Source of the DNA: an uncultured Clostridia bacterium
GTDB lineage: Bacteria; Bacillota; Clostridia; Christensenellales; CAG-138
Length of the DNA: 64,000 bases
Direction: 5' to 3'
Assembly: GCA_934633695.1 (NCBI GenBank)
Contig: CAKTYT010000002.1
Location: 38,767 to 102,766, forward strand
The notes under the pieces were generated by a model. The model saw only the letters and a program-made list of their open reading frames with translations, made no database searches and was not told the origin of the DNA. Positions 1 through 64,000 of the stretch are shown here, piece by piece (within the stretch, counting starts at the first letter, position 1; each line of letters starts with the position of its first letter). The translations under genes were made by a program, and so were the position numbers.

Positions 1-247
1 TATCTGTATCTTTATGTTTAGTATTTCTTTTTTCAAACGGGAAATCCGTTTTCCGCAAAGTCTTCGTTCTGCGGAAGATCCATCGGCAAAGTCCGATTTG
101 AATATGCTAAGGGAATGGATTCAGCCGTTCCGGGAACCGCATAGGATGACCCTGCGGAACGGGGAAATCCGTTCCCTCGCAGATTCTCACTCGGCAACGA
201 ATTATGTTTCGAAGTGTTTCAGACGGACAATGCCCGGCAAATTCATG

Positions 248-276
248 AAAAGAAAGGCGGGTAACTCCACCCCGCC
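248..276 (-). terminator. Rho-independent terminator after rpsO
   Basis: On the minus strand, a GGCGGG / 9-nt loop / CCCGCC stem-loop (271-276 pairs with 256-261) is followed by TTTCTTTT (rc of 248-255). It lies about 15 nt after the rpsO stop. Confidence 0.7.
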
Positions 277-292
277 CTTCAATCACTGTTAA

Positions 293-556
293 TTACTTCC
301 TGATGCCCAGAGCTGCAATAATAGCCCTGTAACGTTCAATGTCAACTTCCTTGAGGTAGTTGAGAAGACCGCGACGCTTACCGACCATCTTCAACAGACC
401 GCGGCGGGAATGGTTATCCTTCTGATGGGTCTTGAGATGCTCAGTGAGATGATTGATACGCTCAGACAGCAGAGCAATCTGAACTTCGGGGGAACCGGTA
501 TCGCCCTCGTGGAGAGCGTACTTAGCGATGATTTCATTCTTGCGTTCTTTTTCCAT
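293..556 (-). CDS. rpsO: 30S ribosomal protein S15
   Basis: The 87-aa product [13 protein letters not shown]...[29 protein letters not shown] is textbook S15. The ATG at 554-556 has AAGGAGG 9 nt upstream. The longer ORF-track start at 619 has no RBS. Confidence 0.95.
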
Positions 557-938
557 AACAAAGAACCTCCTTAAAAAAAGTATCCCTGCGAGCTGCGTAA
601 CGCGTCGGAGTTTCGCCAAACGAAGCCGGCAGATCGTATGCCTCTACGCACACGAGCCTATTGTAACACAATACTATGCGTTTGTAAAGTCCTGAATCAT
701 TATATCCAAAATTTTTGTTTAGCTCGAGGGGACGCATGCTTCTTCAGACAAAAAATGGCTGTTCCGCTCCCTTGCTCCCTTCTTTTCCAAACATATCAAA
801 GTGTGTACTTGATTTTCGGCTGTAAGAATGCTATACTGGACATGTGTCCTGGGAGAATCGCCCTATCGGGCGGTCTGTCACCGTTTAAAAGCCTACCGGG
901 CACGTTTATCGTTTAAAGTAATGAAGGAGGAAGTTTTT

Positions 939-1628
939 ATGCCTAAATTCATATCAATAGAAGAAGCTGTCAAGCTCATTCCCGATGGTGCAACCGTTAT
1001 GTTCGGCGGTTTCATGGGCTGCGGCAACGCTCACAGGTTCATCGATGCCCTTTCAAAGAGCGGCGTCAAGGATTTGACCATGATCGGCAATGACGGCGTT
1101 TGCCCCGGCGGTCCGATGGGCGAGAATTACTACGGTGTTGCAAAGCTCATTCACAACAGGCAGGTCAAGAGGCTTATTGCATCGCACGTCGGCCTTAACC
1201 CCGAAGTCGCTGCTCAGTCCATGCAGGAGGGTACTCTTGAGGTGACTCTCGTTCCCCAGGGTTCGCTTGCAGAAATGATTCGTGCGGGCGGTGCAGGACT
1301 TGGCGGTGTTCTCACCCCGACAGGCGTCGGCACTATAATCGAAGACAGTCCGTTCTGCCTCGGCAAACAGACTATAAATGGCAAGGATTACCTGCTCATG
1401 GCTCCCCTCCGTGCGGATTTTGCCGTGCTCGGCGGTGCAAAGATCGATAAGGCAGGCAATGTCTGGTACAAGGGCACTTCCAGCAACTTCAACATTGTCA
1501 TGGCAACCGCTGCCGACACTGTCATTGCTGAAGGCGAAGAGATCGTTGAGATTGGCGAGATCAAACCTGAAGACGTCCGTACCTCCGGTATCCTTGTTGA
1601 CTATGTTGTTGAAGGAGGAAAATATTAA
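939..1628 (+). CDS. Family I CoA-transferase, subunit A (AtoD/CtfA/ScoA type)
   Basis: The product starts MPKFISIEEAVKLIPDGATVMFGGFMGCG..., typical of the alpha subunit. The ATG at 939 is preceded by GAAGGAGG. The ORF-track start at 828 is an upstream extension. Confidence 0.85.
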   Translation: MPKFISIEEAVKLIPDGATVMFGGFMGCGNAHRFIDALSKSGVKDLTMIGNDGVCPGGPMGENYYGVAKLIHNRQVKRLIASHVGLNPEVAAQSMQEGTLEVTLVPQGSLAEMIRAGGAGLGGVLTPTGVGTIIEDSPFCLGKQTINGKDYLLMAPLRADFAVLGGAKIDKAGNVWYKGTSSNFNIVMATAADTVIAEGEEIVEIGEIKPEDVRTSGILVDYVVEGGKY

Positions 1629-2284
1629 TGGATAAGGCTCAGATCAAGGCTTACATCGCAGCTCGTGTTGCAAAAGAGCTTAAGGACGGAGACGTTGTCA
1701 ACCTCGGCATCGGTCTTCCCACACTCGTTCCCCAATTCCTTCCCGATGACGTCCACGTTATTCTTCAGAGCGAAAACGGCATTATCGGAACGGGCACTCT
1801 CACTGATGAAAACCGCGACCCCATTCACGTTGTTGATGCAGGCGGAAGCCCCGCAGCAATCGCACCGGGCGGTGCATTTATCGACAGTGCGACTTCTTTC
1901 GGTCTCATAAGGGGCGGTCATGTTGATGCAACTATCCTCGGCGGTCTCGAGGTCGATGAAGAGGGTTCTCTTGCAAACTGGATCATTCCCGGCAAAAAAA
2001 TGCCCGGCATGGGCGGTGCAATGGATCTTCTCGTCGGTGCGAAGAATGTCATTGTCGCAATGGAGCACACTGCGAAGGGCAATCCCAAGATCCTCAAAAA
2101 GTGCAAACTGCCTTATACCGCTGTTAAGTGCGTGACCAAGATCATCACTGAAATGGGTGTTATGGTCGTTACTGATAAGGGTCTTGAGCTTACCGAGTAC
2201 AACCCCGAATTCACCGTTGAGCAGATTCAGGCTGCAACTGAAGCAACGCTCATAATTTCGCCCGACCTTAAGCCCATGGCATAA
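1628..2284 (+). CDS. Family I CoA-transferase, subunit B (AtoA/CtfB/ScoB type)
   Basis: The product carries the SENG active-site motif (LQSENGIIGTG). Its start overlaps the subunit A stop (TAATG), which suggests translational coupling. Confidence 0.85.
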   Translation: MDKAQIKAYIAARVAKELKDGDVVNLGIGLPTLVPQFLPDDVHVILQSENGIIGTGTLTDENRDPIHVVDAGGSPAAIAPGGAFIDSATSFGLIRGGHVDATILGGLEVDEEGSLANWIIPGKKMPGMGGAMDLLVGAKNVIVAMEHTAKGNPKILKKCKLPYTAVKCVTKIITEMGVMVVTDKGLELTEYNPEFTVEQIQAATEATLIISPDLKPMA

Positions 2285-2324
2285 GATCTTGCAGAAGCAA
2301 AAGGTCGATTACAATTAACACAAA

Positions 2325-2362
2325 ACGGTACGCCCGGAACTCTCCCGAGTGTACCGTTTTTG
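2325..2362 (+). terminator. Rho-independent terminator of the CoA-transferase operon
   Basis: The stem ACGGTAC (2325-2331) / GTACCGT (2351-2357) has an inner CGGGA/TCCCG pairing and is followed by a T-run. Confidence 0.75.
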
Positions 2363-2726
2363 ATTATCGAGCTTCAATTCCCGTCGATGAATGCATGCGT
2401 TGAACCCGGTTTCAATGTAAATCCGGGCAGATTATATTTCCTCATTACATGGTGCAGATGCAACGAACAGCCTCGGCACATTGTTCTCAGCATATCGTTG
2501 TTATGACACATGCAAAATGCCCGAGCCGCTTTCGTGACCCGGATGTCAGATTGGAGATACTTTGCGTGGTACAATCGTGAAGGTGCGGAACTGTTCTTTT
2601 GTTTGGAAGCTTAACTATACAACTTTCATCGCCATGTTTCAAGAATCGTGGACAAATTACTTTCTCGGTGTTATACTTCTCACATCTTCTTCAAAATTCG
2701 GAGAAAAATATTCATCGGAGGCCCCT

Positions 2727-3065
2727 ATGTCCACTTCAAAGGAATACTTAAACTTCATACTGGAACAGCTATCCTGTCTGCCCGACATCACATACCGGCA
2801 GATGATGGGCGAGTACATTGTCTACAACGGTGGAAGAATTGCCGCATATATCTGCGATGATAGGCTGCTAGTAAAGCCTGTTCCCGCAGCATATTCACTC
2901 ATGCCGAACGCTCCCGAGGAACCGCCTTATCCAGGTGCAAAGCCCATGCTGCTTGTTGAAAATGTCGATGACAGGGTATTTATGGAAGAGCTTTTCACGG
3001 CCATTTTTCCCGAGCTGCCCCTGCCAAAGCCAAAAAAGCCCCGTACTAAGAAAACGGAAGACTAA
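2727..3065 (+). CDS. TfoX N-terminal domain family protein
   Basis: The product MSTSKEYLNFILEQL...YRQMMGEYIVYNGGRIAAYICDDRLLVKP matches the TfoX_N pattern. The ATG at 2727 has GGAGG 5 nt upstream. The ORF-track start at 2562 is unsupported. Confidence 0.6.
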   Translation: MSTSKEYLNFILEQLSCLPDITYRQMMGEYIVYNGGRIAAYICDDRLLVKPVPAAYSLMPNAPEEPPYPGAKPMLLVENVDDRVFMEELFTAIFPELPLPKPKKPRTKKTED

Positions 3066-3182
3066 CCGCCATACACCCAAAAATGACCGTTGTTTCCCGT
3101 TCTCATCGTGCTAAAATTTCTTCATGGTCTGTTGAGTCATTGCATCTTCTCAGCAGTGCATGTAAAAATCCGGAGGTAAATT

Positions 3183-4564
3183 ATGAAACCGAATTCAGCT
3201 GACAGAGCCTTCCTCGGAACCGAACCCATCGGTAAGCTGCTTTTTAATCTCGCCATTCCAACTGTTGTCGCTCAAATCGTCAATATGCTTTACAATGTGG
3301 TCGACAGAATCTATATCGGTCACATGCCCGGTACGGGGAACCTCGCCCTTACGGGCGTCGGCGTATGCCTCCCGATAATACTGATCGTTTCGGCATTCTC
3401 GGCTTTTGTCAGCTCGGGCGGAGCTCCCCGTGCTTCCATTTTCATGGGCAAGGGGGACACTGATTCCGCCGAAAAAACGCTTGGCGGCTGTGTGACATTT
3501 CAGATTATTGTCTCCGTTGTTTTGACAGTCGTGCTGCTTATCTTCGGTGACAAGCTGCTTCCGTTATTCGGGGCAAGCGAAAACACCATTGGCTATGCCT
3601 CGGATTACCTCGGGATCTATGCCATAGGCACGATTTTTGTTCAGCTCACGCTGGGTCTTAATGCATTCATAACCGCTCAGGGCTTTGCCCTCACCGGAAT
3701 GTTGACCGTCCTTATAGGAGCAGAAACATTGCCCTTGACCCACTTTTTATATACTGTTTTAAAATGGGGGTACGCGGAGCAGCACTCGCAACTGTTATTT
3801 CGCAGGGAATATCGTGCATATGGGCACTCCGGTTCATCACGGGCAGGAAAACTGCAATCCGATTAAAACGAGAAAATTTATCCGCCGGACTGAAATTTCT
3901 CCCTCCCTGCCTTTCGTTAGGCCTTGCAAGCTTCATGATGCAGGCGAGCGAGAGCGTCATTTCCCTCTGTTTCAACTCGTCGCTGCTCAAATACGGCGGT
4001 GATATTGCAGTCGGAGCGATGACAATTCTTTCAAGCGTCATGCAGTTTGCAATGATGCCCCTGCAAGGCGTTGCTCAAGGTGCCCAGCCCATAACAAGCT
4101 ACAACTTCGGAGCGGGAAATGTCAAGCGTGTGAAACAGAGCTTTAAATATCTCTTGACAGTCTGCGTTACCTATTCACTGCTCCTATGGGGTGCCATTAT
4201 GCTGTTCCCGGAGCTGTTTGCAAAGATGTTCTGTCCGAATGCAGGGCTCATTGAATTTGCGGCAAAGTCACTCCGCATCTACTGCGGCGTTCTGTTCCTG
4301 TTCGGCATACAGATCGCATGCCAGATGACGTTCATTTCCATCGGAAATGCTCTATGGTCCATAATCGTTGCCGTACTGCGTAAATTTGTCCTGCTGATAC
4401 CGCTGATTTATATTCTCCCGTCATTCCTGTCCGACAAGACCACGGCAGTGTACATGGCAGAACCCGTTGCGGATGCCATTGCGGTCACCTGCACGGCAAT
4501 AATCTTTTTCATACAATTCCGAAAGTCTCTGAGAACACCGGATAGTTCACAAAAGCTCAAGTAA
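3183..4564 (+). pseudogene. MATE family efflux transporter, frameshifted (or assembly error)
   Basis: ORFs 3183..3866 and 3764..4564 are the N- and C-halves of one MATE protein. Frame 0 reads ...TVLIGA up to 3722. The continuation NIALDPLFIYCFKMGVRGAALATVISQ is open in the other frame from 3725. One nt is missing at the A-run 3724-3726. Confidence 0.8.
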
Positions 4565-4604
4565 ACAAAATGCCCGCCTCCTGCACACGGAAGCGGGTTT
4601 TTGT

Positions 4605-5525
4605 TCAAACCTTATCTTGCATTTTTTTGACGGCACGGAGCTCAATATATCCCCTTTCGCCCCTGGGCTCAAGCTGGGTCCTCGGATTTTCGTCGTCCCA
4701 TTCGTAACCTATGATGTTGGGATCGTATTTGTTCATGGAACGCTGCACGGCGGTAATCGCCTCACAGTAATTCTCCTCTTCAAACGGTTCACCCTGGAAC
4801 ATCAGGTACTCCGCTTCGGGGAGTTCCACAACATCGAAACCCTCGGGGACGGTGACAGAGTCACTCAGCCCCACTTCAACACCCTGAACATAGGTTGAAG
4901 TGCCTGTTTTTTTGTATTTTTCAGGGAGCCAGAGACAAACAGGCTCGCCGCAGAGCGAATCCATGCTCATTAACGTGCCCCAGATATCACAACCGACTTC
5001 TTCACAATAGGGAAAATAATTGTCGGCTGAAATGCCCCTCTTAATAATGACCTTTCTTGCAGGCTTACGAATCACTTGAACAAAAATGTTTTTGACGTTT
5101 TCCATGTCGAGATTTTCCTTTCTCAATTCTCTGAATTTTACGCCATATGGGATGAACAATGGAATCGGAACCGGAGAATGGACATAGTCGCTCGGATTAC
5201 ACCCAAATTCTCTGAAAAAAGCTCGCGTATACCCGTCCGCACTGCCGAAGCCCATATCGAATGCAGCATCAATTATCCTGCATTCTCTATTCTTGAGCCT
5301 CATCGCAGAGCGTGAAAGCCGAAGCTTTCTCACATACGCAGCAGGTGTTGACAGCGTATATTTCTTGAACAATCTGTATGAATGCCACGGTGAAAACAGC
5401 GATGCTCCCGCAAGATCACTCAGCGTTATTTCCTTCTCAAGATTCCGCTCAATATAATCCTGCATACGCTGAACTGCCAAAACCTGCTCTGCCGAAGCTG
5501 CTGCCTTTTTTCCGTCTTCCATCAT
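4605..5525 (-). CDS. AraC family transcriptional regulator with probable GyrI-like effector-binding C-terminal domain
   Basis: The N-terminal AraC HTH reads LSDLAGASLFSPWHSYRLFKKY...DAAFDMGFGSADGYTRAFFREFG. The C-terminal ~160 aa resemble an AraC_E_bind/GyrI-like fold. GGGGGTGAG precedes the ATGATG start. Confidence 0.8.
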   Translation of the reverse strand: MMEDGKKAAASAEQVLAVQRMQDYIERNLEKEITLSDLAGASLFSPWHSYRLFKKYTLSTPAAYVRKLRLSRSAMRLKNRECRIIDAAFDMGFGSADGYTRAFFREFGCNPSDYVHSPVPIPLFIPYGVKFRELRKENLDMENVKNIFVQVIRKPARKVIIKRGISADNYFPYCEEVGCDIWGTLMSMDSLCGEPVCLWLPEKYKKTGTSTYVQGVEVGLSDSVTVPEGFDVVELPEAEYLMFQGEPFEEENYCEAITAVQRSMNKYDPNIIGYEWDDENPRTQLEPRGERGYIELRAVKKMQDKV

Positions 5526-5617
5526 CTCACCCCCTGACACGCATATTCTACCTTAGCTCCGAAAATCTTTCTCGACTTTTCTTGCCGTCAGAATCAAAGT
5601 GATCAAAGTGATTAAAA

Positions 5618-7216
5618 TCAAAGTGATTTAAAGATTTCCGTCCCTTTCCTACTGATCCAACCGTACAGCAAGTATGAAATCCCGATTGTAAGTGCGATAA
5701 CGACAAGGAGATACGGCATAACGGTGATCGTATTTCTGAGCAGATAACAGCCGAGACCAAGCAGAACAGCATATACACTGCCGAGAAGCATTGCAAGCAG
5801 CACTCCTGTATTCTGTTTAACTGCAACGATTTCGCTCGTCCAGCTGAGGTTCGGCATTTTTAGACCTATGAACATATCGAACAATGCAGACATGACCGTG
5901 AATGCAAGCACGGCTGCACTTGCGGCGACAGCCGTCAAAATATTTTGCCTGAACGTGATAATCATACAGACTGAGCAGAACAGGGCTGAAATGCCGTTGA
6001 CAAGCACTGCAACAAGTACTTTTGCCTTGAGGACCTGCATGGGTGCTATCGGCAGAGCATGGGAAAGCCATATCGTCTTTCCTTCAAGTGAGACTGAGGG
6101 AACGGCAATTGCATTCATCCCGATTATCGCACACATTACCGCTCCGATGAACACCGGACCGTATGCTGCAATCGGCTTGAACGCAGACTGCATGAAGTCG
6201 GTTATATTTCTGCTCTCGACAAGGAGCAATATGCCGATTGCAATTAGGAAGATGACGCCAAAGCCGCAATTCAGCATGTAACTCGGGCTTGAGGTGAACC
6301 TTTTGAATTCCTTTTTCAATATTGCCTTTGAAATACTCGACTGCACGGAAGCAGTGTACTTGTACTTCGCCCTTGAAGCGACACCGCTAGATGTCGCAAT
6401 TTTGATAAAGCTCTTTGAAAGTATGCACCACGTCAGAGCAAAAAGCAATGCCGTGATCGCAGTACCGCATATTATCGGAAGCCAGCGGCCCTCACCCATG
6501 CCTCCGAAGAAGTAAAGTATGCGTGCGGAATTCATGACCTCCTTACCGATCGAATCAATGTTAAGCAAAAAGTTACTCAACAGTTCCTGTATTTTGAAGT
6601 TGATAAAGTAGTAGAGAGCCATGAAGCCAACGGCTGCAATGACCGTTATGAAGCTTTTGTTTCTGAGCTTAAGGCTGATTTTTGCAACGACCCAACCCAA
6701 TGCACAGGAAATCACGAGCACGATTACGGAAATTACCGCAATAAGCAAAATCGAACCTATAACTGCGGACACGCTCACCGGCACGACCAGCCAATAAACT
6801 ATAACGGCAGGAATTATCACGGTGCCCGAATACATAAGCCCCATCAGGTAAACCGAAAGGAGCCTTGAGGCAATAATGTACTTCACCGGAATCGGCATTG
6901 ACAGGAGCATGTCGTTATCTTTTGAAAGATACAGTCCGGAAAAAGTGTTAAACACGCTGCCGAATGCACCGAGCAGTATCGCAAGCAGTCCCATCATGGC
7001 AAAGTACATCCACGCCATGCCTGCCTCTGCCATGGGTCCACACATCTGTAAGGAAAGAAATGCAAACATTCCGCCGAGCAGGCCAACCATTATGGCGATA
7101 TATACCAGAATAAATCCTATGGTCGCTCCTTTTGAACGCTTTTGATTTTTCTTTGCGTCGTAAAAATAGCTCCGAAAAATCTCCATCATCTGTTTTTTAA
7201 CGAGAGTTTTGAGCAT
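5618..7216 (-). CDS. Multi-pass ABC exporter permease
   Basis: The 532-aa product is highly hydrophobic with many predicted TM helices. The gene sits immediately downstream of, and overlaps, its ATPase gene. Confidence 0.75.
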   Translation of the reverse strand: MLKTLVKKQMMEIFRSYFYDAKKNQKRSKGATIGFILVYIAIMVGLLGGMFAFLSLQMCGPMAEAGMAWMYFAMMGLLAILLGAFGSVFNTFSGLYLSKDNDMLLSMPIPVKYIIASRLLSVYLMGLMYSGTVIIPAVIVYWLVVPVSVSAVIGSILLIAVISVIVLVISCALGWVVAKISLKLRNKSFITVIAAVGFMALYYFINFKIQELLSNFLLNIDSIGKEVMNSARILYFFGGMGEGRWLPIICGTAITALLFALTWCILSKSFIKIATSSGVASRAKYKYTASVQSSISKAILKKEFKRFTSSPSYMLNCGFGVIFLIAIGILLLVESRNITDFMQSAFKPIAAYGPVFIGAVMCAIIGMNAIAVPSVSLEGKTIWLSHALPIAPMQVLKAKVLVAVLVNGISALFCSVCMIITFRQNILTAVAASAAVLAFTVMSALFDMFIGLKMPNLSWTSEIVAVKQNTGVLLAMLLGSVYAVLLGLGCYLLRNTITVMPYLLVVIALTIGISYLLYGWISRKGTEIFKSL

Positions 7217-7923
7217 TACTCTGCCTCCAATTCGAGGAACACTTCTTCGAGGCTGTCATCACCCTTGACTTCCTCCATTGTTCCCGATTTAATGAGCTTT
7301 CCGTTCTTAATAATCGCAACCTTATCGCAGAGCTTTTCTGCAACCTCAAGCACATGCGTTGAGAAGAAAATCGCTCCGCCGCCGCTGCAAACATCTCTCA
7401 TCATCCCTTTGAGGATATGTGCGGCCTTTGGATCAAGCCCGACAAACGGCTCATCCATGATAATAAGATTCGGTTCATGTATCCACGCAGAAATTATCGT
7501 AATCTTCTGCTTCATTCCGTGCGAATATGCGGCGATCGGCTGACCGAGGTCATTTGTCAGTTCAAACAGATCGGCATATCTTTTTATCTTCTCGTCTCTG
7601 TCCGCTGCACTGATCCTGTATATATCGGCAATGAAGTTCAGAAACTTTATCCCCGTCATGTACTCGTAAAGATCGGGATTATCGGGTATGTAAGCAATGT
7701 TTTTTTTGCATTCAATTGGTTCCTTAACAATTGAGTGACCGCCAATGCTGATTTCACCCTCGTCAAACCCCAATATGCCGACGACTGACTTGAGCGTCGT
7801 TGTCTTTCCGGCACCGTTGTGACCGATAAAGCCGTAAATCTCGCCGGGAGCAATGTGGAGACTGAGGTCGTCAACCGCTTTCTTCTCCCCGAAGGTCTTT
7901 GTCAGATGCTGAATCTTTAACAT
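7216..7923 (-). CDS. ABC transporter ATP-binding protein
   Basis: Walker A is GHNGAGKTT, the signature is YSHGMKQK and Walker B is LIIMDEPFVGLD. AAGGAG precedes the ATG. Confidence 0.9.
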   Translation of the reverse strand: MLKIQHLTKTFGEKKAVDDLSLHIAPGEIYGFIGHNGAGKTTTLKSVVGILGFDEGEISIGGHSIVKEPIECKKNIAYIPDNPDLYEYMTGIKFLNFIADIYRISAADRDEKIKRYADLFELTNDLGQPIAAYSHGMKQKITIISAWIHEPNLIIMDEPFVGLDPKAAHILKGMMRDVCSGGGAIFFSTHVLEVAEKLCDKVAIIKNGKLIKSGTMEEVKGDDSLEEVFLELEAE

Positions 7924-7925
7924 AT

Positions 7926-8324
7926 TTACTCCTTTTCCCCGCCATCGTGCAGTTCAATGATAATAAAATTTATTTCGCCTCTTGCCCTTTCACCGGTTAT
8001 CAGAACAGTGTATTTACCGTCATAGGGTGCAGCAACGCTGAACTCGTCGCTTGTAAGACCGTTTCCGCTGTAAATCTCTTCGCCGTTCTCGTTACGTATC
8101 TTTAAGGTTATTGAACCTTTAACCGTGCTGATTTCGACCCTGAGCCACTCACCGCTTCTGAGCGTGAATTCGCATTCTTCGGTGCAGTTAAATACGGTGA
8201 AATCCATGTGGAACATTTTGTCATCTCCGTATTTATTGCCATTGAAACGACTGCCGCAGGCAATCGCCGTCATCATGACAATTATAGCACCAAATAATGT
8301 CAATTTCTTGAACAAATTATGCAT
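7926..8324 (-). CDS. Small putative lipoprotein of unknown function
   Basis: MHNLFKKLTLFGAIIVMMTAIAC-G is a signal peptide plus lipobox-like Cys. The gene is wedged between the two ABC modules. The ORF-track start at 8396 overlaps the upstream permease gene. Confidence 0.55.
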   Translation of the reverse strand: MHNLFKKLTLFGAIIVMMTAIACGSRFNGNKYGDDKMFHMDFTVFNCTEECEFTLRSGEWLRVEISTVKGSITLKIRNENGEEIYSGNGLTSDEFSVAAPYDGKYTVLITGERARGEINFIIIELHDGGEKE

Positions 8325-8326
8325 TT

Positions 8327-9226
8327 TCACCTTTTCCTCCCATTCAGTGTATTCAGAAGCACGTACAGGCCGACAAGCAGCACAATTGCACCGCAAAGTA
8401 TCACATACATAGCGGGAATGCTGACTTTGTTTCCGAAAAAGTAAACATTGCAGTCGATTGAATCCCTTATCGCAGTTATGACGTCATCCGGAAAGCCGAC
8501 ACGCTCCATCTCACGCAGCGTCCCTGCCATCGCATGATTCCTCATAAGGCTGGTTCCGTATGTTCCGGGCAGGAATGAAAGCACTGTCCGAAGTCCCGTT
8601 GAAAAGCTTGCAAGCGGCATGTACGCACCGCAGAAAAAACCGTAGCCTGAGCTGACAATTGTGCCGACAGCCGAGCTCTGCCCGGAAGTCTTGAGGGGAA
8701 AGTTTACGCAGCTTGAAAGTGCAACTCCGAAGAGCGTCAGCAGTGCAGCATCAAGCACCATCAACGCAGCATCACCTACTGTCATGTACCAGCCGACAGC
8801 ACCGAGATATGCAAAACAGCAGCCGAGAGCTGTAAAGCTGACTATGAGCGTTGCCGCAGCAGACGCAAGAAAATAGCTTATTGCAATTGTCGAACGCCTT
8901 ACGGGTGAAACCGTAATATCAGATATAGCTCCGCTCACCTTATCCTGAACCATGAGCAGATTTGAACAAAAGGCTACAGTGACGCATGAAACCGCCAGCA
9001 GTGATGAGACGAGCTGTCCTCCAACGGTCGCATTTATCAGAGTTTCATCTACCGCAAACCCGCTCGGAAGTGCAGAGACAAAGCTTGTCTTGTACACCTT
9101 TGCGAGAAATGCCGCATACAGTACAAGCAGGATTATCGGCGTGATAAGTGATGAGAAAAACATTCCTTTGTCTTTAAAAAACAGTTTGCAGTTGCGTCTT
9201 GTGAGATTCCATAATCCATCCATCAT
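8327..9226 (-). CDS. ABC-2 type transporter permease
   Basis: The 299-aa product is a 6-TM-type hydrophobic protein. Its start overlaps the upstream ATPase stop by 4 nt. Confidence 0.8.
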   Translation of the reverse strand: MMDGLWNLTRRNCKLFFKDKGMFFSSLITPIILLVLYAAFLAKVYKTSFVSALPSGFAVDETLINATVGGQLVSSLLAVSCVTVAFCSNLLMVQDKVSGAISDITVSPVRRSTIAISYFLASAAATLIVSFTALGCCFAYLGAVGWYMTVGDAALMVLDAALLTLFGVALSSCVNFPLKTSGQSSAVGTIVSSGYGFFCGAYMPLASFSTGLRTVLSFLPGTYGTSLMRNHAMAGTLREMERVGFPDDVITAIRDSIDCNVYFFGNKVSIPAMYVILCGAIVLLVGLYVLLNTLNGRKR

Positions 9227-10167
9227 TTTACTCTTCCCCTCTTTCCCTCTGCCGTTCTTTCTGTTTCATCTCGAAGTGCCTTGCCCGTGACATTCAGAAA
9301 AACATCGTCCATTTTGCCTTTCGTTATCTCATAATCACGGAAGATCCCGGGTTTTTTGACTATGAGCTTTGTTGCCGTCAAAGTGTCGGGAACACTCAGC
9401 CTTACAGCATCGCGTATTTTTTCATAGGGCATACCTATTGACTGGGCTTCCTCGTCCGTAACTCCATAGAGCGTGACAAAATCCCCTGTGTATTTGTTCT
9501 TGAGTTCGAGGGGCGTGCCCTCGGCGGCAATTTTGCCGGCATCGATTATGACGACATAATCCGCATCGGCAGCCTCCTCCATGTAGTGCGTCGTCAAAAA
9601 TACTGTCATGCCATTTTCTTTGCGAAGCTTTTCAACAACGCTCCACAGCAGCTTTCTCGTCTGCGGATCAAGCCCTGTCGTCGGCTCATCAAGAACGAGT
9701 ATTTTCGGTTCATGGATAATGGCTCGTGCAACATCGATCCTCCTCCTCTGTCCGCCTGACAATTTTCCGACCGTCCTGCCAATCAAATCGGTAAAATCCA
9801 GCAGTTTGGCGAGTTCGTTCAACCGCTTTTCGAAGCTTTCACCCCTTATTCCGTAAAGAGCTGCACGGCTCCTGAGGTTGTCGCGAACAGTCAGCGGAAA
9901 ATCGAGCCTTGAATCCTGAAAAACGACGCCAAGACCTCGGCTGATGTTTTCCATACCATTTTCAATGTTCTCACCGGCAATGGTGACGCTTCCGCTGTCC
10001 TTTTTGAGCTGACCGCATAAAATTGATATTGTCGTAGATTTTCCCGCTCCGTTCACACCCAGAAACGCAAACATTTCTCCTTTTCTTACTGCGAACGAAA
10101 GATCCTGAACCGCTTTAATTTCGCCGAACGTCTTATAAAGGTTCTTGATCTCAATGATCTTCTCCAT
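9223..10167 (-). CDS. ABC transporter ATP-binding protein (DrrA-like)
   Basis: Walker A is GVNGAGKST, the signature is LSGGQRRR and Walker B is ILVLDEPTTGLD. The ATG at 10165-10167 follows AAAGGAGG. The ORF-track start is a TTG 6 nt upstream. Confidence 0.9.
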   Translation of the reverse strand: MEKIIEIKNLYKTFGEIKAVQDLSFAVRKGEMFAFLGVNGAGKSTTISILCGQLKKDSGSVTIAGENIENGMENISRGLGVVFQDSRLDFPLTVRDNLRSRAALYGIRGESFEKRLNELAKLLDFTDLIGRTVGKLSGGQRRRIDVARAIIHEPKILVLDEPTTGLDPQTRKLLWSVVEKLRKENGMTVFLTTHYMEEAADADYVVIIDAGKIAAEGTPLELKNKYTGDFVTLYGVTDEEAQSIGMPYEKIRDAVRLSVPDTLTATKLIVKKPGIFRDYEITKGKMDDVFLNVTGKALRDETERTAEGKRGRVK

Positions 10168-10807
10168 TCCCAATTCCTCCTTTTACAAGCACTTCAAATA
10201 TTTTATCGCTGTCAAGGTCAGTTTCGATAAAGTTCGGTATTTCCTTAATTGCCTTGCACATGCCAAGGCTGAATCTTATGAATATTTTCTCCGTCTGTTC
10301 CATACTGAAACGGTGCATGTTCGTGACGGAAAGTGTCGCAATGCTGTGGGCAACGAGCCACATGCTCATAAAGAAATACTCGGCCTGCTTTTCGGTCATG
10401 TTATACGTCCCGCATATGGATGCCTTTGTCCGCTGCCTTGAACTGACGACCATCTCTATTTCCGCACCTTCAACATTTTTCATATCCCTTCCCGGGGTCA
10501 AAAACAGCAGTCTGTACAGCTCCGGCTCTTCCGAAGCAAACCGGACGTATTGCTTTCCAAAGCCAAAAAACGGTTTTTCTTCAGCGAGTCCCTTTTCAAT
10601 GTACCCGTTGTAAACCTCCTTGGCTTTTTTTACGACCTCCTCACATACTTCATCCATGTTGTTAAAGTAAGTAAAAATGGGTCTTGTCGATACGCCAAGT
10701 ACGGCGGCGATCTTCCTCGTTGTCAATGCACTTATCCCATTGTCTCTTACAACCCTCACCGCTGCCATGACGACTTCATCCATTGTAAATTTAACCTTCG
10801 GCGGCAT
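10151..10807 (-). CDS. TetR/AcrR family transcriptional regulator
   Basis: The N-terminal HTH reads AAVRVVRDNGISALTTRKIAAVLGVSTRPIFTYFNNMDEV. The start was chosen at the second ATG (10 nt after GGGAGG). The gene heads the ABC-2 operon. Confidence 0.8.
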   Translation of the reverse strand: MPPKVKFTMDEVVMAAVRVVRDNGISALTTRKIAAVLGVSTRPIFTYFNNMDEVCEEVVKKAKEVYNGYIEKGLAEEKPFFGFGKQYVRFASEEPELYRLLFLTPGRDMKNVEGAEIEMVVSSRQRTKASICGTYNMTEKQAEYFFMSMWLVAHSIATLSVTNMHRFSMEQTEKIFIRFSLGMCKAIKEIPNFIETDLDSDKIFEVLVKGGIGNGEDH

Positions 10808-10946
10808 ATTTCGCATACCTCCCTTTCCAATAATACAGGCTCACATTTCGAACGATGCATAACTTTTGATGCGTAACATAATTATTTTAAACAAAACGCT
10901 CCGGCATGTCAATAGCCGAAGCGTCTAAATACAGGAATATTATTCC

Positions 10947-12821
10947 TCAGTCGCATATTTCCTCGCTCATATTTGCTCTGACCGGGGGGAGAATAATGGC
11001 ATTTTCATCATTCAGCGTCCTCTTATCGATGTACTGCTGCGGAACAAACCCGTAATAGCTGCGATATCTCACATATACCCACGAGCCAACTCTGTGCATG
11101 ACGGTAACATTCATTCCGCTCTTAAGTGTAAAGACTTCGCCACTGTATTGAGAGGGCGAGCTGTACATCGTGCATTGTGCATTCGCTCTGCCGTCCTGAT
11201 AGAGGAAACTACCGTCTGTGGGTGAAGGGAAGAGGTTTACGTCAATATAGTCTCCGCGTATAAAGCCGAGAATGCCGTCTGCAATACAGATTATCCAACC
11301 TTCCTTTTCACCGACAATGTCTACGTGAGAGTATTTTGTTACTTTTGCAACGACACGATAGTTTGTTCCCGGACCTGAACGCATATTCACCGTATTGACA
11401 TTCACATAACCGTAAGCGAGCACCGTTTTTGTATAGGAAAACGGTTTTTCCGGATTCCGCTCTTCTACCTGTGAAATTTTGAATTTTCGATAGTAGAAAT
11501 TCAGAATCGAGCGATGACTCATCCCCTCCAATGCCCTTGCCTGAGCTCCGTACTGAGAAAGTCCCAATCCATGTCCCCACCTGCAAAAGTAGACATTATA
11601 ACCATCGGTGGTGGATTCCCCCCAGTAGATCTTGTAGGGCTTATCGAACACGCCCGCCTGCTTGAGTGCGGTCATATCTATTGTCAGCTCAACGTCCCTC
11701 GTGCTCCCCTCTGCCGAAACCCAAAGATTGAGCTTGAGCTTTGTAAGGTTTCTTTTGCTGCCCGAGATTTTCGGAGTTGTCGCCCTTGCAGAGTTGACGC
11801 ACACAACGCTTGCGTTTAGCCCGAGCTGACTGCTGAGTTCACTTTCGAGAAGGTTTTTGAAAGCTGAATTTGTAATGCTCTCACCATATTTAATTTCAAG
11901 TGTCTGCCTTCTGTTCGGAGTAAACTCAAAATCAATATCATCAAGGCGTATTTCGTACGCATGGTCAATGCCGCTTGAACCGAAAACATTCGAAGGCAGA
12001 TCCGTCTCTCCGCCGTTTGTAGCACCGTAGAAAGCCATCAGGATTTCCCCATCCTTGGAAAGTATCTCGCCGCAAACGTCAAGACAGGCTTTCATGCACT
12101 TGTCATACCCTTCTTTGTAGCCTCTGTACCCTTGGTAAGTAAACGAATCAGTTATGTCATAATCATCGGTTGCATAGGAATATCCAAACGCATATGCCTT
12201 TGAGGCAACAGCCTGTGCCCTCAATGCCTTAATATCATTCGACTCTGACATTTCATACGGTATAATACCGTAGAGATAGTGGACAGTCGGAACAATATTT
12301 ATCATTCTTATCGTTCCATTGCTGTTGACACTCAGCGAAATATTGCCGAGGTAGCTTCTGCCGTCATTGCTTCCGCCGCTGCCGCTCAGCGTTGCATATC
12401 CACCGCTTTCGTTAAGCATAACGCGGTTAATAAGTACTGCTGCCGACGAGGTAATGACAGTATTTCCGGTTTTTACTGTAATTTTGCCATTTTCAGCAGT
12501 TATTTTCAACGTATACGGAGTATCTTTTGTCCCGACGAGAGAACGCATATTGGAATTTAAGTAATATGCTCCATAAAGATCCAGCGTTATACTCGATGCA
12601 TCGGCAAGGGAAATCAGCACTCTTGTGTAGGAAAAATCTTCCTCCGTTCCCTTAGGGTTATTGCGTGTCATCGGCATTGATTCATCAACAACCTTTTCCG
12701 TAGGTTCCCTGACTTCATCTTCTTCAAGAGTACATTGTGCCGCAATGCTTCCGACACAGCAGAACAGCATGGCAAATGCCATCAGGCAGCAAAAAAAAGC
12801 TTCAACTCTTCTGAATTTCAT
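10947..12821 (-). CDS. SpoIID/LytB domain protein with C-terminal SH3b repeats
   Basis: The product has a signal peptide and SpoIID motifs (QAVASKAYAFGY, AFYGATNGGETD, WGHGLGLSQYGAQ). Two SH3b-like segments follow (VNMRSGPGTNYRVVAKV..., MYSSPSQYSGEVFTLKSG...). Confidence 0.85.
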   Translation of the reverse strand: MKFRRVEAFFCCLMAFAMLFCCVGSIAAQCTLEEDEVREPTEKVVDESMPMTRNNPKGTEEDFSYTRVLISLADASSITLDLYGAYYLNSNMRSLVGTKDTPYTLKITAENGKITVKTGNTVITSSAAVLINRVMLNESGGYATLSGSGGSNDGRSYLGNISLSVNSNGTIRMINIVPTVHYLYGIIPYEMSESNDIKALRAQAVASKAYAFGYSYATDDYDITDSFTYQGYRGYKEGYDKCMKACLDVCGEILSKDGEILMAFYGATNGGETDLPSNVFGSSGIDHAYEIRLDDIDFEFTPNRRQTLEIKYGESITNSAFKNLLESELSSQLGLNASVVCVNSARATTPKISGSKRNLTKLKLNLWVSAEGSTRDVELTIDMTALKQAGVFDKPYKIYWGESTTDGYNVYFCRWGHGLGLSQYGAQARALEGMSHRSILNFYYRKFKISQVEERNPEKPFSYTKTVLAYGYVNVNTVNMRSGPGTNYRVVAKVTKYSHVDIVGEKEGWIICIADGILGFIRGDYIDVNLFPSPTDGSFLYQDGRANAQCTMYSSPSQYSGEVFTLKSGMNVTVMHRVGSWVYVRYRSYYGFVPQQYIDKRTLNDENAIILPPVRANMSEEICD

Positions 12822-12825
12822 TCAC

Positions 12826-13548
12826 TCATTCATCTCCGTTCCTGTTTTCGAGAATTCTCTCCACTGCAAGCTTTGCAAGAGCAAGTCCGAATGCCCCCGG
12901 CACGAACGGCACACTCGCAGGAGCGTTCGGCTTCATATCCGGGTCAGGTGCAGGAATGAGCGGTACAATGGGTTCTTCAACCGAATAGACGACAGTAAGG
13001 CTTTCTACTCCGCGTTTTTTCAGTTCCCGGCGCATTACCCTGGCCAGCGGATCAATGGAAGTTTTGTAAATATCGGTCGAACGTATACAAGTCGGGTCGA
13101 ATCTGTTGCCTGCTCCCATACTCGAAAGCACCGGGATCCCTCTCTTTTTCGCTTCAGTAATGATCGCGATTTTCGCGGTTACAGTGTCCACGGCATCGAT
13201 AACAATATCTGCATTGTCGGGAATAAGTCCGCAAATATTTTCGGGCATCGCAAATGCATCGACTGCACTCGCACTGCAATCGGAAACATCCTCAACATGA
13301 CGCTTCATCGCCTCGACTTTTTTCATTCCGACAGTGGATTTTTTTGCACAAATCTGGCGGTTTAAATTGCTCGGCTTAACGCACGCAGAATCAATTAATA
13401 CAATATTGCCGACGCCGCATCTGGCAAGAGCATCAACACAATGTCCGCCAACTCCGCCGACTCCGAAAACAACAACACACGCCTCTTCAAGCTTTTTCTC
13501 AGCATTCTCGCCGAGAACCATGGCAGTCCTGTAAAAGCTCGGTTTCAT
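12826..13548 (-). CDS. tcdA: tRNA threonylcarbamoyladenosine dehydratase (ThiF/TcdA family)
   Basis: The product shows the Rossmann motif VVVFGVGGVGGHCVDALAR and LIDSACVKPSNLNRQ, typical of TcdA/CsdL. Confidence 0.85.
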   Translation of the reverse strand: MKPSFYRTAMVLGENAEKKLEEACVVVFGVGGVGGHCVDALARCGVGNIVLIDSACVKPSNLNRQICAKKSTVGMKKVEAMKRHVEDVSDCSASAVDAFAMPENICGLIPDNADIVIDAVDTVTAKIAIITEAKKRGIPVLSSMGAGNRFDPTCIRSTDIYKTSIDPLARVMRRELKKRGVESLTVVYSVEEPIVPLIPAPDPDMKPNAPASVPFVPGAFGLALAKLAVERILENRNGDE

Positions 13549-13650
13549 TTTTTCATTCCCTCCGAGTACACTTCATCCGTTTCCGCTAATCATAGCACAG
13601 TTTTGTTTCAAATTAAAGTCCTTTCATCTCAAAAAAGCACGCATTCCTGC

Positions 13651-13695
13651 CAAAAGAGCTGCCGGGAAAAGACAAAGTCAGTCTCCGACAGCTCT
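13651..13695 (-). terminator. Probable terminator after the 13740..14036 gene
   Basis: An 11-bp stem with one mismatch (13655-13665 with 13685-13695) is followed on the minus strand by TTTT. Confidence 0.5.
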
Positions 13696-13739
13696 TTCTT
13701 ATTCGCTTTTACTAATTAATTGGTCAGTCCTATGCACCG

Positions 13740-14036
13740 TTACTCTTCGGGCGAAACAGCCTCCAAGTGGCATTTCCCTTCCATACTGGTACAAAGCATG
13801 AATGGTCCGCCACTACGCACCTCCCAGTACTCTTCGTCAAAATCACAAACAAGTGCGTTCGGGTACATTGTCCTGAATCCGACCAGCCAAAGCTGTTCCG
13901 CGGGAAGCAGTGTCTCACCCGCATAATACTGAGCATGATACCAGTCATGGAGTTCGCACATATCGGCAAAGTTTGTCCGGTAAGTTCTGAAGTCAGCGCC
14001 GATCGCGTCACTCATCACTCCTTCCAGCAGCTCCAT
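13740..14036 (-). CDS. Hypothetical small acidic cytoplasmic protein
   Basis: The 98-aa ORF is last in the 15904->13740 minus-strand gene string. It has no clear RBS and no recognisable motif, and competing ORFs exist in other frames. Confidence 0.4.
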   Translation of the reverse strand: MELLEGVMSDAIGADFRTYRTNFADMCELHDWYHAQYYAGETLLPAEQLWLVGFRTMYPNALVCDFDEEYWEVRSGGPFMLCTSMEGKCHLEAVSPEE

Positions 14037-14072
14037 AAAGCCGGACGGGTCGCGGACGATCTTATAGAATGT

Positions 14073-14642
14073 CTATTGGTACGTTCTGTCGTCTCCGCTC
14101 GTATACTGTTCAAGTCTCAGATATCCTGCCCAAAGTGAGCTTACATCGGACTGGTCACATTCCGAAATATCTTCCTTGTATTTGAACTCCAACGCCGCCA
14201 CTTTTTCACCATCTTCATTGCACAGACTTATGCGTAGATATTTGTGGTTGAACGGATACCAAAAAGCGTTATATACCCCTTCTTTACCTTCCACAGATAA
14301 CTCGACCTGCTCGAATGCTTCGGCGAGGTCGGGAACAAGCTCATCGCTGAGGACGAGGATTTCAGGTTCGTAATAGCTTGAAAGAACAGGGTCATGAAGA
14401 TCTACAGTGGCATGGACAATCTCCTGATCGAAAACAACGCGGAAATCACCCCTCGCTTCATCAGATTCACTCTCTTCACCGTCATCGGGCATGTCTGTCG
14501 CTTCAGGTGTCGCTTCGACGCTGCCGTCATCCGCAAGACTCCTCACGCATGCGACGGAAGAAAGAACCATTGCTGCCGTCAGCACAAGGCATACGATAAA
14601 ACGAACGAGCATCTTTAAAATCGTTTCTTTTTTTGTTTTCAT
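14073..14642 (-). CDS. Hypothetical lipoprotein / secreted acidic protein
   Basis: AGGAGG lies 6 nt before the ATG. A signal peptide with LSSVAC lipobox-like Cys is followed by an Asp/Glu-rich linker. Confidence 0.65.
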   Translation of the reverse strand: MKTKKETILKMLVRFIVCLVLTAAMVLSSVACVRSLADDGSVEATPEATDMPDDGEESESDEARGDFRVVFDQEIVHATVDLHDPVLSSYYEPEILVLSDELVPDLAEAFEQVELSVEGKEGVYNAFWYPFNHKYLRISLCNEDGEKVAALEFKYKEDISECDQSDVSSLWAGYLRLEQYTSGDDRTYQ

Positions 14643-14659
14643 ACTTTACCTCCTGAAAA

Positions 14660-15904
14660 TCAATTAATCTCTTCTCCCGGAAATTCCATTGAATCCGGTG
14701 CTGTTCCTGGTCCGGCGTAATTGCATATCTTACACTGGGTTCCATTGTATACATGAGCTTGTGTCACCTGATTTTTGCACCCTGTGCATGTGCCTTTATG
14801 CCCCGCTGTCCCCGCACTTATCCACGATGCTACCGAGTGATTTTGCTTCAAAAACCATCCGCAGTTCGATTCTGAACAGTAAATCTTATGCTGAGTTGAA
14901 GATATGTTCTGATATTTGCGTTGATGCGAACTTGTTTTACTAAAATTGCAATAGGGACATCTAACCGTATGGTCTGTGTTCGTGTAACTCCATTCTTTTG
15001 TATGAGCTACTGTTTGAGATGCTCCGCAGGATGATACGGAACAAGTTTTTTTATGAAACGAATCATTAATCGACACATTCTGGCCAAAAGAGTGTGGTTT
15101 TTGTTCAATGAATCCTCAAATATCACAGCTTCTCGCATGAACATTTGCCCCTGCATAGACCCAACTGGACTTAACGTGATTCTCCGTTTCCGCATACGCA
15201 CAATGCTCACAATCCCTTTCATGCTCAGCATTTGAGATGCTTTCCCAACTACCGCAGTAATGAGTAATCGGATAACGGTAATACCTAATGTTTAAAAACA
15301 ACTGATTTCCTGATGTGACATCACAATATCCATCTGGGACTGCCGCAGGAGCATGATAATATACGCCTAATCTTCCGAATTTTGATATAAATCTCGTTGC
15401 AACACCATTCGCCACTTCCGCAACCAAGGCTGAGTGAGTCGGCACTGAACCTCTGAAGTACACCGCAATGTCAACAACTCTTGGTGTTTCACCGTGTCCT
15501 GTGACATCATAGGTACACTGATCTTCCAAGAAAGCATCGATCTTTTCTATCCAGTACACATTCGTATTTGGATTGTGTGCGTACCATGCAAAAGAATGAC
15601 AATTATATGAATCATTTGCATTTTCAACCCATACCATCGTTTCAGATAAACGAGTTATACTGTTTCGAAAGGTTTGATCAAATTCTATTTGGTGTGCAGC
15701 ATCCTGAGGTACACCATTCGGTTTTGACACAAACTCAACAGTATTTCCTCCTGCTGTCAGCAAGTATCCACGAATTTCCGAAGTAATTCCACCACCAATG
15801 GATGATGCACTCGCTACAGGCTTCACTACGGAAGCCGTAAGCACAGAAAACGCCACCGCCACAAAAAACGCAACCAATTTCCTGATTTGCCGCTTTTTTT
15901 TCAT
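14660..15904 (-). pseudogene. Secreted protein (papain-like Cys/His N-domain plus six H-x3-C-x2/4-C-x7-H repeats) interrupted by a single in-frame TGA at 15116-15118
   Basis: ORFs 15116..15904 (262 aa, signal peptide MKKKRQIRKLVAFFVAVAFSVLTA) and 14660..15076 share one frame. All codons between them are open except the TGA. The 262-aa upstream part could still be made. Confidence 0.6.
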
Positions 15905-16032
15905 AAAACACCTCTTTTCATTTATTTGTTAATGCATTAAACATACCTGATTATACCACATGTCCCCCCCGCTGTCAACGTGTTGTTCCAAATTTTTGCA
16001 TATATATTATTAATACTGTACGTAACCATAAT

Positions 16033-16060
16033 GAAAACCGCACGGCGGCGAGCCGTGCGG
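16033..16060 (-). terminator. Rho-independent terminator after rny
   Basis: A perfect 9-bp stem CCGCACGGC/GCCGTGCGG (16038-16046 with 16052-16060) is followed by TTTTC on the minus strand. Confidence 0.8.
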
Positions 16061-16090
16061 TCAAGCTGTTTATAAAAATGAATCCGGAAT

Positions 16091-17644
16091 TTACTTTGCG
16101 TATTCTGTTGCTCTTGTTTCCCTTATGACGTTGACCTTGATCTGACCCGGGTACTCAAGCTCTGCTTCGATACGCTTTACGATATCCTTTGCAATAACGA
16201 TGATGTCTGCATCGGAAACGGTATCGGAATGGACCATGATGCGGACTTCCCTGCCTGCCTGGATGGCAAAGCTCTTATCGACACCTTCAAACGAATTTGC
16301 AATTTCTTCGAGCTTCTCAAGGCGTTTGATGTAGTTTTCAAGGGTTTCACGCCTTGCACCGGGTCTTGCGGCGGAAATGGCATCGGCCGCCTGAACGAGA
16401 ACGGCTTCAACTGTATTCGCCTCAATATCACCGTGGTGAGCGAGAATGCAGTGAACAACCTGATTGTTTTCACGGTACTTCTTAGCAAGGTCGGCACCGA
16501 TCTGGTTATGCGTACCTTCAACCTCATGGTCAACCGCCTTGCCGATGTCGTGGAGCAGACCTGCACGCTTTGCAAGCTGAACATTCACACCAAGCTCGGT
16601 CGCCATAAGTCCTGCCAGATGAGCAACTTCAATCGAATGCTTAAGCACATTCTGACCGTAGCTCGTGCGGTAACGCAATCTGCCGAGAAGCTTTATAAGC
16701 TCGTGGTGCAGACCGTGTATGCCCACCTCAAATACGGCCTGTTCGCCTGCTTCGCGAATCTGCGTATCGACTTCTTTGCGTGCCTTTTCGACCATTTCTT
16801 CGATTCTGGCGGGGTGGATGCGTCCGTCGAGAATGAGCTTTTCAAGGGCGATCCTCGCAACCTCACGCCTCATCGGGTCAAATCCCGAAAGGATAACGGC
16901 TTCGGGAGTATCGTCGATTATGAGATCAACACCCGTTGCAGTCTCAAGAGTGCGTATATTTCTGCCCTCTCTGCCGATAATTCTGCCCTTCATTTCATCA
17001 TTGGGAAGGGATACAACGGAAACCGTGGATTCGGCAACGTGGTCGGCCGCACAACGCTGTATCGCCATCGAAATGATGTTGACGGCGCGCCTGTCCGCTT
17101 CGGCCTTTGCCTTTGTTTCAATGTCGCGGATGAGCAATGCGGCGTCATGCCTTGCATCTCTTTCTGCTTCATTAAGAACGATGTCCTTTGCTTCCTCGGC
17201 ACTCATGCCGGCAACGCGTTCAAGCTCCGCCCTCTGCTCTTCATAGAGCTTGTCGATGGAAGCCTCTTTAGCTTCCGCCGCCTTAAGTTTTTTGTTGAGG
17301 GACTGCTCCCTCTGTTCCAAGCTGTCCTGTTTCTTGTCGAAAGCTTCCTCACGCTGCTGAAGCCTTCTCTCCGCACGCTGCAGCTCATTGCGGCGGTCCT
17401 TGTTTTCTCTTTCATTTTCTGTTTTAAGTCGGTAGACCTCTTCCTTTGCCTCAAGAATAGTCTCCTTCTTCAGTGTCTCAGCTCGCTTCTGGGCGTCATC
17501 AACCATTTTCTTAACGAGTTCATCGGCCTTGGCGATCTTAGATTCTGCATTTTTCCTGTCATACATATAGGTACCGACAGCACCGCCGGCGATTCCGGCT
17601 ATGGCGGTTGCTATCGGGAGGATTATATTCAAAATCTCACTCAC
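16091..17644 (-). CDS. rny: Ribonuclease Y
   Basis: The product has an N-terminal TM helix, a long coiled coil, a KH domain and the HD motif GLLHDIGKA. The GTG start follows GGAGGTG. Confidence 0.95.
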
Positions 17645-17813
17645 AGAATTTTCACCTCCAATTTATGTAATGTACCCTCGAAATGTCCCAAAAAGGGCAT
17701 TTTACAGATACCTTTCTCCATTATACCTTTATCAGCATTCAATGTCAACAGTCCAAAGACGAAATGTTTCATATTTTTTTCAGTATATTTTATTTTGCGT
17801 ACTCTTTTAATAT

Positions 17814-17850
17814 AAAAAACCGTTGTAAGGGACTTTTTCCCTCACAACGG
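17814..17850 (-). terminator. Rho-independent terminator after recA
   Basis: A 13-bp stem with one mismatch (17820-17832 with 17838-17850) is followed by TTTTTT on the minus strand. Confidence 0.85.
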
Positions 17851-17882
17851 CTGCTGCAAACCAATCAGATTTTGATCAGCTT

Positions 17883-18929
17883 TTATTCATCGTCACGGAA
17901 TTCTTCCTTTTCGCTGTCCACCATTTCTTCGGTAACAACAGGCTTGGATTCATCCATAAGTCTTCTTATCGTACGCTCAATCTCGGCACAAACCTCGGGA
18001 TTGTCTTTAAGGAAGTTTCTTGCGTTTTCCCTGCCCTGACCGATCCTTATATCGCCGTAGGAGTACCATGCACCCGTCTTGCTGATTATTTTGTTATTGA
18101 CGGCCATATCGAGAATTGAACCTTCCTTTGAAACACCTTCGCCGTAGATAATGTCAAACTCGGCGACCTTAAAGGGCGGAGCGACCTTGTTCTTAACGAC
18201 TTTGATTCTCGTTCTGTTGCCTATGGGTTCATTTCCCTGCTTAATGACATCAACCTTCCTGACATCCAAGCGGACGGATGAGAAGAATTTGAGAGCCCTG
18301 CCGCCCGTTGTCGTTTCGGGATTGCCGAACATGACGCCGACTTTCTCACGAAGCTGATTGATGAAAATGACACATGTGTTGGATTTTCCGACAATTCCTG
18401 CAAGCTTCCTAAGTGCCTGGCTCATGAGTCTTGCCTGCAAGCCGACGTGCGAATCGCCCATATCGCCTTCAAGCTCTGCCTTCGGCACGAGTGCCGCAAC
18501 CGAGTCAATTACAATGACATCGATTGCTCCGCTGCGAACGAGTGAATCGGCAATATCCAGTGCCTGTTCACCGCTGTCGGGCTGCGAAATGTAGAGCATA
18601 TCAAGGTCAACACCGAGCTTTCTTGCGTATATTGGGTCAAGTGCATGTTCAGCGTCGATAAAGACGCACAGTCCGCCGAGCTTTTGAGCCTCTGCAACTA
18701 TGTGCAGGGCAATGGTCGTTTTACCGGAGGATTCCGGTCCGTATATTTCAATGATCCTGCCCTTCGGCACACCGCCGACGCCCAATGCGGCATCAAGCTC
18801 AATACACCCGGTAGGGATTGTTGAAACCTGAATCTTCGCAGCTGCATCACCCATACGCATTATCGCACCCTTGCCAAACTGCTTTTCGATCTGGCTCAAT
18901 GCAACTTCAAGTGCTTTTTCCTTCTGCAT
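17883..18929 (-). CDS. recA: Recombinase RecA
   Basis: The product shows [28 protein letters not shown] and the Walker A motif GPESSGKTT. The ATG at 18927-18929 has GGAGG upstream. Confidence 0.97.
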
Positions 18930-18968
18930 AAAAACCTCCGTCAAATATTTTATCTTAATTATACCACG

Positions 18969-19466
18969 TTATTTAACGTTTCGCACCATTCTTTTCAGCA
19001 TTTGTACAGCTTCAAGATTGGTTTTCCTGCGAATATACATCCTATCGCCTTCAAAGTGGCATTCTTTCACCGCATAACCGTGCTCACAGGCAATGCCAAT
19101 GTATACAAGACCTGGCTCTCTTCCGTATTCATCCGCACCCGGACCCGCAAGCCCCGTTACAGCGACAGCAAAATCCGCTCCGCTCCGCTGCATTGCCCCG
19201 ATCGCCATTTGACCTGCGACCCTTTCAGAAACGGCAGTACAGGTTTTGAGCGTACCCTCGTCCACCCCGAGAAGCTCGTGCTTTGCTGTGTCCGAATAAG
19301 TGACAAACCCCTCGCAGAACCATCGCGAACTGCCCGGAACGTTGACAAAGCTTGAACAAATCATTCCTCCCGTCAGGCTTTCCGCCGCAGTAACCGTGCC
19401 GCCTGCCTCAACAAGCTCTTCAGCAAGCTCTCTCACCTGTGAATCAATCAGTTCATCAATCTTCAT
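18969..19466 (-). CDS. pncC: CinA C-terminal domain protein (nicotinamide-nucleotide amidohydrolase PncC type)
   Basis: The product contains the conserved TAAESLTGGM...VTYSDTAKHELLGV stretch. The start MKIDELI lies directly after the pgsA stop. Confidence 0.8.
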   Translation of the reverse strand: MKIDELIDSQVRELAEELVEAGGTVTAAESLTGGMICSSFVNVPGSSRWFCEGFVTYSDTAKHELLGVDEGTLKTCTAVSERVAGQMAIGAMQRSGADFAVAVTGLAGPGADEYGREPGLVYIGIACEHGYAVKECHFEGDRMYIRRKTNLEAVQMLKRMVRNVK

Positions 19467-19471
19467 TCCTC

Positions 19472-20065
19472 TTACCTGTCGCTGAAAAGATCTCTGCTGC
19501 CCATTGCATAGTCGATCCCGGACCAAACAGTCAGGATAACTGCCGAACACATCAGCACAAAATCAATGGGAATTCGTATCGCACTGAAAACCTGCCCCAG
19601 GAGAATGGTAACGAGCAGTGCTGCAAACTGCAATGTCGTCTTTGCCTTGCCGATATTCTTTGCAGCAATGACAATTCCCCTTGAAGCTGCCAGCTGACGT
19701 ATACCACTGACAAAGATCTCTCGTGCAATTATTATAAATGTAAATACTGGCATGAACCCGTTGCCCATGCTCATGACCTCAAACCGGCAAAGCATTATCA
19801 GTGCCGCTGAAGAGAGCAGTTTATCCGCAGTCGGATCCATGAGCTTGCCGAAATCGGTAACAAGGTTGCGTTTCCTTGCGATATTGCCGTCAAGCGTATC
19901 GGTGACATAGGCAATGAGAAAGACAATTGCTGCTATGAGATACTTTGTTTGCAGTGCACTACCTGCACAGTTTGCGTACACCCATGTTTCCGGAAGATAA
20001 AAGCAGGCTATGAATACCGGAATCATCAGAATTCTGAACATGGTAAGCTTGTTTGGCAAATTCAT
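19472..20065 (-). CDS. pgsA: CDP-diacylglycerol--glycerol-3-phosphate 3-phosphatidyltransferase
   Basis: The CDP-alcohol motif is DTLDGNIARKRNLVTDFGKLMDPTADK. The N-terminus is LPNKLTMFRI. Confidence 0.9.
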   Translation of the reverse strand: MNLPNKLTMFRILMIPVFIACFYLPETWVYANCAGSALQTKYLIAAIVFLIAYVTDTLDGNIARKRNLVTDFGKLMDPTADKLLSSAALIMLCRFEVMSMGNGFMPVFTFIIIAREIFVSGIRQLAASRGIVIAAKNIGKAKTTLQFAALLVTILLGQVFSAIRIPIDFVLMCSAVILTVWSGIDYAMGSRDLFSDR

Positions 20066-21363
20066 TGTTCGATAACTCCCTCCAAATCATAGTAATCAGC
20101 CGCAGTGATTCTAACTTTTACATATTCTCCCGCTGACGGAACGGTTTCACCGAGTTTGATCTTTATTATGCCGTCCACATCTGCGGTTTCCGCATACGAC
20201 CTTCCAATCGCAATGCCATCGCCAACTGATTCGATAAGCACCTCATAAATCTTTCCGACCCGCTTTTTGTTGGACTCGAGCGAGATCTTCTGCTGCATGT
20301 GCATCAGCTTATCGAGCCTTTGCTTTGCGATATGTTCCGGAACCTGACAGGGCATTTGTGCCGCAATTGTCCCATCCTCAGCCGAATAGGTGAATGCACC
20401 GACACGGTCAAAGGGATGTTCCATCATGAACTGCATAAGCTCCTCAAAATCTTCCTCCGTCTCGCCCGGAAAGCCGAGCATGACAGTCGTTCTGAGAATA
20501 AAGTCAGGATCCTTGCTCTTTATGTAATCTGTTATCTCCCTTATGTGTTCCGCACCGCCGTGACGATTCATTTCAGTAAGCATATGCTTTGAAATATGCT
20601 GAATCGGCATGTCAATGTAGTTGCAAATCTTCTCCTCGCTGCAAACCGTATCGATCAATTCCTTCGTCACAGTGTTGGGGTAGGTGTAAAGCAGGCGAAT
20701 CCAATGCAGCGGCTCGATCTTTACAAGCTCAAGCAGCAGCTCGCGAAGCATGGGCCTGCCGTAAAGATCAATGCCATATGCCGAAATATCCTGTGCAATT
20801 ATCGTCAGCTCAGTGACGCCCATCGAAACGAGTCGCCTTGCCTCCTCAACGACTTTCTCCATGGGAGTGCTGACCCTTCCGCCCCTTATGAGCGGAATGG
20901 CACAATATGTGCAGCGATTATCGCAGCCATCCGCAATACGCAGATATGCCCTATACGGCGGTGTGGAAAGAATTCTGTCCGCTCCGCCGCAGATATTTGC
21001 CATTCCGAACTGAGCGGCGAGCTTTTCCGCAAATTTCGGATAATCCTTAACACCCCAGAACATATCGACCTCAGGAAGCTCCTGTTTCAACTCTTCAGGG
21101 TAACGCTGGCTCAAGCATCCGGTCACAATAAGGTATTTACAGTTTCCTGTTGTTTTATATTGAGCCATTTCGAGTATGGTTTCGATTGAATCCACCTTGG
21201 CGGGCTCAATGAACCCACATGTATTCACAATTATTATTTCTGCTGACTTTGCATCATTAACAATCTCAAAGCCATATTTACTGAGTTCGCCCAGCATTAT
21301 TTCGGTATCGACCGCATTTTTCGAGCAGCCGAGCGATACCGCACCTATTTTCGTCAACTTCAC
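20062..21363 (-). CDS. rimO: Ribosomal protein S12 methylthiotransferase RimO
   Basis: The product has the radical-SAM motif CDNRCTYC, an N-terminal UPF0004 Cys triad and a C-terminal TRAM domain. It uses a GTG start. Confidence 0.9.
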   Translation of the reverse strand: MKLTKIGAVSLGCSKNAVDTEIMLGELSKYGFEIVNDAKSAEIIIVNTCGFIEPAKVDSIETILEMAQYKTTGNCKYLIVTGCLSQRYPEELKQELPEVDMFWGVKDYPKFAEKLAAQFGMANICGGADRILSTPPYRAYLRIADGCDNRCTYCAIPLIRGGRVSTPMEKVVEEARRLVSMGVTELTIIAQDISAYGIDLYGRPMLRELLLELVKIEPLHWIRLLYTYPNTVTKELIDTVCSEEKICNYIDMPIQHISKHMLTEMNRHGGAEHIREITDYIKSKDPDFILRTTVMLGFPGETEEDFEELMQFMMEHPFDRVGAFTYSAEDGTIAAQMPCQVPEHIAKQRLDKLMHMQQKISLESNKKRVGKIYEVLIESVGDGIAIGRSYAETADVDGIIKIKLGETVPSAGEYVKVRITAADYYDLEGVIEQ

Positions 21364-21388
21364 TGAAAACTCCCTTTCATTTCAAATT

Positions 21389-24199
21389 TCAATTTACTTC
21401 ATTCTCCTCAGCACGCATGCCGAACACCCTGTTGTACTCCGCTGCATCTATCAAAACTTTTCTGGGCTTTGAACCGTCCGAAGCACTGACATATTTTTTC
21501 TGTTCCATAATATCTATCAATCTTGCAGCACGGGCATAGCCCACACGCAGTCTCCGCTGAATCATGGATATGGAGGCATTGCCATTCTCGATAACGATTC
21601 TCACTGCATCAGGCAGAAGATCGTCATCCTGCTTGCCGTTGCCCTGTCCGTGCGTGATGCTCTCCGTGCTGAAATCGCCCATGAATTTTTCATCATAGTC
21701 GGGTTCGGCCGCACTGTTTTCGATAAAGAACTGCATTACTGCCTCAACCTCTTCATCGCTGACAAATGAGCCCTGGGCCCTTGTGGGCTTGCTTGCACCG
21801 TTGGCATGGAAGAGCATGTCGCCCCTTCCGAGCAGCTTTTCCGCTCCGCCGGCATCAAGAATTACCCTTGAGTCAGTCGCATTCGAGACGGCAAACGCAA
21901 TTCGGGATGGAATGTTTGCCTTGATAAGACCCGTTATAACGTCAACTGACGGTCTTTGCGTTGCAACGACGAGATGAATTCCACAGGCACGTCCGAGCTG
22001 TGCAATTCGGCAAATCGACTCTTCGACGTCCTTTGAAGCGACCATCATAAGGTCTGCCAGCTCGTCAATTATGATAACGAGCCTCGGCCACCTGTCGTCC
22101 TCATTTTGCTGCAATGCATTGTAGCGGTAGATGTCCCTCGCATTTATCTTCCCCATCCTGGAATAACGCTGTTCCATCTCCCGGACAGCCCACTGCAAGG
22201 CTCCGGCCGCCTTCTTCGGGTCCGTAACAACGGGACAGAAGAGGTGCGGTATCGAGCCGAAAATACTCAGTTCAACGACCTTCGGGTCAACGAGTATCAT
22301 TCTTACATCCTTCGGTGAAGACTTGTAAACCATGCTTAAAATTATACCGTTTATGCAGACGGATTTACCCGAACCGGTCTGACCGGCGATAAGCATATGC
22401 GGCATTTTTTCAAGGTCCGCAAGCACGACCTTTCCGGCAATATCCTTGCCTATTGCAAATGTCAGGGGTGATTTTGCCGCCGCGAACTCCTTTGTTTCAA
22501 GCACTTCACGGAGAAGTACGGGAGCCGTGTCCTTGTTCGGCACTTCAATGCCGATTGCCGCCTTGCCCGGTATCGGAGCCTCGATCCTGACCCTCGGTGC
22601 GGCAAGTGCAAGTGCAATATCGTTGCTGAGTGTCGTTATTTTGTTGACCCTTATTCCCTGTGCAGGCTGAAGTTCAAATCTTGTAATGACAGGACCAATG
22701 CTTATATTTGTCATTTTTGCTGAGATATTGAAGCTGTTCAGCGTCTCAAGCAATACCCTTGCTTTTTCCTCCGGTGATTCGGCCGCTATCGCAGAGGCCG
22801 GATCCGGAAGCTTGAGCAGCTCGAACGGGGGTTTCTGATAGACTGCTATTTCAGCCGGAACTCCGCTCGTAATGCTGTTTTCCGGCTGTTTGACGTCTGA
22901 CTTGCCATTACTCTCGTCCTTTGCCTCGATGATGCTTTCCGCATTTGGATCGGTGTCAGGATCACCGGCAGTATACGTTCTTCCGACGTTATCTGCCATC
23001 GTTGTTATCACAACTCCATCGAGTATGCCTTCGTCAGCCGCAGGAGCATCCTTCTCTTCAGTATCGTCTGCAGGCAAATCCTTTTTTTCGGCTCCGCTGC
23101 CGTAAAGTTCATCGTACGGGATATTGTACGTTTCATCGCCGTATTCAATCTCCATCATTCTGCTTGCACGCCGTTTTGAGCGTCGCCGTGTGGAGACTGC
23201 ACTCAGAGTCTCATCCATGCCGATGAGTATATCATCGTTTTCATCATCGCAATCAATTACATCGGCATTATCATCGTTTTTCTTTTTCCTCCGCTTGCTC
23301 CTGCTCTCCGTTTCTCCAAACGGTACGCCGTTAGTGTCGCCGTAACCATTGTAGTCTCCTGCCGTCAAAACGGTATCGTCATGTTCAGGAAAAGAATCAT
23401 CGTCAAAATTCCTCTCCCGCCTTACCGCCTCCGCTGCATGGCTGTAAAGCTCTTTTTTTCTTTGTCTTGCGGAAATAAACGTTTCCCTTAACGATATGCC
23501 GGTAACAAGCATAACGAGAATTATCATTACACCAACTATAATAACGTAACTTATCCATACCCCGAACAGCTTAATCATAGGCCAGATAACGAATGCCGAG
23601 ACAGCACCGCCGCCCATTGCTTCCCTGCCATATTCGTACGAACTGGAAACGAACGCAAACCACCTAAGCGGCTTCACATACCCGCCGTATGCTGAAATGT
23701 GAATGATCATCATGATGCAGAGTGCAAAAAAGAACAGCCTTGTCCCGATCCTTCTGTTTCCTGTATCAACGTCTCCTGATGCGATCCTGTAAATTCCGCC
23801 TGCAACAAACACGACCGGCACAAGGTACGCTCCGATGCCTAAAAGCCCCTTAAGCAGCTTAGGGACAAAGGAAAGGATCGCCTCCGGCTGGAAATAAATA
23901 AATATACCGAGTACAACGCCGACGATTATTGAAATGATACCGCCGATTTCAACCATATTCTTTTCTTTTGCATCGAAGAAAGCAACGCTGTCCATGTACT
24001 CGCTGTGTTTTCTTCCGCTCTCCTGAGCTCTGTCGGCGGAACTTTTTTGTCCATAATCATTTGAACTCTTTTTCCTGCGGCTGCTCTTTGGGACGTCTAT
24101 TCCGTCCGAATCACCGCTTGTCTTTCTTTTTCTTGTATTTTGAGATGATGACGTATCCTTTTTTGAACCTGCCGCCGTTTTTCTCCCCTGCGAAGCCAT
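21389..24199 (-). CDS. ftsK: DNA translocase FtsK/SpoIIIE
   Basis: The product has N-terminal TM helices, a low-complexity linker, Walker A GQTGSGKS and a gamma winged helix (MIQRRLRVGYARAARLID). Confidence 0.93.
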   Translation of the reverse strand: MASQGRKTAAGSKKDTSSSQNTRKRKTSGDSDGIDVPKSSRRKKSSNDYGQKSSADRAQESGRKHSEYMDSVAFFDAKEKNMVEIGGIISIIVGVVLGIFIYFQPEAILSFVPKLLKGLLGIGAYLVPVVFVAGGIYRIASGDVDTGNRRIGTRLFFFALCIMMIIHISAYGGYVKPLRWFAFVSSSYEYGREAMGGGAVSAFVIWPMIKLFGVWISYVIIVGVMIILVMLVTGISLRETFISARQRKKELYSHAAEAVRRERNFDDDSFPEHDDTVLTAGDYNGYGDTNGVPFGETESRSKRRKKKNDDNADVIDCDDENDDILIGMDETLSAVSTRRRSKRRASRMMEIEYGDETYNIPYDELYGSGAEKKDLPADDTEEKDAPAADEGILDGVVITTMADNVGRTYTAGDPDTDPNAESIIEAKDESNGKSDVKQPENSITSGVPAEIAVYQKPPFELLKLPDPASAIAAESPEEKARVLLETLNSFNISAKMTNISIGPVITRFELQPAQGIRVNKITTLSNDIALALAAPRVRIEAPIPGKAAIGIEVPNKDTAPVLLREVLETKEFAAAKSPLTFAIGKDIAGKVVLADLEKMPHMLIAGQTGSGKSVCINGIILSMVYKSSPKDVRMILVDPKVVELSIFGSIPHLFCPVVTDPKKAAGALQWAVREMEQRYSRMGKINARDIYRYNALQQNEDDRWPRLVIIIDELADLMMVASKDVEESICRIAQLGRACGIHLVVATQRPSVDVITGLIKANIPSRIAFAVSNATDSRVILDAGGAEKLLGRGDMLFHANGASKPTRAQGSFVSDEEVEAVMQFFIENSAAEPDYDEKFMGDFSTESITHGQGNGKQDDDLLPDAVRIVIENGNASISMIQRRLRVGYARAARLIDIMEQKKYVSASDGSKPRKVLIDAAEYNRVFGMRAEENEVN

Positions 24200-24324
24200 G
24201 CTGCACCACCTTTCTCCGAAATTTTCATACGCAAAGTAACATTTATGTATACCGCTCTTTATTATAACTTATTTGGAGCTTAATTGAAAGACCCTTTTTC
24301 GTCCGTTTTGCTGAAGTAAGGTAA

Positions 24325-24360
24325 TAAAAAACTGCCGTCGGGCAAAATGCCGTCAGGCAG
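24325..24360 (-). terminator. Probable terminator after the S8 protease gene
   Basis: A CTGCC/GGCAG stem with further partial pairing is followed by TTTTTT on the minus strand. Confidence 0.6.
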
Positions 24361-24387
24361 TCATCAAAGCATTTAAAGGTTTTTTGC

Positions 24388-26997
24388 TTATGCGAGGCCC
24401 AGTGCGGAACGCATAATCATCGTTGCATCGACAACAGAAATCTCTCCGTCGCCGTTCACGTCACCTGCTTCAAGGTTAAGACCCGTTTCGGGAATAAGAC
24501 CCATTGCATAGCGCATTGCGAGTACAGCATCGGTAATTGTAACGGAACCGTCGCCGTCGATATCGCCGGTTGCAGGAGTTGATGAGGAGGTCAGGCGTAC
24601 ATTATCGAGGTATGCACAGTCATCGTTCCTGTCAACACTGCCGTCCTTTGTGTAAGTCCAGCTGAAGGTATAGCTGCCTGCCTGAGCTGCGGTGTAGGTG
24701 TAGCTGTCCCAGTTAAGCTCACCCGACTTTGCAAACTGCTCAGTGCCGTTGACAGCAAATTTGAGTTTGTCATAGTTACTTTCACTGCTTACCTTGTAAT
24801 CAAAGCTCAGCGTGTCGCCTGCCTGCATCTGAACGGTGAGTGTTACTGCGGAGGAGCTGTTTGAAACGCCTTCATTGCTGCTCTTTGCATAGTCACCTGC
24901 ACATACCCAAGGATACTGGCCGTTGCTGTCGAATACGAGCCTGCCGCCTTCAACGTTGAGAGCGGAACCGAGAGTATGTCCGATTTTAACGTTCTTGACC
25001 CATGCCCTGTCTTCGCCCTGTGCACCGCTTGCATCCTTTACGAACTCAAACCTGACTTCAAAGGTTCCGTCCTGAGGAGCATAGTATTCATAGGTCACAA
25101 AGCCGTTTGTGCTTGTCTCCGAGAGTACGGTTTCGCCGTTAATAACGAGCCTGAATGTATCTCCCGCACCTGCATCGACACGGTAATCAAACCTTACGGA
25201 CATGTTTTGCTGCAGCTCAACGTTTGCCTTGAGGGTGGAAACACTGTTGTTTACGCCTGCATTGCCGCTCTTTGCACCATTGCCCTCTTCGTCAATGACC
25301 CAGGGATAGAGTGCATCATTTTCAAACTGTACGGCAGAACCTTCTGCATTGACAGCGGAATCAAGAGTACCGAATACGGCAACATTGCTGATGTATGCCT
25401 TATCATCGCCCTGAGCACCGCTTGCATCCTTGACAAATTCCCAAGTGAGGAGCTTTTCACCGCATCCGGGGATGATTCCGTCAAACAAGCCTTCTGCATT
25501 ACCGTTTGTTTCAAAAATAACCTCGCCGTCAACACAGAACCTCAGCTTGTCGCCCTGTGCAGCACTTACGCGATAGTTAAATGTAATCCTCTGGTTTGCA
25601 CCGAGGCTTGCATTTGCACTGAGGGTCGAGGTCGAGTTGTCAACGCCTGCATTGCCGCTTGCTGCGATACCGTCTTCGCAGCTCCAGGGATACTGACCTG
25701 CGGAGAAGAAGTTAAGGATACGCTCTGTTGACTCACTGTTGAGCGAAGCAAACTTGAGAATGTCCCTGACGCAAAGCAGACCTGCACCGCCGCCCGCAAG
25801 AACGGGAGCACTTGCATTGCCCTTAATCGCTTCGCAAACTGCATCGGGTGTCATGTTCTTATTAAAGCTCTTGAGCATTGCCGCAACACCGGCAACGTGG
25901 GGGGTCGCCATGCTCGTACCGTCGAGATTGCGGTAACCGCCGCCCTTGGCCGCACTTCTGATGTTGACGCCGGGAGCGGTAATATCAACACAGGTACCGG
26001 TGTTGGAGAAGTAGGCCATTGCCTTCGATGAATCGTGTGCGGCAACGGTAATTGCTCTTTCAACATTGCCGGGGCAGTAATTCATTGCATTGCCGCTGTC
26101 GTTGCCCGATGCAACGCAGTAAACAGTGCCTGCATCGGAACCGTTTTCGATTACCTCGGTGTACACGGGATGACCCTGTTCGTTGCAGGGACCTCTGAGA
26201 CTGAGGTTTACCGCATCCGCACCATTGAGGTACGCATATTCCATAGCTGCCGCAATATTGACTGTATCGCCATAGCCCTCGCTGTCAAGTGCTTTAAGGG
26301 GCATGACCTTGACATTGGGAAGAGTGCCGTCAAGGACAGTACCTGCAACATGAGTGCCGTGGTAGTGATCGTCTTCAGGGTCTGCATCGTTGTTCTCAAA
26401 GTCGTAGCCTGCAACGAGCCTGCCGGCAAGGAACTCATGATCGCTGTCGCAGCCGGTATCGACAACCGCAACAACAACCTCGGGAAGGTTGTTTACACTG
26501 CCGACTTCACCGAGAAGCCATTCATTATAGTTGAATGCATTTACATGGTCATCGCCGTAGCCCCAGGAAAGGAAGCTGTCCTCACCGGGAGTCTGGCAGA
26601 TGCTCATGATGGTATCGGGAGCAACGTATTCAACGCCCTTCTGCTTTTCGTAAACTTCGGCAGCCTTCTTTGCCTCTTCGACGGAAGCATACTGAATTAC
26701 ATGCCAGTCATTGTGACCGCTTACGTGAGCAACACTGCCGGTATAATCCGGTTCTTCAACACTCTTTACGATAATGCGTGCATTTGCATACGGTTCGGTA
26801 TCCGCATTTTTCTTTGCATCGGCAATTTCATATTTCTTTGCCATTGCGTTGAACCTGCTCGTAAAATCAAGCAGTTCTTCAATTTTCGCTGCTCTTTCGG
26901 CAGCGGTCATCCCGTTATCGCTTTCTGCGGAAACAACGGGGATGAGAGTCAGGCACATGATAATGCTCAAAAGCAGTGCCAAAAACTTCTTCATCAT
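24388..26997 (-). CDS. Secreted S8 (subtilisin) family serine peptidase with three ~125-aa beta-sandwich-like repeats and a C-terminal dockerin
   Basis: The catalytic triad motifs are VAVVDTG, HGTHVAG and GTSMATPHVAG. The dockerin is GDIDGDGSVTITDAVLAMR...GDVNGDGEISVVDATMIMR. The start MMKKFLALLL has GGAGG upstream. Confidence 0.9.
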   Translation of the reverse strand: MMKKFLALLLSIIMCLTLIPVVSAESDNGMTAAERAAKIEELLDFTSRFNAMAKKYEIADAKKNADTEPYANARIIVKSVEEPDYTGSVAHVSGHNDWHVIQYASVEEAKKAAEVYEKQKGVEYVAPDTIMSICQTPGEDSFLSWGYGDDHVNAFNYNEWLLGEVGSVNNLPEVVVAVVDTGCDSDHEFLAGRLVAGYDFENNDADPEDDHYHGTHVAGTVLDGTLPNVKVMPLKALDSEGYGDTVNIAAAMEYAYLNGADAVNLSLRGPCNEQGHPVYTEVIENGSDAGTVYCVASGNDSGNAMNYCPGNVERAITVAAHDSSKAMAYFSNTGTCVDITAPGVNIRSAAKGGGYRNLDGTSMATPHVAGVAAMLKSFNKNMTPDAVCEAIKGNASAPVLAGGGAGLLCVRDILKFASLNSESTERILNFFSAGQYPWSCEDGIAASGNAGVDNSTSTLSANASLGANQRITFNYRVSAAQGDKLRFCVDGEVIFETNGNAEGLFDGIIPGCGEKLLTWEFVKDASGAQGDDKAYISNVAVFGTLDSAVNAEGSAVQFENDALYPWVIDEEGNGAKSGNAGVNNSVSTLKANVELQQNMSVRFDYRVDAGAGDTFRLVINGETVLSETSTNGFVTYEYYAPQDGTFEVRFEFVKDASGAQGEDRAWVKNVKIGHTLGSALNVEGGRLVFDSNGQYPWVCAGDYAKSSNEGVSNSSSAVTLTVQMQAGDTLSFDYKVSSESNYDKLKFAVNGTEQFAKSGELNWDSYTYTAAQAGSYTFSWTYTKDGSVDRNDDCAYLDNVRLTSSSTPATGDIDGDGSVTITDAVLAMRYAMGLIPETGLNLEAGDVNGDGEISVVDATMIMRSALGLA

Positions 26998-27051
26998 TTC
27001 TTCCTCCACGTTTTTTATTTGATTCGCCGTTTCAAACCGCAAATCCATATT

Positions 27052-27080
27052 ATTATATCATCTTCGGCGTATATTGACAA
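27052..27080 (-). promoter_or_regulatory. Sigma-70-type promoter of the protease gene
   Basis: On the minus strand the promoter reads TTGTCA - 17 nt - TATAAT. Confidence 0.55.
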
Positions 27081-27195
27081 GTATAAATTATCCCTTATCG
27101 GCAGGCCAATCCCGCCTCACGATGCAAAGCGACTGCGTGTGACCGTGATGCCGTATGGCTATCCCACACATGTCCGATGAATCGTGGATAGACTG

Positions 27196-27621
27196 TCAGT
27201 GCGAGCTGCCGAATACATCATCCCTGCCGGGTTGGGCAAACAGTTCTCCGAATTTGATTTTTCCGAACATACCGAACCTGTATGTTCTTCCAACGATGAC
27301 CGAATATCCGTCTCTGTGTTCCAGACTGACAATAATTGCATCTGACTCCTTTCCCTCGGACACGACGGACCCGTTCCAAGCAATTCCGCTGACTTTGAGC
27401 TCACCTTTCAGAGCTGATTTCCGGTGAGCCTCAACCAAGCCGTCAATTACCTTTTTTGAATCAGGGAATTCGATTCCGTCGTGAACCGCAGTCGCTGCCG
27501 CCGTACCATCCGGTCTTAGGATCGCTCCTACGGGATAAAATTCTTTGTTTTTCACAAGCAGCTTTTCCACCGGCGGCAAAATAAAATTGAGCAGTGTTTC
27601 GCAGTCTTCTTTTGGCGTCAT
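27196..27621 (-). CDS. Hypothetical cytoplasmic protein
   Basis: The 141-aa ORF lies between the two dockerin genes. I recognise no motif and see no signal peptide. Confidence 0.55.
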   Translation of the reverse strand: MTPKEDCETLLNFILPPVEKLLVKNKEFYPVGAILRPDGTAAATAVHDGIEFPDSKKVIDGLVEAHRKSALKGELKVSGIAWNGSVVSEGKESDAIIVSLEHRDGYSVIVGRTYRFGMFGKIKFGELFAQPGRDDVFGSSH

Positions 27622-27747
27622 GGCTATATTCTCCTTATTTGTAATGCTGACTTATTCGACCGGAGTTAGTTAAAAAACATTGTCATATGGCTGTTTAGTA
27701 TGTGAAACGCCCAAATCTTTTCGTTCGGGCGTTTACATACTGAATTA

Positions 27748-30069
27748 TTATTTTGTAGGGAGAATTGTCGCCCAACGCATAATTACGAGTGCGTCAGCGG
27801 CATCGACGGTGCCGTCCCCGTTGACATCAGCCACTGCAAGCTGCTCATCCGTCAAAGTCTCAATGCCCATCGCATACCTGAGTGTCATGAGAGCATCCGT
27901 AATCTCAACAACACCGTTGCCGTCAACGTCACCCTCAATTGGCTGAGGTTCGGGATTGTAATCGATAATTTCGACATCGACCGCTGCAAGCTCGCCATAA
28001 CGGTAAACAGTAAAGATATAGCTCTTTCCCGCTTCGAAGCTGTAATCATCATTTCTTCCGTCTGCCGAGCCTATATCGCTGACGTATTCAATGACAGGAC
28101 CATCCTCCGACCAATACCTTGGGTTGACAATGCACCAGTCATAGACGCCTGCCGGGATGATATTAGTTGCGGATTCGTTGTAATAGACAACATCATCCTC
28201 TGTCATGAAGTCGCCATCTGCATTTTCCGGAACCTTGTACTCAAAAAGTGCATATTCCGAAACGGCACCCTCTGCACCGTAAGCAAATACCGTATTGCCG
28301 GGCAGGATTGTGTTGCCGTATTCGACTGCATCGGCATCGAGAAGCATCTGGAAGCCGGAACCATCGAGCATAACTTCGTCAATTACCCTAAGCGTTACAG
28401 ATACCATGCTGAGGTCAAAATACATTGAAGCCACGGTGATATTTGCTGCAATTTCCGCTCCGTTGTAATCCCATCCGGTAAAAGCATAGCCCTCATGCAC
28501 GGGAGCGTCGGGATAATCCTGTTCGGTAAGCACATAACCCCTTTCAACCTCAACCGTTGAAATAATCTCATTTGTCAAACCATCGACGAAAGAAACAACC
28601 GGGTTCGTCTCCTCGCCGGGGTCGGAAACTTCGAGGTCATTCTCAATAAACATGCCGACAATGCTTCCTCCGTTTCCGATAACACCGCATTCGGTCACTG
28701 CTGCCGTGCGGGGATCAACAATTGTGAGGCCTGTCACATCATAGTCTGAGAATCTGCCCCAATAGAGCCTGCCTGTATTGTGATCAAATGCAAGCGACTG
28801 CTCTCTCTTCAGACCAAGACCCGTTGTACCGACAAGGGTTCCGACACCCGTGGCAAGGTCAACGGTGTAGAGTCTGCTGTCACTGCCGTACGATTCAGTG
28901 AGAGTGTATGCAGTGCCGTCAGTACTGATCGCAAGTGCGGCGGGCGTAGCACTGCCGCAAACTACGGGAGCAACTGCCGTAAGCGTTCCGCTCAATCGGT
29001 CAACCGTGTAGAGTGTACGGACGTTTTCTTCGTTAATGCCAAGGGCGTAGAGCGTCTGCGTGCTGTGGTCATATGCCATGTCGCGGATGGTGATATTACC
29101 CGCTTCGGCACCCATCGTAACTTCCTTCGATGCAAAATCCATCTTAAAGAACTGCTTTGAGGTGTTAAAGCCGTAAACCACGCCGCCTGCAAATTCAGCC
29201 GCTGCGATAGTCAAGCCGTTAAGATCGATCACAGTGGTAAAATTCGGTGAAAGGTCGGTGAAAGTCATGAAATTTCCACCCATGCTGCCGTAAAGCACAA
29301 CGGGGGGAAGTCCTTCGGTAACGGTGACATTGCATTCTGCCGCTGCACCGCCGTCAACCGTTTCGATGGTTATTACTGCATTGCCGACTGCAACGCCGTA
29401 TACGAGACCGTTTTCATTTACAGTTGCGATGCCTTCATCGGAAGAAGTGAAAGTCACTTCCTTGTTGAATGTGTTTGCCGGAAGGACGTTCCATACCAGC
29501 TGAACCATTCTGCCGGATTCAACGGAAATATTCTCGTCAACAGTGATTTCACTGCTGAGCACGGGGGCACCTACATAAACATTGTCAAGCCATACGGTGT
29601 CATCGTTTCTGTCAACGCTCGAATCCTTTTGATAGGTCCACTCGAGCGTATGCTCGCCTGCGGTAAGTGCATAACTGAAATTTGACCAGTCAATAACATC
29701 TGAATAAGTTGCGATCGTTGTGCCGTCGATTTTAAACATAAACTTGTCATAAGTTCTTTCAGTGCTGACTTTATAGTCAAACGATACGATTTCACCCTCA
29801 TTTGCTGTGACAGTGGCAGTCACTGTACTGGCAGAGCTGCCAACTCCCTGGTTTGTTGAAGCAGCCCAATGATTTTCGCCGTCAACGGCAAAAGGATACT
29901 CCCCTTCGCTGACGAATTCGATCGTTCCGCCCTCAACATTCAATGCCTGGCTGAGTGTGAGGCCATCTCTGCCGGCAGGGGGTACAACTTTACTTTCTGC
30001 AAAAACGGGAATTGTTACAACAGAAATCGCCATAACAATTGCCATGAGCAGTGCAAAAGTTCTTTTCAT
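27748..30069 (-). CDS. Secreted dockerin protein with N-terminal ~125-aa module, Big_2 domain, propeller-like repeats and a Listeria-Bacteroides-type repeat
   Basis: The product has a signal peptide and a Big_2-like segment (VTFTSSDEGIATVNENGLVYGVAVGNAVITI). It also has a GYAFTGW repeat and the dockerin GDVDGNGVVEITDALMTLR...DVNGDGTVDAADALVIMR. AAGGAG serves as the RBS. Confidence 0.85.
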   Translation of the reverse strand: MKRTFALLMAIVMAISVVTIPVFAESKVVPPAGRDGLTLSQALNVEGGTIEFVSEGEYPFAVDGENHWAASTNQGVGSSASTVTATVTANEGEIVSFDYKVSTERTYDKFMFKIDGTTIATYSDVIDWSNFSYALTAGEHTLEWTYQKDSSVDRNDDTVWLDNVYVGAPVLSSEITVDENISVESGRMVQLVWNVLPANTFNKEVTFTSSDEGIATVNENGLVYGVAVGNAVITIETVDGGAAAECNVTVTEGLPPVVLYGSMGGNFMTFTDLSPNFTTVIDLNGLTIAAAEFAGGVVYGFNTSKQFFKMDFASKEVTMGAEAGNITIRDMAYDHSTQTLYALGINEENVRTLYTVDRLSGTLTAVAPVVCGSATPAALAISTDGTAYTLTESYGSDSRLYTVDLATGVGTLVGTTGLGLKREQSLAFDHNTGRLYWGRFSDYDVTGLTIVDPRTAAVTECGVIGNGGSIVGMFIENDLEVSDPGEETNPVVSFVDGLTNEIISTVEVERGYVLTEQDYPDAPVHEGYAFTGWDYNGAEIAANITVASMYFDLSMVSVTLRVIDEVMLDGSGFQMLLDADAVEYGNTILPGNTVFAYGAEGAVSEYALFEYKVPENADGDFMTEDDVVYYNESATNIIPAGVYDWCIVNPRYWSEDGPVIEYVSDIGSADGRNDDYSFEAGKSYIFTVYRYGELAAVDVEIIDYNPEPQPIEGDVDGNGVVEITDALMTLRYAMGIETLTDEQLAVADVNGDGTVDAADALVIMRWATILPTK

Positions 30070-30263
30070 TTACTTTTCTCCTTCTCTGTACACCTTAATT
30101 TATCCGATACATATAATAGATTCGGACCGTTTTATTATACCAGTCATTCATGGGTGCCGCAAGTGTCAATTCCGATTATGCTGCGGAAAAGCAGACAGTA
30201 TCCGGATTTTGCTTCGGCATGTACCGTTCTGCCAAGCTGTGAAGCAAACCTGTTAAATTACAG

Positions 30264-30301
30264 AAAAATAGGCTGCCGCAGAAAGCTCTTCCGCAGCAGC
30301 C
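30264..30301 (-). terminator. Probable terminator after the cohesin gene
   Basis: An imperfect 12-bp stem (30271-30283 with 30289-30300) is followed by a T-rich run on the minus strand. Confidence 0.55.
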
Positions 30302-30326
30302 CCGATACTATTCAATTAAGGTTTTG

Positions 30327-31094
30327 TCAGTCTTCCTTCTTCCTGAAGATTACGATACCTGCACCTGCTGCAAGTGCCGCAACGCCTGCACCGATGATGC
30401 TGATTGCACCGGTGGAAGGTGCCGGAGGCGTGGTGGGTTCAGCAGTGGGTTCGCCGGGAACCTCAGTGGGCTCAGCAGGAACTTCAGTGGGAACCTCGGT
30501 GGGTTCAACGGGAACTTCAGTGGGAACCTCGGTAGGCTCAACGGGAACTTCAGTGGGAACCTCGGTAGGCTCAACGGGAACCTCAGTTTCAGTTGCGGGA
30601 ACTACGACTGCACCATTGACAGGAGTATTCTCTACGGGAATCGAATCTAAGTCGGGCATGTAGGAGAACTCTTTTACCTGGAGAGCAAGTTCAATGGTCG
30701 TGCCGGGTTCAACAGCTTCGCTGACGGTGAAGTTAGCGGTGAAAAAAGTACCCTGAGCAGTGAGTGGTTCGGTGGGCATCATAACGCCGAGACGAATGGA
30801 GTTGTTCTCATCGTTCTGACTGATAAGAGCCATACCGCCGCCGGGCAGATTCGAAAGAGCTTCGCCCTTTTCAATGCCGTTGAGGGTGAGCTTAGTATTG
30901 TCAAAATCGACCCAGATGTTGACAGAATGAACGGCAAATTCGCCTGTAACGTTCAAGCTGACATCGACGGTTTCACCGGGCTGTGCATTGACGGTTTCAA
31001 CAGCGATAACAACATCGTTTTCAGCTGCTGCGGGAATCGCAATGAGGCATACAGCCATCATTGCTGCAAGTGCGAGTGCAAAAATCTTTTTCAT
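30327..31094 (-). CDS. Cohesin domain protein with Pro/Thr/Glu-rich linker and C-terminal anchor
   Basis: A signal peptide is followed by a cohesin-like domain (VETVNAQPGETVDVSLNVTGEF...FTANFTVSEAVEPGTTIEL). Then come a TEVPVEPTEVP linker and the tail PSTG-AISIIGAGVAALAAGAGIVIF-RKKED. Confidence 0.8.
   Translation of the reverse strand: MKKIFALALAAMMAVCLIAIPAAAENDVVIAVETVNAQPGETVDVSLNVTGEFAVHSVNIWVDFDNTKLTLNGIEKGEALSNLPGGGMALISQNDENNSIRLGVMMPTEPLTAQGTFFTANFTVSEAVEPGTTIELALQVKEFSYMPDLDSIPVENTPVNGAVVVPATETEVPVEPTEVPTEVPVEPTEVPTEVPVEPTEVPTEVPAEPTEVPGEPTAEPTTPPAPSTGAISIIGAGVAALAAGAGIVIFRKKED
30456..30590. repeat. 33-nt in-frame tandem repeat encoding the (EVPVEPTEVPT)n linker
   Basis: The unit cttcagtgggaacctcggtRggYtcaacgggaa is repeated about 4 times inside the cohesin gene. 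Confidence 0.8.
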
Positions 31095-31306
31095 TTTATT
31101 TGCTCCTTTCCACCCGTGAAATTTTTTCTTCTCGGGTGATTCGCTGAGAGTGTACCACAGGTTTCTCGGTTTTGCAAGCGTTTTTCATTGACCAAACGTG
31201 ATAAATTTTATCCACTTTTGGAAAAAACTCAGCATTCATCGAATAATTCAGAAAAAGTCCACATTATTAAATATGCTTTCAGTGCCTGTAATATCATTAT
31301 TGTACA

Positions 31307-31340
31307 CAAAAATAAGGCACATTCGTGACATGAATGTGCC
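31307..31340 (-). terminator. Rho-independent terminator after the MATE gene
   Basis: A 9-bp stem GGCACATTC/GAATGTGCC (31316-31324 with 31332-31340) is followed by TTATTTTT on the minus strand. Confidence 0.85.
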
Positions 31341-31385
31341 CTAAATGAGAATTCGAGATTCGGTAAACGTTGTTATTTTTTTACA

Positions 31386-32714
31386 TCAATCGACAATGCG
31401 ATGTCTTTCAAAATCAGACCGTTTGAAGTAAATGTATGTGATTATGCTGCATATCATCCACCCCGCCGGGTAGCCGAGAGCAACGATAGTGATGGTATTG
31501 CTGACGAACCGCGCCATTAAGAATAGGTATATCTGCCTGAAAAATACAAAGCACCCGAGCATAATGAACATCGGCGTTCTGCTGTCCCCCGAGCCTCGCA
31601 ATGCACCTGCAAGAATTTGATTGATGCAGCAGAAGACGTAGAAAGGCGAAATAAGCCTGAGCAGCATAGAGCCATATCTAACGACCTCCGGGTTATCATT
31701 AAAGAACTCGACCAGCTGGGGTGCTGCAATAAGAACGGGCACCATAAGTATTAAGGTCGAAGCGACTGCAATTACCATGGCCCTTGTAACGCCCTGCTTT
31801 GCACGCTTAACCTGGTTTACACCAAGGTTCTGCCCCACAAACGTTGTCGCAGCAAGGGAAATGCTCTGCATCGGGAGCAGCAGGAACTGGTCGATTTTTG
31901 CATATGCTGTCCAGCCTCCCATGCAGGTATCGCCAAAGAAGTTGATATAGGACTGAACAAAGATGTTTGAAAAAGAAGTGATCGCCATCTGCAATGCAGC
32001 GGGAATGCCGACTTTGAACACTTTGCCGAGTATTTTCTTATCGATCTTTAATTTTTTAATACAAAGTTTGCAATAGCCGTCCGTTTTCATAAGAACATAA
32101 AGGACCAGCAATGCAGAAACAAACTGAGCGATTATCGTTGCATAGGCGACTCCCTCAACACCCATTTTGAACACGAGAACAAACAAAAGATCGAGTACAG
32201 TGTTCGTAAGAGCGGAAACGACAAGGAAATAAAATGGTCTTGTAGAATCGCCGACGGCTCTCATTATGCCTGAGCCTATATTGTACAGCACAAGACCCAG
32301 CATACCTGAGAAATAAATCCTGAGGTATGCAGTTGATTCCGGCATAACATTTTCCGGAGTATCCATAAGCCTAAGCATGAGCGGAGTCATCGCAATGCCG
32401 ATTATCGTAAACAAAACGCCCATAATAATTGTCACGGCAATCGAGGTATGAACCGACTTCTGCACATTTTCCTTATCTTTTGCTCCGTAGTACTGTGAAA
32501 TAACCACGCCGGCACCGGCACTTAAGCCCATAAAAAGACCTATCAAGAGGTTGATTATCGGCCCGACAGTACCGACAGCGGCAAAGGCCTGGTCGCTGAC
32601 ATAATTGCCGACGACCCAGCTGTCAACCGTGTTATAGAGTTGCTGAAAGATATTCCCCAAAAGCAATGGGATTGAAAACCTGATAAGATGATTGACAATA
32701 CTGCCCTCAGTCAT
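31386..32714 (-). CDS. MATE family efflux transporter
   Basis: The 442-aa, 12-TM-type product begins MTEGSIVNHLIRFSIPLLLGNIFQQLYNTVDSWVVG, a typical MATE N-terminus. Confidence 0.9.
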   Translation of the reverse strand: MTEGSIVNHLIRFSIPLLLGNIFQQLYNTVDSWVVGNYVSDQAFAAVGTVGPIINLLIGLFMGLSAGAGVVISQYYGAKDKENVQKSVHTSIAVTIIMGVLFTIIGIAMTPLMLRLMDTPENVMPESTAYLRIYFSGMLGLVLYNIGSGIMRAVGDSTRPFYFLVVSALTNTVLDLLFVLVFKMGVEGVAYATIIAQFVSALLVLYVLMKTDGYCKLCIKKLKIDKKILGKVFKVGIPAALQMAITSFSNIFVQSYINFFGDTCMGGWTAYAKIDQFLLLPMQSISLAATTFVGQNLGVNQVKRAKQGVTRAMVIAVASTLILMVPVLIAAPQLVEFFNDNPEVVRYGSMLLRLISPFYVFCCINQILAGALRGSGDSRTPMFIMLGCFVFFRQIYLFLMARFVSNTITIVALGYPAGWMICSIITYIYFKRSDFERHRIVD

Positions 32715-32843
32715 GTCAACGTCATGTCAACGTCATGACCTTTTCCATTCTTCGCAAACAACGTTTTTGTACTCACAATTTCTTCCTTTTCTTCTTCCGA
32801 CTGTGTCCGGTCTCAGCTGCACACCGCTTCGTATTTGTCTACC

Positions 32844-32871
32844 ATTATAGCTCCTGAACTAAGTTTTTCAA
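32844..32871 (-). promoter_or_regulatory. Sigma-70-type promoter upstream of the MATE gene
   Basis: On the minus strand the promoter reads TTGAAA - 16 nt - TATAAT. This predicts a leader of about 120 nt. Confidence 0.55.
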
Positions 32872-33097
32872 CCATTATATTCTATATCGGCATTTTTTCT
32901 GTCTTATCGGCCGTTTATTTTCGGAGAACTGCCGTAATCGGCTTTTATTTCCCGGGAAATAGAATCCTTTCACGGCCTGCATCTCTTTTTTTCATGCAAA
33001 ACTAATGCGGCACGAATGCGAGTAAGCTCTTAACGAACCTCCTGCACTCAGTACCGCATTGGTCTAATCCGTCTCAAAAGGGCATATTTTTTAACAT

Positions 33098-34381
33098 TCA
33101 TCCCTTTTTGGGAGACTCGTCTTTTTTCTTGAAGAGGTACTCATCCACCTTCTTGCGAATTTCATCGGAAATTTCCCTCTTAATGGGAAATACGTTTGCG
33201 TTTACAACACGTTTCGAAAAGGTTAGGACGGATTCTATCGTCTTGCCCAAAGCGTCCGCACTGAGAAACTCCAATGCGAGGTCATCACGACGGCTGTGGA
33301 TAAATCCTGCACCGTTTGCAAACCACCTGCCGAAGTTGATTGCCGGAACACCGCTGTCCGCAAAGGGAATAGAATCGCTCGAATAGATATCGTTGTCCGA
33401 TTCAACTGCCAAACCGTTTTCGTCCATGATACCGTCAAGATATGGCTTGATGGCATCGTTGCCTGTTATTGTCGCAAATTCATATCCGAGAATCGGACCT
33501 GCCATATCCACGTTTATCATCAGTTCATGCTTTTCAAGCTCGTCCTCATGGAGCTTGACATAGGCTTTGCTGCCCAAAAGCCCCTGCTCTTCGGAACCGA
33601 ACCAGTTGAACTTCAGCGTCCTCTTCGGCGGGTTTGCAGCAAAATAGCGAAGCACTTCAAGAATTACAGCAGAACCCGTCATATTGTCGTAAGCTCCCTT
33701 GGAGAACCGTACACTGTCATAATGAGCACCGTATGAAATGATTTCATCCGGAAACTCCGTACCCCTGATTTCAGCACATACATTGTGCGAAACGCTCTTG
33801 AACCTTTCACTCTTGACAATAATTTTGACTTTGGATGCACCGCGTGCGACAAGCTCCATCGCATCTTTCGCCCTGAGATTGACGACGACATTCGTGCCGA
33901 AGTCGGCAGTCATGGTTTCGCGAAGCTTACCGATGTCAAAATCAGTTTCTTCATTTTTGTCGTTTATATTGCCGACAAAACCAATAATTGCAGCAGGCTC
34001 GGCCTTCTGAATTTTTTCATATTTTTTACGATAAATGCTGCCGTTTGCCAAAACAGCCTTGCCTTTCACATTCCTGAGGCAGGTGGGGTGTCCGTCCTCA
34101 ACATACGCAAGATCAAGGATAAGACCTTCATCGGGAGTGCTGTCCGAGCGGATATAGCCGGTGACTTCGTACTCCTTGCAGTACGGCTCAAGCACCATGA
34201 GTCTTGCATCGCTGACCTTCCCGTCTTCGACCTCAAACTCTTCAATATGGCAGTCAATGCTCAGTGCCTTGACCTTTTCCATAATTGCCTCTGCCGTGCG
34301 TGTTTCCTCGGCAGTACCGGAGACTCTTTCGTAGGAAAGCTCTTCGATAAGCCCAAATGCACGTTTTGAATCAAAATCCAT
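33098..34381 (-). CDS. M28 family metallopeptidase (aminopeptidase) with PA-like insert
   Basis: The conserved stretch GAHYDSV...YDNMTGSAVILEVLR...FGSEEQGLLGSKAYV holds the M28 metal ligands. Confidence 0.85.
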   Translation of the reverse strand: MDFDSKRAFGLIEELSYERVSGTAEETRTAEAIMEKVKALSIDCHIEEFEVEDGKVSDARLMVLEPYCKEYEVTGYIRSDSTPDEGLILDLAYVEDGHPTCLRNVKGKAVLANGSIYRKKYEKIQKAEPAAIIGFVGNINDKNEETDFDIGKLRETMTADFGTNVVVNLRAKDAMELVARGASKVKIIVKSERFKSVSHNVCAEIRGTEFPDEIISYGAHYDSVRFSKGAYDNMTGSAVILEVLRYFAANPPKRTLKFNWFGSEEQGLLGSKAYVKLHEDELEKHELMINVDMAGPILGYEFATITGNDAIKPYLDGIMDENGLAVESDNDIYSSDSIPFADSGVPAINFGRWFANGAGFIHSRRDDLALEFLSADALGKTIESVLTFSKRVVNANVFPIKREISDEIRKKVDEYLFKKKDESPKKG

Positions 34382-34395
34382 ATTTTTTCCTCCGT

Positions 34396-35769
34396 CTAGT
34401 TTTCTTCACACTGCCTGCTAGTTTTGCCTGCAATGATCGCATCAATAATTTTTTCGAACTGCATACCTCGTGATGCCTTAACGAGCAGGATATCTCCCTC
34501 ACGCAGGTTGTTGTTCACAAATTCGGCAGCACTCTGTCTCGAAATATAATGAACACTCTCTGCTCCGCCGTCAATCGCACCCTTTGCGACAAACCGTGTC
34601 TTGTCACCGATGGCGATCAGACCGTCAAGTCTGCCCGCACAGAATTTGCCAAGCTCATAGTGCAGCATATCCGTCTTTTCACCGAGTTCGAGCATATCTC
34701 CCAGAAGAGCAATACGCCTACCCTCGCCCGCAATGGCTGAAACGGAAGCACGAACCGAATCCGGTCCTGCGTTATAACAGTCATCAATGATAGTAATCCC
34801 GCCATGTTTCAGTATCCTCCCGCGGTGTCCAACGGGCGAATAGCTTTCAATTCCTCTGCGTATTTCATCCGGTGTGAGTCCAAACTCAATTGCAGCATTT
34901 GCAGCTGCAACGGCATTCATGATCATATGTCTTCCGATGAACGGTGCGTGGACATGTACCCGTTCGCCGCCCGCAAAGCAAAGATCAAACTCGACACTTT
35001 CAATGCCGTTCTGCACAATGTTTTCCGGGTGGATTGCATATTTTCCGTCCATTCCGAAAAATATGACGGGAAGCTCTGCCCTGTACGAACGAAGCTTATC
35101 GTCTTCACCGTTAAAAAACAGCTTGCCGCTCGCCTTCATATGCGGAATAAGCTCCGTCTTTGCCCGCAGAACACCCTCGCGGTCAATAAGATTCTCAAGA
35201 TGCATATTGCCAATATTGGTGTAAATGGCATAGTCGGGTTCGGTAATCGCACCGAGTCTGTCCATTTCGCCGAAGTGGCTTATACCGAGCTCAAGCACCG
35301 AAACTTCGTCTTCCTTCTTCAGAGTAAAGAGCGTCTGAGGAACGCCATATTCGTTGTTAAAATTCCCCTCTGTGCTGTGTACACGGAACCTTTGCGAAAG
35401 GACGCATGAAACCATACGCCTTGTACTTGTTTTTCCGACACTTCCGACAACCGCAATCACTTTCACGCCGCTCTTTTTCCTTATATATGCGGCTAACGCT
35501 TTCATTGCCTCAAAGCTGTCCTTGACACGTATATGACAAAGTTTAGTCTCGTTTTCGCACAATGCACAGCAGGCACCGTTTTCAAAGGCCTTTTCGATAA
35601 AGTCGTGACCGTTGACCCTTTCTCCTTTCAAAGCAACGAACAGCGAATTCGCCGTTGTCTTCCTGCTGTCAATAAAAACTCCCGAGATCAGTCTCCCGCC
35701 TATATCTTCGCCGTTTATCAGCTCGCCGCCGCAAGCCTTTGCGGCTTCTGAAAAAGTTATTGCAATCAT
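34396..35769 (-). CDS. murF: UDP-N-acetylmuramoyl-tripeptide--D-alanyl-D-alanine ligase
   Basis: The Mur ligase P-loop is VVGSVGKTSTR. The gene lies immediately downstream of ddl. Confidence 0.9.
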   Translation of the reverse strand: MIAITFSEAAKACGGELINGEDIGGRLISGVFIDSRKTTANSLFVALKGERVNGHDFIEKAFENGACCALCENETKLCHIRVKDSFEAMKALAAYIRKKSGVKVIAVVGSVGKTSTRRMVSCVLSQRFRVHSTEGNFNNEYGVPQTLFTLKKEDEVSVLELGISHFGEMDRLGAITEPDYAIYTNIGNMHLENLIDREGVLRAKTELIPHMKASGKLFFNGEDDKLRSYRAELPVIFFGMDGKYAIHPENIVQNGIESVEFDLCFAGGERVHVHAPFIGRHMIMNAVAAANAAIEFGLTPDEIRRGIESYSPVGHRGRILKHGGITIIDDCYNAGPDSVRASVSAIAGEGRRIALLGDMLELGEKTDMLHYELGKFCAGRLDGLIAIGDKTRFVAKGAIDGGAESVHYISRQSAAEFVNNNLREGDILLVKASRGMQFEKIIDAIIAGKTSRQCEEN

Positions 35770-35771
35770 GT

Positions 35772-36800
35772 TTACCGCTTGAGTTTCAAGCTCTCCTCGA
35801 TTATTTTTTCAAGCAGCTGCGGAAACTCGATTCCTGCCGCCCTTGCTTCCTGCGGCAAAAGGCTCGTGCCGGTCATGCCGGGCAGGGTGTTTGCTTCAAG
35901 GCAGTAGCAGCCCGTTTCGTCCATCATAAAATCAACTCTGCCGTATGCACCGAGACTAAGAACCTTACAAACGCTTACGGCTGTTTTTTTGAGTGCCTCA
36001 GCAACGCTGTCGGGAATTTCAGCCGGACAAATCTCCTCAGTGCAGCCCGACTGATATTTGTTCTTGTAATCATAAAAACCGTGCTTTGGAATTATCTCAA
36101 TCGGCGGAACTGCCGTTTCACCGACAACACCGACGGAGAGCTCTCGTCCCTTGATGTACTTTTCAATAATTATCAAATCTTCGTATTCCTCTGCAAACCT
36201 CAGAGCCGCCTCAAGCTCCTCGTCGCAATGCACTATGGACACGCCGACACTTGAGCCCAGGCTGCCGGGCTTTACGACACATGGGAAACCGAAGACCTTG
36301 CATTCGTCAATATCATATTCGCCCTTCCTCAAAAAAACGGCGGGCGGAGTCGGGATTCCGCACGAAGCAAACAAACGCTTTGAGAGACATTTATTCATCG
36401 CCAGCAGGCAGCCCTCCATTCCACTGCCCGTATACTTTATTCCGAGCAGATCAAAGGTCGCCTGCAGCTTGCCATTCTCACCTTCATCGCCGTGAAGAGC
36501 ATTGAAAACAATATCCGCCTCCCTGCAAATGTCAAGCACATTCCTCCCAAAAAAACCCTCCTTGCGTTCAAAAAACTCACGCACATCGGGAGATTCGTCT
36601 GAAATTGCATAATTTGCAATGGGTAAACATGCATCAAATGCCTCCGCAGGTGAAATGCCGTTAAGCTCGATTCCCTTGCAGACGTCAACAAGAACGACCG
36701 AGTGACCGTTTTCTCTCAACGACTTGGCGACCATCGCCCCGGTTGAAAGCGAAACATCCCTCTCATTGCTCCTGCCGCCGCAAAGTACACATATTTTCAT
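35772..36800 (-). CDS. ddl: D-alanine--D-alanine ligase
   Basis: The product begins MKICVLCGGRSNERDVSLSTG and has an ATP-grasp fold with C-terminal EANTLPGMT. Confidence 0.93.
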   Translation of the reverse strand: MKICVLCGGRSNERDVSLSTGAMVAKSLRENGHSVVLVDVCKGIELNGISPAEAFDACLPIANYAISDESPDVREFFERKEGFFGRNVLDICREADIVFNALHGDEGENGKLQATFDLLGIKYTGSGMEGCLLAMNKCLSKRLFASCGIPTPPAVFLRKGEYDIDECKVFGFPCVVKPGSLGSSVGVSIVHCDEELEAALRFAEEYEDLIIIEKYIKGRELSVGVVGETAVPPIEIIPKHGFYDYKNKYQSGCTEEICPAEIPDSVAEALKKTAVSVCKVLSLGAYGRVDFMMDETGCYCLEANTLPGMTGTSLLPQEARAAGIEFPQLLEKIIEESLKLKR

Positions 36801-37077
36801 AAAAAATTTTATTCCTTTCCTATCGCTTAATGCACCGTGACCGGTACTATTATAGCATATTCCGCCGGAAATGGCATTATTTTTTCATTTGCGGTGCCGC
36901 ATTGAATTCTTTTGACCCGTAACCTAGAGAATATAAGTTTTTCTGCCCTTTTCATTATCGAATCATTGTGCTATAATCAATGAGTGGAATTATGCCCGGC
37001 GGCCGCATTGTTTCAGGCGTTGGGGCATAAGTAGAGAAGCTGATAAACACAGCTAATAAATACAAAGGAGATTTACC

Positions 37078-38067
37078 ATGCCTGTTAATCTTAAAGGACG
37101 TTCCCTGCTTACTCTTAAGGATTTTACTCCCGATGAAATCCGCTACCTGCTCAACCTTTCTGCCGACCTGAAGGCAAAGAAGCGTGCCGGTATCCGCGGC
37201 GATTTGCTTGCAGGCAAGAACATCGTTCTTCTTTTTGAAAAGACTTCAACCCGTACCCGCTGTGCATTCGAAGTTGCAGCATACGACGAAGGTGCAAACG
37301 TTACCTTCCTCTCCAACAGCCAGATGGGCAAAAAAGAATCCCTTGAAGACACCGCAAAGGTTCTCGGCCGCTTCTATGACGGTATCGAATTCCGCGGTTT
37401 CAAACAGGAAACCGTTGAGCTGCTCGCAAAGCATGCCGGTGTTCCCGTATGGAACGGTCTTACCGACCTCTATCACCCCACTCAGGTCCTCGCCGACTGT
37501 CTCACCATCATGGAAAACGTTGCAAAGCCCCTCAACAAGGTCAAGCTCGTTTACGTTGGTGATGCACGCAACAACATGGGCAATTCCCTCATGATCATCT
37601 CTGCAAAGCTCGGCATGCACTTTGTCGGCATCGCTCCCAAGTCCCTCTTCCCCGAAGAAGGTCTTGTAAACGAAATGCGTGAGCTTGCAAAGGTAACCGG
37701 TGCAAAGATCGAGTTCTCCGAGGATATCGCAGCAGTCGATGGTGCAGACGCCATTTATACTGACGTTTGGGTATCCATGGGCGAAGAAGCTCAGTTCGAA
37801 GAGCGTATCAAGCTCCTCACCCCCTACCGCGTAACCATGGACATGATGAAGATGACTCACAATCCCGACTGCATCTTCCTGCATTGTCTGCCCAGCTTCC
37901 ACGACTTGGAAACCTCTGTCGGCAGAGAGATCTTCGAAAAATACGGCGTTGCAGAACAAGAAGTTACCGATGAAGTCTTCCGTGCTCCCTGCTCCAAGGT
38001 ATTTGACGAAGCAGAAAATCGTATGCACACCATCAAGGCCGTCATGGTCGCAACCGCAGGCAGATAA
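37078..38067 (+). CDS. argF: Ornithine carbamoyltransferase
   Basis: The STRTR motif ([11 protein letters not shown]), HPTQ and HCLP motifs are present. AAAGGAG serves as the RBS. Confidence 0.93.
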
Positions 38068-38087
38068 GCTATTTGCTTTACAGATTG

Positions 38088-38119
38088 AAGCACCCGTGTC
38101 CCGTGCATGGGTGCTTTTT
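38088..38119 (+). terminator. Rho-independent terminator after argF
   Basis: The stem AAGCACCC/GGGTGCTT (38088-38095 with 38109-38116) is followed by TTTTT. Confidence 0.85.
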
Positions 38120-38330
38120 CGTACAAAAACCCCGGCAGTCAGCCGAGGCATGTTTGGAAAGCTTGACGGTGCAGCTAAAGCGTTTTCCTGCCCGTACGCT
38201 CCATTAACTTTTATTATCGTCGCAAATGAGTTGTTCTTTCAAAAACGATTCGTTCAGGGCAGCAGCACCACAAACCGGAATGCAAATCAAGGGATCTGCG
38301 GAACTCATTATTAAGCGACAGCTTGCATAC

Positions 38331-39428
38331 CTATTGCGGTTTCCAATCGCCGAGCAGATACCGTCTGACGTCGTTCAAAAACGAATAGACATTGTTTTTG
38401 TTCATCGTGTAAAAAGTTTTGTAGTCCGTTATTGTGCAATCAACAAATCCCAATTGGACTAGTTTTTCTAGATGGTAATACATTGCGTTTCGTGTTATGT
38501 CAAAACACGCTGACAATTCCTGTCCGTATGATGTATTGTCACGCAAGGCACGGAGCGTCTCAAGTCTGTTTTTATCGGACAGAACCTTCATTGCACTTGC
38601 ATAGACCTGTGCAGAGTTCTTGAAATTTCGAATTTTAAACACTGAATCCACAAAAACACCAAAATACACTCGAGTTGGTCCCTCCTGCGGAAAAGCGACA
38701 AAAACGCCATTAAAGAGGAAAAGGCTTGGATAAACTATCACATCATCGATATTCTTCGGCAGCACAATATTCATCTCTTTCAGGCGTTCAACAATATCTC
38801 CCTGACTGAAGACCCTTTCGGTGCAGGATATTGCATCTGCATACAGCGGTTCATTTTCGGCGATCAGCTGCGAAGTCGCTTGAAGCAGCGGCATCAGACG
38901 CTTTATGTGCACCACAGGATTCACGACAATGTCTATAAGATTCCATTTCGTTTCGACGTCACTGAAGAATTCGTTTATTTCTTTAACATATTCTTCCATA
39001 TTCTCAGCGGAAAAAGCCTGCCCCGTGCCGCAGCCGACCGTCATTACCGAAACATATTTTTGAACTCTGTCATCTAATGATACCTCTTCGTAGAAATTGA
39101 TTAAATCATTAACCGTATAGTCAGCAGGAGCTTTGTCGGGACAGCTTAGAAGCAGTCTGCCGAGGCTTATCACATCCCCCGTCTCCGTTACATCCGGATA
39201 TAGAGGCGAGAAATAACGCTCCATTGTCTCATTTTTCGGTATTTGCTCATCAAGGATCGTTTCAAGCCTTGCAACCCCATCCAATGATGCGAATTGAATA
39301 TCTTGCATGTTGCCGCTATCGCGTTTTGCTTCAAGCAACTTTGTGCAAACACTCTTTCCGTTGCCGCGGCGGCACAGGTATTCGGCCGCCTCGTATGTGC
39401 AGTTGATTTTCTTTTTGAATTCAATCAT
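38331..39428 (-). CDS. Putative regulator: ~270-aa unknown N-terminal domain plus C-terminal ArsR-type winged helix
   Basis: The C-terminus LSDKNRLETLRALRDNTSYGQELSACFDITRNAMYYHLEKLVQLGFV is ArsR/SmtB-like. The ATG at 39426-39428 follows GGAGGG. Confidence 0.65.
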   Translation of the reverse strand: MIEFKKKINCTYEAAEYLCRRGNGKSVCTKLLEAKRDSGNMQDIQFASLDGVARLETILDEQIPKNETMERYFSPLYPDVTETGDVISLGRLLLSCPDKAPADYTVNDLINFYEEVSLDDRVQKYVSVMTVGCGTGQAFSAENMEEYVKEINEFFSDVETKWNLIDIVVNPVVHIKRLMPLLQATSQLIAENEPLYADAISCTERVFSQGDIVERLKEMNIVLPKNIDDVIVYPSLFLFNGVFVAFPQEGPTRVYFGVFVDSVFKIRNFKNSAQVYASAMKVLSDKNRLETLRALRDNTSYGQELSACFDITRNAMYYHLEKLVQLGFVDCTITDYKTFYTMNKNNVYSFLNDVRRYLLGDWKPQ

Positions 39429-39505
39429 GTTTTTTCCCTCCAAACAATATTATCCCGAAAAGAAACATCCGTGTCAAGAGTAAAAAGTTTTTTTCCGGAC
39501 AGCCG

Positions 39506-39534
39506 TTGACAAGCGGAAAATGCCATGTTAAAAT
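39506..39534 (+). promoter_or_regulatory. Sigma-70-type promoter of the LRR-dockerin gene
   Basis: The promoter reads TTGACA (39506-39511) - 17 nt - TAAAAT (39529-39534). Confidence 0.6.
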
Positions 39535-39570
39535 ATGCACAATAAATATTTTGCATGTGGAGGAATCAAC

Positions 39571-41202
39571 ATGAAAAGAAAACTAATTGCATTAATTACT
39601 GCATGCCTGTTTGCGGCATGTACTGTCACCCCGACACTCGCCCTGGGAAATGCCAACAGCAGGATAACGTCAACAACCGTTGGACCAATGCCGAGTGAAA
39701 GAGTCGAAAGGCAATGCGGCACTACGAAAAAAATGATAACATCGCTGCTCTCGCCAACACTCGATGAAAACTGCTCTGTCGCTGCCTCGCCCGCCGTAAG
39801 TTCCTATAACGAGCATGACGTTGCATTGATGAGACTGTTTCTTGAGATTACAGACTCAAACGGCATAAAAAACGGACAGAAGATCAATAACTATTCCGGC
39901 GTTGAATATGATGCAGACGATCCTTCAACGTGGGCCAATATCGATTGGACGGATGAAGGTGAGCTTGCCGTTGTTCATTTTTGGTCGATCAATTTCACGG
40001 AGTATGTAACCGACCCCGAAACCGGCTGGGAATACCCAACATCAAGTGAAATGCTGCTTGTAGGGGATCTTGACCTCAGCGGATGCCAAAGTCTTGTTGA
40101 CCTTAATGTGCCTCAAAACAATTTGACATCTGTTCGTGCCGATAACTGTCCTTCGCTGGAAATTTTTTATGCGGGCGAGCAGGGAGATTTTGTCGGTGCA
40201 GGTGATTCTGATCGCACTCTCGTTTATGTATCTGCCGATAATTGCCCGACTCTCTGGTACATCGGTGCACCAAACAATGATCTTGAACACTTCAGTTTTA
40301 AAAATGCACCAATGCTCGTCGAAGTCATGGTTGATAACAACCCGAGGCTTAGCGAGGTGAATATCAGCGAAAGTCCCGTGATTGAAGCATTTTCTGCCAA
40401 TAACACTGCGATTGCTTCCATAGATTTAAGCGGACGCAGCAGTCTTCTGCTCGTACATGCTGACAGCTGTCCGATAGAAAGCGTTAATCTTTCCAACTGC
40501 ACAGCAGATTTTGAATTGAGCGTTGCTTTCGCACGTACTTTGACAGAGTTAGATCTCTCCGACTGTACCGGTCTGAATGCACTCTATATTGACGACACCT
40601 CCGTTTCGCAATTAAACTTTGATGTTTGTTCAAATCTCCGTGCTGTATCAATCGGAAATTCACCGTTTGAAGAGATCGACCTGACGAACTGCCCCCTGAT
40701 CTATTGGTGCAACACAAATGCAGTCAATGAAACGCTGCATCAAGCAAAGCTGACCGTCGATGAACATGTTCTCACTATTTCCGCTGAAAACGGCTCCATT
40801 GGCTTAAGTTTCGCGTTCTTTAGCATTTATGATGATTCTTACGATCAGTCATCTGACTTTTTGAAAGTGTATTCCACAGCTCCGGTTGAAAATGATTTTA
40901 TCGGATGGGAAAGTCAATCCGGAGAAATCGTCAGCACGCAAACGGAGTTCATGCTCACTCCCGAATACATTGCTCAGGTTCATGCCGCTGATTTCTCCCT
41001 GACTGCAAGATATGCAGTCTCATTTCTTCCCGGAGATGCAAACCGTGACGGCGTAATCAACACGGAGGATGTGCTTTTGATCATGCGCAGTGCACTTGGT
41101 CTTCAGTCCGGAATCAGCATTGAGGTCTGCGATGTAAACAACAACGGCGTCATCGATATTGCAGACGCAGTTCTCGTCATGCGCAGCGTACTCGGACTTT
41201 AA
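39571..41202 (+). CDS. Secreted leucine-rich-repeat protein with C-terminal dockerin
   Basis: The signal peptide is MKRKLIALITACLFAAC. Repeated LxxLxxxxCxxL units follow (LDLSGCQSLVDLNV..., LDLSDCTGLNALYI...). The dockerin is GDANRDGVINTEDVLLIMR...DVNNNGVIDIADAVLVMR. GGAGG serves as the RBS. Confidence 0.85.
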   Translation: MKRKLIALITACLFAACTVTPTLALGNANSRITSTTVGPMPSERVERQCGTTKKMITSLLSPTLDENCSVAASPAVSSYNEHDVALMRLFLEITDSNGIKNGQKINNYSGVEYDADDPSTWANIDWTDEGELAVVHFWSINFTEYVTDPETGWEYPTSSEMLLVGDLDLSGCQSLVDLNVPQNNLTSVRADNCPSLEIFYAGEQGDFVGAGDSDRTLVYVSADNCPTLWYIGAPNNDLEHFSFKNAPMLVEVMVDNNPRLSEVNISESPVIEAFSANNTAIASIDLSGRSSLLLVHADSCPIESVNLSNCTADFELSVAFARTLTELDLSDCTGLNALYIDDTSVSQLNFDVCSNLRAVSIGNSPFEEIDLTNCPLIYWCNTNAVNETLHQAKLTVDEHVLTISAENGSIGLSFAFFSIYDDSYDQSSDFLKVYSTAPVENDFIGWESQSGEIVSTQTEFMLTPEYIAQVHAADFSLTARYAVSFLPGDANRDGVINTEDVLLIMRSALGLQSGISIEVCDVNNNGVIDIADAVLVMRSVLGL

Positions 41203-41214
41203 GCAAATGCGGTT

Positions 41215-41395
41215 TGCCCTTTCATTAAATTTGATCAGGCAACCATGGATACACACAGGCAAGATCGCCATGATCGCAGCCGCAGGCAAATAAGCCCTTT
41301 ACCATACAGTTTGAAGCACCATTGCTCCATGCATCGGTGCTTTTTATCATACAAAAAGCATGCAGTTAGCTCCTTGGAAGAATCTGCACGGTCCG
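41215..41395 (+). pseudogene. Decayed copy of the argF 3' end, its terminator and ~50 nt of downstream flank
   Basis: Codons 41252-41293 read HTGKIAMIAAAGK-stop, against arg[14 protein letters not shown]-stop. The following ~100 nt align with 38068-38180 at roughly 4 of 5 positions by eye. The aligned part includes a terminator hairpin at 41314-41346. Confidence 0.55.
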
Positions 41396-41514
41396 TCATT
41401 CAATTTCTTTTGACATGCGTGATTGCATGTTGTATAATTGACTTTGATTATCGTCTGCAATGCGGGCGTAAAACGGAAAGGGACTTTCCATACGGAAGGT
41501 TATGGTCGTAGGCT

Positions 41515-42993
41515 ATGAAACGCACAACAAAGCTCATCAAATCTGTCGCTGTAATAACGGCGGTGATAATTGCGGTGCTGTCCATCTCGGCATGTACCGG
41601 CGGTAAAGACGGGAATTTGGCAGGACCGGATGTTGAACACAGTATTGTTTATTTTAGCAAAACTTCTGATGAAACAAGCAGACTGTTGGTTGACAGCAAG
41701 CTGCTTGAAGACTATATCGCAGGCGGTATTGATGCATACCAGACCGTCGATGGCACAGTGGCAATCGTCCGTGCCGGTACCGGACTCTATCGCGTTGACA
41801 GTGAAAATATCAAAAAGATTTACCCCGCCGCTGTCGACAGGGCAGTTCTCTCCCTCGACAACGAATACATACTCTTTTCAACTGCGACGAATGTCTTTGT
41901 ATACGACAACAAAACAAACAATGTCACAAAAATTGAAGGTCTTGAGGCTGACAAGATAACGAGCCTTGTCATTTCGCCCTCCGCAAAAGCATTTGCATTC
42001 TCTGCTGTTAAGGATGACGTATGTACAGCTTACAAGTATATCGACGGTCAACTCAGTGTCATTTTCGAAGCAGCATGCATGGTTGCCATTTCAGATGACG
42101 GCAGCTTCGGCTACTATGTTGAATCCATCGGTCGTGAACTCACCAAGAAGCTTTACAGATTTGACGGCGATGAAACGAAGCTCGTTTCTGAATTTGCAGA
42201 GGCAAATTTTGAAATTAACCGTGACCTGAGCGAAATCACATTCGACATCGATGCAAAAACTCATTACAGCGTTTCAGGCAGCAAGGCCAAGAAGCTTGTC
42301 GATGCTTCCGTCATCACGACAGCAGGTGAACAGAGTTCCGTCATGGGTGGTGAATATTGTACAGTCAAGCTCAAAAATGCAGAGTCCATCTTTAGCTGCA
42401 TTTATTACACCGTCTACACTGCTCAGAATGCGGACAGCGAGAAAATCACCAAATACGATGTTTACTATGTAAATGCCTCCCATAAGGCAACTAAGCTCGT
42501 CGGCGGTGCAGAGCGTTTCAGCCGAGGTAATGACGGGACGACGATCGCTTGCCTCGTTAATGATAATCTGTACAAGGTTTCGGCATTCAATCCGCAGAAG
42601 CCCACGCTTATAGCCTCACAGGTCTATACCTATACTTGCGATAACGACCTTGAGAATTTCTATGCTGTCGACATGTACGCAACTCTTTACTACATTAAAT
42701 CCGGAACCAATCCCAAGGAGCTGCTCAGAAATGCGTATTTTGTCGTAATGACCAAGAGTGGCGTATGCCTGTGCATCAGCGATTACGAAGATAATTCCGG
42801 TACGCTTAAATGGGCAGTTGGCGAGGACATCGGCGAGGTTGCGAAGGGCGTTTACAGTGTTGAAGCACTCGCTGGAACGACGGTTTATTACTGCAACCCC
42901 GGCGAAAAGGAAGGTGTGTTTGACGTGTATGTAAGCGACGACAGCCTGAACTTTGAACTTGTCATCGAGCAGGCACAACTTGTTAAGAAATAA
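41515..42993 (+). CDS. Putative lipoprotein with beta-propeller-like repeats
   Basis: The product begins with a signal/anchor and the lipobox-like LSISAC. It carries repeated 'LY(R/K)xD...K(L/I)' blades. Confidence 0.7.
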   Translation: MKRTTKLIKSVAVITAVIIAVLSISACTGGKDGNLAGPDVEHSIVYFSKTSDETSRLLVDSKLLEDYIAGGIDAYQTVDGTVAIVRAGTGLYRVDSENIKKIYPAAVDRAVLSLDNEYILFSTATNVFVYDNKTNNVTKIEGLEADKITSLVISPSAKAFAFSAVKDDVCTAYKYIDGQLSVIFEAACMVAISDDGSFGYYVESIGRELTKKLYRFDGDETKLVSEFAEANFEINRDLSEITFDIDAKTHYSVSGSKAKKLVDASVITTAGEQSSVMGGEYCTVKLKNAESIFSCIYYTVYTAQNADSEKITKYDVYYVNASHKATKLVGGAERFSRGNDGTTIACLVNDNLYKVSAFNPQKPTLIASQVYTYTCDNDLENFYAVDMYATLYYIKSGTNPKELLRNAYFVVMTKSGVCLCISDYEDNSGTLKWAVGEDIGEVAKGVYSVEALAGTTVYYCNPGEKEGVFDVYVSDDSLNFELVIEQAQLVKK

Positions 42994-43024
42994 ACCCTTA
43001 TCGGCAAAAGACGGAGGAAACCGA

Positions 43025-44098
43025 GTGAAAAAAATACTGTCTGTTGTTTTAGCACTGCTGATCTCTGTTTCTTTCCTGTCGGCATGCATGAGACAGGGTG
43101 AAGTTTCCCCTTCCCCCCTGCCTTATTCAAGCCAAACCCCCGGTTTGACGGAGAAGCCAGCACCGACCGCAGAACCGACGCAGGTTCCGTATGCGTTTGA
43201 AATCGACTACCGCAAGTGTCCCAGGCTTCTTGAAACCGAACTCGGCAGCGGCATTATCAACCTTGCTCGACTTACTATAGATGCCTTTCTTTCCGGCGAG
43301 GACAGCGTTGTTCTGCCGAATCTTGAGAGCTCCGGGAACATTTCAATGCTCCTTTATGCCATATCGGTCATGTGCCCTCCATTCAGTGCCTATACCGATG
43401 CAAATGAACTTAAAAGCTACGATGTGCAGACAAGAACGCTGAGCTGGAAATTCTACGATGGCGACGGAACGCGAGAAGAAGTTCTGGTCGGGTTTGAAAA
43501 TTGTATCAAAGAACAGTACATGAGCATTCTTTCTTCCAACGACACCGAACTTATGCGTGCCATCCTTCTCTACCATGCTTACACGGAGGACATGGCGTAT
43601 GATTATGATGCGTTCAATATGACCGAGATTGATGGAACCGACCCGGTCATGCGTATCAGGCTCTCAGGGTACAATGCAATCATGGGCAAGTCCGGCATTT
43701 GTACAGGGATTTCAGAGGGACTTTGCTTTCTCTTCATTCAAGCGGACATAAATTGCTGTCCGATAAACTGTTTTGAGGGTGAATCCGGTGCCCATGAGTG
43801 GCTGATGGCAGAGTTCGGAGGAAAATACTATTTTTGTGACCCAACTTGGGAAACGAACGGGGGTCTTAAGTACTTTGGACTATCTGCGGATGACAGGGCA
43901 TCTTGGGCAGGCGGCTATCTTGAGCAGAATATGCTTATCTTCTATAAATCAATTGCGGGCAGATACCGAGCAGATGACTCCGAACGTTTTTCAGCTCTCA
44001 GATGGATTGAAAGCACTCCCGATGAAATAGTACGGGAGGGTACCTCCATACTGATAAAAAACAATGGTGTCGAACCGATAACAATAGACTGTAAATAA
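43025..44098 (+). CDS. Putative lipoprotein with transglutaminase-like Cys-His-Asp core
   Basis: The GTG start follows GGAGG by 8 nt. VKKILSVVLALLISVSFLSAC is the lipoprotein signal. GKSGICTGISEGLCFLF...GAHEWLMAEFGGKYYFCDPTWE matches the transglutaminase-core C/H/D spacing. Confidence 0.7.
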   Translation: MKKILSVVLALLISVSFLSACMRQGEVSPSPLPYSSQTPGLTEKPAPTAEPTQVPYAFEIDYRKCPRLLETELGSGIINLARLTIDAFLSGEDSVVLPNLESSGNISMLLYAISVMCPPFSAYTDANELKSYDVQTRTLSWKFYDGDGTREEVLVGFENCIKEQYMSILSSNDTELMRAILLYHAYTEDMAYDYDAFNMTEIDGTDPVMRIRLSGYNAIMGKSGICTGISEGLCFLFIQADINCCPINCFEGESGAHEWLMAEFGGKYYFCDPTWETNGGLKYFGLSADDRASWAGGYLEQNMLIFYKSIAGRYRADDSERFSALRWIESTPDEIVREGTSILIKNNGVEPITIDCK

Positions 44099-44105
44099 TC
44101 CTTAC

Positions 44106-44140
44106 AAAATCGCCGCAAGCCACTCGGTTTGGGCGATTTT
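44106..44140 (+). terminator. Probable terminator after the transglutaminase-like gene
   Basis: The stem AAATCGCC/GGCGATTT is followed by a short T-run. Confidence 0.55.
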
Positions 44141-44165
44141 AAGCAAACCCCGAAAGGAATGGAAA

Positions 44166-44858
44166 GTGGAGCAAAAATTGATTGACGTAAACGGCATTCC
44201 CGCCGTTGTCTTTGGTAAAAAATCAAATAAATCCTACATTTATGTTCACGGCAGGTGCGGCAATAAATTCGTTGCCGAGACTTTTGCAGGCATTGCGGAG
44301 GAAAGGGGCTATCAGACCATTGCGTTCGACCTTCCCGAGCACGGCGACCGTCATGACAGTAGGCGTCTCGATGTTTGGGACGGAACTTCTGACCTCACTT
44401 CAATAGCTGAGTACGTTTTTTCACGGTACGATGAGGTATCTCTCTACGGCTGCAGTATAGGTGCCTATTTTTCCCTGGTATGCATGGCGGATAAAAAACT
44501 CGTCAGATGCCTCTTTCAGTCACCGATAGCGGACATGAAGTGGCTCGTCACAAGCATGATGCGTTGGAACAACGTTGATGAAGAGCGTCTCAGGCGGGAA
44601 GGAGAAATCAAAACACCCACCGAACCGCTCCGGTATGACTTTTATCGGTACATTATGGACAACCCACTGCCGGAATGGAAGCACAAAACATTTATCCTCT
44701 GCGGAGCAAAGGATGAGCTTCAGCCCATTGAGTCTATCAAAGCCTTTGCGAAACGCTCCGGAGCAGTGCTGACCATAGCAGAGAACAGCGGTCATGCATT
44801 CATGGAGGAAGGCGATTCACAAATCGTTGAAAAATGGTTGAGAGAAAACATACGTTAA
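44166..44858 (+). CDS. Alpha/beta hydrolase family protein
   Basis: The nucleophile elbow is GCSIG (GxSxG), and a late ENSGHAF His is present. The GTG start is uncertain. Confidence 0.7.
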   Translation: MEQKLIDVNGIPAVVFGKKSNKSYIYVHGRCGNKFVAETFAGIAEERGYQTIAFDLPEHGDRHDSRRLDVWDGTSDLTSIAEYVFSRYDEVSLYGCSIGAYFSLVCMADKKLVRCLFQSPIADMKWLVTSMMRWNNVDEERLRREGEIKTPTEPLRYDFYRYIMDNPLPEWKHKTFILCGAKDELQPIESIKAFAKRSGAVLTIAENSGHAFMEEGDSQIVEKWLRENIR

Positions 44859-45373
44859 AGAATCTTCCGAATACAGTTACTGCATTTAGAATCGCAGGGG
44901 CGTTTGCACTGCTGTTCGCACAAACGGGAAGCACAGCCTTCTTTGCACTTTACTTGCTCTGCGGTTTGACCGATATTCTCGACGGATTTCTCGCAAGACA
45001 GCTGCAGGCCGCAAGCAAATTCGGAAGTAAGCTCGACAGCATTGCAGATCTTTTGTTTGCACTTTCCTGTGCGATAAAGTTTCTTTCTGTCATTAGGCTT
45101 AACGTATTGCAAACGACGATCCTGAGTCTCGTTGTGTGCATTAAGCTTCTGTCATTCTTTATCTCAATTATTAGACGGCAGAAAAGAGGCTCTGTGTATT
45201 TTTTCCACACTGTAGCAAACAAAATTACCGGCTGCATTGTATTTGCGGGACTTCCGATGCTGTTTTCGCCCTATGAACAGTTTGCGTTGGCGATAATGCT
45301 GCTCTCTGCTGCTTTCGCTTCCATACAGGAGCTTGTTTTCAACATCTGCAATGCGGAAATTGCGGAAAACTGA
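44834..45373 (+). CDS. CDP-alcohol phosphatidyltransferase family protein (small, membrane)
   Basis: The motif DILDGFLARQLQAASKFGSKLDSIADL fits D-G-x2-A-R-x8-G-x3-D-x3-D. The gene overlaps the hydrolase gene by 25 nt. Confidence 0.75.
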   Translation: MVERKHTLKNLPNTVTAFRIAGAFALLFAQTGSTAFFALYLLCGLTDILDGFLARQLQAASKFGSKLDSIADLLFALSCAIKFLSVIRLNVLQTTILSLVVCIKLLSFFISIIRRQKRGSVYFFHTVANKITGCIVFAGLPMLFSPYEQFALAIMLLSAAFASIQELVFNICNAEIAEN

Positions 45374-45452
45374 GCGAAAGCTTCGGGCGGATCCGAAAAA
45401 GAACATTAAATATTCAAAAATTGTTTACACAAAAGCACGGAGGTATCGACTG

Positions 45453-46226
45453 ATGAACCAAATAATTTCGGACAGGCTCTGCCTCAGCTCCATCGGAGAC
45501 GACTGCAACACTCTTGCATCGAAATACGGTCTTGGAATTGAAATTGCAGAGTTCTGCTATGCACTGAACCTCGACAGTGAATACGAAAAGCATCTTGACA
45601 TTGCAAGGAAACTGCTCAACGGAACAAATGCAGAAGCTGCATGGTTTCATGCACCGTTTGCCGACATTGCCGCATGTGCCATCGACCCAAAGGTTCGTGA
45701 AGTCACTAAATTACGTTATGATCAATCGATTAAAACGGCCTGTACTCTCGGAATAAACAAAATAGTGATCCACGGCGGTTATATTCCCTATGTATATTAC
45801 GAAGAAAGTTATGTTGAACAGAGCATACTCTTTTTTCGAGACTTTGTTCAAAGGGTCCCCGGAAATATGATCATTGCTCTTGAAAATGTCATGGAGCCGT
45901 CTCCCGACATGCTGATAAGGATTGTCGAGGGCGTAAACGATAAACGAATCGGACTTTGTCTCGATGTTGGCCATGCAAACAGCGAAATATCCCGCATTCC
46001 ACCGATGGAATGGATTGAGCCCATGGCACCGTATCTCAAACATGTTCACCTTCATAACAATTACGGCGGGCGTGACTTGCACAATTCATTGGGCGAAGGC
46101 ACTATCTCCATTCGAGATTTGCTGTTGAAAATAACAGATCTCTGCCCCGTAGCAAGTTTTACTCTTGAAACCATGCACTGCGAGCCTTCGGTCGAGTGGC
46201 TTGAAACCAATGGATTTATTGGTTAA
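45453..46226 (+). CDS. Xylose-isomerase-like / AP-endonuclease-2 TIM-barrel protein, candidate cobamide-remodelling CbiR homologue
   Basis: The ATG at 45453 follows GGAGG. The TIM-barrel pattern includes IVIHGG...ALENV...LCLDVGH. The gene sits directly upstream of cobT. Confidence 0.7.
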   Translation: MNQIISDRLCLSSIGDDCNTLASKYGLGIEIAEFCYALNLDSEYEKHLDIARKLLNGTNAEAAWFHAPFADIAACAIDPKVREVTKLRYDQSIKTACTLGINKIVIHGGYIPYVYYEESYVEQSILFFRDFVQRVPGNMIIALENVMEPSPDMLIRIVEGVNDKRIGLCLDVGHANSEISRIPPMEWIEPMAPYLKHVHLHNNYGGRDLHNSLGEGTISIRDLLLKITDLCPVASFTLETMHCEPSVEWLETNGFIG

Positions 46227-46239
46227 AATTTAAAAGAAT

Positions 46240-47355
46240 ATGAATGAAATAGAATTAAAAGAAATACTGAGTGGGATCCTTCCTCTTTATGATCATGCGG
46301 TGAGGGCCGCCGTACTCCGCCAGCAGGAGCTTGCAAAACCGCCTGAGAGTCTCGGTAAGCTGGAGGACATTTCAATCAGACTCGCAGGAATAACCGGAAG
46401 AGTGCAAAACAAAATCGAACGTACTCGTATCATCGTCTTTGCGGCGGATAACGGTATAGTGAACGAGGGCGTTGCCTCAACCCCTCAATCAGTCACGCTG
46501 CTGCAGTCAATAAACATGACACGCCACATAACGGGTATGTCAGCAATTGCCGCTTGTTTCGGAACCGAAGTCGAGGTTATCGACGTTGGAATAGCATCGG
46601 AGGGAGTTCCTCCCGTCATTCTTAACAGAAAAATTCGTTTGGGAACACGCAATTTTGCTCTTGAGCCCGCAATGACGCGTGATGAAGTGCTGTCTGCGAT
46701 CGCGGTTGGTATTGAAGCCGCAAAAGCGGCGAAAATGGCCGGTGTTGATGCAGTCGGAATAGGTGAAATGGGAATCGGAAACACGACCACTTCAGCGGCC
46801 GTGCTTGCTGCACTCACGGGGGAAGCGGTTGAAAGAGTTACCGGACGCGGAAGCGGACTCACAGATGCAGCATTTGAACTTAAAAAGAAAGTAATTTCGG
46901 ATGCTCTGCTGCTGCATTCTCCCAATGCAGACGACCCGACCGACGTCCTCTGCAAAGTCGGCGGTCTTGACATTGCCGCCATGACGGGTGCATATATCGG
47001 ATGTGCGTATTACAGAATTCCTGTCGTTATTGACGGCTTAATTTCGGTTACGGCGGCACTCACCGCTTCGCGGCTGTCGAAAGATACCAAAGCCTTCATG
47101 TTTCCCTCCCATGCCTCGATGGAGACAGGCTGCCGCATTGCCGAAAAAGAGCTTGGAATTGAACCATGGCTGAGGCTTAACATGCGGTTGGGCGAAGGAA
47201 GCGGTTGTCCGCTGTCTTTTCAGATCATGCGGGCGGCATGTGCGGCGATGAACGGAATGGCAACCTTTTCCGAAGCAGCTATAAACGACGAGTACCTTGA
47301 AGGCATACGCGATAGCTCGGCATTCATGTCGTTGACGGAGCGTGAAGGACAATGA
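46240..47355 (+). CDS. cobT: Nicotinate-nucleotide--dimethylbenzimidazole phosphoribosyltransferase
   Basis: The motifs GEMGIGNTT and LGEGSGC are typical of CobT. Confidence 0.93.
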   Translation: MNEIELKEILSGILPLYDHAVRAAVLRQQELAKPPESLGKLEDISIRLAGITGRVQNKIERTRIIVFAADNGIVNEGVASTPQSVTLLQSINMTRHITGMSAIAACFGTEVEVIDVGIASEGVPPVILNRKIRLGTRNFALEPAMTRDEVLSAIAVGIEAAKAAKMAGVDAVGIGEMGIGNTTTSAAVLAALTGEAVERVTGRGSGLTDAAFELKKKVISDALLLHSPNADDPTDVLCKVGGLDIAAMTGAYIGCAYYRIPVVIDGLISVTAALTASRLSKDTKAFMFPSHASMETGCRIAEKELGIEPWLRLNMRLGEGSGCPLSFQIMRAACAAMNGMATFSEAAINDEYLEGIRDSSAFMSLTEREGQ

Positions 47356-47906
47356 AGATCCTTTTAGTCGGCGGAAGCAAGAGCGGCAAGAGCCACCTTG
47401 CACAGAGTATTTCAAAGGGACTTGCCTGCGGCGGAAGGCTTATCTATTGGGCAACTATGGAACCCGTGGATGAGGAAGACCGTCTGCGTATAAAAAAACA
47501 TCTTATCGACCGCTGCGGATGGGGATTTGAAACCGTTGAATGCGGAAAAAATCTCTCTCTGGCAGCGGACAAGGTCCGTGGTGCTTCATGCGTTCTGTTT
47601 GACAGTTTAACAGCAGTGCTTGCAAACGAAATGTTTTGTCCCGAAAAAGGCTTTGACAAAACTGCACCGGATCGAGTCGTCAGCGAACTGTCGATGCTTT
47701 CTGACTGCCCTGCAAACATCGTTTTCGTCTGTGACGACATCTTTCGCGACGGTAAAGAGTATGACGAATGGACTGAAGCATACATGAAAGGCCTTGCCTT
47801 AATTTGCAGGAGTGCCGCAAACACCTGCGACATCGTCGCCGAAGTTGTATCAGGCATTGCAGTGGTCCATAAGGGTGCAGAAGAATTTGTGAGGATAATG
47901 AAGTGA
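47352..47906 (+). CDS. cobU: Adenosylcobinamide kinase / adenosylcobinamide-phosphate guanylyltransferase
   Basis: MKILLVGGSKSGKSHLAQ contains the P-loop GGSKSGKS. The gene is coupled to cobT by a 4-nt overlap. Confidence 0.9.
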   Translation: MKILLVGGSKSGKSHLAQSISKGLACGGRLIYWATMEPVDEEDRLRIKKHLIDRCGWGFETVECGKNLSLAADKVRGASCVLFDSLTAVLANEMFCPEKGFDKTAPDRVVSELSMLSDCPANIVFVCDDIFRDGKEYDEWTEAYMKGLALICRSAANTCDIVAEVVSGIAVVHKGAEEFVRIMK

Positions 47907-48661
47907 AAAAATATTTCTATGGTTTTTTTATGGCATGGGGAATGTTTCTGGCAATTCCCTGTCCCTTTCCTAAGTGGAGTGAAAACGCAAGGCGGCAAAT
48001 GCTCTGCTGTCTGCCCGTTATCGGCTGCATTGTCGGGGGCATATGGGCAGGAGCATGGGTTCTTTTGGGCAAAGCTCACTTCATTCCCGCAGCGGTAAGG
48101 GCTGTCGTGCTTGCGGCTCTGCCGTGGTGTTTGACCGGATTCATGCACCTTGACGGGTTTATGGATGTTTGCGATGCAGTGCTTTCAAGGCGTGACCTTG
48201 AAACCAGACGCAGGATCCTGAAGGATTCGCATTGCGGAGCGTTTGCAGTTATTTGCACTGCACTGCTGATACTATTCCAATGGAGTCTTTTTTGCTCCGT
48301 TGAAGATTGCAGCGGACTTTTGCTTCCGCTTGCACTCATCCCGCCCTCCGTGCGATCCGTTTGTGCATTGTCCGTACTCACCTTAAAACCCATGCAGAGC
48401 AGTCAATATGCGGAGACAGAACACGATAAAAAATCAGTGTTCATCGTTTCCGCAATGCTGGCCGCATTGACGCTGCCTTTGGCCGTTTTTGGCTGCAAGG
48501 CAGGTTCTTTTTCACTCGCTCCGCTTATCTCTGTTCTTGCATGCTCCGCAGCGATATGGCACGGATACAAGCAGCTTGGCGGCATGTCCGGAGATATTTC
48601 AGGCTTTGCACTCACGATTGGTGAAGCGGCCGGAGTTGCTGCTCTGGTGCTTTTGAAGTAG
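47903..48661 (+). CDS. cobS: Adenosylcobinamide-GDP ribazoletransferase (cobalamin synthase)
   Basis: The product is a polytopic membrane protein with the HLDGFMDVCDA motif. The gene overlaps cobU by 4 nt. Confidence 0.9.
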   Translation: MKKYFYGFFMAWGMFLAIPCPFPKWSENARRQMLCCLPVIGCIVGGIWAGAWVLLGKAHFIPAAVRAVVLAALPWCLTGFMHLDGFMDVCDAVLSRRDLETRRRILKDSHCGAFAVICTALLILFQWSLFCSVEDCSGLLLPLALIPPSVRSVCALSVLTLKPMQSSQYAETEHDKKSVFIVSAMLAALTLPLAVFGCKAGSFSLAPLISVLACSAAIWHGYKQLGGMSGDISGFALTIGEAAGVAALVLLK

Positions 48662-48672
48662 GAGGTACAAAT

Positions 48673-49077
48673 ATGGAGTTGATAATCGGTGGGGCATACC
48701 AGGGTAAGCTCACACATGCCGTTTCGCAGCATTCGCTTGAACGAGATGAAATGCTTGACCTTGCAGAAATAACCGGGAAAACAGATTTTAGCATAAATTT
48801 AAGCAAGATACGGTGTGTTTATCACCTCGAAAGCTTAACTTACCACGCTGTTAAATCAGGAAGCTGCCAGACAGCTTTCTACTTTATAGATAATTTGATC
48901 AAAAGCAGTCCCAAAGTCATCATAATATCGAGAGAAGTCGGAAGCGGAATTGTCCCCATGGGTAAGGACGAGAGATTGTTCCGTGAATTCCACGGCGAGA
49001 TACTTTCAAAAATAGCTGCAAGGGCTGATAGAGTGATGCGGGTTTTCTGCGGAATATGTACCTGTATCAAGGGATGA
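48673..49077 (+). CDS. CobU-like paralogue with degenerate P-loop
   Basis: The N-terminus MELIIGGAYQGKL contrasts with GGSKSGKS in cobU. The C-terminus ISREVGSGIVPMGKDERLFREFHGEILSKIAARADRVMRVFCGI resembles the CobU C-terminal region. Confidence 0.65.
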   Translation: MELIIGGAYQGKLTHAVSQHSLERDEMLDLAEITGKTDFSINLSKIRCVYHLESLTYHAVKSGSCQTAFYFIDNLIKSSPKVIIISREVGSGIVPMGKDERLFREFHGEILSKIAARADRVMRVFCGICTCIKG

Positions 49078-49092
49078 GTTGAGGAGAGAATA

Positions 49093-49707
49093 ATGCTGTT
49101 GACATTAGTCAGGCACGGGGAGACACTGTGCACAAGGCGGAGACTGTACAGCGGAGCGTCGGACGTACCGCTGATACTTTCAAGTTTTTCAAAGCTTTTG
49201 CAATACAGAGGAAAAAATCTGTATCCGCTTGCAGACCATTACTACACGAGCGGAATGAAGCGGACGGAACAAACTCTTTGGGCGATTTACGGCAATGTTG
49301 CGCACGATAACATACCTGCCCTTGCGGAAATGAACTTCGGTGAGTTTGAGGGAAAAAGCTATGATGAGCTGAGATACAATCCGAATTACATTAAATGGAT
49401 CACCGGTGATAACGAAAAGAATGTATGTCCCGGCGGAGAAAGCGGAGAGCAGGTCACGCTTCGCTCCATGGCAGCACTTGAAAAAATCATTGCAAGTAAT
49501 GTCGATTCAGTTGTTGTTACTCATGGCGGAATCATCGGTGGAGCGATGAACTGCTTTTTCCCGAATAAGAACGGCAGATTCGAATATACACCGAAACCCG
49601 GTTCCGGCTTTACGATTGAATTTGCAGACGGCAAACCCCTGCGGTACAGAAAGATTCCGACAGCTGAGCTCAATTGGGTTTATGCGGAAAAAATGCAAAA
49701 TAATTAA
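49093..49707 (+). CDS. cobC: Histidine phosphatase family protein, probable alpha-ribazole phosphatase
   Basis: The product has the RHGET motif (LVRHGETL). The gene is last in the cob cluster. Confidence 0.8.
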
Positions 49708-49892
49708 AAAAGGACTTTGATCCTGAGGGCATTGAAATATCCGGAGGTGAGGCTCAGAAGATTGCACTTGCGAGAGCTTTATATAAGAATGCTCCGTTCA
49801 TCGTACTTGACGAACCCACCGCTGCATTGGACCCTGTCTCGGAATACGAAGTGTTTGTCAGATTCAGCAAGATAGCTGAAAAGGCTTCCTGA
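49704..49892 (+). pseudogene. 3' fragment of an ABC transporter ATP-binding gene (signature + Walker B only)
   Basis: The open frame 49704-49892 reads ...[52 protein letters not shown]-stop. It has no Walker A, no start codon and no RBS. It abuts the cobC stop. Confidence 0.75.
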
Positions 49893-49950
49893 AGAAAGCA
49901 AAAAACGAGTGGGATTAACGAAGATATATATTCAGATGTGAGGAATCTGC

Positions 49951-49979
49951 TTGCATCTGAATGAAATTAATGTTATAAT
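49951..49979 (+). promoter_or_regulatory. Sigma-70-type promoter upstream of secG
   Basis: The promoter reads TTGCAT - 17 nt - TATAAT, with TGt just upstream of the -10 element. Confidence 0.5.
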
Positions 49980-50096
49980 GACAAGTGCAATTGAATTTGA
50001 ACAGGGCAGGTTAGAAGCAGTTCGGCTCGGTATGCTGGGGGTACTTTCCCACAGGGGAGCAGGGCTTTGTCCGACGCCCGGAAAGGAATAAAGATT

Positions 50097-50360
50097 ATGC
50101 AAGCTGTAACTCTTATTGTCAACGTCCTTATGCTCGTTGTAGCCGCCCTGCTCGTATGGGTCATCTTGTCACAGGATGCAAAAAACGCCGGTCTCGGCAG
50201 TGCATTCGGCAATGATACCACTGCACTTGGCCAGGCACGCAATGCAAAGGCAAGCAAAGAAGCCAAAAAGCAGAAGCTGACTGTTATCCTTGCTATCGTA
50301 CTCGGCGTACTTGCATTGATTCTGCTGGTTTTGCCCGGTATCGAAAAACTGATGAAGTAA
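50097..50360 (+). CDS. secG: Preprotein translocase subunit SecG
   Basis: The 87-aa two-TM protein has the Gly-rich loop QDAKNAGLGSAFG. The ATG at 50097 was chosen over the ORF-track start at 50067. Confidence 0.85.
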   Translation: MQAVTLIVNVLMLVVAALLVWVILSQDAKNAGLGSAFGNDTTALGQARNAKASKEAKKQKLTVILAIVLGVLALILLVLPGIEKLMK

Positions 50361-50449
50361 TATCTTGTTGATTGATTTGGCAAGTGACGCAGCATCTGCA
50401 TGTGTTGCGGGTGCTGCGTTTTCCTTAAAAACTGCTGTCTGAGGGAGTT

Positions 50450-50914
50450 ATGCCTGTAAAAAACGGTGTAAAATTGTTGACGGAAAACCGTAAGGCTCGT
50501 CATGAATACTTTGTTGAAAGCACATACGAATGCGGCATTGCTTTGGTGGGTACCGAGGTCAAGAGCATTCGCATGGGTAAGGTCAACATAAAGGACTCCT
50601 ACGCCAAGGTCAAGGATGGCGAGGTGTTCGTTGTCGGTATGCATGTCAGCCCCTATGAAAAGGGCAATATTTTCAACCGCGATCCGTTCAGGGACAGAAA
50701 GCTGCTGCTGCATAAACGAGAGATCCGCAAGCTGAATGCACTTTCACAGGCAGATGGGTACAGCCTTATTCCCTTGAAGCTGTATCTTAAGGACGGCAAG
50801 GTGAAACTCGAGCTTGCCGTTGCAAAGGGTAAGAAACTCTACGATAAACGGCACGATATCGCAGAGAGGGATGCAAAGCGTGCAATGGACCGCAGGAACA
50901 GCGACATCTACTGA
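50450..50914 (+). CDS. smpB: SsrA-binding protein SmpB
   Basis: The product shows [11 protein letters not shown]...[11 protein letters not shown]...LLLHKREI, canonical for SmpB. Confidence 0.95.
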
Positions 50915-50950
50915 TTCGCTCACTCTGCAAACAAATTTACGGGGGCGTAC

Positions 50951-51295
50951 ATGGTTTCGACGGGGATTGTGGATGCCGGATAAGCGAGTCGAAGCCCCGA
51001 GCTTCGTTAAAAGCGGGAAATCTTAAAAAATAAACGACGAATATAACTTCGTACCCGCTGCTGCTTAATTAGCACAGCTGTCCGCCCGCAGTTGCCCACG
51101 ACTGCGGATACGGGCATCATCAATGTGGGGAACCAACCGGAGAGTGTCTCGTCTCCGGCGGGATTAAGAGGCTACTGAGCTTGCAACCCCGTTGGTGGGG
51201 GTGCCGGTGAGGGAATGTCAAATCGCCAACTACGCTCGTAGAAAGTCTTGCAGACTGGTTTTCGGACAGGGGTTCGACTCCCCTCGCCTCCACCA
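50951..51295 (+). ncRNA. ssrA: tmRNA (transfer-messenger RNA)
   Basis: The 5' GGGGGCG pairs with the 3' CGCCTCC-ACCA, including the G3-U70 alanine identity pair. The T-arm is GGGGTTCGACTCCCC. The tag frame AAC GAC GAA TAT AAC TTC GTA CCC GCT GCT GCT TAA spans 51043-51078. The gene lies directly after smpB. Confidence 0.93.
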
Positions 51296-51341
51296 TTTTA
51301 TTTTTATAATATTCAACATTCGACTACAGAAGGCCTATTTA

Positions 51342-51746
51342 ATGGAGTTATCTGATTTTTCCAAGGTAAATGAATCGGAATTGTCCGACGAACAAACGAA
51401 ATTGGATGCGGTATGGGATTTATGGGCAGGAGGCAATGCCGTCTCCCCCTATGAAGAGTTGATGACCTACCAGAGTGAAGTCAATAACGGCGGACATGAC
51501 CAATATTTTTCCAATCTGGAAAGTTCAGGCGACTTGGAAAAAGAAATGAAAGTCTTGGAATCCGTCTTGTCGACAACATTGAATGATAATTTGCAGAAAG
51601 CACACAAAGCATACCTGATGCTTTGCGAAAACGAAGATGACGAAGAATCCCAGTTACTGCTCGAACAGTGCGATGATGTATTCTTCGAAAACCAGGACGA
51701 TGTCAATAGTGTCCTAATAAAGTACGCTGCAAAAATTGGACTGTAA
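51342..51746 (+). CDS. DUF4375 / DMP19-like protein (immunity-protein-like)
   Basis: The product is MELSDFSKV...YQSEVNNGGHDQYFSNLE. The NGG-x-x-Q-[YF]-F motif is characteristic of that family as I recall it. The ORF-track start at 51192 lies inside tmRNA and was rejected. Confidence 0.6.
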   Translation: MELSDFSKVNESELSDEQTKLDAVWDLWAGGNAVSPYEELMTYQSEVNNGGHDQYFSNLESSGDLEKEMKVLESVLSTTLNDNLQKAHKAYLMLCENEDDEESQLLLEQCDDVFFENQDDVNSVLIKYAAKIGL

Positions 51747-51749
51747 ATC

Positions 51750-52381
51750 ATGAGCGAACATACTCATGTCCGAAGGGCAAAGCCCGGGGACGAGAAAATT
51801 CTTGCATACATTCAGACTGAAAGTTGGAAGGATGCCTTTAAGGGAATAATACCTGACGGCATCCTTTTAAGTTGCACTGAAGTTGAACGTGCCATTGAGA
51901 TGTACAGAAAACTCCTGGCAGAAAATAAGGGAAATGGATACATTTTGGAATTGAACGGACCCCCCATTGCATTGCGTGGTGGGATGCTGCCAGAGAAAAG
52001 GATATAGTTGGGGTTGCCGAGTTGATCTGCATCCATTCACTCAAGGATAACCGACGCAAAGGTTACGGCAGAATAATGATGAGGCGAATACTTGATGATA
52101 TTGAACAGGCCGGATATTCAGAGCTGATATTATGGGTATTTGACAGCAACATGAGTGCGATCAGGTTCTATGAGGCTCACAGCTTTGCTGCAAGCGGAAG
52201 AAAGCAGCCCGCCTTTGGTGCGAGAAGAGATGTATGTCAAATCCATAATGGGATGATAGGTCATAAAGATCTGTTTCGACAAACTTGCCGACATAAGGAA
52301 ATGGACATGGCAAAGGCTGTTACCGCCACAACCTTCTGCGAAAATGATGAAAAGGCATTGCTCAGCGTGCATTTTGTATGA
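51750..52381 (+). pseudogene. GNAT family N-acetyltransferase disrupted by a 5-bp tandem duplication (and possibly a second frameshift)
   Basis: ORFs 51750..52007 and 52022..52381 are two parts of one GNAT gene (…ICIHSLKDNRRKGYGRIMM…). Removing one copy of ATTGC from ATTGCATTGC at 51966-51975 restores ...ELNGPPIAWWDAAREKDIVGVAELICIHS. Confidence 0.8.
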
Positions 52382-52533
52382 AGCTCAGTTTTCGTGAGGG
52401 TACACCTGTCGTAGAGTTCGGATATCCAAATCAGGCTTTTATTTTGCCTGCGGAAAAATAGACCGGAAGAGCGTCGTTTCCCGATGAGCCAATCACGCCC
52501 GCTCCTCCATACCGCTGGCATCAATTCAGTGAA

Positions 52534-52869
52534 TTATTTTCTTGTTTTTTTGCAGTATTTGCAGCGTCTGGGAGGAACGAATCCATTCTCCTCAATTTTT
52601 TTCTGAAAATCCGCATAGTAAGTGAATTTTCTGCCGCACACACAGCAGGTAAGCTCCTTATCGACGTACTTTTTCTCGGTGGAAACGTTGACTCCGGGTT
52701 TTGCCTTCGTCCTTCTTGTGACCTTTGTCCCAACTTTGACCTCGCGGATCGTCGAGCGGACGATGAACGAGCTGCCCACCATCTTTTCTTCGCAGAAACG
52801 CTGCTCCATCTCCACAATTCTCTCCTCTCTGATCTCAAAATCGTCCTCGTGATACTTTGCGTAACCCAT
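52534..52869 (-). CDS. Small protein with C-terminal CxxC...CxxC zinc ribbon (zf-trcl-like)
   Basis: The C-terminus LTCCVCGRKFTYYADFQKKIEENGFVPPRRCKYCKKTRK fits a zinc ribbon. AAGGAG serves as the RBS. Confidence 0.65.
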   Translation of the reverse strand: MGYAKYHEDDFEIREERIVEMEQRFCEEKMVGSSFIVRSTIREVKVGTKVTRRTKAKPGVNVSTEKKYVDKELTCCVCGRKFTYYADFQKKIEENGFVPPRRCKYCKKTRK

Positions 52870-52941
52870 AGTTTTTCTCCTTTTTTGTTTTTCTTTGCGT
52901 GTTTACCTGCAAAAACAGCAGTGCCTGTCGGACAGGCTTGC

Positions 52942-53938
52942 CTTGCAACTTATCCCGTTTCAGCTCCCCATTTTTTGCTATTTCTGAGTGGAATAGATAG
53001 GCTGCACTTGAAGTGTTGTACCGCTGTACCCTTGCAACCTATCCCGTCTCAAGGTTCGCTTTTTGGGCTATTTCTGAACGGAATAGATGGGCTGTACTTG
53101 CAGTGTTGCACTGCTGTACCCTTGCAACCTATCCCGCTTTAGCTCCCCACTTTTTTGTGGGACGGCCGAACGGAATAGATAGGCTGCACTTGCTGTTGTA
53201 CTGCTGTACCCTTGCAACCTATCCCGCTTCAGCCAAGGATTTTTTGTGGGACGGCCGAACGGAATAGATAGGCTGTGCTTGCACTGTTGCACTGCTGTAC
53301 CCTTGCAACCTATCCCGCTTCAGCCAAGGATTTTTTGTGGCTATTTCTGGGCGGAATAGATAGGCTGTGCTTGCACTGTTGCACTGCTGTACCCTTGCAA
53401 CCTATCCCGCTTCAGCCAAGGATTTTTTGTGGCTATTTCTGGGCGGAATAGATAGGCTGCACTTGCACCGTTGTACCGCTGTACCCTTGCAACCTATCCC
53501 GCTTTAGCCATGCATTTTTTGTGGCTATTTCTGGGCGGAATAGATAGGCTGCACTTGCAGGGCTGCACTGTTGTACCCTTGCAACCTACCCCGCTCCAGT
53601 TGCACGTTTTTTGGGCTATTTCTGGACGGAATAGATAGGCTGCACTTGCAGGGCTGCACTGTTGTACCCTTGCAACCTACCCCGCTCCAGTTGCACGTTT
53701 TTTGTGGGACGGCTGAATGGAATAGATAGGCTGCACTTGCACCGTTGTACCGCTGTACCCTTGCAACCTATCCCGCTTTAGCTCCCCACTTTTTTGTGGG
53801 ACGGCCGAACGGAATAGATAGACTGCACTTGCTGTTGTACTGCTGTACCCTTGCAACCTATCCCGCTTCAGCCAAGGATTTTTTGTGGGACGGCCGAACG
53901 GAATAGATAGGCTGTGCTTGCAACCTATCCTGCTTTAA
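52942..53938. repeat. Array of 11 tandem ~90-nt mosaic repeats plus a truncated 12th; non-coding, function unknown
   Basis: Unit starts are 52942, 53031, 53121, 53211, 53302, 53394, 53486, 53578, 53669, 53760 and 53850, with a truncated unit at 53917. The conserved blocks tgtacccttgcaacctatcccgct and ggaatagataggctg alternate with a small set of reassorting variable segments. Confidence 0.95.
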
Positions 53939-54066
53939 CAAGTCACTTTTACTGTTTATTGAAGAAATAAATTGTCGATTTTTGCTGTCTAACAATTTGA
54001 AACTGTCGATTTTGATAAACAGGATTTATGGAGATGCTTTCGTTCGTCAATATAATAAAAGTCAAC

Positions 54067-54099
54067 AAAAAAAAGCTCCATGCCAAATTTGCATGGAGC
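54067..54099 (-). terminator. Rho-independent terminator after the coiled-coil hydrolase gene
   Basis: A perfect 9-bp stem GCTCCATGC/GCATGGAGC (54075-54083 with 54091-54099) is followed by TTTTTTTT on the minus strand. Confidence 0.9.
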
Positions 54100-54110
54100 C
54101 CTCTATTCGG

Positions 54111-55715
54111 TTAATCTAACTCATAGCCTGCCGGAATGAAGTCACGAATGAGCTCGCAGACCCTATCCGGTCGTTCCTCATGGGGCAGGTGTCCGGAATT
54201 GCGAATGAGCTCAAACCTTGCATTTTTAAGCACGGCAAGGTAGATATCCTTTCGTTCAAGCGAATGCCACCTGTCCCCATCACCCCAAAGGACGAGTACT
54301 TCATGGTTAATCTCGCGAAGGAGCGTGAGGACATCCTCTTCGTCAAACGCATTAACTGTCCTTCTGACACTGTAACGAACATCGCTGCTTATAAACGGCA
54401 TCGAATACTGCTCGATATCATGCTCTTTAATTGCGGTGTGGTCAAATACACACTCATCGAGCAAAGCCGCAACGCTCTTCTGTGAAAAAACTCGTCCTGC
54501 AAACACGCCGAGGAGGCCGCTCTCAAGCATGCGGACGGACAGAGGCATGTCGGACGTAATACCGCCCGGCGAAATAAGGACGATCTTATCAACACGCTCC
54601 GGATGGAGCTTTGCAAGGCTGAGAACATAACCTGCCCCCATTGAAAAGCCTGCGAAATGAGCAGTTTCAATTCCGATTGCATCCATGAACCTTGCAAGGC
54701 TCTCTCCATGGTCTTCAATCGAAAAATCGAAGAAATCCGGCCGCTGCGAGTAGCCGTGACCGGCAAGATCAAGCAGAATAACTCTGTAACTCCTTGCAAG
54801 TTTCTCAAATACTTTGTTAAATGTATAGAGCGACTGACCAGCACTGTGAACGAGGATTATCGGCTCACCTTTGCCCATTTCCATATAGTGAAAACGTGCC
54901 GTTTCGTATTTTGTAACAATGCTGCGTGCATTCTTTTTTAGGTTTACAACGTCGTTTTCCGCAGATGCAATATCTGCTGTCAGCTTTTCAAGCCTCTCCT
55001 TGGCCGACTTTTGCCTTTCGGTCAGCTTTTTCAGCTTTTCCTCAAGCACATTACATGCGGTCGATGCCGATTGCAGTGAAGCGGAGGCCAGTTTCATCTT
55101 TTCATTTGCCGAGTCATATTCTGAGCGAATGGATTTAAATTCTGTTTCCGAAACGCTCAGCCTTGCCTTTGCAGCGTCTGAAAGCTCACGCTTTTCATCA
55201 AGTTTTTCGCCTGCTGCTCTGACATCACTTTCAAGCCGGGCCTTTTGATCGGCAGACGGAGCCTCACTTGCAGCTGTTGCGGCTTTCAGAATCTGTTCAG
55301 CTTTCTTTTTCTCGTCTTCTGCACTGCGTACTGCGGCGAAAGCACTGCTGTATTCCGTTTTTTTAAGGGCATAATCTGCTTTCGACTTGTCAAAACGGAA
55401 CTTTACCTCGTTAAAGCTCGGTTCAATCTCCTTTTTTTCTTTTTCTGACTTATTCAATTCACGTCGGGCATTCTCCGAATCCTTGAGCAGCTTTGCGACG
55501 GCATCGCTTGCAGCCCTGTACGCCTTTTCTGCGTTTGTTTTTGCCTGACTCAGTTCCTTTGTCTTCCTCTGTGCAGACTCAACTGCACTGCTGTCTTTAT
55601 TTACTGCCTTAACTTCACTCTTCCTTGCCGGAAGCTCACCGGGAAGCGTTACCTCAACATACTCTCCGGTGTGTTTTGAATTAATAAATTTTTTTATCTC
55701 TAATGAAATACCCAC
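54111..55715 (-). CDS. Fusion of ~270-aa Ala/Lys/Glu-rich coiled coil with C-terminal alpha/beta hydrolase
   Basis: The GTG start follows GGAGGGG. The C-terminal domain has HSAGQS, the nucleophile elbow GFSMG, and GDGDRW ... NSGHLPHEE as the acid/His pair. Confidence 0.8.
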   Translation of the reverse strand: MGISLEIKKFINSKHTGEYVEVTLPGELPARKSEVKAVNKDSSAVESAQRKTKELSQAKTNAEKAYRAASDAVAKLLKDSENARRELNKSEKEKKEIEPSFNEVKFRFDKSKADYALKKTEYSSAFAAVRSAEDEKKKAEQILKAATAASEAPSADQKARLESDVRAAGEKLDEKRELSDAAKARLSVSETEFKSIRSEYDSANEKMKLASASLQSASTACNVLEEKLKKLTERQKSAKERLEKLTADIASAENDVVNLKKNARSIVTKYETARFHYMEMGKGEPIILVHSAGQSLYTFNKVFEKLARSYRVILLDLAGHGYSQRPDFFDFSIEDHGESLARFMDAIGIETAHFAGFSMGAGYVLSLAKLHPERVDKIVLISPGGITSDMPLSVRMLESGLLGVFAGRVFSQKSVAALLDECVFDHTAIKEHDIEQYSMPFISSDVRYSVRRTVNAFDEEDVLTLLREINHEVLVLWGDGDRWHSLERKDIYLAVLKNARFELIRNSGHLPHEERPDRVCELIRDFIPAGYELD

Positions 55716-55871
55716 TGTGTGTCCCCTCCGATATAATCGTTTTCATCCCCATGCTGAGTGTATGCACACTCTGCCACAATGATATTGTACACGCAAAAAA
55801 TGTAGGTTGCAAGCATTTTTACCGTTTTTTTCAAGAAAAAGGCAGAAAAAAATGAGAGCTTCATACTTTGT

Positions 55872-57260
55872 TCACATTTTCATCATGTCATGTGCAATGC
55901 GTTTAAGCTTTTCCGGTTCATTGTCAGACGGAAACCTTGCACAGTGCATAAGCAGACGCTGTTTTATATCCCCGACGGACGGTCCGGGCGACAAATTAAG
56001 CCACCTCATTATATCTTCTCCGCTGCATTTCAGCATTGACATGGAAAATGGAACGTTCTCCGCTTCCATGCATTTCAGCAGTTTTCGCCAACGAACGGCA
56101 GACTTGACTTCTCCCGTGATCACGCCCGAACCATGCACATCCGCCTCACGAATTTCTGCGACGGCATAGCTGTTTTCAAGTCCCCATGCGACAAACCTCC
56201 GCCGCAGCGTGCTATCCTTTGCTGTGTTGTTCAAATCGTACATGTGGTTCTTGACGAGAAATGCCACGGTCCTTATCGTTTCATTATCGTATCTAAGTCT
56301 CTGCAATATTTCCCGGGAAATACCTTCACCAATCCCGTCATGTCCGTGCATCTTTCCGTATTTTTCAAAAACAACGGGTTTCCCAACGTCATGAAGAAGC
56401 CCTGCCAGCCTAAAAGAAATCGTCGGATAAATCTCCGCCGACGTGTGCAGGCTGTGATAAAGCACATCGTACCTGTGATGAGTTGGTTTCTGTGCCATTC
56501 CCCCCCCCCTTGCAATTTCGGGGAGGATCACATCGATGGCACCGACACCGTCAAGCAGTTCAAGACCGTGAAATACCGTATTGGCGTCCCTCTCACCGTA
56601 TTTTATGTCGCAAAGGAGAATCTTATTTAGCTCATCGCGAATACGCTCGGGCGAGATTCCGTTGAGATTTGAAACAAGTGCTTTTGCCGTTTCGAAAGTA
56701 TTAGGTTCAACTTCAAAGCCAAGTTCCGCTGCAAACCGAACCATCCGCAAAATTCGCACACCGTCATCATGAAGGACGACAAATGGATCAGCAGACGTAG
56801 TCCTTATCAGCCGTTCCTCAAGATCACGCATGCCTCCGGTCGGGTCGCTGATCTCGCCGGTCAAAACATCAATGTACAATGCATTCACTGTAAAATCACG
56901 CCTGAATGCATCTTTTTCGACTGTATCGGAGAACTCTATTTTTTCCGGTCGATGCGTTCCGCCTTCAACATAGCTGTCACTCCTGAAAGTCGTATGTTCA
57001 AATGATGCTGAGCCGATATGCACCTCAATCATGCCGAAGTCAATCCCCTTCGGCACAGCGAGATACCCTCTCTGCTCGCAAATTTCAATTATTCGGTCGG
57101 GGCGTACTTTTGAAGTTATATCGATATCGTACACTGGCAAACCGAGTAAAGTGTTGCGGACAAGTCCTCCAACAGCATAAAGCGTTGCCCCCTCCTCTGC
57201 AATGACACTCGCAAATTCCATCAACTCCGCAGGCAAAGAAAAATCAACATTGGTTTTCAC
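55872..57260 (-). CDS. cca: CCA tRNA nucleotidyltransferase (class II, with HD domain)
   Basis: The head domain reads LYAVGGLVRNTLLGLPVYDIDITS. The HD motif is AGLLHDVGKP. Confidence 0.85.
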   Translation of the reverse strand: MKTNVDFSLPAELMEFASVIAEEGATLYAVGGLVRNTLLGLPVYDIDITSKVRPDRIIEICEQRGYLAVPKGIDFGMIEVHIGSASFEHTTFRSDSYVEGGTHRPEKIEFSDTVEKDAFRRDFTVNALYIDVLTGEISDPTGGMRDLEERLIRTTSADPFVVLHDDGVRILRMVRFAAELGFEVEPNTFETAKALVSNLNGISPERIRDELNKILLCDIKYGERDANTVFHGLELLDGVGAIDVILPEIARGGGMAQKPTHHRYDVLYHSLHTSAEIYPTISFRLAGLLHDVGKPVVFEKYGKMHGHDGIGEGISREILQRLRYDNETIRTVAFLVKNHMYDLNNTAKDSTLRRRFVAWGLENSYAVAEIREADVHGSGVITGEVKSAVRWRKLLKCMEAENVPFSMSMLKCSGEDIMRWLNLSPGPSVGDIKQRLLMHCARFPSDNEPEKLKRIAHDMMKM

Positions 57261-57452
57261 ACTAACTCCCCCATTTCCCTTTTCCGTTATTATACCCTAA
57301 ACCTATGTTTGCTTCAACTTATGAAAAGCAGGAAGCAGCAGTATTTATATTGACCCGTGACAGTTTTCCTTCCGTGCTTGATTTTTTTCACAGAAATGAG
57401 TAAAATTATCTGGTGGAGCAAATGCTCACCTGAAACCTAACGGAGGAATACA

Positions 57453-58613
57453 ATGAAGATAACAGATGATATTAAATACATTGGTGTAAACGACTATCAA
57501 ACAGACCTATTTGAAGGTCAGTACGAAGTACCTAACGGTATGAGCTATAATTCCTATGTGATCCTCGATGACAAAATTACCGTTATGGATACGGTTGACA
57601 AAGATTTCGGGGAAGAATGGATCTCAAACCTCAGCAGCGTACTCGATGAACGCAAACCCGATTATCTCGTTGTTCAGCATATGGAGCCTGACCATTCCGC
57701 AAACATTGCTCTCTTTGTGAAGGTTTATCCTGATGCGGTTATCGTTTCGTCCGCAAAGGCATTCACCATGATGCAGCAGTTTTTCGGCACTGACTTTGCA
57801 GACAGAAGAATAGTCGTTGCGGAGGGCGACAAGCTGGAACTCGGAAAACACACTCTCAATTTCGTTGCCGCACCGATGGTCCATTGGCCCGAGGTCATAG
57901 TCACTTACGACAGCACTGATAAGATTCTTTTTTCAGCGGATGGTTTCGGTAAGTTCGGAGCTATCGGCACCGACGAACCATGGGACGACGAAGCGAGAAG
58001 GTATTATATCGGCATCGTCGGCAAATATGGAGTTCAGGTCCAGGCACTGCTGAAAAAAGCATCGGGACTCGATATCAAAATCATTTGCCCTCTCCACGGT
58101 CCGGTACTGACGGAGGATCTGGGGCATTACATCAAGCTCTATGATACATGGTCTTCCTACAAACCGGAAGCTGACGGCGTTGTCATTGCTTACGCGTCAG
58201 TCTACGGAAACACACGCAGTGCAGCAACGCTTCTCGCCGAAAAACTGGCCGAAAGCGGTGAACAAAACATTATTCTTGCGGATCTTGCACGCTGTGATAT
58301 GCACAAGGTCGTTGCCGATGCTTTCCGTTATGATAGACTCGTGCTCGCATCCATAACGTACAACGCAGGTATCTTTCCTGTAATGCAGGACTTCATTTTA
58401 CGTCTGACTGAGAGAAATTTCCGCAGCCGCACTGTTGCCTTGATTGAAAACGGTTCGTGGGCACCTACGGCGGCAAAGACCATGAAAAAGCTGTTTGAAA
58501 CAAGCAAGGATATTACCTTTGCCGAAACCACGGTTACGATCAAATCAGCACCAAACAATGAAAGTTCTTTGCAAATCGATAAACTTGCAAAGGAGCTTTG
58601 CGAAAAACATTGA
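57453..58613 (+). CDS. FprA-type flavodiiron protein (metallo-beta-lactamase fold + flavodoxin)
   Basis: The diiron motif is VVQHMEPDHSAN. The C-terminal domain is flavodoxin-like (VIAYASVYGNT). GGAGG serves as the RBS. Confidence 0.88.
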   Translation: MKITDDIKYIGVNDYQTDLFEGQYEVPNGMSYNSYVILDDKITVMDTVDKDFGEEWISNLSSVLDERKPDYLVVQHMEPDHSANIALFVKVYPDAVIVSSAKAFTMMQQFFGTDFADRRIVVAEGDKLELGKHTLNFVAAPMVHWPEVIVTYDSTDKILFSADGFGKFGAIGTDEPWDDEARRYYIGIVGKYGVQVQALLKKASGLDIKIICPLHGPVLTEDLGHYIKLYDTWSSYKPEADGVVIAYASVYGNTRSAATLLAEKLAESGEQNIILADLARCDMHKVVADAFRYDRLVLASITYNAGIFPVMQDFILRLTERNFRSRTVALIENGSWAPTAAKTMKKLFETSKDITFAETTVTIKSAPNNESSLQIDKLAKELCEKH

Positions 58614-58659
58614 CTGTGGTTTTGCGGCTCTGATGAGTGAAAATAATTTGATGTCCCAT

Positions 58660-58686
58660 GGGGGTGGTTCCAAACACCCCCTTTTG
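58660..58686 (+). terminator. Rho-independent terminator after the flavodiiron gene
   Basis: The stem GGGGGTG/CACCCCC (58660-58666 with 58675-58681) is followed by TTTT. Confidence 0.75.
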
Positions 58687-58764
58687 GGGTGTATGATAAA
58701 TCGATGTGCACTGTGAAACACGCATTGCCCGTCCGATTTTCTCTATTCGATCAAAGTACAAGTG

Positions 58765-59574
58765 TTATGCTGATTGCCCTTCGATCAACCTTGCATAGTT
58801 TTCTACCGCTTCCGCAAATTCCTCCATTGGAAGAAAGTCGCACAAGCATACAGCCGAATCCTTATCCATACGGAGAACTTGCAAAAACATACTCTGTATC
58901 TGCGTGAACTTGTCGGCCAGCTCTTTCCGTCCAATCAAACGGAGCATTGTGATGCCGTCCAGCAGCAGCGGTCGGAATAGAACATTCATTTTTCCTCTGA
59001 GCGTTTCAATGCTGCATTTTTGGGCACCAATTGCTTTAATCTCCGAATAATTCCTTCGCAAAACATATATCGAGGACTTCAGCTTCTCCTTAAAATTTAC
59101 CGATTTCGGTTCAATTTTGTTCAAAACTGCTGCAACAGCGGGCTTTGCGATGCGTTCTGAAAGCTCAGCTTCCGTGAATGCAGCATATTCCGGGACATTT
59201 GTATTCTGCCACTTATTGTTTATGAAAACAAATTTTTCATCCTCAAATCGTACAAATACAAATGCATGCTTGTCATTGTCACTCGTCCGGAGCCCCAGCA
59301 TTGCCGTCCCGTAGGACAACAAACAGGAGGCAATGGTTTCAGCAGTCACCTCCTCTTCATGCAGCTCAAAACCGATTGGATTAAGGTAAAGATTAAACCA
59401 TTCCGCACTTTGCAGCATCGGACCCCCTAAAAAAACACCTTTTTCATATGCAAACATGTAGGGAAGCTTCATGCCCAATGCAATTGTGCGGTCATCGGTG
59501 TCAAAGCCATACTGTTCAAGCATATTTGCTACACCTGCAAAAGCACAGGATGAATTGAATGACATATATTTCAT
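58765..59574 (-). CDS. Hypothetical protein, possible C39/BtrH-like papain fold
   Basis: The N-terminal NSSCAFAGVANMLEQYGFD resembles the C39-type Cys motif, and a later KHAFVFV is a candidate His. The assignment is tentative. Confidence 0.5.
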   Translation of the reverse strand: MKYMSFNSSCAFAGVANMLEQYGFDTDDRTIALGMKLPYMFAYEKGVFLGGPMLQSAEWFNLYLNPIGFELHEEEVTAETIASCLLSYGTAMLGLRTSDNDKHAFVFVRFEDEKFVFINNKWQNTNVPEYAAFTEAELSERIAKPAVAAVLNKIEPKSVNFKEKLKSSIYVLRRNYSEIKAIGAQKCSIETLRGKMNVLFRPLLLDGITMLRLIGRKELADKFTQIQSMFLQVLRMDKDSAVCLCDFLPMEEFAEAVENYARLIEGQSA

Positions 59575-59610
59575 ATAACGTCTCTTCTCAGTTTAATTAT
59601 AAATTCGAGG

Positions 59611-60618
59611 TCATGCTCCAATAAGACTTTGTTCAAACGCAAACAGAGCCTCATTAATTTCAAAGACATTGTAATTTCCATGTTCAACAAAATATTCAAC
59701 AATTATGTCGAACTTATTTGAGTGTGAGAGGGCGAACCCTGCCTTCATCAGCATCTCCTTCATTTCCGGAAGCGACAGCCTGAGAGCAAGTGCAAATGCA
59801 ATAACCGTGGGCTTGGATGGTCTGTAATTCACATCCGAACGTATTTTTGAAAAGAGTTTTCTGTCAATATTGGCTTTTTTATAGCATTGGGCATCAGTCA
59901 TCCCCGATTCGTCGATTTTTCTCAAAAGCATTTGCGAAAAGCTTTCATCAATCATGCTTAACGCTTCGGAAAGCGATCTTACACTTTCATCGGCAGCAGA
60001 AGCTTGCCTTATAGAACTCGGCATTATGCAGCAATCTGCTTCACTGTTCTTCAGCCGCATCAGCCTCCGAGGTCTTGAATCAGTGTGTTCATCAACGTAT
60101 TTGTCGTCAATGTACCCTGCAATATCATTGAATAGTTTGCGGCCAATTTGAAATGAATTGCGGTCAAAAATCACTATGTACACCGAGATGTCGTTTTCCA
60201 TAACAAACTCGGTGATGCATTGAACGGCAATCTGCAACGCTTTATCCCTCGGATAACCGAAAATTCCCGACGAAATCAGGGGAAAGGCCACTGATTCGCA
60301 GCCATTGGCCTTCGCAAGAGCGAGAGAGCTTCTGTAGCATGAAACGAGCTTCTCTTTTTCGCCCGCATTTCCCCCATGCCAAACCGGACCAACGGTATGG
60401 ATAACGTACTTACATGGCAAGTTATAGCCCCGTGTCAACTTTGCTTCTCCCGTCTCACAACCGCCCAGAGCGGCACACTCCGCCAATAGCTCCGGTCCTG
60501 CCGCACGGTGAATGCAGCCATCGACGCCGCCCCCGCCGAGCAGCGTCCTGTTTGCGGCATTTACAATTGCGTCAACATTTATTTTTGTAATATCATTTCG
60601 AACAATTTGCAGCGGCAT
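59611..60618 (-). CDS. Macro domain (MacroD/YmdB-type) protein fused to a C-terminal helix-turn-helix-like domain
   Basis: The N-terminal motifs are [23 protein letters not shown] and [12 protein letters not shown]. The C-terminal ~170 aa include [23 protein letters not shown]. Confidence 0.85.
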
Positions 60619-60767
60619 TGCTTATTCATCCTTTCACTTAACCATTTTCACTAAATATTCACTTCACCTGTATAATAACATCTGTCTTCAACTGAGTCAA
60701 CGTCAGCATGGACCATGACCATGCAAAGCATCTCTCAACGTAATCTTAAGCATTGAATGTTTCTGGT

Positions 60768-60810
60768 AAAAAGGGACTGCTGCGAATGGGAAAACATTGC
60801 ATCAGTCCTT
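60768..60810 (-). terminator. Probable terminator after the fused ABC gene
   Basis: A GGACTG/CAGTCC-based stem is followed by TTTTT on the minus strand. Confidence 0.6.
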
Positions 60811-60844
60811 TCAGCGGAACATAAATCCGTGTTAAAGCAGGTTT

Positions 60845-63295
60845 TTATAAGTCATACTTTGAGGCAAGCTGTGCAGGCGGAATGCGGAGAAGCCTGCCAA
60901 TGGGGAGAAGGCTTGTTAAAATGTTCACAACGAACAGCAGGACCACCGTTATAATAACTGCGGGCCAGGTTACGACAAAATCAACGCCAAGCGATTCAAT
61001 TCCGGACAGCATATGGAGAATCCCTGCCGTAGCGAGGGCTCCTATGAGCGTTGTGAACAGTGACAGCAGAACCGATTGAATAGCAAACATCGTCCGTATA
61101 TTGGAACGCTTGATTCCAAGCAGTCTGTAAACGGCCACTTCCCGGAGCTTTTGAATTGCATTTGCACGCATTGCAACATAGAGAACTGCAAACGAGATTA
61201 TCGTTATCATTACCGTAACAAGAACTCTTGCATTCAACTTCAAGCTGCGAGCTTCCATGTAAGCATCCATATTGACAGTATATTTGTCAATAATCTTAAC
61301 TTGCAGGTTCTTTTTTACATCCTCGGAAAGCTTTTTCGTCAGGAATTCCTTTACAGCAGACTTATTGTTTGTGAAGATGGTGAATCCAAGACCCGATTCC
61401 ACCTGACTGTCCCTGATTAGTTCGACGGTGACATCGTTGACAACTGCCTTTGCCGGAATGTCCTCGGTGAATATTCCGGTAACATCGAGATTGAAACCGG
61501 AATTTGAATAGTATTTTGCACCCGGATTCTGCCCTGTCTTACTATTAAACAATGCTTCACCGTCCAATAATTCAATACCATCGTATTTGCCCGGGAAGGC
61601 CTTTTTGAAGCTGTCCAGCGTCATGATGTCAAGACCTGAACGGCATATGCCAAGACCGGTTACATCGTTAAGGTAGATGGAAGGCTGCTTTGAATCGCAG
61701 ATTCCGACTATGTTGAAGCTATCCATTTCCTGACCTATGCTCAGCTGTTTACCGAGAAAATCCCTAATATCTGTTACTGCCCTTGCAACAGGGTTTTTCT
61801 GCTCCATAAACGATTCAAGCACCCATTTATCAACGACCACATCGTGCGTTCCTTCCGGAAGTTTGCCCATGACAAGCGTATTCGTATCGAGAAGGCTCAA
61901 TGGAACATATGAGAAATTTGACAGCACTGCCGAAACCTCTTTTACCTGCTCAAATCCGTCAACCGAAAATTTTGTGACAGAGGTGTTTATCGGATAAAGC
62001 ATGTAGCCAATATTATTTTCATCGCAGTACTCAATCAGCTCTTCCTTTGCGAGCTTAACGTATTGTTTCGTATTGCTTGCCTCCATGAATGAACCCCTTT
62101 CAAACTCGACATCAAGGAGTCTTGAATCGGTGGTTATAAAGTCACTGTATTTTATTGAAGAAAGCGTTGTGAAATCAATAACAGCAAACATGCAGAGTAC
62201 CGCCGTAAGCAGCATTGCAATGATCGGAACAACGATCTTCCCCCCCATGGAGCTTATTCCGTTCACAGCCATTCGAACCAACTGACGGAATTTAAGCCTG
62301 TTTGTCTTATTGTTTTCAAGCTTGCGAAGTGCAAACTCTTCCTTACCTACATCTTCCATGCTGTAAACCGGACGTTTGCCTTCACAAATTTTGACAGAAG
62401 AATTATCATCAATGCGTTCTATGCGGAGCTGTTTCGGAGCAACGATATAGAGATTGCCGTTTTCCCTTACCAGCGTTATCTCGATCTTTGAGGCATCGTT
62501 AGAATAATAATTAATGTCGATCCCGCCTTCATCAACGGTACTGCCGGTCAATTTGCAGCCCGCATACTCATCAAGATAAATATCATGGTCATCGAGCATC
62601 ACAAGCTCCTGTTGGGCTCCTGCTCCGCGGTCATCGACAATTCGACCGTCAGAAATTGTGATTATCCGGTCAGCATAGAATTCCGCTATGCGTTTTTCGT
62701 GTGTTGCAAGCAGGACAAGACAGCTCTTTGAGAGCTTTTTCAGGATATTCATTACCCTGACAGTGTTCGCTTCATCAAGGTTGCCTGTCGGTTCATCCGC
62801 AAAAACAACTTCCGGAGACTTTATTAACGCCCTCGCAATTGCAACACGCTGCTGCTGTCCGCCCGAAAGCATGGAGACGTTGCGTTTCTTGTAGCGTTTC
62901 ATGTCCACTGCTTCAAGAACATAGTCAATGCGGCTCTCCTTTTCCTCATCTGTCAGTTCGTAGCTGCCGAGGGCAAGGCTGAGGTTCTCGTAGACCGTCT
63001 GTTCCCTTATCAGAAAATAGTTTTGGAAAACATATGCGAATTTGCTGTTTCTGAGCTTTTCTGCGGCATTATTTATCCTGCCTGAATATTTCTTGCCGTC
63101 GATTTCAATGTTTCCCGATGCAAACGAATCAAGCCTTCCGATGCAGTTGAGCAGCGTCGTTTTGCCCGAACCGCTCTCGCCGAGCAGACACACTATGCCC
63201 GTTGCCGGAAGGGTGACACTGGTATCGTTGATAACATGATTTTCATGCTTCGTGTTTCTGTTGTAGTATTTATTTATGCTGTTGAGCTTTATCAT
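60845..63295 (-). CDS. Fused ABC ATPase + FtsX-family permease (MacB-like)
   Basis: Walker A is GESGSGKTT, the signature is [15 protein letters not shown] and Walker B is [12 protein letters not shown]. The C-terminal part has a large extracytoplasmic segment and FtsX-type TM helices. Confidence 0.88.
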
Positions 63296-63309
63296 TTAGC
63301 TTCTCCCCT

Positions 63310-64000
63310 CTATTTACCATCGTTTACCGTAATACGTTTGCCGTCAAACTGTTTTTCAAGATAGCGGTTGAACCATGCTGCGATCAGCCCGCTTGAAATA
63401 AGAGCGAATACTGCAACAATCACAAGATGATACCATCGGTAGTACTTTGTGAACGCAGTGACCATCGGAACCTTACAGAGCCACAATGTGCCCATGACCA
63501 AAGTTGACAGTACCATTGCAATAATACAGAACAACAGCATTTCCATGTAGTTCAGTCGTCTTACAACATCACCCGTAAGACCGAGAGACTTCAGAATTGC
63601 ATAATCCTTGCGTTTCAGCTTGAGTAAATTATACATTATGATAACTTCAAGCACGAACACACCTGCAAACGCAATCAGTGAAACGATCAATGCGACCAGT
63701 CTTTCTTTAACCTTCTGCTTATCAAAATTTGCCGATCCTATGCGATAGGGACTTATTGCAGAGTATTCACCACTCGCATTTATCGCACCGATAACATCGA
63801 CCGCATATGCATAATCCTCAACGTAAACAGAGGCTTGCAGCGATTGATTTACGCCCAGTGCGGCAAAATATTTTTCAAATGATGCTTCATCGACAAGAAA
63901 TACCTGTCCTCCCCACTTATTAAATTGCTGAAGCACAGAGTAATATGTTCCGCAATCGTCATATTCGGGCGGTACAATGATTTTGTTGCCTCCTCTGGAC
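63310..64000 (-). CDS. FtsX-family permease, C-terminal part (5' end beyond window)
   Basis: The frame stays open upstream of the ORF-track Met to the window edge. FtsX-type TM helices are present (LKLKRKDYAILKSLGLTG). Confidence 0.7.
   Translation of the reverse strand, partial: SRGGNKIIVPPEYDDCGTYYSVLQQFNKWGGQVFLVDEASFEKYFAALGVNQSLQASVYVEDYAYAVDVIGAINASGEYSAISPYRIGSANFDKQKVKERLVALIVSLIAFAGVFVLEVIIMYNLLKLKRKDYAILKSLGLTGDVVRRLNYMEMLLFCIIAMVLSTLVMGTLWLCKVPMVTAFTKYYRWYHLVIVAVFALISSGLIAAWFNRYLEKQFDGKRITVNDGK

Follow-up and report, generated by a model that had tools for sequence, protein, structure and literature searches.

Minisatellites (VNTRs), such as the mycobacterial MIRU, are intergenic and built of tandem units of tens of bp to ~100 bp, with degenerate edges and a homogenised interior, and are confined to one lineage and served by no dedicated protein partner. 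Arrays that unequal exchange has homogenised typically have degenerate units at their edges. In CRISPR arrays, copies of a single conserved repeat (23-47 nt) are separated by spacers of similar length, each unique and unrelated to the others, and in the attC sites of integrons the core sites R'' (RYYYAAC) and R' (GTTRRRY) flank an imperfect palindrome. REP families are present at about one copy per 5-10 kb. The BIMEs of E. coli are clusters of REP palindromes in alternating orientation, and BIME/REP families number >100 dispersed copies, accompanied by a RAYT transposase of their own (PMC2817692, PMC3333891). In the sopC centromere of plasmid F, SopB binds a 16-bp inverted repeat present in all of the 12 units of 43 bp (PMC3177203), and the type III TA loci ToxIN, CptIN and TenpIN have 2-6 copies of repeats of ~34-45 nt and a toxin of ~170 aa that is an endoribonuclease with the ToxN fold (PMC3401426). 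Species-specific repeats have also been surveyed (PMC3372372).

The window, a 64,000-nt stretch of DNA from an uncultured Clostridia bacterium, contains a tandem array of 11 units, 89-92 bp in length, and a truncated twelfth that consists only of an A box, at about 52941-53938 (~1 kb, no strand assigned), as established by TRF, anchor matches, unit alignment and tables of the arm sequences. TRF reports a single array at 52941-53922 with a period of 92, 10.8 copies, 84% matches and a score of 1061. The anchor CTTGCAAC[CT]TA[TC]CC is found at 52942, 53031, 53121, 53211, 53302, 53394, 53486, 53578, 53669, 53760, 53850 and 53917, giving anchor-to-anchor spacings of 89, 90, 90, 91, 92, 92, 92, 91, 91, 90 and 67, and the unit starts read by eye in the initial annotation all coincide exactly with these matches. 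Two conserved blocks occur only within the array, GGAATAGATAGGCTG with 11 matches (1.1 expected) and CCTTGCAACCTATCCCGCT with 12 (0.01 expected). The unit layout of five parts originally described is visible in the unit alignment, and the array as a whole can be written as 12 A boxes (TTGCAACCTATCCCG) alternating with 11 A' boxes (CGGAATAGATAGGCTGCA, also written CGG-AATA-GATAGGCTGCA). Alternative versions of the variable segments exist as described, but their counts do not hold, as there are six variants of segment 2 and two sequence families, with sub-variants, of segment 3. The array was also thought to fill the whole intergenic region, which it does not, being flanked by an AT-rich stretch of 130 nt (53939-54069) and a gene-proximal stretch of 72 nt (52870-52941). 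A coding repeat is rejected, in agreement with the earlier reading, as the period drifts between 89 and 92 bp rather than keeping to multiples of 3 and the ORFs are short (≤97 aa) and without a Pfam match. With head-to-tail, non-coding units within the range of 10-100+ bp at one locus, the array has the form of a minisatellite.

The array is not a CRISPR, as had been recognised, since each unit has two conserved boxes and the short variable parts (11-16 nt) are related and recur in several units. Cas families are absent from the 40 ORFs of the 64-kb window that were scanned with Pfam (36 proteins, 29 of them upstream of 43 kb and chosen as ≥170 aa, and 4 small ones), and the same scan found no transposase, Rep or Par gene, consistent with the initial annotation, and no relaxase or integrase. 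An integron attC array was considered and rejected; the sequences TTGCAAC and GTTGCAC/GTTGTAC are misfits as core sites, and there is no integrase in the window. In the window, the tmRNA alone passes its Rfam gathering score. The best Rfam scores within the array are 13-18 bits compared with the 70-80 needed (E > 1), so that the assignment of the array to no catalogued repeat or RNA family stands, and a known RNA family or tRNA array is ruled out by RNA family scans.

Variation within the array is organised in blocks. When the units are aligned, 41 of 93 columns vary and the variable columns are significantly clustered (runs test, P = 0.0004); the two boxes and a T6 run are invariant, and the adjacent segments of 11-16 nt differ by 30-50%. 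Units 3-4 (53121..53301, no strand assigned) recur as units 10-11 (53760-53916) with 93% identity, unit 3 being one base apart from unit 10, and the repeated pair that had been noticed by eye is recovered as a 93% identical match of 53057-53283 to 53696-53922. Neighbouring units have segments in common, in staggered registers. The four-gamete test is positive, with sets for s1 x s3 and for segment 2 variants D and F with both segment 3 families, supporting the earlier proposal that the units have been shuffled by unequal exchange or conversion. The most diverged copies are units 1-2, at the gene-proximal edge (52942..53120, no strand assigned), which in the pairwise identity matrix are ~70-80% identical to the inner units. 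The homogenised interior, degenerate edges and reassorted variants documented by the identity matrix, the four-gamete test and the repeated unit pair are all features of minisatellites. The number of units, which in VNTRs varies between strains, may differ here too, with 4 in two assemblies and at least 10 in others, all being short-read metagenome assemblies that may collapse near-identical units. In all other samples in which a given unit was assembled, its sequence is the same to the last base, and the species is almost without diversity throughout the region; the array is thus not visibly unstable in sequence, and this counts against a minisatellite. Nearly every short-read assembly is broken by the array, and most of the 22 contigs that contain the neighbouring gene end inside it.

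The two conserved boxes of each unit are inverted copies of each other, so that long imperfect hairpins are possible on either strand, with box arms that are 24-40 nt apart. The 11-bp inverted repeat reported for the unit junctions is present at 11 of 11 junctions, but the loop is 24-26 nt rather than 26-28 nt, and in the last unit only 2 nt. This last junction hairpin, GATAGGCTGTG-ct-TGCAACCTATC (53906..53929, no strand assigned), lacks the 24-26-nt loop, which in other units has a TGCAAG direct repeat on either side; judged from the sequence, it looks as if a deletion between these two repeats had removed the loop. Loss of a 24-nt loop between direct repeats would be typical of minisatellite dynamics. 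The loop of one of the hairpins, H1, reads as a run of YTGYAC hexamers.

The array is restricted to one uncultured gut species. The search of this genome and its relatives that the initial annotation had proposed gave, over 82 kb of this genome and in the collections below, no match outside the array. No further unit copies were found in the 64-kb window (profile HMM, E ≤ 10) or in an extra 18.5 kb of flanking DNA (E ≤ 1), 82 kb in total. The two-box pattern has 0 matches in 185,579 GTDB species genomes, a collection that lacks this species and in which the nearest CCA enzyme is 53% identical, and 0 matches in JGI metagenomes; two patterns have 0 matches in IMG/VR, and blastn of the unit against phages and plasmids also gave 0 matches. 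At the syntenic site of a sister species (locus L015; Logan run SRR32508931), the CCA and hydrolase genes align with 80% nucleotide identity and the hydrolase is 88% identical in amino acid sequence, but the homology stops at the hydrolase stop codon (54121 in the window), beyond which the sister species has a GNAT gene that is unrelated, and neither the array nor the adjacent zf_Tbcl (zf) gene. The array is also absent from the more distant relatives examined, and this lack of conservation in related species is again as in a minisatellite. The initial annotation had allowed for a neutral minisatellite, and the comparative half of that proposal is borne out by the absence of the array from the sister species' syntenic site and of conserved neighbours.

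The context is chromosomal, with recA, ftsK, murF, ddl, cob genes and smpB/tmRNA, and the positions of the tmRNA and of the hydrolase terminator are as originally given. The last 8 nt of the tmRNA gene (50941..51295, plus strand) form, in another sample (locus L005), the junction of a serine-recombinase element, which identifies the tmRNA 3′-end as an integration hot spot. Directly after the tmRNA gene is a gene for a DMP19-like protein of a DNA-mimic family (51342..51746, plus strand, Pfam), followed by a GNAT acetyltransferase gene (51750..52381, plus strand) that is frameshifted into ORFs at 51750-52007 and 52022-52381, a sign of decay in this neighbourhood. Beyond the array, an AT-rich non-repetitive spacer (53939..54069, minus strand), defined by sequence, repeat family and promoter scans and containing a 14-nt direct repeat, AAAyTGTCGATTTT (53969-53982 and 54000-54013), extends to the intrinsic terminator of the hydrolase gene (54070..54104, minus strand; a 14-bp stem, then a T run). 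Synteny with the sister species extends as far as the hydrolase gene, which encodes a coiled-coil plus alpha/beta-hydrolase protein (54111..55715, minus strand). An origin of the array from the tmRNA, suggested by a 14-nt match at 51175-51188, was rejected, as local alignments of unit and tmRNA score no better than shuffles.

On the other side of the array, the zf gene (52534..52869, minus strand), which encodes a 111-aa zf_Tbcl protein, was characterised by Pfam, a full HMMER search, alignment, homologue contexts and a structure model. It has a GGAG ribosome-binding site at 52877-52880 and, between this and the array, a perfect palindrome, GCCTGTC-C-GACAGGC (52923..52937, minus strand), whose GACA/TGTC motif recurs in the inverted repeat that is conserved in front of zf homologues at other loci. 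A word-indexed search with the protein returned only itself, and an exhaustive HMMER search returned a family of full-length homologues. Judged by these homologues, the zf gene is a stray member of a family otherwise located in phage/ICE-like clusters, which hold resolvases, IS110, RNase_T and methylases. At annotated loci, the gaps upstream of the homologues are only 90-160 bp, and no comparable array was detected at the 7 + 25 homologue loci by TRF, blastn or nhmmer. Descent of the array from the genes or spacer upstream of the homologues was also rejected, tblastx and blastn having found nothing. The adjacent zinc-finger protein had been put forward as a possible partner of the array, but other members of its family never have such an array, and a co-evolved pair is rejected because the homologue loci lack arrays.

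We interpret the array as a lineage-specific, quasi-palindromic minisatellite of the VNTR type, rather than a dedicated genetic device, and give this a probability of roughly 55%. The array would have started as a non-coding segment of ~91 bp with an inverted repeat, formed by one A box and one A' box, located upstream of a stray mobile-element gene, where the DNA between the tmRNA and the hydrolase, a core gene, is decaying and prone to rearrangement. This segment would have been amplified in place through replication slippage and unequal exchange of the RecA type, with crossovers in the conserved boxes, in different registers, reassorting the variable segments into the mosaic pattern, and with unequal exchange keeping the inner units alike and letting the edge units decay. 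Concerted evolution, together with the arm-to-arm correction that we propose, may act on the two boxes and thereby keep them uniform; purifying selection on them is another possible cause of their invariance beside variable segments, and this counts against neutrality. The loop segments would change faster and in blocks, probably via template switching in quasi-palindromes. For any transcript that crosses it, the array would merely be a hairpin-rich 5′-leader of the zf gene. In favour of a minisatellite are the presence of the array at a single site in a single species and not in its sister, the lack of a conserved partner gene, of an RNA signal, of strand bias and of a promoter, and the decaying, unstable neighbourhood with its frameshifted GNAT gene and integration at the tmRNA 3′-end. 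Against it, a neutral insert of 1 kb is unusual in a compact bacterial genome. The array also differs from usual VNTRs in that its units are elaborate quasi-palindromes, each combining two conserved boxes with loops that vary in blocks, and from MIRUs, which are dispersed at many loci, in being present at a single one.

The folding of the minus strand, the strand of the zf gene, also counts against a minisatellite, with z = -5.2 relative to shuffled controls compared with z = -1.7 for the plus strand. This is an argument for an array of structured RNA, in which a minus-strand transcript from the AT-rich stretch at 53939-54069 would run through the array into the zf gene with two hairpins (H1, H2) per unit, serving either as a 5′-leader that stabilises or attenuates, or as a type III TA-like precursor that is cut at an invariant A6 tract and whose unit RNAs bind the downstream protein. 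We consider such an RNA array unlikely. The order of terminator, AT-rich spacer, repeats, small hairpin (52923-52937), ribosome-binding site and small gene mimics that of type III TA loci (PMC3401426), in which repeats, hairpin and small gene are also on one strand with an A-rich tract per repeat. Each unit has, on the minus strand, a single invariant A5-6 tract, and the AT skew makes this strand A-rich, like a sense strand. The wobble pairs are ambiguous in this respect. The initial annotation had noted, for units with the CTGTG arm variant, G-U pairing only on the plus strand, and this is correct; however, the C/A mismatch at the centre of each stem, that of H1, is invariant and is G-U on the minus strand only, as are two positions of the alternative H2 register. 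The arm mismatches are all transitions and are split about evenly by strand (8 versus 14 cells, ~3 events each), so that plus-sense wobble-type mismatches are also present, the net strand signal is nil and a strand assignment from wobble pairs is uninformative and was rejected.

Other results weigh against structured RNA more directly. RNAalifold detected 0-1 compensatory pairs on either strand, and thus no covariation among the aligned units, the signal that the initial annotation had suggested looking for; nor do the variable arms co-vary, the observed combinations of segments 2 and 3 being no more stable than unobserved chimeras in an energy test (P = 0.45 and 0.22; both strands). The AT-rich spacer gave no convincing sigma-70 promoter. 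From the terminator to the gene, no promoter with ≥9/12 matches was found on the zf gene's strand, the sole candidate there being a weak one (8/12) that overlaps the terminator, and the array contains no promoter or terminator per unit. With no covariation, wobble strand bias, per-unit promoter or terminator, or detectable promoter, the tandem structured small RNAs that had been proposed find no support here, and no evidence was gained for any of the three functions originally offered, the others being protein-binding dyads and a copy-number switch acting on the neighbouring gene. There is no Rfam match, and the partner is also atypical. In the structure model, a disordered linker joins a helix at the N-terminus (MGYAKYHEDD) to a treble-clef zinc domain at the C-terminus, and a Foldseek search with the model gave no PDB fold match (none with E < 0.5); the protein has no nuclease signal of the ToxN/AbiQ/CptN/TenpN or other type (only zf_Tbcl in Pfam, 0 PADLOC hits, PDB sequence search), and its ~30 homologues have no upstream repeats. 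In contrast to type III TA loci, there are 11 units of 91 nt, a zinc-finger protein without a nuclease signal and homologues without repeats.

The lack of strand bias fits a role at the DNA level, and a second alternative, which we regard as more doubtful still, is that the array is the relic of a cis-acting site from a lost mobile element, with protein-binding dyads of a centromere-like (sopC) or iteron-like type. Such a site would have arrived with the zf and DMP19 genes on an element integrated beside the tmRNA, its binding protein being lost or encoded elsewhere. Like the 12 x 43-bp sopC (PMC3177203), the array has a dozen head-to-tail tandem units with a highly conserved inverted repeat in each. 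Its boxes are conserved and its spacers variable, the YTGYAC hexamers in the H1 loop are candidate binding sites, and the tmRNA is an integration hot spot with adjoining genes of mobile-element type. Unlike sopC, the array is chromosomal, its unit is twice as long, it has no sopA/sopB-type genes nearby, with no ParA/ParB, Rep, relaxase or integrase in the window, and its arms, at 24-40 nt apart, do not form a compact dimer site; the sopC-like dyads suggested by the initial annotation are disfavoured on both these grounds. No such array was found in the phage, plasmid and viral contigs searched or beside zf homologues in mobile elements, and the tmRNA 3′-end has no duplicate anywhere in the window, as an att site delimiting an island would provide.

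It is highly improbable, in our estimate, that the array is an undescribed repeat-RNA module, in which a minus-strand precursor of eleven double-hairpin units of ~91 nt would be cut at the A-tract to give unit RNAs that bind or titrate zf_Tbcl or another mobile-element protein. Such a module would act as a protein sponge or in the manner of a type III antitoxin, although with a non-nuclease zinc-finger partner and with units over twice the length of those known, and it would have been captured a single time in the lineage. A REP/BIME- or NIME-like cluster, whose hairpin units would owe their mobility to an enzyme of the RAYT or IS200/IS605 type, encoded elsewhere in the genome, and would here be piled up in tandem in alternating orientation, is the least probable reading, as the alternating inverted boxes, linkers of two classes, imperfect hairpins in which one mismatch is fixed, mosaic structure and intergenic position directly after a terminator are all BIME-like (PMC2817692, PMC3333891) but there is no solitary or clustered copy elsewhere in 82 kb, no RAYT or other Y1 transposase in the window (40 ORFs, Pfam) and no match in other genomes (GTDB, JGI), and the boxes are two arms of one long repeat rather than self-palindromic REPs.

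A new regulatory or defence-type module would be at hand only if one of the RNA or protein-binding readings were true. If the array is a minisatellite, its practical value is modest, although it could provide a strain-typing (VNTR) marker for an uncultured, cellulosome-bearing gut bacterium. The locus is a clean example of a quasi-palindromic segment that has ballooned into a 1-kb mosaic array, and it carries the caution that conserved stems, shuffled loops and CRISPR-like polarity can come from concerted evolution alone.

A single tandem array, detected at 52941-53922 by Tandem Repeats Finder (period 92, 10.8 copies, 84% matches), extends over 52941-53938 as 11 units of 89-92 bp and a truncated twelfth A box. 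The anchor CTTGCAAC[CT]TA[TC]CC is present at 12 positions, spaced by 89, 90, 90, 91, 92, 92, 92, 91, 91, 90 and 67 bp, and falls exactly on the 12 unit starts listed in the initial annotation. Of the two conserved blocks, one has 11 copies (1.1 expected by chance) and the other 12 (0.01 expected), all of them inside the array. The five-part unit layout proposed earlier is visible in an alignment of the 11 units (A1), in which 41 of 93 columns are variable and clustered (runs test P = 0.0004). Each unit contains two boxes, A (TTGCAACCTATCCCG) and A' (CGG-AATA-GATAGGCTGCA), A' being A inverted, apart from 4 inserted nt and a single C/A mismatch that is fixed. As the boxes are inverted copies, the array is an alternation of the form A - x(~40) - A' - y(24-26) - A - x - A', ended on both sides by an A box. 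An A box can pair with either neighbouring A' box, giving hairpin H1 at the unit junction or hairpin H2 within the unit, and the reported 11-bp junction inverted repeat (H1) is found at 11 of 11 junctions. The apical loop of H2 is T6/A6, and the H1 loop consists of successive short YTGYAC repeats. At the last junction the H1 loop is missing (gap of 2 nt), apparently, from the local sequence, through a deletion between the TGCAAG direct repeats on either side. The array is non-coding, as had been stated, with short ORFs that have no Pfam match and a period that drifts out of frame. ARAGORN identified no tRNA. The tmRNA is the sole Rfam match in the window, with nothing credible over the array, which is thus rejected as a member of a known Rfam family; an attC array is also rejected, and the array is confirmed not to be a CRISPR.

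Interior units are homogenised and edge units degenerate, as documented by the pairwise identity matrix. Units 3 and 10 are one base apart, and the recurrence of units 3-4 as units 10-11 holds at 93% identity over 227 nt. The four-gamete test bears out the suggested reassortment of the variable segments, by exchange in different registers. The 111-aa zf_Tbcl protein encoded beside the array (zf gene, 52534-52869, minus strand) occurs in this species on 22 metagenome contigs, from Hadza and other gut samples, and the majority of the contigs break within the array. Every unit assembled elsewhere is identical to some unit in the window. Two assemblies (ERZ27287302 and Hadza B_5) have a 4-unit array, composed of units 1, 2, 10 and 11 plus the truncated unit; one assembly has units 1-4 and 6-11, and one other has units 7-11, read from the opposite side. 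Among the fetched loci, L001, L002 and L057 have the 4-unit form versus at least 10 units in L003, L058 and the window. Such differences reflect either genuine variation in copy number or the collapse of near-identical units during assembly; for the 4-unit form, the corresponding choices are a deletion allele that arose by exchange between units 3 and 10 and an assembly artefact of that kind.

The two-box pattern has no match in the GTDB species genomes, a set without this species, the JGI metagenomes or IMG/VR, blastn against phages and plasmids returned no match, and a unit profile HMM detected no extra copy in the window, in 18.5 kb of added flank or in any fetched locus. The nearest CCA enzymes in GTDB are 51-53% identical and the array is absent from their loci. 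In the sister species (L015), the hydrolase encoded on the other side of the array (54111-55715, minus strand) is 88% identical in amino acids and the CCA and hydrolase genes align at 80% nucleotide identity. Homology ends at the hydrolase stop codon (window 54121), beyond which is an unrelated intact GNAT gene, and at this position relatives that are 57% identical carry a gene for DAP epimerase. We consider the array to be a locally amplified, neutral quasi-palindromic minisatellite, with a probability of about 0.55, because it occurs at one locus in one species, is absent at the sister locus and has no conserved partner, and because it has a homogenised interior, degenerate edges and variants reassorted between registers. 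It behaves like a bacterial minisatellite (VNTR) and qualifies as one.

A structured minus-strand leader or repeat RNA is the strongest of the alternatives, and an unlikely one. Consistent with such an RNA, folding of one 401-nt stretch gave z = -5.2 for the minus strand versus -1.7 for the plus strand. Among 22-24 predicted pairs, RNAalifold identified 0 compensatory pairs on the minus and 1 on the plus strand, and a comparative signal is absent. When all 36 combinations of six variants each of the variable segments seg2 and seg3 were built, the eight that are observed were no stabler than those unobserved (P = 0.45 plus, 0.22 minus). Arm mismatches are all transitions; read as plus-strand RNA, 8 cells would form G-U pairs, and read as minus-strand RNA 14 would, the product of about three independent events each way. 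The earlier remark that pairing survives as plus-strand G-U pairs is correct for the CTGTG variant, a signal that the invariant central mismatch, G-U on the minus strand only, cancels out. From the terminator to the zf gene, on the gene's strand, there is no sigma-70-type promoter with at least 9 of 12 matches; a relaxed scan gave a single 8/12 candidate that overlaps the terminator. There is also no per-unit terminator-like element. The lack of covariation, strand bias and a promoter, together with the decaying flank, further argues for the minisatellite. A relic DNA-binding array is more doubtful again. The dozen dyad-bearing units resemble sopC (PMC3177203), but the array has no Par genes and no compact dyad, and Pfam scans of 40 ORFs across the window, in agreement with the initial annotation, detected none for Cas, transposase, Par or Rep.

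The zf protein was considered an orphan after a word-indexed search, a status overturned when an exhaustive HMMER search recovered 114 relatives. More than 30 are full-length (~100-135 aa), with an N-terminal MGWAKYxEDNxEIxxER motif and a C-terminal zf_Tbcl domain (protein alignment A4). The 111-aa protein belongs to an undescribed small-protein family with an N-terminal helix, a variable linker and zf_Tbcl; in its AlphaFold model (pLDDT 75), a disordered linker joins a helix (residues 4-29) to a confidently modelled treble clef (71-109), and there is no PDB fold match and no match to defence or nuclease families. Homologues occur in the gene order ~390 aa, ~400 aa, ~72 aa (HTH-like), zf, ~155 aa (loci L019-L054), neighboured by resolvase or serine recombinase, IS110, RNase_T and methylase genes. 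Three of these loci are IMG/VR contigs, and the loci look like mobile elements, phage/ICE-like clusters. In annotated homologue loci the gap upstream of the zf gene is 90-160 bp and contains a conserved inverted repeat (ACGACAAAAACTGTCC) ~70 nt upstream of the gene. No comparable tandem array or unit similarity is present in 7 + 25 homologue loci. The sole other repeat near any family member, a 35 nt x 2.3 tandem repeat at 2723-2803 of L039, lies 71 nt upstream of the zf homologue and is unrelated in sequence to the array. As the homologues reside in mobile-like loci without the array, the zf gene of the window is a stray mobile-element gene, and the array is not a feature of its family. A new repeat-RNA/zinc-finger module is very improbable; the gene order is like that of type III TA loci (PMC3401426), but the locus differs in toxin fold, repeat size and pair conservation. 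Also very improbable is a REP/BIME-like cluster, the alternating inverted boxes being like those of BIMEs (PMC2817692, PMC3333891) but without dispersed copies in the window and the added flank.

On the hydrolase side, directly after the strong terminator, an AT-rich stretch of 130 nt (53939-54069) contains the 14-nt direct repeat D6 (AAAyTGTCGATTTT; 53969-53982 and 54000-54013, 31 bp apart), within which TGTCGAT resembles a Spo0A-type 0A box. The GACA/TGTC motif of D6 recurs in a palindrome at 52923-52937 and in the inverted repeat that precedes the zf homologues. This palindrome, which is perfect, and a GGAG ribosome-binding site lie in the 72-nt flank between the array and the zf gene. Between the tmRNA (50941-51295) and the array are a DMP19-like gene, a frameshifted GNAT gene and the zf gene. 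The GNAT acetyltransferase gene (51750-52381, plus strand), which adjoins the zf gene, is divided by the frameshift into 85-aa and 119-aa ORFs and is a probable pseudogene. A 14-nt near-match between the tmRNA (51175-51188, CTGAGCTTGCAACC) and the last unit (53912-53925, CTGTGCTTGCAACC) was rejected as a sign of kinship, being attributable to chance when aligned against shuffles. In locus L005 (SRR34978386; 1690-3025), the sequence matches the window base for base from the array into the last 8 nt of the tmRNA (CTCCACCA; window 51288-51295), where the tmRNA body gives way to a large gene for a serine recombinase (at least 438 aa). A serine-recombinase element has thus integrated at the tmRNA 3' end in this strain and, as identity breaks within these 8 nt, this end is a live integration site in this species. 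No att duplication delimiting an island was found. The remaining window is ordinary chromosome, with recA, ftsK, murF, ddl, cob genes and dockerin/cohesin proteins. The regions 24388-31094 and 39535-41202 encode several dockerin- and cohesin-domain proteins (a subtilase and a DUF2436 protein, each with dockerin, and a cohesin protein), and, judged by these domains, a cellulosome-like complex appears to be assembled by this organism. Inside or beside the cohesin-domain gene (30327-31094), a tandem repeat with an in-frame 33-nt unit and 4-4.6 copies (30433-30587) probably represents the linker repeat of a scaffoldin-like protein. The MatE efflux gene (3183-4564, plus strand) appears as two overlapping ORFs (227 and 266 aa), is split likewise in metagenome calls (L055) and may be frameshifted.

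What speaks most against neutrality is how sharply the loops, which diverge block by block, contrast with the invariant boxes, and selection can produce such a contrast. This contrast would also be explicable by concerted evolution acting on the arms, as substrates of unequal exchange and arm-to-arm correction, with the loops presumably diverging by template-switch mutation. The original observation of this array is accurate, and the biology is probably ordinary, that of a lineage-specific tandem repeat.
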